The position numbers and the translations under genes are program-made. Shown here piece after piece: positions 1 through 64,000 of a stretch of DNA of 64,000 nt (its first letter is position 1; each line of letters starts with the position of its first letter). The DNA is from Octopus vulgaris (lineage: Eukaryota). The stretch lies in contig OX597827.1 of assembly GCA_951406725.2 (NCBI GenBank), positions 40,610,001 to 40,674,000 of the forward strand. The letters run 5' to 3'. The notes under the pieces are model-generated. The model ran no database searches and was not told where the DNA came from. It was given only the letters and a program-made list of their open reading frames with translations.

Positions 1-27
1 GTTGCGCATTTGTTATGCTTATCAAAA
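1..27 (-). ncRNA. Partial hammerhead-like motif (U3-A8 variant family), cut by the window edge
   Basis: Reverse complement reads TTGATAA-gcat-aacaa-atgc-GCAA-c, identical to the motif at 21552-21576; (TA)n follows from 81. Confidence 0.5.
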
Positions 28-76
28 TTTTTTTTAAGAGAGAAAGAGTTCCTTTCTGATAGATTTTTTCCTCTTA

Positions 77-130
<54 letters not shown>

Positions 131-191
131 GAGTGTATGTGTGTATACATGCATAGATGCACACATACACATGCAAACGCACACAAACATA

Positions 192-410
192 CGGTGGGCT
201 GCTGAAAAGTTCCTTGTTTTGAGTGAAAGAGAATACAGGAGAAGCAGTTAATTGCGATTTCATTCAACATATTCCCCTCTCAGATTTACACACTTATTGC
301 AGCAGTCATTCAGTGCCTTTTTAAGACTTGCAAAAGAACTTAGAAGGTTGGGTCACCAGCCAGGCCTTCCGTGACACCCTTAAAGCCAGGAAATTTTCAA
401 TACCCTTTTG
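192..410. mobile_element. Mariner-type MITE (diverged copy)
   Basis: TIR-like ends gctgaaaagttcc / aaagccaggaaattttca; body homologous to 37506-37735. Confidence 0.7.
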
Positions 411-483
411 TATGTGTGCGTGTAACATATGCATCGATGAACATGTGCTTACGTATATTATAAAATCTGTCTATCTGTCTGTA

Positions 484-650
<167 letters not shown>

Positions 651-1015
651 TTATAAATGTGTACATTATATGAGTGCGTGTATATGTGTATATCATACAT
701 CCATACGTACACACACATATACGCACACATACACTCATATATATGTGCGTGTGTGTGACTGTGTATATATATGTTGTTGGCATCCTTTTTGTCTCGGGAG
801 ACAATGGAGTTGCGCATAAAATAATCATAATCTAGTCCGACTCTCACACCCCATGTCCCAATACATCCCACGCTGCGGCCGTGGCAGCCCCATACAATCC
901 CGGACATGTGGAGTGAACGATGGGAAGAGACTAACCAATGAGAAGGAGCGATTCAGAAGCAGAGCGGGTCCGAGATGAAATGTAAGAAAGTAGAAATAGA
1001 AGATAAGCAAGGAGA

Positions 1016-1082
<67 letters not shown>

Positions 1083-1450
1083 GAATTCTGGGAATTGGTA
1101 TACTCTTTTACTCTTTTACTTGTTTCAGCCATCCGGCTGAGGCCATGCTGGGGCACCGCCCTTGATACAATTTTAAAAAAAGCTGTTTTCCTGGAATGGG
1201 AAGTGGTTGCACACTGAACAGGATATGGTGATTGCGACACATTTTTACGAAAACATAAAAATACTCTGCAATATTTATTTATTTACTTTCTGAGTTCTTA
1301 TCCTCCTGAAGTTGACTTTTGCCATTCATCCAAACGCAAACAAGATTGCTGAAATCAAGTACTTGTTACGTATTGGCGGGAAAACAATCAGCTGTATATC
1401 CTATATCCGTGTTTGTATATATGTTCTGCGTATGTATGTATTTATGTATG

Positions 1451-1592
<142 letters not shown>

Positions 1593-1797
1593 TATATATA
1601 TGTGTGTATGTATGTATGTATAATTTTAAAATAGGATAAAATCTTTATAATAAATTATCTAGTTAGCGTGAAAAACGTCATAGGGGAAACATTTCTTAAT
1701 GTTTCCCTTTAAATATATTTATTTATATTAAGGGCATTACTATACATAAATGCCTCACGCTAGGAGGGACTCTTAAGTCAAAACTACCATAATAAAA

Positions 1798-1924
<127 letters not shown>

Positions 1925-2005
1925 ATATATATATATAGTGTGAAAATAATAAGGGTAGAAAATTTTGAGAAATTTTTCTACCGGTGGCCAGCATGCGTAA
2001 TAAAG

Positions 2006-2096
<91 letters not shown>

Positions 2097-2103
2097 AGAG
2101 AGA

Positions 2104-2426
2104 GATTTCTTCTTGTGGGGATATTTAAAATCAAAAGTATTCAGTCATCGCCCTCGATCTATTGAGGAATTAAAACGTGCAATTTGTGTAGAAATTGCAA
2201 CCATTCCAGAAGAAATGATCCATTGAGTCATCGATAACTTTCATGAACGTCTCCAACAGTGTGTTGACAATGATGGGAAGCATTTAGCTGATTTAATTTT
2301 TAGAACTTAATGAAATAAAATGGCATTATATGTACATTAAGAAAATAAAATTTTTCTTTTCATTATTTCTTATTTTGTGCTTTTATTAAGCCTCCAAATG
2401 TGTCAGATCATTTTGGTCCACCCTGT
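2104..2426 (+). mobile_element. Tc1/mariner-superfamily transposase C-terminal remnant with right TIR
   Basis: Translates DFFLWGYLKSKVFSHRPRSIEELKRAICVEIATIPEEMIH*VIDNFHERLQQCVDNDGKHL; ends ...ccaccctg|TA. Confidence 0.85.
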
Positions 2427-2457
2427 ATATATATACATACATATATATATCTATATA

Positions 2458-2513
<56 letters not shown>

Positions 2514-2548
2514 TTTATATCTATATCTGTCTATCTATCTATCTATCT

Positions 2549-3270
2549 CAAAATAAAAACATGATGCCAAGGATTCAGCGGTACATATGTTTCGGGCCTT
2601 TATTAGACAGATTTATAACAATGCATAATGTATGTCTGTGGCCTTCTTCAGCCGCGCACAACAGCTTCCACAAGGACATGTGTTACATCAAAAATTCTTG
2701 GTTGGGGATGCAAATCCTCTCATTCGCGTACGACATAACGCGGCAACAGCATAGAATTGAAGCGTCCATCTCTTTCTTCTCTCAATGTAGAATGAGGAAA
2801 TTTGGATGTTGAAGTAATGTAAATAAATAAATACATATATAGACGTGAAGATGGAGGGGCGAGAATTCAGGACGAGGGATAAAAAATGTATAAAAAGTGT
2901 AAGTATAGAAAAATATAAAAATGTAGAGTATAAAGGTATAAAGAGATATAAGGAGATATAAAGGGGATATAAAGAATATAAAGAAATATAAATGAATGTA
3001 AAGGCATAAGGTTATAAAGTAAAAATAGAAATAGAAATAAAAGTAAAAAGTAAAAAAATAAAAATAGGAATAAACATGATAAAAATGTAAAAAAAATATA
3101 AAGATAAGGGATGTATAGAGGTTACGGACCAAACATGGTGGTCAGGAGATTGATAAAATTTAGTTGTAGAAGCTTTGGGTGTCAATAAATCAACAGGGTC
3201 GTCTGGGGACCTAGTGTATTGTAAATCAGAGCTGTTGAGCGGTTAATCTAGTTCTTTGAATTAATTGGTC
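2549..3270 (-). mobile_element. Probable Penelope-like element 3' remnant
   Basis: Hammerhead near its 3' end plus an A-rich tract (2820-3115) like the one in the GIY-YIG element at 34210-34600; abuts microsatellite. Confidence 0.5.
2578..2655 (-). ncRNA. Type I hammerhead ribozyme, canonical core, extended stem II
   Basis: Reverse complement: gcgg-CTGAAGA-a-ggcc-[~40 nt]-ggcc-c-GAAA-catatg-TA-ccgc. Stem I gcgg/ccgc, palindromic stem III ACATATGT, GUA site. Confidence 0.8.
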
Positions 3271-3279
3271 ATCTTGTAC

Positions 3280-3901
3280 ATACATACCATCATGGATACA
3301 TACACCCATATACACGCGCACATATACGCGCGCATACACGGCTCCAAGCCTATAAGCATACACACGCACTCACGTGTAAACATGTACATAAACACACATA
3401 CACCCACACGCACGCGCGTACATATACATACATACAACAGAATATGCGCATATATACACGGACATTATACGTGTACGCACCCATATATACATACGTGCGT
3501 CCATCCTTACATACACATACACAGATGCCCACGCTTCCAGGTTTAGATATAAGATATTAAAGGATGTATATAAGAACGTATGTAAAGAATCACGCACTCA
3601 CGCCTACACGTGCACGCACACACGGCTGTGTGTCCATATGTGCGTGCACATATACACTTACATACACACACAGAGACATACGCGCATATGGGTATAGCTA
3701 TAAGATATTAAAAGATGTATACAAATAGGTGTAAACATATGAACGTCTGAAACATAGAAACATCTACGTCTGGATGTGCATACCCCGTATTTCTTTACAT
3801 TTTTTTACATGTTTTCTTATATTCCTGAGCGTTATACTAATACATCTGTTTGTTTTTTACACCACCTGTCTTCGTCTTTTGTTTTTTTCGTAAACTCTCC
3901 C
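3280..3901 (+). mobile_element. Penelope-like terminal-repeat remnant without HHR
   Basis: 3' part (cctgagcgttatactaatacatctgtttg...cctgtcttcgtcttttg...ctctccc) matches the reverse complement of the HHR-bearing islands at 50699 and 63661. Confidence 0.5.
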
Positions 3902-3920
3902 TATATATACATAGCAAAAA

Positions 3921-3958
3921 CTGTCTGATGAACGGCAACGAGAAACTCAGAGTAACAG
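3921..3958 (+). ncRNA. Minimal type I hammerhead ribozyme
   Basis: ctgt-CTGATGA-a-cg-gcaa-cg-a-GAAA-ctcagag-TA-acag. Stem I ctgt/acag, stem III ACTC/GAGT, GUA site; lies in an ~80-bp island next to (TA)n. Confidence 0.7.
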
Positions 3959-3990
3959 ATTTTGTTGAATTTTCTTCTGCTTTAAATAAA

Positions 3991-4048
<58 letters not shown>

Positions 4049-4136
4049 CACATGTGAGCGAGTGCTATTGCCTGTCAGTGAGTGTGTGTGCTTATGTGTG
4101 CGTGTGTTCGTTTGTGTGTGTCTATGTGTTCGTGCG

Positions 4137-4167
<31 letters not shown>

Positions 4168-4406
4168 TTTGTGTTCGCGTTCGTCTCCATCTGCGTGTGT
4201 GCATGTATGTATGTTTGTGTACGTATGTGTGTTTGCGTGTTGCGAAGATGAAATAACAGGATATACGTTTAGCCAGACTTAATTTGGGTAATCCCCTTGT
4301 CATTTATGATACAAATACAATAGGTAGTTATGTCTGTCTGTTTCTCAGTAGACTTACTTTCTCGTTTCGTTTATTTGTTTATTTATTATCATCCTCTCTC
4401 TCTGTG

Positions 4407-4456
<50 letters not shown>

Positions 4457-4677
4457 TCTCTCTCTCTCTCTTCCTCTCTCTCTCTCTCTCTCCTCCCGTT
4501 TCTGTATCTGTATATCTATCATCCTCTTAATGTTACATTGTCTCGCTCAACTAGCTTACATTATTTAGGTATTTCCACTCGTGCCACGTTCTGCCGTGGT
4601 CTCTGCTTCTCATATTTTGCTACCCACTTAAACCAGTCATCCACTCAATGCGACGCTCAGCGGGGGCTGGTAATAGT

Positions 4678-4797
<120 letters not shown>

Positions 4798-4943
4798 CGT
4801 CTTCCTGGTACGAAACTGCACTAGATATTTGAGTAACTCTTAGTTATTCAATGGCCTACTGCCAATAATAATAATAATAATAATAAAAATAATAATAACA
4901 ACAACAACAACAAAAGTAGCAACAACAACAACAATGATAATAA

Positions 4944-5958
4944 TATTTTCGTTTACATGCCACAAGGGCGAAGAATGAGGGGGACAAAACAAAGACAGGC
5001 ATAAAGTGTTGAGGTCTACATATAATGAAATGATAAAAATGGAAAAAAAGAAAGTATAGACGGTATACACTGAAAAAGAAGGGACATATGCATAGCATAC
5101 AAGGGTTTGAAAAAAAAAGTGGCGGGGAGGATGATAGAGATGTGGCCCTCCTGATACAGGAAGGCCTTTAGGGATACTCAAGGTACCCCACTGTCTGAGA
5201 TTTCCCTGAAACTCCAGGAGCAAATGCTTTCTCCAATTCCTTCTCTCCGACGCACAGGTCTACACTTAGAAAGGTACCATCCACTCTTGCCATTTTCGCA
5301 ACTTTCACCCACCTTTCCATAAACTCACTCGAGCACAGCACTTCCCTCTCCACTCTCAATTTCCTTTTTCAAGTGAACTTGAAGAAGTCAATGACAGATC
5401 TACCGAGGAGGAATATATCTGTCCTCATACCTTTCAACCTGTCCACCAAATAACCGCTTTCGCCACAGCCACCTGGCAAAGGAAAATTGCCTTGCCTGCC
5501 TGATTGAAGGAGGGCGGCGGTGCGATCATCACTACAGACTCGGCCGACAGACGGATCCGTCCCACACGTGACAGCAGCTGTTCGACATAACCCCACAAGT
5601 CAGCAATGCTCAGAACTGAACGAGGGCGTGCAGAACGTTTTCGTCACTCTGCGCGCACCTCTGACAAGCGCGTCTGACAGCACATCCATGCCTGTAGAGT
5701 TTATCTCGAACCGGTAGCGCTCCCCGTAGCACTGCCAGGCCAAGGCCATCTGGACATTATCTATGATAGTTCCCGACCGGAACGTCCTCCGGAACAGACT
5801 AGCCAGTTCGTTCTCGCCGGCGCCCAGAGTCTCCCCGAGAACGTCATCGCACTTCCCCGCCATTAATCCTCTATAAATTTCTAAATCGGAACATCCATCG
5901 ATCCCATTGCCCGACTGGGAGAGGGTTGAGAGTGCTTGACGACATTCTAGGTACCAAG
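4944..5958 (-). mobile_element. 5'-truncated L1/Tx1-clade LINE (ORF2 C-terminus plus 3' UTR), frameshifted
   Basis: Stitched frames give LAWQCY/GALPVRDKLYRHGCAVRRACQRCAQSDENVLHAL (zf-RVT-like C-C-H motif)...AVAKAVIWWT/RLKGM...REVLCSSEFMERWVKVA; the tail runs into (TAT/TGT)n. Confidence 0.8.
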
Positions 5959-5961
5959 TAT

Positions 5962-6124
5962 ATACAATATACCGAAAATAGCACCTCTAGACACCGCACA
6001 CACCCTACATAAGACACTTTCAATACAGTAAAAAAAAAGCACCACAACAAACGACAGCAAATACCCAAAACACACAGAGCTGCGCTCAATAGTGCAGTGG
6101 AAGCACGTGATAAAAATACTACTA

Positions 6125-6128
<4 letters not shown>
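5962..6128 (+). mobile_element. Possible LINE 3' end followed by (TAA)n
   Basis: Unique A-rich segment ending agctgcgctcaatagtgcagtggaagcacgtgataaaaatactactactg then (AAT)n; family not determined. Confidence 0.3.
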
Positions 6129-6175
<47 letters not shown>

Positions 6176-6395
6176 CCTTTCTACTAATAGCACAAGGCAT
6201 GAAAATTTGGGTGGGCGAGGGGACTAGTCAATTACATCGACCCCAGTGTTTCACTGGTACTTAATTTATCAACCCTGAAAGGATGAAAGACAAAGTCGAC
6301 TTCGGCAGAATTTGAACTCAGGCCGTAAAGACAGAACGAAACGTCGCTAAGTATTTAGCCCGGCGTGCAGAAGATTCAGCTATCTCGCTGCCTTC
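6176..6395 (-). mobile_element. SINE-A (tail type ii)
   Basis: Homologous to the head/body of 6859-7025; tail gactagtcccctc...ccttgtgc...agaaaggat then (TAT)n. Confidence 0.85.
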
Positions 6396-6858
6396 ATCTC
6401 CGAAATAATAAGGGTAATAGGCACACACACTCACACACACATCTAACCCAGTTTTACCAACAAGCTAACAATAAGATATACATCAGCCTTACCAAAAGCA
6501 GATATTAGAATAATCAACAATGTCCAACATCAAAAAGATAATTCTCTCAAAACCAGGGCAGCTTCTTATCTGTCTTTTTGGTACAATTCCAAGAGGTATC
6601 ACATTGTTGAAAGCGACAAATAACAAAGAAAGCTGCAAACTCATACAATCTAATATAAAGAACTGCTGTCCATATATTTCGAAATAGCTATTAATGGATG
6701 TTTTGAAATTTGTAAGACCTTTTCACCCATCATTAACACAGAAATCAATGTAATTCTACACACTAGAAAGAAAAAAAAAACGAATTATTCTGCGACAATA
6801 ATATGGATTAAGAAACGCTAAGAACGAACTCTACGTTTGATATTAGTATATTAGTATA

Positions 6859-7090
6859 GGCGGCGAGCTGGCAGAAACGTTAGCACGCCGGGCGAAATGC
6901 TTCGCGGTATTTCGTCTGCCGTTACGTTCTGAGTTCAAATTCCGCCGAGGTCGACTTTGCCTTTCATCCTTTCGGGGTCGATAAATAAAGTACCAGTTTC
7001 GCACTGGGGTCGATGTAATCGACTTAATCCGTTTGTCTGTCCTTGTTTGTCCCCTCTATGTTTAGCCCCTTGTGGGTAGTAAAGAAATAG
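6859..7090 (+). mobile_element. SINE-A, full length, tRNA-derived (tail type i), with TSD
   Basis: A-box-like tggcagaaacgttag, B-box-like gttcaaattcc; direct repeat gatattagtata on both flanks; multiple copies in the window. Confidence 0.9.
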
Positions 7091-8582
7091 ATATTAGTAT
7101 AAGAAGCCGTAGGTAAGACGATATATCCTTCGCCGCTTATATATCAAATTTCTACATATCTTCAATGTCTTTTAAAAAGTCGACAGTCTTGTTATAAGAA
7201 ACATAAATAAACAGCGTTCTTAGAAATTCAAGATAGAACTCTCTTCTATCCTTTTTAACCGTTGAATTCATCTTAAAAATATGAGTGGAACATAACCTCA
7301 AGATGATAAACTACCTTGATGTTACGTTTAACTTGCAAATTCACAATTCACAGATAACCAGATGAGTCATTGCACTACATACATAAACTCTCCAATCATC
7401 GTAATGATATTTCATATAACCTGATCATAGTAAATATTTCCCTTTGTGTATACTGCTTCAGCATAATACAATAAGGTGTTATTACGTAGTGGATTCATTG
7501 AAAACTATAGATACGAAAAAGAAATGGCAAAACACAAACTCACATTAAAGCCAAAGTAACTGTTTCTTCATTGTTACAAGGACAGAAATTTGGAGGAAAA
7601 GATACTTTACTAGTACATAAGTTATCGACCTTGGAATGATGAAATGCAAAATTGACGTCAGCAGAAATTGAATTTAGAACGTCAAGAGCTAGAACAAATA
7701 TTGCAAGGTATTTTATCTGACACGCTCACAATTCTACCATTTCACGTCCATACATTATGGTCAAAATAAGAACGATGAATCTTCCTTGGTACTGCTTTTC
7801 TTTAAATCAGGACTTTTACGTACCTGTGGCAAAATTATTCTTTAAACTGCTTCACAAAATATTTTCTGCAAGCCACACATTCTATTCAATTTTGATGGAT
7901 ATTAATGGAATTTCGTATTTGACCACACCAATTTTTTTCAGCCCTCATTGAATATGGACCCACCCAAATTCCATGATCCACCCAATACCCAAAATGTACG
8001 CCCTTGTAACTGCATACACCTAACAGAATGTCTACTCAAGTGTAGATGCAACTCCAAAGTTATTTACAGTGCAACATTTTTTTATCATTACATCGAAACT
8101 TAATATAACCTTAACTACTAATTATTTCAAAATAGATATTTACCACAGAGATCGACTTTCCGAAACCAACTTAAGAGTACTTGTTCGTTTACATAGGGGC
8201 CTTTAAAAATTAAGAGTACCAGGTTTAAGAAAAATATGTTATGGAGTCAATTTGCTCGACTAAAACCCTTTAAGGAGGTGCCGAAGAATAGCCCCAGTCC
8301 AGTGACTGAAGCAATAAGTTAAAAGATAATCTCGTTGATTTTTAACACTAAGGTGAGATCTAAAACTATTAAGTTTTAAGTTTCGATCTTCAGATTCCAT
8401 CCAGATAGGCTCTCAGTTTAAATCTCAAATTTCATCATCAGTGCATCACACTTATACAATATTGAAATAATGTGCTAGCTTTTAGAACCGAACCAACTAC
8501 ACTGAATCATTAACAAATGGAACATCACTATCCTTCCTGTGGTAAGAATAATTTCATACTAAATCAATCATTTATTTACAGA

Positions 8583-8966
8583 CTAGCAGTATCGCCCGGC
8601 GTTGCTCAGGTTTGTAAGGGAAATAACTATAAAGCATTTTTAGAGAGTTATAGCCAAAAAAATAGCAAAAAGATGGAAAAAAATGATGGTAAATTTTTTT
8701 GAGAGTAAAAAAAGGTGGAGTTGCGACCCCTAGACAGTTTGTGGTTTGTGTTTGTGATTCTGGACCCCATGTCGAATTTATCGATTTTTTTCAGAACTGG
8801 GGGAACTTTTCAAAATTTTCGCTGCGTTAGTTTTGAATTATGACATTGGGCTATGTGTGTGTCAAGTTTCATCAGAATCGGTTGAAAGCCGTGGTCAGGG
8901 TGAGGGTACAAGCAAACAGACACACAGAAACACGCACAGACAAACTGCCGTTTATATAGAGAGAGA
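8583..8966 (-). mobile_element. Non-autonomous Helitron
   Basis: On the minus strand: A|TC 5' end, subterminal hairpin cctgagcaacgccggg, CTAG|T 3' end (AT target, no TSD). Confidence 0.75.
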
Positions 8967-9467
8967 TGATTATACATGTCTAATTCAGACAGCTGACACA
9001 TTCTGTATGACTTCACGTAAAACCCGAAGATACACATTCCAATCATATTCGGATTTTAGCGTATTTCTGTAATTTATCGTCTTGTACAATCATTCACGGC
9101 TGAATTCATGTATTTATGCACTCCTTCATTCCTCAGATAATAGCATTTTATTTTATCCTATTTCATGGCATTCTATTATAGGTCATGTTGTTCTATTTAT
9201 GTATGTTATTTAATTATGCTAATTTTTCCTTTATCTACATTCATGTTTAATATTACAATATGTCTTCTTTTCATCAGACAGTAACTTACCCTCCACCCAC
9301 CACCAGTTTACACCTTCTTTTCTCATTTGACTTCTCCTATTGTAGATCATTCTTTCTCACTATTCCCCTCACTTCTCAAGTTATATAAACAATGTTACAA
9401 GTGGATTTTTATCATAATTTTGCCAATGCGCCAGATGATCCTGAACCATCTCTTCAAACTAATTTAA

Positions 9468-9780
<313 letters not shown>

Positions 9781-9920
9781 CCCTTCATATATATATATAT
9801 ATATATATACATACATACATATATATATATACACCCGCCCTAATATCTGTCACTACTCACCCTATATATATATATGCATATATATAAATATATATATATA
9901 TACACACACACAAATATATA

Positions 9921-9971
<51 letters not shown>

Positions 9972-9972
9972 T

Positions 9973-10013
<41 letters not shown>

Positions 10014-11025
10014 GGAGAGAGAGGGAGGTATGAGGAGTTTTCGTCGAAATGACTCAAAGTAATAGGTATCTGTAAATCCGACTTAATGTGCATCTCATGT
10101 TAGAATGCTGAATGATGATTTATCCCCCTTGAGAGGTCCTCTCATATTGACGCATGCTGCATAAAAGCACAAACACATATCATAGCAGAGAAAGGGCTGG
10201 GCGCCAGAACTGACAGACGATGTGATTTCAGCGCACTGCGCTTCTTCAGTGGCAAGTGTCCGGCGACCAAATACCAGCCAAATCTCGCTACCAACGTTGC
10301 ATAGAATAAGAGTGTATGTTAAGTCACTGTGTCGCAAATAGTCAGTAGGTTTATTAATAAATAATTATTAGCAACGAAAAGACAACCTTTAAATCAAACT
10401 CAATATGTGAGGACTTCTGAATGCGAATAACAAGGTATTCACGTTAATTTGGATTTAAAGATTGCCTCTTGATAATCTTTAAATCCAAATTTACAGCTGT
10501 TTCAAGGATGCGGTGACAAATAAATGCAGTAATGGGTATTATGCATACACAGACATGTACTAAAGTGATGTTAACAAATATATATATGGAATACGTCAAT
10601 TTAAGCGGTAGTCGTGATGCAGGCACGCACCACGCACCCCCCACCACCACCACACACTACTGTAGGCAGCTGGGTTTCCATGGTATTCTCCAGTAAGTCA
10701 AATTTGAAAACGCTCATGGATGATCGATCATCTTACGGAAGTTAGTTTTGTGAATGTTTGCGAAACTATTCGCTTAACGTATTAGTCTGTTGTAATTAAC
10801 CCCTATTTACATTACCGTTCAACTTTATCCCTTCAACAATGAATGCCTAAGCTTGTAGAAAACTGAACCACAGTTTCGGTCGGAGTCGCATACCGCTTTA
10901 CCAATCCACTAATCGTTAAGGATAATGAAAATTCGTTAATTGTAAGAGGATAAAGATTAAATCGAGAGAAATGTCCTTTTGTCTGAATACTCCTATTTAA
11001 CTGTATGTCAATACGTACATGCATG

Positions 11026-11085
<60 letters not shown>

Positions 11086-11087
<2 letters not shown>

Positions 11088-11203
11088 GTGATCACCGTGA
11101 CCGACCAGGCTATCAGATGTTGCTACACATCGCTGGTCACAATGTGCTTCGCATTTTTTTAGCCTTCAAATGACGCCACCCGCTGGCTAAGCGAGCAGGC
11201 CAA
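11086..11203 (-). mobile_element. SINE-C 3' fragment in (TA)n
   Basis: Reverse complement matches 17579-17676. Confidence 0.8.
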
Positions 11204-11446
11204 TATATATATATATGCGTATATGTATGTAAATGTCTGTGTGTGTTGTATGTGTGCATGTGTGTGTGTGTGTGTGTGTTGTGCATATGCACGTATGGTT
11301 TAGGAGAGTGGAATAATTTTTATTCGAAGCCCTATCACCAAGAGACCGCATCTCCGAGTTCAGTGTAACCGCTTTTGTCGATTGATGAAACAAGCAACGC
11401 GAAACTCGGATTCGCAATCTGTGCAGATACACTCTCGAGTAAAAAT

Positions 11447-11529
<83 letters not shown>

Positions 11530-11659
11530 GCATGCATGTATGTATGTATGTATGTATGTATGTATGTATGTATGTATGCATGTATGTATGTGTGTGTGTA
11601 TGTATGTATGTATGTATATATAATGCATATATATATACGTGTGTGTGTATGTGTGTGTG

Positions 11660-11746
<87 letters not shown>

Positions 11747-11888
11747 CTGAATTAATGGGCCTAACATCGTTTTCGGCAAATGAGATTCCCAGTTGTTTAG
11801 TCCACAGAACTATCAACATTGTATTTTAGAGAATGTGATACAGAGAGAGAACGACAGGAAGAGACCAGAGAGAGAGAGATAGATAGAT

Positions 11889-11920
<32 letters not shown>

Positions 11921-12461
11921 TTAGAGAGAGAGTTAGAGAGAGAGCACGTGAAAATTAAGAGGCGTACAAACTAAATGAAGACGTTAGTGACTTACACTTA
12001 ATCTACTTAACAGAACGGCTTAATGAAGTGATTTTAATTACCAAAAGTTAATCCACAAAACAATTAGCACAACAACAACAAAAACACCACCACCAACAAC
12101 AACTGCAAGGAGGGCAAAAATAACAACAAACTCCTTTATGCAGTAACTTGATCGGCTCCAAAATATGCTGAATTCCCTCAAATGGAAAACTAACTTAAAA
12201 ATAAATAAACGGAGATATGAAACAATGTAATTCGAAATGTACAAAAGAACTGAATGGCCATGCTTGGAACGTCTTTGATAAAAAGAGCTACTGGATCTAA
12301 CCTGAACTAGGGCTAAAACTGCAATAACAACTATCGGTAACAGAGCAGCCTACGTGTGTGTGTGTGTATGTGTGTGTGTGTGTGTGTATGTGTGTGCACG
12401 TGTGTTTATGTGTGCGTTTGTGTGTTTATAAATCATTTTTCGCGTAGACACACACACTCAC

Positions 12462-12501
<40 letters not shown>

Positions 12502-12538
12502 GCACACACACACACACACACGCGCACACACACACAAC

Positions 12539-12570
<32 letters not shown>

Positions 12571-13080
12571 GCGCACACACATACACACACACACACACAT
12601 ACACACACACACACACACACAAATTCATACAATGATGCACACCACTCCGTATCGCCTTACAATCGCGTCTACTTCCTTCCACTTGTAACGTCTCTGGCAT
12701 CACTCAACCCTACAGAAATCACTAATTAAGGTTTTAAGCAATTGAGATCTGGACAACGAGAAGAGGCGCGGATGTATGTCGATTCAAGATTGACTAATAT
12801 TATGTTACATTATGACTGATTTGTACCTTATCAACGACAACAAGACTCAATGACTCAGTATACCTCCTTCCAACTTGTTATTTAACATTACGTCAAATAT
12901 GATTAAGTAAAAATTCTTCTTAGACGTTTCTGCCATCTTCATTTTATTATGTTTTTGCATATTCATGACTGTATTGTCTCCCACGCGTTCTACCTCTTTT
13001 TCTTAAGACGGCAAGCTATGATTTGAGGAGGAATTTGTGTGCTCCTTGTAGCTAGTTTAATTTTTAAATAGATAGCATGT

Positions 13081-13288
13081 TTGGTTGTTTGTTTGTCCCT
13101 TCTCGAGCCATGCCTGGCTCATAAGGGCCGGATTCCCGGTTTCTTGGCGTATAGGTTCCCCACCCGGACGGGACACCGGTCCGTCGCAGGTGAGCTGCAA
13201 GATGCAGGAGGAAAGAGTGAGAGAAAGTTGTCGCGAAAGAGTCAGCAGAAGTTCGCCATTACCTTCTGCCGGAGCCGCGTGGAGCTTA
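13081..13288 (-). mobile_element. SINE sharing the SINE-C centre with a different tail
   Basis: Reverse complement aagctccacgcggctccggc...ttctctcactcttt matches ~17498-17571; tail tgcgacggaccggtgtcccgtcc...gaaaccggga...ggctcg. Confidence 0.7.
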
Positions 13289-13685
13289 CGTGTCTTTTAT
13301 TATAGTCCTGGGATTTGGTAGGCAGAAACTGAAAGAAACCTGTGGTATACACACACACACACACACACATACACATTTTAGTGTGTATATCTTTGTGTTT
13401 GTCCCACCACCGCTTTGACAGCCGGTGTTCTTTTGTTTACGTCCCTGTAACCTAGCAGTTTGGTAAAAAAACCCAATAAGTTTTAAAACATATCACTGGG
13501 GCCAATTCGTTTGACTAAAACCCCTCATAGCGCAGTGACCCATGGAGCAGAGTGATATAGAAACCATTATAACTGGTCATTAGAAATGCGCGAAACTCTT
13601 TATTTGTCTTCTTATTTAGATAATAATACATGCTCAGACCATAAACATTCACACGCACGCACATACACACATACACACACATACA

Positions 13686-14098
13686 TACTCTTTTACTTGT
13701 TTCAGTCATTTGATTGTGACCATGCTGGAGCACCGCCTTTAGTCGAGCAAATCAACCCCAACACTTATTCTTTGTAAGCCTAGTACTTATTCTATCGGTC
13801 TCTTTTTTGCCGAACCGCTAAGGTACGGGGACGTAAACACACCACCATCGGTTGTCAAGCGATGTTGGGGGGGACAAACACAGACACACAAACATATACA
13901 CACGCACACATACATATATATATACATATATACAATGGGATTCTTTCAGTTTCTGTCAACCAAATCCACTCACAGGGCTTTGGTCGGCCCGAGGCTATAG
14001 TAGAAGATACTTGCCCAAGGTGCCACGCAGTGGGACTGAACCCGGAACCATGTTGTTGGTAAGCAAGCTACTTACCACACAGCCACTCCTACGCCTAT
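13686..14098 (-). mobile_element. SINE-B, full length
   Basis: tRNA-like head (tggctgtgtggtaag...ggttcagtccc), internal microsatellite, tail ggcggtgctccagcatggtcacaatcaaatgactgaaacaagtaaaagagta. Confidence 0.9.
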
Positions 14099-14564
14099 AC
14101 ATACATACATACATGCATGCATACATACAACATTAGACATACATAGGACTAGTGACATACATGCATGCATACATACAACATACATACATACATACATGCA
14201 TGCATGCATACATACATACATACATACATACATACATACATACATACATACATACATACATAGGACTAGTGAGTAACGGGGTATTGTCACCGGGGTAAGA
14301 TGTGCGAGTAAACTTGTTATTGATCTTCGGATAGGATTGAAGAGAAAAATCTTCCAGTATACGTGGTGGGGTGGGTAAGAGTGGGTGGGTGCATCGCGAA
14401 TAAGTGATCTTCGTGTTTCTTGGGATAGCAGAAAGGGAGAGAGAGAGAGGAGAGAGAGAGAAAGAGAGAGAAAGAGAGAGAGGGAGAGAAAGAGAGAGAG
14501 GGAGAGAAAGAGAGAGAGAATGAGGGAGAGGGAGAATGGGGGAAAGAAAGAGATAACATGGTGG

Positions 14565-14728
14565 TTATCTGGCAGAACCGTTAGCACGCCGGGTGAAATG
14601 CTTAGCGGTATTTTGTATGTCTTTACGTTCTGAGTTCAAATTCCTCGAAGTTCGACTTTGTTTTTCATCATTTCAGGGTCGATAAAATACGTACAAGTTG
14701 AACACTGGGGGTCGCTGTAATCAACTTA
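14565..14728 (+). mobile_element. SINE-A, diverged
   Basis: Homology to 6865-7027. Confidence 0.8.
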
Positions 14729-15354
14729 ACTACTCCTGGGTATGAGTATAAAAACTGCATCTCTCTGCCAAGCAATGTTGAACCAGTGTGGGAGGGTAGG
14801 CTCATCAAACCAGTATGATCTCAAGCTCAAATTCACAGCCTCTAAATAAAATGTGGTTGATGGAGAGAACACGCTGAGGTCTTCGTCCTGCAGTGAACTG
14901 AACATAGGCAATCCAATCCAGAAAGAGAGATATATATGGAAAAAAATCATGATGAAATAATGGAAAATGGCGCACGAAGTGAGTAATTAGACGTTCGTAA
15001 TAGGGTCCATAATTAAATGAATTTAGAGGGAAGAATGAATTAATGGAGAACATAACAAAGAAGGAAGAGAAGTTGGAGGCCTGCTTATCTGAATTTTTTT
15101 CATTATTGTAGCATACAGTGTACGACAGCGGCGCCAAGCAAGATAGAAGATAAAGAGATTGCGTGGGACATATTTATATAATAGGCGAAAGTTATAAAAT
15201 GGAAGCGCTCCTCGAGTGATCCATACATACAGACATAAATACACACACGCATACATTCATGCATACATACAGACAAACTTGCGTACATATATATATATAT
15301 ATACATATAAACAAACATATATGTGCACATACATACATCCTGTTGTATACTTAC

Positions 15355-15426
<72 letters not shown>

Positions 15427-15925
15427 AATTTATAGTCCCATTGATATAGGAGCAGCATTCCATTGTGAGTCCTACTTGAGCTTTGTAAAAGGTGAATAGC
15501 TGTTAGATTTGAAGTATTTTCTTGTCCTAAGGAGGAAGGCCAGTCTTTGTGAACAGAAAACGGTTTATAGGTAAGACAGGCAAAGATTAATATCGTTTGA
15601 AGCGCAACAGTTTTCCAAATGGACAGGAGATATCTATTTTGCACAACTAAAACAATATTGTTTTCAAAGAACGCTTTTTGTGTGAAAAAAATTTAAAAAA
15701 TCCCCGTTTACAACCATCTTACATTCTACTTAAAATAGCCAAACACTACATTAGATAACCAACGTAACGTCTCACATACTAATACACTTGTTCTCTTCTT
15801 TGACACTTTCCTGATAATCTCCTCCCTACATTTTGTTTATTATTATTATAATTATTAGTTACTATGGTGACAACAGTCTACCTACCTACCTACCTACCTA
15901 CCTACATGCCTGCCTGCCTGCCTGT

Positions 15926-15972
<47 letters not shown>

Positions 15973-15984
15973 CTTGCCTGTCTG

Positions 15985-16017
<33 letters not shown>

Positions 16018-16036
16018 TTATCTGTCTCTCTATCAA

Positions 16037-16093
<57 letters not shown>

Positions 16094-16129
16094 TTATCTC
16101 TCTCTCTATCAAACACACACACACACACA

Positions 16130-16170
<41 letters not shown>

Positions 16171-16306
16171 ATTGAATTTTTCTCTTAACCACAGCCATCT
16201 ATCATTATCGTGAAAGTTTTTATCTAAAGTATGTGTTGCGTTGTCTCAATGTTGAAAGACATACAGAAACACAGACACAGAGTGTTAGAGATAGATAGAG
16301 ATAAAG

Positions 16307-16358
<52 letters not shown>

Positions 16359-16360
16359 AA

Positions 16361-16588
<228 letters not shown>

Positions 16589-17186
16589 GACACTTGCAAA
16601 CACAAGCAACCAAAACCAAAATCTATATTGTTATGTAGAGACAGTCTTTTTCTTTTTTGAAGCTGAGTTGCGTTGTGTTAACACACTTGCACTTAAAATT
16701 TCCGTGTTCTTAATGAAAACTTGTAACTGCATGTCTGTCTGTGCATGTATGTTTGTATCTCCCTATTTATCTTTCACACACTCACACATACACGCTCTCT
16801 CTCCTTGTCACGCACTTTATTTCTCTCTTAACAACAAATTTCTCCCCCACTCTTCTAAAAATACATTGTGATATGTTCATCCTCCCATTCTTTCCCTCCA
16901 TATAATAGATGTTGTGACGGACAAACAGACAGAGATCCACTTCTCTTTTATAATATATAATTATAATAATTAACGGCAATACTATTCGTAATTGTTATAC
17001 AGTTAACGATGTATTATTCTTACACAAGGCATAGGCAGGGGATATGTTGAAAGAAATTCGCTTCCAACCGCACACCATTGGTTTGGGTTTCGGGTTCAGT
17101 TCTACTACGTGGCACGTTGAACAAGTGTCATCTGCTATATCTCCGGGCCAGCCAATTCCTTTTGAGCGAATTTGGTAAATGGAAAC

Positions 17187-17239
<53 letters not shown>

Positions 17240-17254
17240 GACCCAGTAAATAAG

Positions 17255-17734
<480 letters not shown>

Positions 17735-17794
17735 CACAGAGAGAGAGAAAGAGGGGGTCCCCCACACACACGCAGACACACACACACACACGCA

Positions 17795-17845
<51 letters not shown>

Positions 17846-18638
17846 CATATATCTATACATGTGGAACTGTATGCTTTGTGTATGTCCTCCACCGCCATTT
17901 GATAACCAGTGTTGTTGAGGTTTTTTTTATGCTCCCGTAACATAGCAGTTCGGCAAAAGACACCGACAGAATAAGAACCAGACCTTAAAAAGTAAGTACC
18001 GGGGTTTTATTCGTTCGACTGAACCCTTCCAAGGTGATGCTCCAGCATGGCTGCAGTCGAATGACTGAAATAAGTAAAACAATAAAAGATCCCCCATTTT
18101 ACATCTTGCGAAACCACTCCCGTTATACAATTACCATATAAGGACATAAAATTTTAAAGTATTTTTTGATTATATTTTCCGTTAAATATTTATCGATATT
18201 CTAATTATCCTGAGGCTAATCGTTTTTATTCAAATTAATTCTAGAATGTGTTAACACCATTCTAGACACATTAATACACGACGGCTAAATCCTCATATTT
18301 ATAATACACAAATTATATACGTATATGCATGCATGCATATATATATAGGGGTTTTTCTTTGTGTTAATTGTCTTGTACTCTATTTTTTTGCTGTTTTTAA
18401 ATAAATGTCCAGTTCCTTTGGTTTGTGTCTATGTTTTCGTCTCTTATTGTGTTCGACGTCCTTTTGGTGTCCTGTACTCATATATGCGTGTATATGTACA
18501 TGTAGAGGTAGGTACGTACATATATGTTTATATATATGCATATGTTTTATTTTATTTATTAATATATTATATATATATATATATATACGCACAATCACAC
18601 ATACACATACACACACACATACACACACACACACACAG

Positions 18639-18670
<32 letters not shown>

Positions 18671-19436
18671 CATGCATATTGAGCACTGTTACTGAAGGCA
18701 GATTTTTTCCAAGCTACTTCATTCTATCAACCCCAACGAGTGTGATGGTCGATGGTCTAACATATGTACTCGTAACTATAGCAACACAATCACACTCCAC
18801 ACGCGCGTACACGCGCGCGCGCACATACACACACGCACACATGCACACATGCACATATGCAAGCTACATGTGCGAATATAAACGATTTCAAGTGATGATG
18901 TTGCTAATAGATTTGAGTAAACATGCTTCACTGTCGCTACTGATAAGGCAGCTAATATTGCCAGAGATCCAACCGTCAACAGCTTACATCACTCCAAAGT
19001 CAGAGAGAGGGAGAGAGAGAGGGGGGAGGAGAGAGAAGGAAAGAAAGAGATAGAAAGAGAGAAAGAAAGAGGGAGAGGCGGAGAGACAGATTGCCATTAT
19101 AGTGCTGTAACACGCATAACAATCTTCCACAAACTCGATGTGAACCCAGAGTTCTATAACCACCGCAGTATGCACTAAAGAGCTAATGTAATACATCCAC
19201 ACTTTTGCACACACTCTCATCATGTCTGATGCCAAAGACTCGCGTTTATAAGCACTTAGTTTCTGCACTCATAAAGCAACATATGGGACAAACTTATGGC
19301 AGCAGTGTTTGGACTCAAATCAACTGATAGGCCACTTAACTTACAGAAGATCAGTACGCAAGCACCTCCTATCACTTTCACGCTGGACTCAGCTGTGAAA
19401 ACTGAACCATTAATATATATATATATATATATATAA

Positions 19437-19576
19437 CGTATTTTAACTTGTATAAAGAACCCCCTAATTTTGGAGGCTTAAAATTTGGAAAAAGGTTTTG
19501 TGAAGGATTATAATACTTCCATATTTTTAAACCTAATTTTTGACAATAAAGGTCTTCTTATACACGTTAAAATACG
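19437..19576. mobile_element. Short pogo/Tc2-like MITE
   Basis: TIRs cgtattttaacttgtataa / ttatacacgttaaaatacg. Confidence 0.6.
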
Positions 19577-19589
19577 CCACACACACACA

Positions 19590-19636
<47 letters not shown>

Positions 19637-19786
19637 GGCTGTCTATATGTGTATAGACAGCCGACAACTGATGAAGGGTCATTCTTTGTATTACTTGTCC
19701 TTTTTCTCTCTCGTTATTTGCGCATTTAGCTAATTTGTTTTCGTATTTCTTGTTGTTTACTGTTAGTGACGTCCTGTACCCATATA

Positions 19787-19849
<63 letters not shown>

Positions 19850-20276
19850 TATTATTTAATTCAACGCGACGAATCCATTTCCAAGTAAGTTTATTGTAAC
19901 CTTTTTGATGCAACTCTACACTGTTTTCTCTCCTATCCTCTCTAATTCCCTTTTTCTCCCTTTCATCGTTTTTCTCTCTGTTTCTCTCACTCTTCCCCTC
20001 TTTCTCGTTTCCTCTCTCTCGTTGCTCACATGTGACCATCGTCCATCTTTCTTTTCCTCAGGTAACCACCTTTCTTTCCAGCACGGACATTCTAAGGACT
20101 GGACGTCGCTTATCTCTCTCTCTTCTATCTTTTCTCTTTTCAAAGAAAATATTTCTTTCAACATTCACTATTTTCCCCTCGTTCAGGTCTGACGACACTC
20201 CACGTTTGTTTTCGTTCGGTTCTGTTTTTCTTCCTAACTTTTACCCTCCATATATCCAAAATTTTATTTTGGTATT

Positions 20277-20555
20277 TAGTGCGCTAATTTCGCATGAAAT
20301 TAATGTTCATCGATGATACCTACTCCATTGCTGTGGTGAAAAGTCACTTTTAGTGACGGTGATTTATTTCCTTCTTTGGTTTTAAATTGCGTCTAGCCAC
20401 CCTAATTATTTTACAAATTTCACATTACCGTTTTGCTGACTCAGCCATTGATTCCTATGGTAAATCCTATAAATACTGACAAGGGAAATTTGGCTTCACT
20501 ATCGGCAATGGAGTGTCATTGATGATCTGTAATTTCATGTGAAATTAGCGCGCTT
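20277..20555. mobile_element. MITE with ~25-bp TIRs, unclassified
   Basis: agtgcgctaatttcgcatgaaatta versus taatttcatgtgaaattagcgcgct. Confidence 0.65.
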
Positions 20556-20796
20556 ATCTGACTTCCTCGCTTGCTGTGGGGAATTTTATCTTCCTTGTTA
20601 GTACATAGAACATGTGCTTTGTTTGTGGTTAAAGAGTCTGTGACTCTCATTTCTAGCAATGTTGGTGCTCCCTGCACACTTAGTTCTTTTTAGTGACGAT
20701 GAATTATGTGTATGTGTGTATATATGCATGAATGTATGTATGTATGTATGTATGTATGTATGTATGTATGTATGTATGTATGTATGTATGTATGTA

Positions 20797-20832
<36 letters not shown>

Positions 20833-20893
20833 TGTATGTATGTACGTATGTATGTATGTATATATGGGTGCGCGTTACGTGTGTGTGTGTGTT

Positions 20894-21128
20894 GGCGCGT
20901 GGTTAGGTGATTAGAGTGTTGCACTCATGTTCGTATGAACGTGGTTTCGATTTCTGGACCGGGTCATGCATTGTATTCTTCAACAAGAAACTTCATTTCA
21001 CGTTGCTCCAGTCCACACAGCTGCCAAAAATGAGTAATCCTGGGACGGACTGAGGCCTCGTCCTAAAGTGAATATATACACCACAAACTCGAGGAAGCCG
21101 GCCTCATGGGCGTATGACTCGGGAAGGA
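20894..21128 (+). mobile_element. SINE-D head/centre with the alternative tail
   Basis: tRNA head, catttcacgttgctccagtccac centre, tail loosely similar to that of 13081-13200. Confidence 0.6.
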
Positions 21129-21319
21129 CTGACTTCTGATCATTTTTTTTAATGCATACATACATAAGGAGGCGAACACCTTTCTCTACGTGATCGGCTT
21201 GAAAAATTAAGACACCAAGATATTTTCCTATTTTTCTTAACATCAATTCAATAGTAGCCTTAATTCACAAAAAAAAAAATTATATTCACCAATGCACATT
21301 TTCATCGCTAGACATTTAC

Positions 21320-21368
<49 letters not shown>

Positions 21369-21480
21369 AAAAATATTAAAAAGGAGATGTGGAACACGAG
21401 TTGTGATATATAAAAAAGGAAATGAAGAAAATGCTGACAAAATAATTTAAGTAATTTAAGTAATTTAATTAGGTGAAAGT

Positions 21481-21524
21481 TCTTTTTACCGGTTGCGCAT
21501 TTGTTATGCTTATCAAAAAGAGAG
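21481..21524 (-). ncRNA. Hammerhead-like motif, U3-A8 variant (left arm)
   Basis: Reverse complement of the motif at 21544-21587. Confidence 0.55.
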
Positions 21525-21543
21525 ACAGATATGCCATCTCTAT

Positions 21544-21587
21544 CTCTCTTTTTGATAAGCATAACAAATGCGCAACCGGTAAAAAGA
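21544..21587 (+). ncRNA. Hammerhead-like motif, U3-A8 variant (right arm)
   Basis: tcttt-TTGATAA-gcat-aacaa-atgc-GCAA-ccgg-TA-aaaaga. Stem II gcat/atgc, palindromic stem III ACCGGT. Confidence 0.55.
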
Positions 21588-21649
21588 ACTTTCACCTAAT
21601 TAAATTACTTAAATTACTTAAATTGTTTTGTCAGCATTTTCTTCATTTC

Positions 21650-21713
<64 letters not shown>

Positions 21714-21740
21714 TTTATTTAAAGCAGCAGAAAATTCAAC

Positions 21741-21787
21741 AAAACTTATTACTCTGAGTTTCCCGTTGCCGTTCATCGTACAGTTTT
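21741..21787 (-). ncRNA. Decayed hammerhead, same family as 3921-3958
   Basis: Reverse complement aaaactgt-ACGATGA-acggcaacgg-GAAA-ctcagag-TA-ataagtttt; island 21711-21791 is flanked by (TA)n. Confidence 0.55.
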
Positions 21788-21790
21788 TGC

Positions 21791-21819
<29 letters not shown>

Positions 21820-21821
<2 letters not shown>

Positions 21822-22180
21822 TAAGACCCCTTCGGTTATGACTGGCCATGGGATTGCACATAGAAAGTTACCCTCTCAAGCACAAGTCCGGCAAGGTTGT
21901 TTATGGAAGACTAACAGTCGCCCATGCATGCCAGGCTCCCCTCTTCACGCTGTTATCCAAGGATGTTATCCACCGATGTTATCCAAGGGAAAGGAAAGGG
22001 CCGATACAGCTTGGTACGTGTGACGTCGCAACTCATTTCTACAGCCGAGTGAACTGGAGCAACGTGAAATAATAAAGTGTCTTGCTCAAGAACACAACAC
22101 GTAGCCCTGGTCCGGAATTCGAACTCACAACCTTATGATCGTAACCTTGACGCTCTAACCACTGAGCTATGCGCCTTCAC
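21820..22180 (-). mobile_element. SINE-D, full length
   Basis: Reverse-complement head ggcgcatagctcagtggttagagcg...gttcgaattcc; homologous to 48200-48530. Confidence 0.85.
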
Positions 22181-22200
22181 GTATATACATATACATACAT

Positions 22201-22253
<53 letters not shown>

Positions 22254-23318
22254 CACGTATATACGTATATACGTATACACACACACACACACACATATAT
22301 ATATACACGTATATACGTATATACGTATACACATACACATATATTTATGTATGTATGGAGTACCGCCTTAAAGGGTTTTAGTTGACGAAATTGACCCCAG
22401 GACTTATTCTTTGTAAGCCTAGTACTTATTCTATCGGTCTCTTTTACCTAACCGCCAAGTAACAGGGACATAAACACACTAACATCGGTTGTCAAGCAAC
22501 GATGGCGCTGCTTTCAGTTTCACTCTACCAAATTCACTTACGAGGCTTTGGTCAACTCCAGGTTTTATTAGAAGACATTTACCCAGTGTGCCCAGCAGGG
22601 AGACTGAAACCCGAACCTGTAGCGTGTGTAAGTGTGTGTGTGTGTGTGTGTGCGTGTGTGTGTGTGTGGGTGTGCGTGCGTGTGCGTGTGTGCGTGTGCG
22701 TGTGTGCATCGTTGTGACTGTGTTTATTTCCCCTTCGTCTCATCGCTTGACAACCGGTACTGGTTTGTTTACTTCCTCGTAACATTAGCGGTTCGGTAAA
22801 AGGGACTTATACCAGACGTACCATTCGACAAAACCCTTCAAAGCGGTGCCCCAGCATGGCCACAGTCCGATGACTGAAACAGGTAGCAGATACAACCTAC
22901 ATAGAACCAGGATTATATTATGCTTTTCTGTTTTCTCGTGGTGGGACGTAGTTTTTATTAGTGCGAACTGGCTGTTATTTTTAGCATATCGAGTGACTCA
23001 TACTGGTTCTATATGTTGTGCTTTTAAGTGCGTGTACTAAATATTATATTTGTCCTTCTCACCCGCGCTGCTGTTTCACCACGACTATGGTGGATTTGTG
23101 TAAAATAGAGAGAAGAATGTACAGGAAGAATAGAAGAGAGAGAGAAAAAAGAAGAAAACAAAGGGGGAAAAAAAGAAATAAAAAGGTGGACCAAAAATCA
23201 CGCACAAAATATGTTCAAAACACGTCGGAATTGTCAACGACACTTCATTTTTCTAATATTGAATAAAAGGGACTAAAATAATGGTGAATACACACGTATT
23301 TGTACATGATGAACAAAA

Positions 23319-23503
<185 letters not shown>

Positions 23504-23504
23504 C

Positions 23505-23885
23505 TCTTTTACTCTCTTTTTTTACTTGTTTCAGTCATTTGACAGCGGCCATGCTGGAGCACCGCCTTTAGTCGAGCAAATCGACCCCAGGGCTTATTCT
23601 TTGTAAGCCTAGTACTTATTTCTATCGCTAAGTTACGGGTTGTGAAGCTATGGGTGGGGTGAGGGGAGCAAACACAAAAACACATACATGCCTGTATGCA
23701 TTTATGCACGTGTATATATATATATATACATACGTACACATGACGGACTTCTATCTGCTTCCGTCTATTAAATCCACTCAACAAGGCTCTGGTCGGCCCG
23801 GGGCTACAGCAGAAGACACTTGCCCAAGATGTCACGGAATGTGACTGAACCCGGAACCATGTGGTTGGGAAGCAAGCTTCTTTCT
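23505..23885 (-). mobile_element. SINE-B
   Basis: Homology to 13686-14098. Confidence 0.85.
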
Positions 23886-24070
23886 AAACAAACACGTCTG
23901 TATGTGTTTATGTATGTAGGCATTTATATTTACATTCACACACGCGCACACTCATAATCATATGTTTATACATATATATATTTATATATATATATATATA
24001 TATATATTATACCGGAGGAGCTATTTCTAGCACTAGAGTTAACCTATATAAAGTTAACTCTCTTATATTT

Positions 24071-24204
<134 letters not shown>

Positions 24205-24304
24205 TATTATCTACACCAACTGTCTTTTGTTTTTTTTTTGTTTTTTGGGGGGGAGGGTGGTCAGTTGATTAGTCTTTTGTTTTTTTGTGAATTCTCCCTA
24301 TATA

Positions 24305-24341
<37 letters not shown>

Positions 24342-24485
24342 ATATATATATTATACACACACGCATTTATATATATGCATGTATATGTTTTTATAAAACA
24401 TATGTGCGTGTGTATATTTGTGTGAATGTGTAAATATAGATATACATACAAATATAGTGAGGTCGGTAGACAGACAAGCAGACAA

Positions 24486-24550
<65 letters not shown>

Positions 24551-24553
24551 CAG

Positions 24554-24686
24554 ATACAAAATACAGTGTACATTTAAACACATTAAAAGGTTTCTATCAG
24601 GACTCCCTTACGCTAGAAAGAACAGCGTAAGGGAGTCCTATGATGGATACCTCTAAATGTGTTTAAATGTACACTGTATTTTGTAT
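24554..24686. repeat. Imperfect palindrome within (GATA)n
   Basis: Outer arms atacaaaatacagtgtacatttaaacacatt and inner arms ggactcccttacgct are each matched by their reverse complements. Confidence 0.9.
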
Positions 24687-24803
24687 GAATAATATATAGT
24701 CTATTGACTAATTTTTCTATACGCTAGGCCACTGGTAGTAAAAATTTCTAAAATCTTTTTCACCCTGATATTATTAATCATAGATAGACAGACAGACAGA
24801 TAA

Positions 24804-24860
<57 letters not shown>

Positions 24861-24862
<2 letters not shown>

Positions 24863-24985
24863 TGTTTCTTTATTAGCCACACAGGGCTGCAGACAGACGG
24901 GACAGATTACAAAGTAGAGCTTTTCTTTTTTGGAGAGAGAGAAAAAAAAAGGTGGGGTAGGTTTTTAATCAAAAGGGATCTTTAA
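24861..24985 (-). mobile_element. (TCTA)n-tailed retroposon 3' end
   Basis: Reverse complement homologous to 25805-25950 and 56640-56776. Confidence 0.75.
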
Positions 24986-25729
24986 AAATAGGACCTTCGG
25001 GGCCCTAGGTAGGTATGGGTCTATGTGCTTAATAATGATGTATACGAATACGTTTCCTCGTGTAAGCTATCTCATATTTGTTTACGTATTGTTGTAACTG
25101 TGCCTAAGTATAACGCCATCAGCGTTATAGGTCCGTGAGTTATAGCAGCGTAGTGTTAAAGCAAGGTCCCAGTTTGATCATACCTAAAGAGGGTTCTGTG
25201 CAAGTATCAGTTATCGTTTATCTAGACTGCGGCCATGCTGGGGCATCGCCTTGGAGATGTTTTAATAGAAAAAACCGACCCCCAGAACTTTTCGTTGAAG
25301 TCTGGTACTGATTCTGTCGCACCACTTATGCTGAACTGCTAAGTTACGGGGACGTAAACACTCCAACACCGGTTGTCAAGATATTAGTATTTCAAGATAT
25401 TTTTATGTAATTTTGGTAAATATGTCTGTTAAAATAAGACGTCAGAATTATTTTCATTTTAGCGTAATTTAGACGACAATTTATTCACCGCACCCTGTAT
25501 GCCGGTTCGAGTCTATAGCAGAAGATACTTGCAGAAGGTGCCATGCAGTGGGACTGAACCCAGCACCACCATGTGGTTGGGAAGCAAGCTTTTTACTACA
25601 TAGCTACGCTTGCGCCCTGTATGAATATAAATACAACACTGGTGCCACGCAGACAGCCGAGGGAGAATGGAGTGGAAAAAGTTGCTTGTAGATACATAAA
25701 CACCCTTAACTGACGGAAGATCTATCTAT

Positions 25730-25803
<74 letters not shown>

Positions 25804-25804
25804 G

Positions 25805-26084
<280 letters not shown>

Positions 26085-26217
26085 ATAATGTTTATGCATG
26101 TGTTATGTTTATGTATTATGTACGCACGAATGTATGTGTACGTTTGAATATCACAGCGTCCCATAGACGAAACTAATGTAGTTTAGTTCGTCCGTAAAAA
26201 ATGTAAACATACACACA

Positions 26218-26272
<55 letters not shown>

Positions 26273-26684
26273 CCCGCATACACGAAGCATACACGCTGGT
26301 TGTCATAGATCTGTTGAGAAATAGCAGCCAAATCTTCCTGAAATCACCTCACTGTCTTGCATAAAGAAATAAAAGATTACATAATGTTGTCATCTGAGTT
26401 TCGTGCTCGATTAGAACTGACCCGGCGCCAAATATCATCATCATCATTTCTAACATCGTCCTTGTCATCATCATCATCATCAACAACACCAACACCAACA
26501 ACAGTAATATGCTGTAGAGACCCCCGCGTATAAGTAACGTATTTTTTTTTCACCTACCTTACCGCTCGGCTCTCTCTCTCATCTGTACTGTAACAATCAA
26601 CAGGTCCATCATACTGACTGTTGTTACTGACTGGCGGATGTCCGTGCCGGCGGCGGCGGCGGCGACGGCAGTCGAGAGAGAAAC

Positions 26685-27155
26685 CGTGGTGGTGGTGGTG
26701 GTGGTGGTGGTGGTGGTGGTGGAGGTGGTGTTGATCGTCGTCGTGGGTGTAGTGGTAATGGTGGCGGCGGTAGTGGCGTTGTTGTAAGCAATGGTTGTAA
26801 TGATAGTGAAAGCGTTTGGTTCTGTTGGTAGTGGTGGTGGTGGTTGGTGAAGGTGGGATTTAGTGGTTGTGATGTCAGTGGTGGTGGTGGTGGTGGTGGT
26901 GGTAGTAGTAGTGGAGGTAGTGAATAGTGGTGGTTGTGGCGGTTGTGGTAATGGTCATCGCCTTGGTGTTTGTAGTTCTGGTTGTTGTTGTGGTGGCGGC
27001 TGTGGAGGTGGTGGTTGTGGTAGCTGTGGAGGTGGTGGATCTGGTTGTTGTGGTAGTGGTGGTGGGGGTAGGATGGAGTGGCTGCGGAGGTGTTGGTTGT
27101 AGTGGTGGTGGTGGTGATAGTGGCGGCGGCAGTGGTGATGGTGATGGTGGTGGTA
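26685..27155. repeat. Degenerate (GGT)n low-complexity tract
   Basis: Direct inspection. Confidence 0.85.
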
Positions 27156-27336
27156 GAAGTGATGTTTTGCTTTATAACGTTGGTGTAATTAGTAACAGTT
27201 GTTATTCAACACCAGGTCTGCTCTGCTCTGATCGAGCTGACAGACCTACGATTGTCGTCGGTGTTCCGGCCATGTCCTCCATCCAGCTCGTCTTATTTTC
27301 AGACAGTTTATTATAGGACCACATTATTATGTAATG

Positions 27337-27611
27337 CAGTGATTCCCAAACATTTTCAGGCTGCAACCCCCTTGACACCCAGGCCACATTTCTAGCGCCC
27401 CATCCAACAAACCATCACAAACATAGATCTCTTTCTCAAACAAATTCAAAGCAAACTGTATTTAACAAATAAAACTTAACCCAATGAACACATTATTTTG
27501 TTGTTTTTACATGAATCGCTACCCCATTATCGCTCCACTTTTCTTCAATGAGCCCTTTGAAACTTTCCACAGCCCCCAGCGGGGCAATATCGTCCATTTT
27601 GAGAACCACTG
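27337..27611. mobile_element. hAT-type MITE
   Basis: TIRs cagtgattcccaaa / tttgagaaccactg; 8-bp TSD atgtaatg / atctaatg. Confidence 0.8.
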
Positions 27612-28292
27612 ATCTAATGTATAAAACGACAGGGTATGATTTTTGAAGGAGATATTAGCTGCTATTTCCAGCCGTCCTAGTTTTCTACGAATTGACTTGT
27701 TTTTGTTGATTGCTTTTGTTTATGTTGTTGTTGATGTTATTTTTATGTTGTTGAAGTTTTTGTTGTTGTTGATGTTTTTGTTATTTTTTATGTATACCTT
27801 ATGGTTGTTTTTGTTATTGTTGTTGCTTTTGTTGTGTTTGTGAATGTTGTCGAATTCCCACGCCAGGTCAGTCCTGACAACGTAAGAGTTGTATTCAAAA
27901 ATATGCCAACCGTGACCAGCCTGCCTTTACTATATATTTTCAGTCATACTGTAACCTCAGAATATATTTATTATCGATAATGTCCGTCTTTCCCTAAGAG
28001 TGTAATGCGTGGGTTTAGTGAAAGTTGACTGCTATTTCTAGCACCTCGAACGACTACATAGGGGCTCACTTGTGCTTTCATGTTGGTGTGGATTTTGGTA
28101 GTGGTACGTTATTGTCATACCTTATTGTTCGAGCTACAATTATAGTAGTAGTAGTAGTGGTATTTGTGGAGTTAGCTGTGGTAGATGTGCTAATAGTGGT
28201 CGTATGGTCTTAATGGGCGTGGTTGTAGTACTTGTAGTAGTAGAAGTACTTGTAGTAGTAGTAGCAGCAGCAGCAGCAGCAGTAGCAGCAGC

Positions 28293-28356
<64 letters not shown>

Positions 28357-28485
28357 ATTGTTGTTGTTATTGCTTAGCTCCGATCCAGCTGACATATGCA
28401 TAAGCAAAAACGTTCCATCCATGACGACCTCGCCTCTTTCTATATCAGGGACTATACTGTCCAATATATCTTTCAGACGGTAGGG

Positions 28486-28744
28486 CAGAGCTTCTCAACC
28501 AGGGTCCATATGATCTTTAGGAGTCAGTACAAGGATTTTGCTGCTAAAATTTATGTGCAATAAACTGGTTGTACTTCTACAATACAAAAAAAAATATTTT
28601 AACAATTCTTTTTAATCCAATTTCTAATAATATTTAATTATGAAAATATAATTATAGGATTTCTTTTTAATATGGGGGAAGGGGCAGCAGAGTAAAATAG
28701 GAATCAAAGGGGTTCACAGGCCAAAAACTGGTTGGGAACCACGG
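28486..28744. mobile_element. hAT-type MITE
   Basis: TIRs cagagcttctcaaccag / ctggttgggaaccacgg; 8-bp TSD cggtaggg / cggtaagg. Confidence 0.75.
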
Positions 28745-28835
28745 CGGTAAGGTTTTGTGAGCTCAGGATGATTCATATGCTATTTCTAATAGGCCCAGTG
28801 ACTAAGATACTAACGGCTCTCTCGATGGCTTGCAA

Positions 28836-28878
<43 letters not shown>

Positions 28879-29214
28879 GGTGGTGGTGGTGGTGGTGCAG
28901 CTGCTGCTGCTGCTGCTGGCGATGGTGGTGGCGGTGCTGATGGTGGTGGTGGTGGTGGTGGTGATGTTGTTGGTGGTGATGTTCCCAATACTTCAAGCCG
29001 ACAGGGGACGAGGACCTCTATGGTAACGCTCTAGGGTCAAGAAACAGCAGCCAAATCGCTCACAAATTACAATCTGTTGTCTTGAGGGCGTTCGAGAAAA
29101 TAAAAAAAAACGGGCTGGTCATGACTGGAACGTCTTTGATCACTGATCTACTATATCAGAGTTCATCAATTGCTTAAAAAAAATAGAAAAAAATGACCAA
29201 GTCAGCATAAGTAC

Positions 29215-29349
29215 AGTGATGGTCGTGTGGTTAAGAAACTCGCTTTGCGACCAACTAGTTTCGGGTTCCGTCCCACTGTACGGCACTTTGGGAAAGTGTC
29301 TTCTACTATATAACCCCGGACCGATAAATAACTTGTGAGTATCTGTCTG

Positions 29350-29424
<75 letters not shown>

Positions 29425-29645
29425 GCATATGTATACAGGTAAATGTGTGTGTATGTGCGTCTGTGTTTGTGTTTCTCTCCCATTTACGATTGACAACCGG
29501 TGCTGGTTTGTTTACATCCCCGTAACTTGGCTCTTCGATAAAAGACACCGATTGTATAAGAATTGGGGGTCGATCTGTCAGAGTAAACCATTGAAAGCGA
29601 TGGCTCAACATGGACGCAGACCAATAACTGAAACATGTAAAAGAT
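29215..29645 (+). mobile_element. SINE-B, old diverged copy
   Basis: Head tggtcgtgtggttaag...; tail gactgaaacatgtaaaaga-like; internal (TCTA)n. Confidence 0.7.
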
Positions 29646-29969
29646 AATAGATAATGCTTTTTTTTTAGGGGCCAGGCATACATGACCCCATCACTGCATT
29701 TAATTTCCTATATAAAGACATGTATACGACTATAGTACCTAGTCCTATAAAGGACCTCCGTCGATCAAATGTTGACCACGCATCTGCACGTGCAAATCTA
29801 GCCAAGATTTTTTGAATAAAACTACGTATGCAAGTTTCACCCCACTCTCCACGCCATCGAGATTTACCCAAGGGAACCGCTTCCTTCTTGGACAGATGTA
29901 GCTTGACCAGTGCGACCCGTGTGACCAGTGTCGTAGCAGCTGTTGTTAGAAACCCGGAATAAATATTAG

Positions 29970-30275
29970 TTTCGAATTTTGGTACAAGGCCAGAAATTTC
30001 AGGGGACGGAGTAAGTCGATGTGATCAAATCCAGTGCTCAATGGGTACATAATTTATCGACCCCCGAAATGATGAAAAGCAAAATCAACCTTTTGGGGGG
30101 AGGGGGCTAGTCAATTAGATCGACACCAGTACGCAACTGGTATTTAATTTATCGACCTCGAAAGGATGAAAGGTAAAGTCGACCTTGGTGGAATTTGAAC
30201 TCAGGATGTAAAGACAGACGAAATGTCGCTAAGCATTTTGCCCAGTGTGCTAACGATTCTGCCAGCTCGCCGCCT
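29970..30275 (-). mobile_element. SINE-A with duplicated 3' part
   Basis: Homology to SINE-A; two consecutive type ii-like tails. Confidence 0.75.
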
Positions 30276-31186
30276 TTTGAGCCGGAATAGGTATTGCAAT
30301 GCATCTCGTCCGACATTCTGACAGTTTACACCAACACATTGCCTTGGACTGGATACCTTGTCTTTTTTTATTTATTGCCATCGATCCCGAAATGAAAGAA
30401 AAAAAGCCAAAGTTGACTTCGGCGAGATTTGAACTCACAGACGCCTTACTGCAAGGCATCTCGTCAGACGTAACAGTTCCGCCAATCCATTGTGCTTAAT
30501 TGGTATTTTATTTTATCGATTCCGAAATGAGAAAACTCAAAGTTGACCTCGGCGTGATTTGAACTCAGACAGTCGACACAAATATCAATCGCATCATTCT
30601 CCGGGGTTAAACTACAACAACAAAAATAACGGCACACGACGTTTATGCTGACCACAACGACGACTACCACCACAACTACTATAACCGCTACCGCTACCAA
30701 CCCGACCATAACCACAATCGCCAACATCAACATAGTAACAGTCGAATCAAGGGGTGAGTCTCTCTATGTGGTCGTTGAACATACTAGAAATAGCAGCCAA
30801 CGTAGTTTTATTAACAAGAAAGAATATATTGACATACGCAGCCGTTGATACACAGCCTTTTAAAATAAGGAAGGATCGCCACGACTATTGTGCTTTTAGT
30901 CGTATGACAGCTGGATCAGGGTTGACCTAGGGCTAAACAACAACAACAGTAAACTATGAACTGCTTGTCCATGATCCGCGCTACAACTGCCACAGCTCCT
31001 ACAACCATAAGGACTGTTGCCACTCCCATTGTTCATGACTTCAGAGCATAACCCACACCGCCGTGCGTTCAAATATTCTACACACAGAGGTAACTGTCAT
31101 TATATAACAGGTTCATTGTATGGAAAGAGCTAAAAATACCAATCGTCATCGTCATCGTCGTCGTCATTATTACCACCATCATCATC

Positions 31187-31244
<58 letters not shown>

Positions 31245-31415
31245 ACAACAATAACAACAGTAACAACAACAACAACAACACAATCATATATATGTGCGTA
31301 CATATATAGGCACGTATACCTATGTATATATGTATATCTATGCACATATATTTCCATATATATGTATGCATGTATATGTATATATTTATGTTTGTACGTG
31401 TATATGCATAAATAG

Positions 31416-31446
<31 letters not shown>

Positions 31447-31729
31447 ATGTGTGTGTGTGTGTGCGCGCATGTGTGTGTGTATGTGTGTGCGTATGTGCGT
31501 GCGTGTATACACACAGACAGATAATAGACACAATAAATACGTCTGTTTGTGAGTCTGTGCGTGTACTTGTGTGTGTGTGTGTGTGTGTGTGTGTGCTTGT
31601 GTGTGCGCGCGCGTGTGTGTGTGTACTTATGTGCACGTGAACACCAGTTTATTTTTCCGGGTCTATACGTGAAAGAGCTGTTGTGAATGTAGAAAGACCT
31701 TCTTGTTTGAAGACCGTGTGCACGCAAGC

Positions 31730-31769
<40 letters not shown>

Positions 31770-31976
31770 TGTGTACATGTACGTGCGTGTATGCGTGAGG
31801 AGGGAGATTTCTGCAGACAATGTGTACTTTTAAGAAGTTACCCTGACACGGTTGCTGGTTTGATGCGACTTCGCGGCACCTCAGGCTGGCATATCCTTGA
31901 ATTAATCAATCCCTTATGACTGAAATAAATTCGATAGATGGATACCGTGCAGAAGCTCGTCGTGAATACAAACAAA

Positions 31977-32008
<32 letters not shown>

Positions 32009-32122
32009 TACAGTTCAAAGTTCCACACAAAACAGGAAAAAAACCCCAATAAGCAAAAATAAAAGACCAACGGGGGAACAAACAGGATGTGTTAGTTTGA
32101 CGCTCAGGAAAAATGCAAGAAT

Positions 32123-32158
32123 CTTTGACGTTTCGAACCGACGCTTCTCTCCAGAAAG
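32123..32158 (-). ncRNA. Minimal hammerhead-like motif (A6G variant)
   Basis: Reverse complement cttt-CTGGAGA-gaagcgtcggttc-GAAA-cg-TC-aaag. Confidence 0.6.
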
Positions 32159-32211
32159 GAGTGAGGAGAGAAAACTGAAAAAAAAAAAAAAACTTTCCCC
32201 AGAAATTATGT

Positions 32212-32527
32212 TACTCTTTTACTTGTTTCAGTAACTTGACTGTGGCCATTCTGGGGCACCGCCTTTTAGTCGAGCAAATCGACCCCCAGGACTTATTCTT
32301 TGCAAGCCTAGTACTTATTCTATTGGCCTCTTTTGCCAAACCGCTTAGTTACGGGGACGTAAACACACCACCATCAGTTGTCAAGCGATGTCGGGGGGAC
32401 AAACACAGACACACAGACATACACCCCCCCACACACACACACAAACACATATATATACATATACACGACGGGATTCTTTCAGTTTCCGTCTACCAAATCC
32501 ACTCACAAGGCTTTGGTCGGCCCGAGG
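32212..32527 (-). mobile_element. SINE-B, 5'-truncated
   Basis: Homology to 13686-13995. Confidence 0.85.
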
Positions 32528-32543
32528 TGAAACACGAACTAAA

Positions 32544-32576
<33 letters not shown>

Positions 32577-32589
32577 GTTTATCCGATTA

Positions 32590-32870
32590 ACAAAACAGCC
32601 GGCTCATGAAATTTATGTGCAGGTGGCTGAGCACTTCGCGGACACGTGTACCCTTAACGCAGTTCTCATGGAGATTCAGCATGGCACAGACGGTGACAAA
32701 GCCAGCCCTTTGATTTTACAGGTATAACTCACTTTTGATAGCTAAGTGGACTGGAGTAACGTGAAATAAAGTGTCTTGCTCAAGGACACGTCACCCCCAC
32801 AAGGAATCGAACTCGCGACCTTACGTCCATGAGCCACCTACTCTAACCACTAAGCCACGCAGGCGCCTTC
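32590..32870 (-). mobile_element. SINE-D head/centre with a distinct tail
   Basis: Reverse complement gaaggcgcctgcgtggcttagtggttagag...gttcgattcc...cttgagcaagacactttatttcacg. Confidence 0.7.
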
Positions 32871-32898
32871 ACACTACTACTGCTGCTGCTGCTGCTAA

Positions 32899-32960
<62 letters not shown>

Positions 32961-33294
32961 TAGTAGCACGTATTACAAACAATCGCAATAAACCTGCCAC
33001 TAACACAATAACACCAACGCAACAACAGGGCCAGTGGGTTGAGATTGTGCTCGATCCGCTAGAAACAGATATCTACCCAACCGTGAACATACTTCCTAAT
33101 ACGTAAATGTGGTCAATCTGGTACAAAATGATTGCAGATTTGGCTGCTCATTTTAACATGTCGAGCGACCGGCCGTCGTAGGGCAACCGTTTCCAAACTT
33201 TCTACTACCAAGGAGGTCTACAACAGGCTTCTTTCAGTTTTCGTCTACTAAATCCATGTGGTTGGGTGGCAAGCTTCTTACCACACCGCACGTC

Positions 33295-33335
<41 letters not shown>

Positions 33336-33578
33336 GTATGTATATAATATATATATTCTTTTATTCTTTTGTTCTTTTATTTGTTTCAGTCATTTGACTG
33401 CGGTATGCTGGAGCACCGCCTTTAGTCGAGCAAATGGACCCCGTGACTTATTCTTTGTAAGTCTAATACTTATTATATTTGTCTTTTGCCGAATTGCTAA
33501 GTTACGGGGATGTAAATACACCAACATCGGTTGTCAAGCGATGGTGGGGGGACAAACACAGGCACACAAACATATACT

Positions 33579-33629
<51 letters not shown>

Positions 33630-33707
33630 AATTCAAAAACACAGAGGAAAAGAGAAAAACAAATAAACGTTTGGTTGTGGCACAAACAGAGAAAGAAAAG
33701 AGTTGAA

Positions 33708-33742
33708 GTTTTACGTTTCGAGCATAGCTCTTCTTCGGAAAC
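33708..33742 (-). ncRNA. Minimal hammerhead-like motif (U4C variant)
   Basis: Reverse complement gttt-CCGAAGA-a-gagc-tat-gctc-GAAA-cg-TA-aaac. Confidence 0.65.
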
Positions 33743-34671
33743 AGGAAGAAACAAGGAAGTCCAAGACGAAGGAGGAAAAAAGAAAAAAATCATCGCCAAC
33801 AATCTCGTGCGGTTACATTTTTGAAGTGACCTGAATTAGGAATAAAGAGAAAATGCTTTCTGGCACAGGAGAGTGCGAAAATGGTCAGTATGCGTGCGCG
33901 CGTGTGTGGTAGCGTGTGTATGTATGGTAGCACGTTCGTGTGTAGCCGTAACTGCGTGCGTATATTTGCGTGCGTGGTAACGTGTGTGCTTGTGGTGGTA
34001 ACTGTGTATGTGTGTGGTGCGTCTGCCTAGTAGCGTGCGGTAGCGTGTGTGTCTGTGTGTTTGTGTTTATGTGCATATTCTATGCGTGTTTGCGTGCGTG
34101 CGTATGTGTGTGCGCGTGCGGTTATGTGTGTACGTGTATGGATATGTGTCTGTGTGTTCTTATGCGGTTGCGTGTGTGCTTGTGCGGGGTGGTGGTGGTG
34201 CTGTGTGGTATAGGAATATGAAAAATAAGAAATACAAATAAATAGAGAAAAATAAAAATTATATAAATAATACATAATAAAATTAACAAATAAATAATGA
34301 AAAATAAAAGTTAGTAATAATAAAGAATGAAAAGGATTAAGTGAATAAATTAGCAACAACAAAAATTCGGTAATAGAAATAAATAAAAATAAAAAAAATT
34401 ATTTATAAAATTATTTAAAAAGTTATTTAAAATTTTTTTTAAATTATAACATTATTATTTAAAAAATTAGTTAAAATTATTTAAAAATTATAAAAATATG
34501 ATAAAAATAATTAAAAATTTTTTTAAATAATACAAAATAAAAATTTTAAAAATAATAAAAAATATAACAAAGATAAACGAATAAAAGTGAATTAAAAAAC
34601 AGGTTAAAAAAGGTTGAGTAAGAATTTCTTTTTGAAAAAAGTGGGGAAAGTCACTGTGAGGAGGAGCTTGT

Positions 34672-34925
34672 GTTGAGTCCGAAAGGAATTTGGGTTCGTA
34701 GAGTAAAAATGTAACGCTGTTAAAGTTGATGGATCCGTGGTCGGCCAAGCGAAAATGATTGGTGACGGGGGTGTTCTTGCGTAGACGAACATCTAGTAGG
34801 TGTTAGGTGAACCGATCGGCTAGCCGGTGGCCCATCCGACCAACGTAAAGTTTATTGCAAAGATTGCACCTGATGCAGTAAATTAGGCTTGAAGAAATGC
34901 TGGAGAAGGAGTTCCTAATGTAGAG
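34672..34925 (-). pseudogene. GIY-YIG endonuclease fragment of a Penelope-like element
   Basis: Translates [62 protein letters not shown], and later IPFGLN. LIY...CxxC...YVG...R...H...HF and P-GLN are typical PLE motifs. Confidence 0.85.
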
Positions 34926-34935
34926 AGTGTGCTGA

Positions 34936-35016
<81 letters not shown>

Positions 35017-35017
35017 G

Positions 35018-35085
<68 letters not shown>

Positions 35086-35096
35086 ATTATATAGAA

Positions 35097-35150
35097 GGAG
35101 TTCTACAGGACTAGAACTGTTTCATTCAAGAGAAATCTTCAGGAAGCTCC
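35097..35150 (-). ncRNA. Type I hammerhead ribozyme (left arm)
   Basis: Reverse complement ggagcttc-CTGAAGA-t-ttc-tctt-gaa-t-GAAA-cag-ttctagtc-ctg-TA-gaactcc. Confidence 0.7.
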
Positions 35151-35194
35151 TGAAGATTTCTCTTGAATGAAACAGTTCTAGTCCTGTAGAAGCT
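35145..35194 (+). ncRNA. Type I hammerhead ribozyme (right arm)
   Basis: agctc-CTGAAGA-tttctcttgaat-GAAA-cag-ttctagtc-ctg-TA-gaagct. Stem III ACAG/CTGT, GUA site. Confidence 0.7.
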
Positions 35195-35277
35195 CCTTCT
35201 ATATAATAAATTAATTTTACTCTGCTATGTATTGAGTACCTTATTTACTGTGGTTAACCCCGAATCAACCCGGGACC

Positions 35278-35443
<166 letters not shown>

Positions 35444-35466
35444 TGTATATATATATATATATATAT

Positions 35467-36011
35467 ACGACGGGCTTCTTTCAGTTTCCGGCTACCAAAT
35501 CCATTCACAAAGCTTTGTTCGGCCCGAGAGGCTATAGTAGAAGATACTTGCTCAAGGTGCCACACAGTAGGACTGAACCCGGAATCATGTGGTTGGTAAA
35601 CAAGCTTCTTACCACACAGCCACGCCATATATTCTTTTACTTGTTTCAGTCATTTGACTGCGGCCATGCTGGAGTACCACCTTTAGTCGAGCAAATCGAC
35701 CTCCAGGACTTATTCTTTGTAAGCCTAGTACTTATTCTATCGGTCTCTCTTGTGGAACCGCTATGTTACGGGGACGTAAACACACCAGCATCGGTTGTCA
35801 AGCGATGTTGGGGGGACAAACACAGACACACAAACATGTGCATACACGTATATATATATACACGACGGGCTTCTTTCAGTTTCCGTCTACCAAATCTACT
35901 CACAAGGCTTTGGTCAGCTCGAGGCAACAGTGGAAGACACTTACCCAAAGTGCTACGCAGTGGTTCTGAACCCGGAACCATGTGGTTGGTAAGCAAGCTA
36001 CTTACCACACA
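35467..36011 (-). mobile_element. Two tandem SINE-B copies (35632-36011 near full length; 35467-35625 5' half)
   Basis: Homology to 13686-14098. Confidence 0.85.
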
Positions 36012-36110
36012 GCGTGTGTGTATATATATATCCACACACACTTTTGATTATACATCTGCTTAATCATGGTTGACCAGGGGCTATACAATAACAGCAATAG
36101 CATGAACAAC

Positions 36111-36183
<73 letters not shown>

Positions 36184-36709
36184 GTTAGTAGTAGTAGTAG
36201 TAGTAGTAGTAGTGGCCCCTCGACATTCTAAGAAATAGTTGTTAAATATCCTTCGAATTACAATTGGCTGCTTCAAAAAAGGGATGGACATTTAAGGTAA
36301 AACGGGGATCTTTAGTTCCAGATCAGTCACCTACGATCAACAGTGCTCCAAACGTGACCATCCAGTCTGTCCTTTTCAGATATTGTGGATGATGGATCTA
36401 CGATCTACGACTACGTTATCCAATGTATTATATATTTTGAAAGTTTGTCGAGAACGATTCGGAGGTAATTCAGCTGTTATTTCTAGCAAGTTCTAGCGAC
36501 CATGCAAAAAGTTCATTATTGGTGATGAATAAGAACTACTGTTTTCGTCTGGGCGAAGTTAACAGTTTGTCGTCGTATCAGTATAACATCGAATAACCAA
36601 ACCATCCGATTGAGGTTTGAGGCTCGAATTCTGGGTTGTCTTCATGCTCGGATTAAACATTAAACAACATAAAGCATGTTCTTAGCGCACGAAAGTGCCA
36701 GACCATATA

Positions 36710-36723
36710 GTTTCTTTCTTCCT

Positions 36724-36758
<35 letters not shown>

Positions 36759-36799
36759 CCCATCATGTTTTTCTTTCTTCCTGTCTTTCTTTTTCTATC

Positions 36800-36838
<39 letters not shown>

Positions 36839-37083
36839 TTTTCTTTCTTTCTTTCTTTCCTCCCTTCCTTCTATCTTTGTTTTGTCTTCTATTCTTCCTT
36901 CTTTCCTTCCTGTCTTTCTTTGTTTTATCTTTTCTTTCTTTTTTCCTTCCTTTCTTTTCGTTTTCTTTTTTTCTTTCTTTCTTTTTTCTTTCCTTCTTTT
37001 TTCCTCCGTTCTTCCTTCTTTCCTTTCTGTCTTTTATCTCTTTCTTTCTTTTTTCTTTTTCTTTCTTTCTTTCTTTCTCTCGT

Positions 37084-37146
<63 letters not shown>

Positions 37147-37148
37147 CT
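36710..37148. repeat. Degenerate (TTTC)n polypyrimidine tract
   Basis: Direct inspection. Confidence 0.9.
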
Positions 37149-37505
37149 CCTGCTGATTTCACCATGATGCATAAGTTAAATATTAACATATTTTGTATCA
37201 AATTTTTTTTTTACCAAAATAAAGAAATAAATAAAAAAATTTCTTTTCTGTTGCTCCAGTTGGTCAGGATACAATGTCACCATTGCATTACTTCATGATA
37301 TTTTGTGTTAGATAAAATTAAAAAACAAACAAGCAATCAAAAAAAAAAAGCAAGTTATATTTAATATAATTTTGGAAGTCTGGTCTGGAATGGAACTGAA
37401 CTAATCTGGTTATTTAATTTGAGAAACGATGGAAAATTTGAGGTGGTACTATTGTTGGAATGTATTTAAGGTATCTGGTCCTGGTTTGGTCCACTGTCAA
37501 TTTGT

Positions 37506-37735
37506 ACGAGGGTGGTGGGGGCTGAAAAGTTCTTGGCTTTGAGTAAAAGAAAATACCGGAGGATCGGTTAATTATGATTTTATTTAACATATTCCCCTCT
37601 CAGATCCACACACTTATTGCAGCAGTCCTTCAGTTTTTCTAAGCCCTGTAAAAGAACTCGGGGAAAGTTGGGCCTCCAGCCAGGCCTTTCGCGACATCCT
37701 TAAAGCCAGGAACTTTTCAGCCCCCCCCCCCCCGA
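37506..37735. mobile_element. Mariner-type MITE
   Basis: TIRs gggctgaaaagttcttggcttt / aaagccaggaacttttcagccc. Confidence 0.8.
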
Positions 37736-37807
37736 ATGATGCATGTATCACAACCTCGTGATGACAAATCGCTGTCATGGTGACATCATTATGATGTTGA
37801 TCAACAA

Positions 37808-38040
37808 GGCGGACGAGCTGGCAGAATCGTTAGCACGTCGGGCGAAATGCTTAGCAGCATTTCATACGTCTTTACGTTCTGGGTTCAAATTTCGCCGAGG
37901 CCGGTTTTACCTTTTATCCTTACAGAAAACGATAAAATATGTACCGGTTGAGCACTGGGGCGGGGGGTGGGGGTGGGGGGTAATCGACTTACCCTCTCCC
38001 CTCACTGAAATTTCCAGCCTTGTGCTAAAATTTGACACCA
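37808..38040 (+). mobile_element. SINE-A (tail type ii)
   Basis: Homology to SINE-A head/body. Confidence 0.8.
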
Positions 38041-39234
38041 TTATGATGCTGACTGGTATTTACTGATGTTTATCTTAATAATATATCTTCCTTGTATATA
38101 ATTAGAACAACGTTTAGAATCTTTTATCTTTAATCTTTTGCTTGTTTCAGTTATTGGACTGCGGCGATGCTGGGACACTGCTTTAAAGGGTTTCGTACTT
38201 TTTTTTTCTAAACCTGTTACTTATTCTATCTGACCCTTTTCCAAAACCGCTAAGTTATGCATAGGTGGATGATGGATCTACGATCTACAACACCGTTTGT
38301 CAAGCAGTGGTAGGGGACAAATCCACGTGTAAGGTTTCTTTATTCTTTTACTCTTTTACTTGTTTCAGTCATCTGACTGTGGCCATGCTGGAGCACCGCT
38401 TTTAGTTGAGCAAAAAGTATTTCACGTGGCGCGCTAACGTTTCTGCCGGCTCACCGCCTTCTGCCAGCTCTTCCCCAATATTTTTAAAGTTTATTGTTGA
38501 ATTGACTTAAGAGAAGATCATATCGTACGAAATTTCATTCAATATTATAAACTTTAAAATTAACTTTGTAATTATTTGTTTAGAAAGATATATCCAAATT
38601 ACTCTGATATTTGAAAGTCCATATTTCGAATTTGTTTAAATTGATATATCAAATTTAACGTTCTGCTAATATTTTAAGGTCTCTTCTACAACTAACTGGT
38701 TGTTGATTGTTTTCGATATAGCAACCTCCCTTGGTAATCGATTCCACTTTGCATTAAATGATAATGGCCAACAGGAACGTTTGTCTCGTTAGTTTCTTGC
38801 ATGGCTGATATAAATCTATGTAAGATGGCTGCCGGAATTCTTGTTGCCGACTGACCGAATTTCAAGTTGTCGTTTATCTTTTTTTTTATTTTATTCGAGT
38901 TGACATTTTCAGTTATTCATGTTAAAGTGACATAACATTACATTAACATGAAGTTAGAGCAACATAGCTTTGTAGAAATTTAACGTTATCATGACATAAA
39001 ATTACGATGACATGGATATCATAAAGATATAACGTTAAAATGACAGTACCTTCGTCGTATAACGTTTTAGTATTATTAAATTAGAGAGCGTGAGAGAGAG
39101 TGAGAGAGAAAGAGAAAGAGGGAGAGAGAGAGCGTGTGTGCGTGTGCATATATATATTATACACACATTTTGAACTCGTAATGTAGAGTACCGAAAGAAA
39201 TACTGTATGGCGTTTTCCGATTCACAAAACGTTT

Positions 39235-39468
39235 CTTATTTCTTGATTGCACACAAGGGGCTAAATACAGAAGGAACAAACAAGGCCAGACAAAGGAATT
39301 AAGTCGATTACATCGACACCAGTGCGTAACTGGCACTTAATTTATCGGCCCCGAAAGGATGAAAGGCAAAGTCGACCTCGGCGGAATTTGAACTCAGAAC
39401 GCAGCGGCAGACGAAATACCGCTGAGCATTTCGCCCGGTGTGCTAACGTTTCTGCCAGCTCGCCGCCT
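39235..39468 (-). mobile_element. SINE-A (tail type i)
   Basis: Reverse complement homologous to 6859-7090; flanked by gattcacaaaacgtttct / gattctcaaaacgtttct (probable TSD). Confidence 0.85.
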
Positions 39469-40327
39469 TGATTCTCAAAACGTTTCTGCCAATCTGCCAC
39501 CCTAGCGGTGTGTATTATAATGACATAAACATTATGGCGATGCAATGTTACTGAGATAAATTACATTATTGTACTATATCTTATGGCAAAGCTTTATAGT
39601 GATATATTATAACGACATACCATTATAATAGAACATTATCGTAACGTTGTGGTTGTGGTGACATAACCCTATAATTACAACGCTACTGTGACATATTTTT
39701 AGAGGTACGAAACTGTGAAAGGATGCATGAGTGTATGCATGTGCTTGCGCTACTTATAAAGAAACATCCAATGTGTACAAGCGATAGAACATGGGAGTAG
39801 AATTTGGCGTCACAAATACTGTCCTTTAGAAAATGTACGAAATGCATTTTATAAATGCAATCATTAACACCGGTTGCTGGAACGTTAAACAGATAAGAAA
39901 TGAGTGTTCTCTGTAGATGTGATATTATTTGGCCTTTGCAGCCCCATTCCAGTTGACGTCAGCTTTGGGAATGGATATGATATTGGGCTGTCAGCTACTA
40001 GATCTTAAGTTCAAATGTTATAAATATTTTGTTGGGATTTGCCTTTTCTCTCTCTGCTTCTTTCTCTCTGTCTCTTTCTCTGTTTCTGTCTGTCTGTCTG
40101 TCTCTCCTGCTTTTTTTTTTCTCTGTCTCTCTTACTTTCTCTCTCTCATCTGCTTTTCCTCTCTCTCTCCGGCTTTCTCTCTCACTCCTGCTCCCTCTCT
40201 CTCCTACTCCCTCTCTCTCCTACTCCCTCTCTCTCCTACTCCCTCTCCCTCTCCTGTTTTTTCTCTCCTTCCTGCTTTCTGTGTGTGTGTGTGTGTGTGT
40301 GTAAGTATGTATGTAGATGTGTGTGTA

Positions 40328-40361
<34 letters not shown>

Positions 40362-40387
40362 GTGTGTGTGTGTGTGTGTATGTGGTG

Positions 40388-40770
40388 CAGGCATGGCTGT
40401 GTGACGAAGAAGCTCGTTTTGCAACCACATAATTTCAGGTTCAGTAATCAGACTGACCTTGTAAATGAATGTGGTAGTAGGAAACTGCAGAAGCCCGTTG
40501 CTCACACGCACGCACAAACATACACACACACACAGGGGTATGTATTTGTGTTTCTATATGTGTCTGTGTTTGTGTGTTCGTATTTGTCCTAACCATCGCG
40601 ATCTCCTGTAACACAGCGGTTCGCCAAAAATAAAAAATCTAATAGAATAAGTACCGCACTTTAAAGAAAACTTAAGTAATGGGGTCAATTCGTTTGACTA
40701 AAACACTTCAAGCCGGTGCGCCTAGATGGCTGCCGTCCAATGATTGACACAGGTACAAGATAAAACATAA
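40388..40770 (+). mobile_element. SINE-B, old diverged copy
   Basis: Partial head, centre and tail homology. Confidence 0.6.
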
Positions 40771-41204
40771 AGTGGTAGGTTGTTGAAGGGAAGGTAAAGT
40801 CAGATGAAATAGACTGGCGTCCTATCCAGTCGCGAAGGTCTTCATTTCGCGACAGTTGTTTTAGGCTAGCCTGAAATTTTATTCAGGAGAGGAGGTTTAT
40901 TTACTATCATCCTGTTTAACTGAATATAACTTCTGCATGGAAGCTGTTCTTGAAAATGCAATCCTTTAAGCAGAATTTTTTCCAATCCGGTGGGGATGGG
41001 AGTAGGGGGTATTTGAGTAAACTGGCCTGGTTGAACCCGTGATCATGCAACAGCAGTTTAATAACATAATGTACTCTGTTGTGGTTCAACAAATTAACCA
41101 AATCAAACCGGAAACCATTAGAAGTTTCAGAGAACTAAATATAGAAAACTCGGGATTACCCCCACAAATTCCAATGCTTTTTGGCAACACACATATATAC
41201 ATAC

Positions 41205-41261
<57 letters not shown>

Positions 41262-41346
41262 ATATATATATATATGTGTATATATATATATATATACATA
41301 CAAATATATGAATATATACATATATATATATACTTATATATATACA

Positions 41347-41400
<54 letters not shown>

Positions 41401-41402
41401 TA

Positions 41403-41453
<51 letters not shown>

Positions 41454-41795
41454 CATGCATATATATATATATATATATATCGCGATGGCGGATGTTTTGT
41501 TTGAACAATCAAATCTGGGTCAATAGTAAAAGCTGGTCTCTTATAAAGTCTTACGTCCATTAAAATCAACGTCATCGAGTTAATCTACTCGGAAAATAAC
41601 ATAATAAAAAAACGAAAAAAAATCATGATCACCAACCTGGATCATTCGTCATCGTCATCATCATCATTGTCGTCTGTATTACCACCACCACCCCAGGGCT
41701 TATTTTTTCAGCCCAGTACTTACTCTATCGGATTGGTAGTGGGTGAGAAAAGCAAACAGGTAGATAGATAGTACATACATACATACATACATACA

Positions 41796-41877
<82 letters not shown>

Positions 41878-42035
41878 CATATACGGGCTTCTTTCAGTTT
41901 CTGTCTACCAAATACACTCACAAGGCTTGGTCGTGCCGAGGTTATAGAAGACACTTATCCAAGGTGCCATGCAGTAGGACTAAAACTGGAACCATATGGT
42001 TGGGAATCAAACTTCTTACAACACAGATACGCCCG

Positions 42036-42079
<44 letters not shown>

Positions 42080-42167
42080 AATCAAAAAAAGAACAAACAC
42101 AAAAAAACCACAACAACGCGACGACGTGGCACGTGTAAAGTATTACCAGACACTCAGGGAAGGAAAG

Positions 42168-42203
42168 GTTGAACATTTTGAGCAGACGCTCTTCTTCAGA
42201 AAC
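42168..42203 (-). ncRNA. Decayed minimal hammerhead in a PLE-type island (42077-42280)
   Basis: Reverse complement gttt-CTGAAGA-a-gagc-gtct-gctc-AAAA-tg-TT-caac; flanks homologous to 33626-33830. Confidence 0.55.
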
Positions 42204-42315
42204 AGAGGGAAGTCCAATAGAAAGGAAGACGGAGGAAGAAAACCGCCAACGATTTACATGTGGTTACATTTTGAAATGTATATATATTAAAGATTCGTAG
42301 GTAGTGGTACTTCGT

Positions 42316-42357
<42 letters not shown>

Positions 42358-42360
<3 letters not shown>

Positions 42361-43105
42361 GCTGGATAAAATAATGGAAACACCTTAAAATTTCAAACAA
42401 ATTTCCAAGATATAGCCTCCCCTCCCCTCCTCCAGTTTAACTCCCCCTCCTCCATGTTTAACACTTGAAAGAAGACAGTCTGCGTCAAAGGCTTCTTTTG
42501 GCTGTCTCCACACGTATACTCGGCCGGTGGTCGGAAATAAGGGAAAGGATGACTCGTCCGAGAAAATAACATTCTTACACTGCTCTAGGGACCAATTCTG
42601 TAGGTTTTTACTCCACTCTAAACGCTATGCAACGGATGTTTTTGAAAGTAGTGGTTTTCTGATTGCAGCCCTCCCATGAAATCCGGCTTTGTACAGCTCC
42701 CGGCGAACAGTTTTTGTAGAACTGGGTTCTCGAGATGGTTATTAAGCTCTGCTATAATTTTGTGATGCTTTCTAACAATTCGCGTAAGAATTTTGGTTTT
42801 TTTCCGGAATTTTGCTTCGACGAGGAGGTTTTTCCCACTTTCTCAACGGCTGTTATTATCTTCGAGACAGTACTTCTTGATATACCAAACATTTCGGCTG
42901 TTTTTGTTACGCTAGCGCCTGCCATACGAGCACCAACAATTTCACCTCTTTGAAAGTCCGATAGATCTATCATTTTAATGAATTTCAATTACCTTTTTCT
43001 GATGATATCTGAAAAGAAACAGCAATTTTAGCTTTTGACGGTTTTATAGATATTTCAAAATTATGATGCTATGATGCTAGGTGATTCCATTATTTTGACT
43101 AACCA

Positions 43106-43108
<3 letters not shown>
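42358..43108 (-). mobile_element. Internally deleted Tc1-like transposon
   Basis: N-terminus DLSDFQRGEIVGARMAGASVTKTAEMFGISRSTVSK; next frame TVRRELYKAGFHGRAAIRKPLL...VIFSDESSF...VKHGGG; TIR core aaaataatggaa(a/t)cacc at both ends; lies in (TA)n. Confidence 0.9.
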
Positions 43109-43143
<35 letters not shown>

Positions 43144-43274
43144 TTCAATGTATATGCATATATTTACGTATATATATACACATGTGTATATATATATTTA
43201 CGTATATATATATATACATGTGTGTATATATGAATAATATATATATGTATATATGTGTGTGTGTATATATATTA

Positions 43275-43331
<57 letters not shown>

Positions 43332-43667
43332 GTATATATATATATGCATACATACATACACATACATATATGTTTAATATGTCTGTATATATACGGATAA
43401 CAAGATACCAACCCGCTTGGGACAGCCCCTGGTTATAAATTAAAACCTTCCATCAAAATTTCATGTTATCTTCCAAACACCAGTATGATAATAACGACAA
43501 AGTTGTTTTACTAAATTCCTCTTATTTTCAACATTAATTGAAACAAATGCACATCAACAGAAACATGATAGCAAAAGGGTTAATTATAGCTTGACTCGAC
43601 GACACATGACTTAAATTTTTGTGCATGTATCTCGGGCGCACACGAAACTAAGTTAAACTGCAATTAA

Positions 43668-43792
<125 letters not shown>

Positions 43793-43798
43793 TCTATA

Positions 43799-43843
<45 letters not shown>

Positions 43844-44013
43844 GTATATATAAATGTATGTATCTACACACACACACAATATATATATATAAAATAATAT
43901 GTTACATTATTCAGTAGTCAAGACATATTATAACATATTATTTTATAGATAAATTTCCTCTATTTACATAATATTGAGGTCTCTTTCTTTCTTTTGTTAT
44001 CTTACCGTTTTTA

Positions 44014-44076
<63 letters not shown>

Positions 44077-44079
<3 letters not shown>

Positions 44080-44588
44080 TACTCGTTTAATCTTTCTCCT
44101 TGTCTCAGTCATTTGACTGCGGCCATGCTGGAGCACCGCCTTTAGTCGAGTAAATCGACACCGGAACTTATTCTTTGTAAGCCTAGTACTTATTCTATCG
44201 CTCCCTTTTGCCGAACCGCTAAGTGACGGGGACGTAAACACACCAGCATCGGTTGTCAAGCAATGCTAGGGGGAGACACACATACACACACACATATACG
44301 ACGGACTTCTTCAAGTTTCCGTAAACCAAATATATATACATATATAAATGTATACATACATACGTACATACATACATACATACATACATACATACATACA
44401 TACATACATACATACATACATACATACATACCACGGGCTTCTTCCAGTTTCCGTCTACCAAATCCAATCACAAGGCTTTGGTCGGCCCGAGGATATAGTA
44501 GAAGACACCCAAGGTACCACGCAGTGGGACTGAACCTGGAACCATGTGGTTCATAAGCTACTTACCACACAGCCACTCCTGCGCCTAT
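44077..44588 (-). mobile_element. SINE-B, full length, with internal duplication
   Basis: Homology to SINE-B; the cgggcttctt...gtttccgt segment occurs twice around (CATA)n. Confidence 0.9.
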
Positions 44589-44667
44589 TATATCTCTATA
44601 TTTATATGTTGTTTATACATCTGTCTTTGTCTTGTTTTTCTGTAAATTTCATATATATATATAAATA

Positions 44668-45628
44668 TATTCTTTTATTCTTTTACATGTTCCAGTTCTA
44701 AAGCTGTGGCCATGCTGGGGCTCCGCCAGTGTAATCACCCCTTTAATGGCCAATTCTATGTGATTGGCTTTTGGTGAAGGAGGGTTTTCGACACTGGTCT
44801 CCTCTTTTGAGTGTTCTGTCTTGATATCGGTTCATCTGGGGCCTTGGAGAGCAGGAGGTCAAATTGTTTCTTGAAAACATCTTCCCCAGCTCCATGAAGA
44901 TCTCTCAGATATTTTGGAAAGGGGTTAGACAGCTGTGGGTCTTTGAATCACACGCTATTGCAGTGCATGGTCCTTCCTTTAAATGGGATAGCTGGGACCT
45001 TTGGAACAGTGCAGTAACATCCAGTTAAGGCTCTGGTATAGCTCTCGATTTCAAAGTTTTGTGCTAACCCCCTCCAGGATTTTCCATACCTATATCACTG
45101 CATATATCTCCTGCCTTCGCTCCAGGGAATAGAGTCGTAGCTCATTCAGTTTCTCCCAGTGGTTCAGCTGTTCCATTGACGCAATCTTCTTGGTGTAACA
45201 TCGCTGAACTACATCAAGTTCCGCAATTAATCTGACACTGTAGGGTGACCACAGTTGACAGCAGTAGTCCAGACGACTGAGTACAAATGTTTTCTATAGA
45301 ACCAGCATAGTTTCCTGGTCCCTTGTCCCAAAGGTTCTCAGAATCTATCCAACCATTCATTTGCACACTACCGCCATCTTGGTGATGTACATGTGAAACG
45401 AGGCATCGTTGCTTGTATCAATCCCGAGATTACTCACTGTATGTCACTCTGGGATTGCCACTCCTTTTACTCCAAAGTATCATTGTTGCGGCTTCTAATC
45501 ACCAATTAGCTGGTAGTGGAAGGCTTGTAATTTGCCTGCATTAAATTGCATGTTGTTTACCTCGGTCTATTTATATGATATCTAGGTATTTCTCTAGAAG
45601 ATTAGCATCAGAAGGTTCCTTGGCTGCT
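44668..45628 (-). mobile_element. 5'-truncated CR1-group LINE
   Basis: Translates VLSRLDYCCQLWSPYSVRLIAELDVVQRCYTKKIASMEQLNHWEKLNELRLYSLERR; short tandem tail aaaagaata. Confidence 0.85.
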
Positions 45629-46509
45629 TATGCTATATATTTATGCTGTATGTATGTATGTATGTATGTATGTATGTATGTATGTATGTATGTATGTATG
45701 TATGTATGTATGCATGTATATAATATATATGTATGCATGTTTGCATGTCATTAATATATATGTATGCATGTATGTATGTATATATGTAAGTATAAACACC
45801 AGTTCTCGTCTGATCACTGAAATTCTTTTTTTGAACCGCTAAGTTACGGGAACGTAAACACACCAACACCGGTTGTCAAGCGTTGGGGTGGTATTGCAAA
45901 CATAGACTCAAAGGCACACACACACACACAGATGCATACATGTACATATATACGACGGGCTTCTTTCAGTTTCCGTCTACTACATCCATCTCAAGGCTTT
46001 GGTCGACCCGAGGTTATAGTAAAAAACACTTGCCCGTGTTGCCACGTAGTGGGATTGAACTCAGAACCATGTGATTGGGAAACAGGCTTCTTATATTCAT
46101 GCTAAGGTGAAAGATCGGTGGCCATAATGTAGAATAGCGTCACAGAAAATTCAAGTGGTACTTATAATAAAATTCTGTCCGGCTATGAACGAGACGGCGA
46201 GAAAAATGAGAGCTATGGATAGTGAAAGTATAGGAGAATGGTCTAGACCGGACAGCCAGGCGCTACGAGGGGCGTTAACCGATGTTGAAAGTAATCTGCA
46301 AAGTAACTGTTTCATAGAATAAGTTATCTCGTGACCAGAGATGTAAGAATACATAACGAAATAGAAATTGATTTCATATACAATGACAATCCTGTATTTC
46401 CCAAAAGACAATAAAAACACATCTCGCGGATACAAACCTACTGAAAACATGATGGTAATCATCATTATCATCATGATAACAACGACGACGACGACGATAT
46501 TTTTATGTA

Positions 46510-46812
46510 CAGTAATCCCTCGCCATATCGCGGTTCACTTATCGCGGTCCACTTATTGCAGTTCACCTATCGCTGTTCACTTATCGCGGTCCACTTATTG
46601 CAGTTCACCTATCGCGGTTCACTTATCGCGGTTTATTATCTAAGCTTACATCGATTCCTCTGTTATTTTGCATTTATAATAAAATAAATATATACAAATT
46701 ATAAAAATAATTTTAAAAATTATACAGTACAGTCCTGTTTCTGATTCGCGGATTTTCACCTTTCGCGGTTTTTTTTTTAGAACGTAACGCCCGCGATAGT
46801 CGAGGGATTACT
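46510..46812. mobile_element. Tigger/pogo-like MITE with internal tandem repeats
   Basis: TA|cagtaatccctcg ... cgagggattact; ~14-bp units atcgcggt(t/c)cac(t/c)t at 46529-46633. Confidence 0.75.
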
Positions 46813-47265
46813 CCCATTACTACAAGTTAAATATTACCATTACTGCTGTTGCAGCTGCTGGTGCTGCTGCTACTGGTGCATATTTTATTGACCCCGAAAC
46901 AATGAAAGACTAAGTTGACCACGGCGAAAATTGAAATTAGAACATAGAATCGGGCGAAATGCTGCTAAGCGCAAATGCATGTCTTTTTGGCTTTGTGTTT
47001 GTATTTGTCCTCCTACAACGTTTAACAACTGGTGTTAGTTTGTTTACACTCCTGTAACTCAGCTGTTCGGCAATAATCGACAGATAAAGTAGCAGTCGTA
47101 ATACAAAAAAAAAAAAAAGAGAATTAGTATGGGGGTCGAGCTGTTTGACTAAATCCTTCAAGGTGGTGCTCCTACATGGCCGCAGTCGAATGACTTAAAC
47201 ATGTAAAAGATGAAGGGAAAATCATGCTACCGCTTAGTTTCTGAGTTCTAATTTCACCGAGGTCA

Positions 47266-47460
47266 TACTCTTACTTGTTTCAGTCATGTGACTGCGGCCA
47301 TGCTGGAGCACCGCCTTATTCTTTGTAAAGCCTAGTACTTATTCTATCGGTCTCTTTTGCCGAGCTGGTAAGTTACGGGAACATAAACACACTAGCATCG
47401 GTTGTCAAGCGATGTTGAGAGGACAAACATATACAAACAAACAAATATACACACACACAC

Positions 47461-47534
<74 letters not shown>

Positions 47535-47720
47535 GTATTTATATATATACATATATACGACGGGCTTCTTTCAGTTTCCGTCTACCAAATCCACTCACAA
47601 GGATTTGGTCGGCCCGAGGCTATAGTAGAAGACATTTACCCAAGGTACCAAGCAGTGGGACTGAATCCGGAACCATGTAGTTTGTAAGCAAGCTACTTAT
47701 TACACAGCCACTCCTACGCC
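47266..47720 (-). mobile_element. SINE-B, full length
   Basis: Homology to 13686-14098. Confidence 0.9.
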
Positions 47721-48199
47721 TCAAAGATTAACCGATCGATAAACTACCGCGTCAGTCAAATCCTGAGTGTATATATTCTGTATAAGTTCCTATATAAAAA
47801 ATTAGTTTCCAGTAATGGCAATGCTGCTCCTGCGGCCGCTGCTGCTGCTATTGTGCGTGCTGCCAGTAACAGCAAGTTGTTCTTAGCCTACGGTATATAT
47901 TAACAGCTTAAAGTGTCAGAGGGAAAAAACTGCGGCCCGCGGGACTTTACTTTCAGAATGGTATGTTTAACGAAAAATGATCTTTTTTTTTTTCTCTTAA
48001 TAGCATGAGTCACCTGATTTTGTGCCATGATTCGTGCGGCACGTTTCTGGAAAAGGTTGCCCATGCCTTTAGTAACAGCGAGGTATACTGGGGGTATTTG
48101 AGAGCTACCTTCTTTTGACTGTACGTCGCGTCTGGGTTCAATATAAATAGCTTTCCTCTACACGGTAATTTTATACTATATCTACCCTCTCACTCAAGA

Positions 48200-48530
48200 T
48201 GTATGACTCAGTGGTTAGAGAGTTGGGCTTACAATTGTAAAGTTGTGAATTCGATTCCCGGCCTGGGCTGTGTGTCGTGTTCTTGAGCAAGACACTTTAT
48301 TTCACGTTGCTCCAGTCCACTCCGCTGTAGAAAGGAGCTGTGACATCACTGGTGCCAAACTGTCTCGGCCTTTGCCTTTCCCTTAGGTAACATCAGTGGC
48401 ATGGAGAAGGGAGACTGGAATGCATAACCGACTGCTGGTCTTCCACACACAACCTTGCCCAAACTTGTGCCTCGGAGAGGAACTTTCTAAGTGCAGTCCT
48501 ATGGTCATTCATGACAGAAGGATGTCTTTG
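48200..48530 (+). mobile_element. SINE-D
   Basis: Homology to the reverse complement of 21820-22180. Confidence 0.85.
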
Positions 48531-48883
48531 CTCTTTTTACCATCTCGTTATACTGAAATACACACCACTCGGTCCATTATCCCACCAACTCTGTCACTAA
48601 CTGTAAGTGACGTTGAAGAATTGAGGCAAATACACACACACACGCACACACGCACGCACACGCACACGCACGCACACGCACACGCACACGCACACACATC
48701 ATAAATGTAAATAGGCACCCATCATTATACCATTTTATGTTTGCAGACACTCTGGTGCTTCAGACATGTTAATGTGTTATGCACAAGGCATGACTATTAA
48801 ATACGAGATTAAGTATTTAAATGCCCCAAGAGGCATTACTTTATTTCTAGAAATAAACCTTTCGAAAATGATGGTGTTTATAT

Positions 48884-49426
48884 GCGGGGTGATTGAAAAG
48901 TAACCCCCTAATTTAAAATACTTATAAACTATTCATTATTCGTAATTTGTTTTCTCAACTATTTTGTGTTTGTTTTTTGAAGTATGAGAATTTAATCTGT
49001 CATCGTGTTTCTCTTGTCGTTCGTGAATGGCCGAATACCCACTTCCCCAGGAGATGGATGGATCATTGTGGTTCGCATGAGTGGCCGGCCAAGAGTCCCA
49101 ACTTAATAACATGTCACTTTTTTTGGAGGGTTGGTTGGTTAAAGGAACAAGTCAACTGTACCAAACAAAAAGACTTTGGAAGAGCTTCAAGGGCAAACAC
49201 GAGAAGTTATGTCTTCTTCCATCCCGCAAGAGTTTCTGCTGAAATCAGTTGACGCAATTCTTGGGCGACTCATGAAGCTGGTGACGACATCTGGAGCCCA
49301 TACCGAATTTTAAATAAAACCTCATGCTAAAAGCTTTCCTCTCATATCCATTTTTTTGTTTTGTAAAAATGACAATTAATAATTTATAAGCATTTTAAAA
49401 TAGGGCGTTACTTTTAAATCAACCTG
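48884..49426 (+). mobile_element. Internally deleted Tc1/mariner-superfamily element
   Basis: TIRs ggtgattgaaaagtaaccccctaatttaaaat / attttaaaatagggcgttacttttaaatcaacc; VREWPNTHFPRRWMDHCGSHEWPAKSPNL...GWLKEQV. Confidence 0.85.
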
Positions 49427-49432
49427 TGTGTG

Positions 49433-49464
<32 letters not shown>

Positions 49465-49595
49465 ACTGTGTGTGTGCGTGTGTACGATATGTATATGTAC
49501 GATATGTCTACACGTGTCTCTGACTCAACCTTTTCCCGGCGTCCTGAATGTTAAAACACCAAGATTCTAACGAATCCTACAACTGATTAAGGACT

Positions 49596-49627
<32 letters not shown>

Positions 49628-49675
49628 TACACACACACACACACACACACAAACATACACACACGCACACACACA

Positions 49676-49803
<128 letters not shown>

Positions 49804-50788
49804 AATACTTTAGAGAAAAGTATTTCAAAGAAATTTCGCATATTGAAATCTCATTTAATCATCAATTCATTTGTCTCCAAAGAATTGCCTAATTAGATAT
49901 TAATCTATTAACTCTTAGGTAATGACTTGAAATTCGTTTTACATCAGCACAAGGTCCTATATTTGCAACTGGTGAGGGGGGGCGCTATTTGTGGTGGGGG
50001 AAAAATGAATTTCATTGGTTCCCATGTAAATGAGTTGATGTCAATTTGGAATCGATTCAACCGAGATTAGATCTCAGAACGGAGGCACCTAACTAAATAC
50101 AGTAAGGTATTCATTGAAACGTTTGGCCATGTGTGTATGTGTGTGTGTGTCTGTGTGTGTGTGTGCGTGTATGTGTGTGTGTGTGTGTGTACGTGTTTGT
50201 GTGTGTACGTGCGCATGCATATATATTTACATACAAACATACACACATACATGTATGCATATGAATATGTATGTATGCATGAATGTATCTATGCATCTAT
50301 GCATCTATGTACGGTAGTATAGGCGCTGAATGGCCAAATGGTTTAGAAATTCACTATGGAATCACGAGGGTCCGGGTTCAATCATGCTACGTGGCACTTA
50401 CGTATAAACTTCCTTTGGTTAAAGCTTATTTCTAATGGATTAAATCTAAAAAGAAATGAAAATTGAGTTATCGACTGTTTAAAGTCTGTATATTTTTTCT
50501 CAAACACCCTGTAAATACATACATACGTATGTATGTATGTATGTATGTATGTATGTATGTATGTATGTATGTATGTATGTATGTATGTATGTATGTATGT
50601 ATGTATGTATGTATGTATGTATGTATGGATGGATGGATGGATGGATGGAAGTCTCTATGTATGTATGTATGTATGTATGTATGTATGTATGTATGTATGG
50701 AATTTACAAAAAAAAAAGACAAAAGAAGAAGACGGGTGTGTAAACAATAAACAGATGTATTGCTTTAACGCTCAGGAAGTGAGAAAGT

Positions 50789-50824
50789 CTTTTACGTTTC
50801 GAGCCTTCGCTGTTCAAAAGAAAG
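50789..50824 (-). ncRNA. Decayed minimal hammerhead in a PLE-type island (50699-50886)
   Basis: Reverse complement cttt-CTTTTGA-a-cagc-gaag-gctc-GAAA-cg-TA-aaag; island lies within (TATG)n. Confidence 0.5.
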
Positions 50825-50886
50825 GAACCAAGAAATAAGCAGGGAGAGAGAAAATAAAAAAAAGGTTTAGTGGCTAACGATCAATC

Positions 50887-51093
50887 ATGTATGTATGTAT
50901 GTATGTATGTATGTATGTATGTATGTATGTATGTATGTATGTATGTATGTATGTATGTATGTATTTATGTATGTATGTATGTATGTATGTACGTATGTAT
51001 GTATGTATGTATGTATGTATGTATGTATGTATGTATGTATGTATGTACGTATGCATGTATATATGTATGTATGTATGTATGTACGTATGCATG

Positions 51094-51127
<34 letters not shown>

Positions 51128-51253
51128 TGTATGTATGTATGTATGTATGTATGTATGTATGTATGTATGTATGTATGCATGCATGTATGTATGTATGTAT
51201 GTATGTATGTACGTATGTACGTACGTATGTACGTATGTACGTACGTATGCATG

Positions 51254-51287
<34 letters not shown>

Positions 51288-51436
51288 TGTATGTATCTAT
51301 ATGTGTATTAATGTGCGTATCAAAATGTGTATACACGGAGTTTGCCACACACATACAGAGACACACACACACGCACACACACGTATGTGTGCGTATTTGT
51401 GTTTTTATGTATGCATTATGTATGTATGTATGTATG

Positions 51437-51511
<75 letters not shown>

Positions 51512-51660
51512 ATATATCTATATCTATATATATATATATATATGTATGTACGCACGCTTGTATGTATATATGTATACATGCCTGTATGCATATATGTATG
51601 TCTGTATGCATGTATGCAAGTATGTATGTATGTATGTATGTATGTATGTATGTATGTATG

Positions 51661-51691
<31 letters not shown>

Positions 51692-51705
51692 GTATGTATG
51701 TACGT
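50887..51705. repeat. Long compound (TATG)n/(TA)n microsatellite
   Basis: Direct inspection; source of the spurious 270-290 aa ORFs. Confidence 0.95.
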
Positions 51706-52257
51706 GTGTATGGGCTTATATCTCTCTGGCGCCATACTATTCGCGTGACCACAACTTGATGGAGATCCTGGTTTGTCAAAACTATCAAAATCCAACTCCA
51801 GTAAGAGGTTAAGCTTTTCCATATCTTCTTCACTTTTTTTTCCTCCGCGTCGCCCTCATTGAATGCAACGGAAAGAAATCTTTTATAAAACAAATGTTGA
51901 TGCTCGTATAACTGGCGCCAGTTAAGTGTCTTGCTCAAGGACATAATGTAAGCACATAAGCATAATCGCTTGCACGCCCAGGCATAGGCTCATATACACA
52001 CACATTCACACACACACGCACGCACACACACACACACACCACCACACACACACACAAACACACACACACACCAACAAAACATAATACACCTTCATCGTAT
52101 ATATATATATATATATACTATTCCTATAAAATATCGTGTATATTTATGTACACGATATTTTATATGAAAAGTATTTAGTCTATTGACCAAATTTTTTTGC
52201 GCCAGACCACTGGTAATAAAAAAATTCTATAATTCTTATTACCCTAATATTATGTTT

Positions 52258-52304
<47 letters not shown>

Positions 52305-52521
52305 TGTAATACACACATATTTACAAATATATACACGCACACACGCGTATACCATATACATACATATGAAATGTATAGAGAGTGAGAGACAAAAATTGAG
52401 TGTAGCGGAAGGAAAGACAATAAAAGCGGGAGAAGGGAGAATAAATGAAGAAATGAAAGCAAGGTTTCTGTACATATGTTCATACAAACACAAGAAAATA
52501 TGTGCGTCATGTAACTAAGTA

Positions 52522-53067
52522 TTGGGTTGTCCGGAAAGTTCGTGCCGATTTACCTTTTAGAACATGGTTGAGTCCATAAAATAGGATTTGACTACACCTC
52601 CATTTAGAGCACGATTTAAGCTACCTTTTCGTGGAAGAAGGTTTATGTTCCTATAACCTGTGTTAATTCTGTAACCCTTTAAAATGAAAGATTAGAAAGT
52701 TCATTTTCGGCACTTAATGCTTTGGGAACCAGACAAAAATTGCTGCAGCTCGGCTGGGATGTGTTACCCCACCCTCCATATTCACCAGATGTTGCTCCTT
52801 TGGATTTCCAGTTATTCAGGTCTCTTCAGAGTAGTCTTAATGGTAAAAATTTCAATTTCTTGGATGACGTAAAAAGATACATTGATGAATTATTTGCCAT
52901 GAAACCACCTCAATTCTGGGAAGAGGGTATATTCAAGTTAAAGGAAAGATGGAGAGTCATTGTGCAACAAAATGGTTCATATTTGGTTGATTAAAAATAT
53001 GATGGCATGTATTTATTGGACTTTTTCTTTCCTTTAAAAATCGGCACGAACTTTCCGGACTACTCAA
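52522..53067 (+). mobile_element. Internally deleted mariner transposon
   Basis: TA TSD; TIRs ttgggttgtccggaaagttcgtgccgattt / aaatcggcacgaactttccggactactcaa; QLGWDVLPHPPYSPDVAPLDFQLFRSL (YSPDLAP-like motif). Confidence 0.92.
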
Positions 53068-53076
53068 TAGAATTAA

Positions 53077-53296
53077 TCCTTTAGCATTTAAACCAGCCAT
53101 ATCTAGCCCAAATATTCTACCAGTCTTATGTTCAAACTAGCCAGATTTGGTCTCTCATACCTGCTCTACAATATAATTCTAAATATAAACAATCACACAA
53201 TCGAAATCTCAAAGCTATGAAATGATGAATGATTAATTCAAAACAATGTGAATACTTAACCATTTCATTTGGCGGATTAATCTGAACGCTAAAGGG
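53077..53296. mobile_element. piggyBac-type MITE
   Basis: TTAA on both flanks; TIRs cctttagcatt / aacgctaaagg. Confidence 0.75.
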
Positions 53297-53922
53297 TTAA
53301 ACGTTTGCCAGAAACTATTAAGTTTCAGCCATCGGATTGTCAAATAATAAATAAAATTACCAATAAACATCTTACATATAAAGAAATGTAAAAAGTTCGT
53401 TGACTTTTTTTTTCTTGACGTTAATTGTAAAGTTTATAAACATTATAGGTATTTATTGAAATTTTAGCAAGTAACGGTAAGTTGTGTGTTGCTATGAATG
53501 TCTACACAACGTTTGGAACATGGGATAGAAAAAGAAGACGAAGAAAGGAAAGAAGGAAAAGAGAATGGCGATGAAAGGAAAACAACAGAAAGAAAGAAAG
53601 AAAACAGAAATAGAGGTGTGATAAAACGAATACTGTCTGTGAAAAAATAACGAAAGGATGGTTATACAATAGTGTAGATTTATGAAAATATTAATAGTAT
53701 TTGAATAGTACTAAAAATATTTGAAAAGCTCGGTTAAGTTTTAAATGCAAGCCACGTACACTGCAATATAAAGTTTACTAATTTGTGCTAGATTTAATAT
53801 TGTACATGATAACATTTATATCTATATCTGCAGAAAGAGATAACCTGATGTGGAAGGGAATAGACATCTTTTTAGGAATACAAACGCTACAAAGGTGACA
53901 AGTTTGTTTATATACTTCAACT

Positions 53923-54161
53923 CTTACTCTCTTTTACTCTTTTACTTGTTTCAGTCATTTGACTGTGGCCATGCTGGAGCACCGCCTTTAGTCGAGCGAA
54001 TCGTCCCAGGACGTATTCTTTGTAAGCCTAGTACTTCTCCTATCGGTCTCTTTTGTCGAACTGCTAAGTTACGGAGACGTAAACACACCAGCATCGGTTG
54101 TCAAGCGATGTTGGGGGGAACAAACACAGACACACAAACATATACATACACACATACACAT

Positions 54162-54218
<57 letters not shown>

Positions 54219-54360
54219 TGCGACGGTCTTCTTTCAGTTTCCGTCTACCAAATCCACTCACAAGGCTTTGGTCGGCCGAGTCTATAGCAGAGGACACTTG
54301 CCCAAGGTGCCACGCAGTGGGATTAAACCCGGAACCATGTGGTTGGTAAACAAGCTACTT
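53923..54360 (-). mobile_element. SINE-B
   Basis: Homology to 13686-14075. Confidence 0.9.
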
Positions 54361-55094
54361 GTGACAAATAAAAGAATTAATTAATACTTTTTGCTGTCAG
54401 TGTTTTACATTCATAGAAACACTCAAGCGAGTGTCTTTGCGTCATTGTGTTAAGTTAAGTGGAGCAACAAACAAGGCTTCACTGATAAAAATTGAAACAA
54501 TATTTATATAGAGAGACATAATATATACGTGAGTATATATTATACATTGTTTACAGAAAGAGAGAGTTAAATGTGTTTGAATCTATAAAGGACCTACTTA
54601 TCAGCGCACGCATGGCTATGTGGTTAAGAAGTTTGGTTCATCAATGACCACTTGGATTCAAGTTCGATCTCACTATAGAGTACTTACGACGACTGTCTTC
54701 TATCATAGTTTCGGATTAAATATCACATTATGTACCGATGTTTGATTGACAAAAACTGTGCGAAATTACGCCGTGTCTTGATTCGTATATATATATATAT
54801 ATATATATATAAGTGTGTATGTATATATAGTCGGATCAATACACCGGACGCTGAAGTACAATCAGTGAGATATTTAGGCTGTGCACAGGGAGAAAATTCA
54901 CCGCTGTGAGTATTTAACGCCTAGGGGCTAGTCCAAATCGCGCATTGGGTAGATCAAACGGTGTTTGATATACTCTACGAAGTCCGACGTGTCGTGAATC
55001 CCTTTGGTCTATTATTACAAAATTAAATAAATAAATAAATAAAATAATTGACGATGATCTATCGTCTGCTATTGTTCTTATAATTTCTTTTCCT

Positions 55095-55373
55095 CAACAG
55101 GCCCTGCCCTATTTAACATTGTCCCGAGGGAGATCAAAGAGGAAAAGGATCCCATCAACTTTAAACGGAGTCTGGATAGATTCCTTCAAAGAATACCAGA
55201 TAAGCCACCCATAATTGGATACAACTCACCCAACAAGAACTCACTACTTGAACAAAACTTGACTTAAACAAAACTTGACTTAAACAGGATTCGAATAATC
55301 CTATCAGGTGGTGCTATTAAGTTAGACATGGCCTGGACCAATCTTTGGTCGAAACATATCTAAGTTATCTAAG

Positions 55374-55376
<3 letters not shown>
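55095..55376 (+). mobile_element. CR1-group LINE 3' end
   Basis: Translates GPALFNIVPREIKEEKDPINFKRSLDRFLQRIPDKP; tandem tail (tatctaagt)x2. Confidence 0.7.
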
Positions 55377-55431
<55 letters not shown>

Positions 55432-55511
55432 AAGCGGACGCTAATACACGCACACACATATACATATTATATATATATATATATATAAAATATGCATTGT
55501 GTGGGCCTGCG

Positions 55512-55548
<37 letters not shown>

Positions 55549-55639
55549 CGGGAAGCTTTATGAAAATAGACAAAAGACGAAGGCAGGTTTACGGAAATAA
55601 ACAAAAGACGAAGGCAGGTGGAATACAAACAAACAATTG

Positions 55640-55696
<57 letters not shown>

Positions 55697-56332
55697 TATA
55701 CATGCATATATATATATCAAAGAAAGAAAAATAACAGACGATAGATCATCATCTGTTATTTTTATATTGTAATATATATATATATATATATATACATAAT
55801 TGCTGTTTGGATATTTATGTGTGTACACCTTTCTGTATACCTCCATGCAATGCTTTGATAAATTACGTGTCTATGATGAAAGCCACGACCAACGTAGGAG
55901 ATTGTGGAGTATACAAATAAAACAAATAAATAAAAAAATGAATATGGAAAAACTATAACAATAACATATTTAAATAAGGCAAAATAAAACGGATGGAGAA
56001 CCACTTATCTCACAGGAAGCTAATTCCACTTGAATGTGTAAACCATTAGAGAGCAATGTCTAATGGGATGATATAACAATACTATTTTGACAAAGTATCT
56101 TTAAAGCAATAGACAATTGAGAAACGCTGACATTCATGAAACGGCATTTTTTTTCATTGTTTTATTTTCTTATCTTTTTAAAGAGCAGTCTCTGTCATTG
56201 GACTACGGTCATCCTGGAGTATCACATTGAAGGGTTTCTGTTTTCAAATCAGTTCTATCGACTCCTTACCCTGACCTTAATCTGGCAAACAGGTTATACA
56301 TCTATGTTTATTGAACAATTGAGAGCATCTAT

Positions 56333-56403
<71 letters not shown>

Positions 56404-56776
56404 AATCCTATGAACCCAGAAATTGAAAACAGAGGGTTACCCACTTGCAAACAAATGTGGTAACATATAACAATATTGACCGAGGTTACCGTGTTTTTTT
56501 TCGTAAGCTTTTCTTCCCACGGATAAACCTTATCTGCTTCCCCCTTTACACCGTACACCATGACACTGTGATACACGATCCCTATTGATCGTTTTTTCCC
56601 TCTTTCTACTTCCTTTTTTATTTTTATTTTCCTTTTTTTCCCCTTTTACGATCCCTTTTGATCGAAAACCTACGCCTCTTCTTTTTTTTTTGTCTTTTTT
56701 CATCCCACAAAAGAAAAGCTCTACCTTGTAATTTGTCCCATCTGTGTGCAGCCCTGTGTGGCCAATAAAGAAACTT
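56404..56776 (+). mobile_element. (TCTA)n-embedded retroposon 3' end (longest copy)
   Basis: Same 3' end as 25805-25950; (TCTA)n on both sides. Confidence 0.8.
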
Positions 56777-56806
56777 ATCTATCTATCTATCTATCTTAAT
56801 ATTTAA

Positions 56807-56872
<66 letters not shown>

Positions 56873-57285
56873 ACTCTTTACTCTTTTCTCTGTTACTCAT
56901 TTCAGTCATTTGGCTGCGGCGATGCTGGAGCACCGCCTTTAGTCGAGCAAATCGACACCGAGACTTATTCTTTGTAAACCTAGTAATTATTCTATCGGTC
57001 TCTTTTGCCGAACCGCTAAGTTACTGGGACGTAAACACACCACCATCGGTTGTCAAGCGATGTTGGGGGGACAAACACAGACACACAAACACATGCACAC
57101 ATATATACATATACCTATATACGACGGGCTTCTTTCAGTTTCCGTCTACCAAATCCACTCACAAGGATTTGGTCGGCCCGAGGCTATCGTAGAAGACACT
57201 TGCCCGAGGTGCCACGCAGTGGGACTGAACCGGAACCATGTAGTTGGTAGACAAGCTACTTACCACACAATCACTCCTACTCCCA
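56873..57285 (-). mobile_element. SINE-B, full length
   Basis: Homology to 13686-14098. Confidence 0.9.
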
Positions 57286-57527
57286 TACATACGTTCATTT
57301 ATTCTCAACAGCTTTTTACTGTCGACACCACCAAAAATGAATAATCTTATCGTTAAAGTAGCGAAATTGTAATGACTTTTGAACGATAACTGATGAGGGA
57401 AGAGCATGTTAGTCTTGTGAGCGATTTTTCCGTGTTCCTTTCTCGTCCGTCGTAATTTTTAAATCAAATTATTTAATGTAAAGCCACGCCTCCTCCATTT
57501 TGCTCCTACTCTGTAAGATTTATGCAA

Positions 57528-57562
<35 letters not shown>

Positions 57563-57761
57563 TACTCTCTCACTTTCCATTTTTATCTTCGTCTATCTTT
57601 CATTCTCTCTCATCACCTTACCTCTCTGTTGCTTTTTCTGTTTATCCCTTTCATTTTGCTATTCTCCCTCCTTCTCTTCGACACGCCCCTTCCTCCTTCA
57701 ACGCACTCCACCTTCATTCCGTTTTTTTCTCTCCACAATCTCATTTATTTCAATCTGAATT

Positions 57762-57832
<71 letters not shown>

Positions 57833-57872
57833 CTCTCTCTTTCTTTCTCTCTTTCTTTCTTTCTCTCTTTCT

Positions 57873-57903
<31 letters not shown>

Positions 57904-57957
57904 CTTTCCTCTCTCTTTCTCTGTCTGTCTGTCTGTTTGTCTCTCTCTCTCTCTTTC

Positions 57958-58031
<74 letters not shown>

Positions 58032-58692
58032 CCCTTTCTCTTTATACTCTGCTTCCATCTCTTCCCCTGTCTTTCTCTCTCCTCTTCCCAACCTGTTTTC
58101 CCTCTCTATCCTCCCTCTCAGTACCACGTGACCTTCCCGTTTCTCCCTTCAACCTTCCTCTCCGTGCATGATCATTGACTTCTTCAGTCATGTTCTCCTG
58201 GGCTCTTGCCTTGGCATTTAACTTCAACCCGGTTGTCTTACTTTTCCACCTTTCGTTCTATCTTTCCTTGTATTTCTTCCATCCTTCCAACTTTCTTCCT
58301 ATCTCGCTCCTTTCCTTTTAAGTCCTTTCAAGGACATCATTTTCCATTAGCGCTACTTTTACACATGTCTTGTCTCAAAGCTGTCTCATAGCCGTAAGAC
58401 CTTTATTTCTATGTATATATTTCATAATAATCAACTACCTATGTCGTTTAATGTTATGTCTCGTGATATTCTGTCGTCGTTTATAGTTTGTTTCTGTCGC
58501 CGTCCTCTACGTTTGCTAATTTATTATCAGCTGGTTTTTGGTGTTGACGCCACCAAAATGAACAATCTTATCGTTAAAGGCGCAAAATTGTTGTGATTTT
58601 TGAGTGACAACTGGTGAGTGAAGAGCATGTCTACGTCTTATGAGCGATTTTTCGGCGTGCTTTTTTTTATCATCCTTCTATATAATTTTTAA

Positions 58693-58796
<104 letters not shown>

Positions 58797-58815
58797 GTTT
58801 GCCTGTCTGTCTGTA

Positions 58816-58880
<65 letters not shown>

Positions 58881-58905
58881 GTCTGTCTCTCTGTCTGTCT
58901 ATCTG

Positions 58906-58961
<56 letters not shown>

Positions 58962-59736
58962 CAAACATACATACACACACATACATATATACATATGTAC
59001 ATTGTGCATTTTTGTGTTTGTGCTGCCCCAAGAGCTTGACAACTGGTGTTGGTCTGTTTATGTCCCCATAAACTAGAAGTTCGGCACAACGGACCGATAG
59101 GATAAGTATTAGATTTTAAAACAAAAACAACACAATCGGCACTATGGCCGATTTGCTCGATTTAAAGCATTACAAGTCGGTACTCCAGCAAGGCTGCAGT
59201 TCAATGTCTGAAACAAGTAAAAGATAAAAAATAAAAGAGTCAACCGGAGCTTTCACGCGTTGATAGGAATATATCCGTTTTGTTTTGGACGTTTCGATTT
59301 TGCTACTCGTTATCTTGGGCAAGTGATGCCTATCACGCCAGGGCTAACGAAACCAATACTTGTGAGTGGAATTTGATAGACGGAAACTCTACTGAAAACC
59401 GCCTCCAGACAAATGTACTCACACACACATACATGTATATGAGGTATAGAACTAATAGTAAATTCGAAGTTCCGCCGTTTGCTGGGTTCGTTAGACGGTA
59501 TTTTTTCCTTTGAGTCAAAGTTTTATAAAGCAGTGGTTATCTTGTGAGTTGAAGAAGGAGAAGAAGAAGAAAAAGAAGAAGAAGAAGAAGAAGAAGAAGA
59601 AGAAGAAGAAGAAGAAGAAGAAGAAGAAGAAGAAGAAGAAGCAGCAGCTGACGATGATAATGATAATGATGATGATGATGATGACGACGACAGCAACAAC
59701 AACAACAACAATAATGATGATGATAATGATAATAAT

Positions 59737-61442
59737 ATGATCCCACATTCTTGGATTATGGAATGTATGAACCTGTTTGGTAGTGCATCGAATGTTGAGC
59801 GCTTGCTTGGAAAAAGTATGGCGAGTTGGAGGACGGATCTGACATACGGAAGAAGTTTAGGGACAGTAGAAATCAGGAGGGGCATCTTCCAAGGGAACTG
59901 CTTGTCCTCACTGATCTTTATACTGTGCTTGATACCACTAACACTGATTCTGAGGAAAGCAAAAGCTGGGTATGTATTCAAAAGCCGCCAATAAAAAGTC
60001 AACCATTTGTTATTCATGGATGACCTCAAACTTTATGGTAAAGATGAACCCAAGTCAGTTCCCTTGTTGATACGGTGTATATTTTTCAGTGCTGATATCA
60101 GAATGGAGTTTGGGCTGAGAAAGTGTGGTGTGTTAGCCTTGAAGAGAGGAAAAATCAAATGTATGGACAGGCTAACGATACCGTTGGGGGAGGTTATGAA
60201 GCAGATAGAAGAAGCGGGCTATAAGTACTTGGGGATTTTGGAAATGGATAAATTGACGTAGAAAGAAATGACAGAAAAATTTAAGGTGGAAGACATGCAC
60301 AGACTGAGACTGATCCTCAAGTCGAAATTGAACGGACGGAATAAGATTGAAGTTATCAACACCTGGGCGTTTTCTCTCCTTAGATATGGAGCAGGGTGTA
60401 ATCGCATGGACACGAACTAAACAGCTTAGACAGAAAGATAAGGAAGTTGCTAACTAGATAGGGACACTCCACCCAAAGAGTGACACAGACAGACTCTATG
60501 TACCAAACAAAAGAGGGGGAAGAGGACTTATTGGGTGCGAACACAGCATTAGAGTAGAAGTAAACAACATAGCATGGTATGTAAAAAATACCACAGAACC
60601 GTTATTATTAGAAGTAGGAAGGTCAGGCTTGTGTAGGATGAAAGATTGCAAAGATATCGAAGATAAGACAGTCAGAAAAAATAGATTGCTGTGAATGGCT
60701 AAAAGTGATATAAAACTGGAAACGGATGCTCTATTATGTGCTGCCTAAGAGCAATCACTAAGAACAAACTACATAAAATACAGAATAGACAACACATCGC
60801 AAAGTGATAAGTGCAGAATTTGTGGACAAAATGGTGAAGCCATATGGCACATCACCAGCCTATGTACGCCACTAGCCCAGAAGGAATATAAGAGATGCCA
60901 CGACAATATAGCCAGGCTTGTCCATTGGGCACTTTGCAACAAGTATGGACTTGACAGAAAAAAAATTGGTACAACAATAAACCCGAAGGCATCATCAAAA
61001 ATGATAATGCATTTATGATTCAGTGCGGCTATGAGATAGAGAATAGGAAGCCAGACATAGTCTTAATTGAGAAAGAAAACAAACTATTCGGGATCATAGA
61101 TATAGCATGCTCAGCTGACAACAAGGTATGCGATAAGAAAAAAACACAAGTCGATAGATATGACAGGTTAGCTTGGGATGTTAAGCAGTTGTGGTCGATG
61201 AAAAAGGTAGCAGTAGTACCAATTATTGTCAGAGCCTTGGGAACAGTGAGCAGAAATCTCGAGAAGTACGTGGAACAAATAGGGGCTGCAATAAGGGTGG
61301 AACACTTGCAGAAAACAGCACTGCTTGAAACCGCTCGAAAACTCCAGAAGGTGCTCGAAAAAATAAGGTGTTACCTTAGTTTACTGGTAGTGAATAGCTG
61401 ACACCGTAGTACATCTCCAGCGTTAAAAGCTGTGCAAAGGCA
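59737..61442 (+). mobile_element. 5'-truncated R4/Dong-clade non-LTR retrotransposon (RT, CCHC, RLE), disrupted
   Basis: IPHSWI, RGIFQGNCLS, LFMDDLKLY, YKYLGI, KCRICGQNGEAIWHITSLC, CHD, RKPDIVLIEK...IIDIAC; contains stops and frameshifts. Confidence 0.9.
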
Positions 61443-61805
61443 ATTTGGGGGATGGGGCTAGTCGATTACATCGACCCAATTTTCACTGGTACTTAATTTA
61501 TCGACCCCGAAAGGATGAAAAGCAAAGTCGACCTCGGCGGAATTTGAACTCAGAACGTAGCGACAGACGAAATACCTATTTCTTTATTACCCACAAGAGG
61601 CTAAACACAGAGAGGACAAACAAGGACAGACAAACGGATTAAGTCGATTATATCGACTCCAGTGCGTAACTGGTATTTAATTTATCGACCCCGAAAGGAT
61701 GAATGGCAGAGTCGACCTCGGCGGAATTTGAACTCAGAACGTAACGGCAGACGAAATACGGCTACACTTCGCCCGGCGTGCTAACGATTCTGCCAGCTCG
61801 CCGCT
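61443..61805 (-). mobile_element. SINE-A dimer (full type i copy plus headless type ii copy)
   Basis: Body repeated at 61465-61575 and 61643-61760. Confidence 0.85.
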
Positions 61806-61997
<192 letters not shown>

Positions 61998-62558
61998 AAA
62001 TGCAAAGTCGACCTCGGCGGAATTTGAACTCAAAACGCCAAGACATGAAATGCCGCTAAGCATTTTGCCCGGCGTGCTAACGATTCTGCATGTACTTGTG
62101 AGGGAAATTTGATAGACGGAAACTGTATTGAAAACCGCCACCCCACACATACACACACACGCATGCATGCATGCATACATACATACATACATACATACAT
62201 ACATACATACATACATACAAAAAAATAACGTTGAAGTTGGGTTCGAAGTGAAATTAATACTTGGATGGCTAAATATAGAATTAGAGCATAATAGGTTAAC
62301 AATAGTTACGAATTAAAGATAGTTTTGTCATTACACTTGAGGAGTGTTATTCTAAGTATTTAGCTGAAAGCATTGCATGATAATTTGTAAACAAAAGCGG
62401 AAGAGGATAAAATTTAAGCCTGTATTAAAAGATTGTGTTCTAGAAAAGATTAATCTCAGTGAAAATATTCTGTTCTTTTATTCAGCTATTGTAAATTGCG
62501 TATTGAGAGAAATGTTTATATATAAGCAAATCATCACACGCACGCACTCACACACGCG

Positions 62559-62648
<90 letters not shown>

Positions 62649-62650
62649 TT

Positions 62651-63594
62651 TGTTTTAGTGATGAGGCAACCTTTCATGTTTCACGGAAACTGAGCGAACA
62701 CAATATGAGAATGTGGGGATCAGAACCATCCCCCCCCCCCACGTAACTAGAGAAGTTCAGCGAGATAGTCCCAAAGCGAATGTCTGGTGTGGGATTATGT
62801 GCAATCGAATTATTGGTCCATTTTTCTTCAACGAGAGATCAATTACTGCAAATGTCTAGCTTGACCTTGTGATTGAATATGTGGCTCCACAACTCCAGGA
62901 CCTTCAACCGACCATCATCTTCCGGCAAGATGGTGCCCCACCACATTGGAGATTGTATGTTCGTGAAATAAGGCGTCGAGCTGGCAGAAACGTTAGCACG
63001 CCGGGCGAAATGTATAGCCGTATTATGTCAACCGTTACGTTCTGAGTTCAAATTCCGCCGAGGTCCACTTTGCCTGTCATCCTTTCGGGGTCGATAAATT
63101 AAGTACCAGTTACGCACTGGGGTCGATGTAATCGACTTAATCCTTTTGTCTGTCTTTGTTTGTCCCCTCTGTGTTTAGCCCCTTGTGGGTAGTAAAGAAA
63201 TAGATTGCATGTTCGTGAATTCCTTAATCAAATATTTCCAGACCGTTGGATTGGAAGGGGAGGACCAATTACGTGGCCACCACGTTAATCACGTTCTATG
63301 GGGCTATGTTAAAGATATCGTGTATCAAACAAAGATACGGGGTATTACTGAACTAAAATAACAGATTCGATCGCAAACATTGATAAGGCTATGTTACAGC
63401 GAACATGGCAAGAAATCGAGTACCGTTTTGATATGGATCGTGCGACTAATGGTGCCCATATAGAGGTGTATAAAAGGAAATAAAAAAAACTTTGAAAACC
63501 ACTGAGTACGATAGAATAAGTCTGATTAAGATATTTTATCAATTGCCTTTGTGATAAATTTTTTAAATTGTAAAAAGACTTTATGGACACCCCG
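62651..63594 (+). mobile_element. Tc1/mariner-superfamily transposase pseudogene interrupted by a SINE
   Basis: CFSDEATFHV...NVWCGIMCNRIIGPFFF...FRQDGAPPHW...FPDRWIGRGGPITWPPR...WGYVKDIVY; right TIR ...tttatggacaccccg|TA. Confidence 0.9.
62972..63203 (+). mobile_element. SINE-A (tail type i) with ~17-bp TSD
   Basis: Flanked by gattgtatgttcgtgaa / gattgcatgttcgtgaa. Confidence 0.92.
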
Positions 63595-63746
63595 TATGTA
63601 TGTATGTATGTATGTATGTATGTATGTATGTATGTATGTATGTATGTATGTATGTACATAGGGAGAATTCACAAAAAAAAAGACGAAGACAGGTGACGTA
63701 GACAACAAACAGATGTATTAGTAAAACGTTCGGGAAGTGAAAGAGT

Positions 63747-63782
63747 CTTTAACGTTTCGAGTCTACGCTCTTCCACAGAAAG
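63747..63782 (-). ncRNA. Minimal hammerhead-like motif in a PLE-type island (63661-63815)
   Basis: Reverse complement cttt-CTGTGGA-a-gag-cgtaga-ctc-GAAA-cg-TT-aaag. Confidence 0.55.
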
Positions 63783-63834
63783 GTACACAGAGAGAAACAA
63801 GGAGAGAAAATAAAGAGAGAGAGATAGAGATACA

Positions 63835-63876
<42 letters not shown>

Positions 63877-64000
63877 TATATATTGGCATATACTAGTTTT
63901 TACAATATTGGTTTTTTGAAACCAATAATTTAGAAACTTTGTTCTTACTAGCGAGAATTCTATGTTGTTGACCTCGAGAGAATCTTTTTGGATGGAAAAA

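Follow-up and report, generated by a model that had tools for sequence, protein, structure and literature searches.

We consider it probable that the palindrome at 21415-21653 is a pair of 5'-truncated 3' ends of a Penelope-like element (PLE) family, here called family A, which lie head to head and likely arose together when a (TA)n tract was hit by a single insertion, and that the predicted hammerhead of its arms, with a U3-A8 pair and a C at position 13 (C13), is a motif that likely cuts slowly in vivo. Coordinates without a locus label refer to the window, which is the whole stretch of 64,000 nucleotides analysed here.

The arms at 21415-21525 and 21543-21653 paired at 110 of 111 positions, the sole mismatch being 21443/21625. 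The pairing ran on to the centre at 21534 with two further mismatches (116 of 119 positions in total). The original prediction had described arms of about 110 bp with one mismatch, each read outward from the centre as TTGATAA, stem II, GCAA, CCGG and TA, and both statements were confirmed. Stem II has 4 bp (GCAT/ATGC), and this string is read from 21552 on the plus strand in the right arm and from 21516 on the minus strand in the left arm. The identical core and stem II segment that had been placed at 1-27 was found as well, with all 27 nt identical to the arm. It belongs to a separate, unpaired copy of family A (1-81, minus strand) whose core is the same and which runs past the window edge with a full core and tail.

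The left arm (21415-21525, minus strand) was identified by alignment, copies and parent loci as a 5'-truncated 3' end, or pseudo-LTR piece, of family A. It is prolonged at 21378-21414 (minus strand) by a 37-nt PLE tail, which was recognised from parent loci and inverted pairs and is of a type described in PMC11167929 and PMC8557442. The right arm (21543-21653, plus strand) is a tail-less 5'-truncated 3' end of the same family and is followed by (TA)n. This one-sided tail argues against a mirror artefact. Between the arms, 21526-21542 is the head-to-head junction of the two truncated copies, with an imperfectly paired centre. The (TA)n microsatellite at 21654-21712 is the likely insertion target, in line with the (TA)n preference given in PMC8557442, and a second (TA)n tract lies at about 21322-21365.

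A transcript of the palindrome was predicted to fold into a single hairpin (-175 kcal/mol), which agrees with the long hairpin anticipated for it. Since the sense motif is paired to its own antisense in this hairpin, the palindromic copy is predicted to be inert, with no cutting. The two motifs cannot form an active dimer together because they lie on opposite strands. A-to-I editing had been suggested as a check, and its sequence footprint did not appear in 204 arms, where 9 A>G vs 12 T>C changes gave no A-to-G excess. The core letters showed no alternative at 5% in contigs of 4 public runs, which carry four other organism labels.

The searched genome was a 2.8-Gb, microsatellite-rich animal assembly. 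A DNA search with the arm returned 486 candidates, and the 55 scored matches were 92-100% identical, many of them being inverted pairs with differing spacers. One copy ran upstream into a reverse transcriptase (RT) and GIY-YIG frame, and a protein search revealed many frames with 95-99% identity, plus a sister family at 76-77%. When ten loci with the intact 784-codon frame were fetched, the motif was located about 720-870 nt past the stop codon on the same strand in all ten; four of them were direct tandems of about 4.47 kb and two had an inverted 5' copy. The family has about 1900 copies, and exact matches to its 26-letter core numbered 1876.

In the parent locus (L054), Pfam found GIY-YIG (E 2.6e-6) and RVT_1 (E 7.9e-7), the latter at 29.4 bits with a cut-off of 29.6. 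The parent frame has DKG and YLDD motifs, a CX4CxxC linker ahead of GIY-YIG and CCHH in the endonuclease, which fits the definition of the Neptune/Nematis clade (CX2-5CxxC and CCHH). The features of EN+ PLEs that we looked for were found, namely RT with a C-terminal GIY-YIG, tandem or inverted pseudo-LTRs with 5' truncation, and the optional tail, which usually sits on one end. Exactly one arm was tailed in 14 of 15 inverted pairs and none had two tails, and inverted pairs with different junctions were found on many chromosomes. PLEs have been described as leaving inverted truncated copies, with a tail of 30-40 nt on one side, in (TA)n targets (PMC8557442), and the tail has been explained by two start sites of reverse transcription (PMC11167929). 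The arm is the 3' end of a young PLE, and its linker points to the Neptune/Nematis type, the clade being assigned by this motif and not by a tree. The palindrome itself is an ordinary inverted pair of PLE ends. Of the original claim of a palindrome with two divergent hammerheads, the two opposite-strand hammerhead homologues stood, and the notion of a unit in its own right gave way to a routine by-product of PLE insertion.

Several further properties of the family were seen. In family A and its sister, family B, an ORF1 of 431 aa (A) or 411 aa (B) overlaps the RT-GIY-YIG frame by -1 (L060:959-2251, L070). The overlap contains the slippery heptamer T TTT TTA at the 12 (A) and 10 (B) junctions found, and no hairpin was detected downstream of the heptamer in either family. 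Copies of family A that are otherwise nearly identical differ strongly 10-25 nt upstream of U3, where loop I and the 5' strand of stem I lie, and many tight palindromes of the family centre on a self-complementary A/T run in this region. We also considered a non-LTR retrozyme, which is defined by head-to-tail, non-coding tandem units of 170-400 nt with a canonical type I hammerhead. This identity was rejected since the arms are head to head and part of a 4.47-kb coding unit, not tandem non-coding units.

The predicted minimal type I hammerhead of the right arm spans 21549-21587 (plus strand), with U3 at 21552, A8 at 21557, G12 at 21572 and C13 at 21573. Stem II lies at 21559-21571, the palindromic stem III at 21575-21580, and stem I has three A-U pairs by the core. 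The predicted cut falls between 21581 and 21582. The mirror motif (21481-21519, minus strand) has U3 at 21516, A8 at 21511, C13 at 21495 and a predicted cut between 21487 and 21486. The three-way layout of a hammerhead was present, with a G10.1-C11.1 pair in stem II, the palindromic stem III and an NUH site. The Watson-Crick 3-8 pair was also kept: 149 of the 150 arms that cover position 3 have U3, and all 162 that cover position 8 have A8, although some of the loci had been selected with patterns in which A8 is preset. Stem I should have 4-6 bp and close at 2.1-1.1 in a minimal type I hammerhead. We found three contiguous A-U pairs in the window copy and two in intact elements, and longer pairing was obtained only via a bulge or a shifted register. 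In the lowest-energy dimer of the arm, U3, U4 and A17 were paired, which is an inactive register.

Standard searches had been expected to miss such a motif, and they did: an Rfam scan of 21535-21660 gave no hammerhead match at E<=10, and a scan of the whole window gave no hammerhead among the best 150 matches listed. When the arm was shuffled 20000 times by mononucleotides, 3 of the resulting sequences satisfied a relaxed hammerhead descriptor with these features.

At the corresponding place, all eight loci of family B (77% aa identity) carry U3-A8 and a GAAA box; their stem III is the same, while stem II, also of 4 bp, has another sequence and stem I pairs better. In family D, which has about 55% aa identity, we likewise found U3-A8, GAAA and the same stem III, with stems I and II that are different but paired, and in further families other paired stems surround the same core. 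Genome-wide, U3-A8/GAAA with the same stem III gave 3441 matches vs 20 for a reversed control. Since sister families keep the core while their stems differ yet pair, the motif is, judged by its sequence relatives, a minimal type I hammerhead homologue, a consensus variant rather than a consensus member. The U3-A8 pair is not new. It has been described in the PLE hammerheads of Schistosoma (PMC4209133) and in other natural hammerheads (PMC3088659), and it is common in this genome. A retrozyme-like 358-nt tandem unit in the same genome also has a U3-A8 type I hammerhead, with a 6-bp stem I (L154:4519 and 4877; L153, L155, L165).

The second change in the core is the loss of A13, which is invariant in the GAAA box. 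Among the 1876 exact matches to the family-A core, position 13 was C in 1857, T in 16, G in 2 and A in 1. These matches upheld the claim that U3-A8 and C13 are family-level changes. Because families B and D carry A13, C13 is by sequence comparison a derived state in family A. We also looked for siblings in which this core is followed by a different 3' flank and obtained one match, which does not make a family. C13 also occurs in family C, a distant PLE (36% aa over 620 residues) with its frame upstream on the same strand. A hand tally of the first 100 of its 283 matches gave 44 C, 56 A and no G or T at position 13. The main states in 58 arms from hand-picked loci were C3-G8-C13 (30), U3-A8-A13 (11), C3-A8-C13 (6) and U3-G8-A13 (5). 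Taken together, C13 likely arose twice, in separate PLE lineages, and is not a specific compensator of U3-A8.

Family C is older, and its subfamilies switch between C3-G8/C13 and U3-A8 or U3-G8/A13 (L107-L113, L122-L151, L166-L185). Most of them have a C-C mismatch at 10.1/11.1, so C13 may mark relaxed selection. In family A, the fixation of C13 alone is no sign of selection because all copies stem from a small number of masters. Two further candidates for C13 families were dismissed as chance matches, as they lie inside coding sequence that is LINE-like by its motifs and have no PLE end anatomy.

Changes of A13 cost 10-100 fold in model hammerheads and are milder than changes at C3, G5, G8, G12, A14 or A15.1 (PMC4075628, citing earlier mutagenesis). 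A natural C13 core was not found in the literature searched. One may nevertheless be in print already, most likely in the work of Lunse et al. 2017 on PLE hammerhead variants, or else in the supplement of PMC4209133 or in structural and mutational studies. What is of interest here is a fixed and apparently recurrent C13 in a young coding family, combined with a few precise junctions.

These junctions were found by reading every copy whose sequence turns foreign immediately 5' of the predicted cut (38 matches) or, as a control, within a stretch of stem II (22 matches). True 5' junctions amounted to nine events at the cut and 13 in the control, so there was no excess of 5' truncations at the cut over this control window. 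Six of the nine begin exactly at position 1.1 and keep four A's; the remaining three have five A's on at least one arm. The partners at the cut differ from copy to copy. One copy has the 3' end of U6 on both arms (52.5 bits in Rfam) and another a near-complete U6atac (80.6 bits), and each of these ends at the base before 1.1. In a third copy, a piece that we take to be the 5' part of a SINE is fused on both arms exactly at the predicted cut (the U6, U6atac and SINE fusions are L201:1386-1529, L202:1392-1504 and L211). Other partners were a short unassigned piece on both arms (one copy) and locally duplicated sequence (one). In the control, the neighbour was the (TA)n target or the partner arm at 12 of the 13 junctions.

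No U6-type sequence was found elsewhere in the 262 loci examined. The comparison of U6-type fusions covers the cut window, the stem II control and these loci, and cut vs control gave a Fisher p of 0.16 (2/10 vs 0/14; on recount 2/9 vs 0/13). Hammerhead cleavage leaves a 5'-OH at position 1.1. A cyclic phosphate is found at the end of both U6 and U6atac, and the ligase RtcB can link U6 to RNA with a 5'-OH (PMC6789731). On few events, the sequences at the cut-site junctions suggest cleavage in vivo; if RT jumped from the end of a cleaved template, an identical junction would result.

Small deletions also cluster at the CCGG(TA) of stem III immediately before the cut; 20 of 38 matches have one, compared with 4 of 22 control matches (a binomial test on 20 of 23 gave p of about 1e-7). 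We rejected them as a cleavage footprint, as many keep U16.1 and A17 and 19 of the 20 are in inverted pairs. Several copies with these deletions also have scattered deletions, and the CCGG deletions are often found on both arms (L186-L215, L238-L241). They point to hairpin-dependent sequencing error or repair.

The family-A hammerhead could instead be a dead relic, with C13 and the weak stem I carried along by a master copy that no longer needs cleavage, and with U6-type junctions that arose by RT pausing or a cellular nuclease at the A-run. We regard this as unlikely, although a good deal speaks for it. The motif departs from the consensus in three ways (U3-A8, C13 and the weak stem I), truncations at the cut are not in excess, and the descent of the copies from few masters means that fixation shows no selection. 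Cleavage is also unneeded for insertion in vitro (PMC11167929), and Naiads thrive without canonical hammerheads (PMC8557442). Against a relic, the six junctions keep exactly four A's, which places the break behind A17, where a hammerhead would cut, rather than behind the U, and U6 and U6atac are not homologous to the sequence that they replaced. Furthermore, C13 was found in two lineages, whereas G13 and T13 were found in no subfamily seen.

The same precise break could also be made in trans, by the A13 hammerhead of another family that shares stem III, with the C13 core serving as a substrate. The 3441 U3-A8/GAAA motifs with the same stem III palindrome would supply such partners. However, the stem I 5' strands of family B, family D and the retrozyme-like family, which were the ones compared, end in G, C and G and give no Watson-Crick pair with A1.1, and a single one of the 1876 family-A cores has A13, so we find cutting in trans very improbable. 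Still harder to credit is that the palindrome is a fold-back artefact of the assembly or a MITE-like hairpin element unrelated to retrotransposition. No contig of the 4 public runs covers 21522-21545, and some tight family-A palindromes show clustered deletions that resemble hairpin-dependent errors. Nevertheless, three mismatches and the tail distinguish the two arms, inverted pairs with different junctions occur on many chromosomes, and the sequence of the arm forms the 3' end of an element with RT.

Under the reading that we prefer, a truncated PLE pair with a slow hammerhead, the element protein would nick AT-rich, (TA)n DNA. Reverse transcription would then start at two adjacent sites of the RNA, and the two short cDNAs would be joined head to head. 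Reverse transcription from two adjacent sites would leave one arm with the tail and one without. In tandem full-length transcripts, two motifs would pair via their self-complementary stem III and cut after A17. This cleavage is probably slow and protein-assisted; help from a protein is probable in view of the weak stem I and of the cost of A13 changes stated above. The 5'-OH product would sometimes be joined to cyclic-phosphate RNAs by an RtcB-type ligation, or RT would jump, and the product would then be inserted. One PLE hammerhead, of an Anolis element, needs the PLE protein to cut, and in the same work cleavage was dispensable for insertion in vitro (PMC11167929). More tentatively, and with confidence a little short of even, we propose that C13 is a working natural core at which PLEs arrived independently two or more times, in one lineage together with U3-A8 and in another with C3-G8, that it cuts in the germ line with the protein probably acting as a chaperone, and that the U6, U6atac and SINE-like fusions at 1.1 record this cutting.

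Metazoan PLE pseudo-LTRs are known to hold minimal type I hammerheads, including the U3-A8 Cercyon of Schistosoma mansoni (Cervera and de la Pena 2014, PMC4209133). Family A resembles them in the pseudo-LTR position, the short palindromic stem III that needs dimers, the short stem I, the U3-A8 covariation and opposite-strand pairs 100-700 bp apart. Unlike these hammerheads, it has C13 in place of the consensus GAAA, no extra base between 9 and 10.1, a 4-bp stem II and only two or three A-U pairs in stem I by the core.

With the Neptune and Nematis EN+ PLEs (Craig et al. 2021, PMC8557442) family A shares an RT followed by a C-terminal GIY-YIG, the CX4CxxC linker, tandem or inverted 5'-truncated copies, a 30-40 nt tail at one end and (TA)n targets. 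Families A and B have a separate ORF1 that overlaps RT by -1, whereas the abstract of that paper gives a single ORF. Two RT start sites, AT-rich targets and a protein-assisted hammerhead, as proposed here, are likewise described for the PAc Poseidon element of Anolis (Frangieh et al. 2024, PMC11167929), which differs from family A in its clade, its canonical core and a hammerhead that overlaps the ORF start. The fusions resemble the U6/LINE-1 and U6atac/LINE-1 chimeras (Moldovan et al. 2019, PMC6789731) in joining a U6 or U6atac 3' end with its U-tract to a 5'-truncated retroelement. The L1 chimera junctions vary in position, whereas both family-A ones sit at the predicted ribozyme cut.

Other repeats were noted in the window and the loci. 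A second palindrome at 35085-35215 has two hammerhead-like motifs with a canonical C3-G8/GAAA core, a 4-bp stem III with an 8-nt loop, and U-U at 10.1/11.1. Two ends of another PLE-like family lie between (TA)n tracts at 3912-3990 (plus strand) and 21712-21790 (minus strand), the core being canonical in the former and decayed in the latter. A dispersed repeat of about 240 nt, which we assume to be SINE-like, has five copies (6858-7089, 30109-30276, 39237-39479, 61571-61767 and 62960-63203). A 5S rRNA-like copy was found at L225:125-243 (69.5 bits).

Whether the weak minimal hammerheads of animal PLEs cut in vivo is a live question (PMC4209133, PMC11167929). With its roughly 1900 copies, intact frames and a changed core base, family A and its A13 sister form a matched natural pair for studying core tolerance and protein assistance, and fusions of the U6 type make ribozyme activity readable from genome sequence. 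If our proposal is true, position 13 would be more flexible in protein-assisted ribozymes than the mutagenesis of naked RNA suggests, and searches based on GAAA would overlook whole active families.
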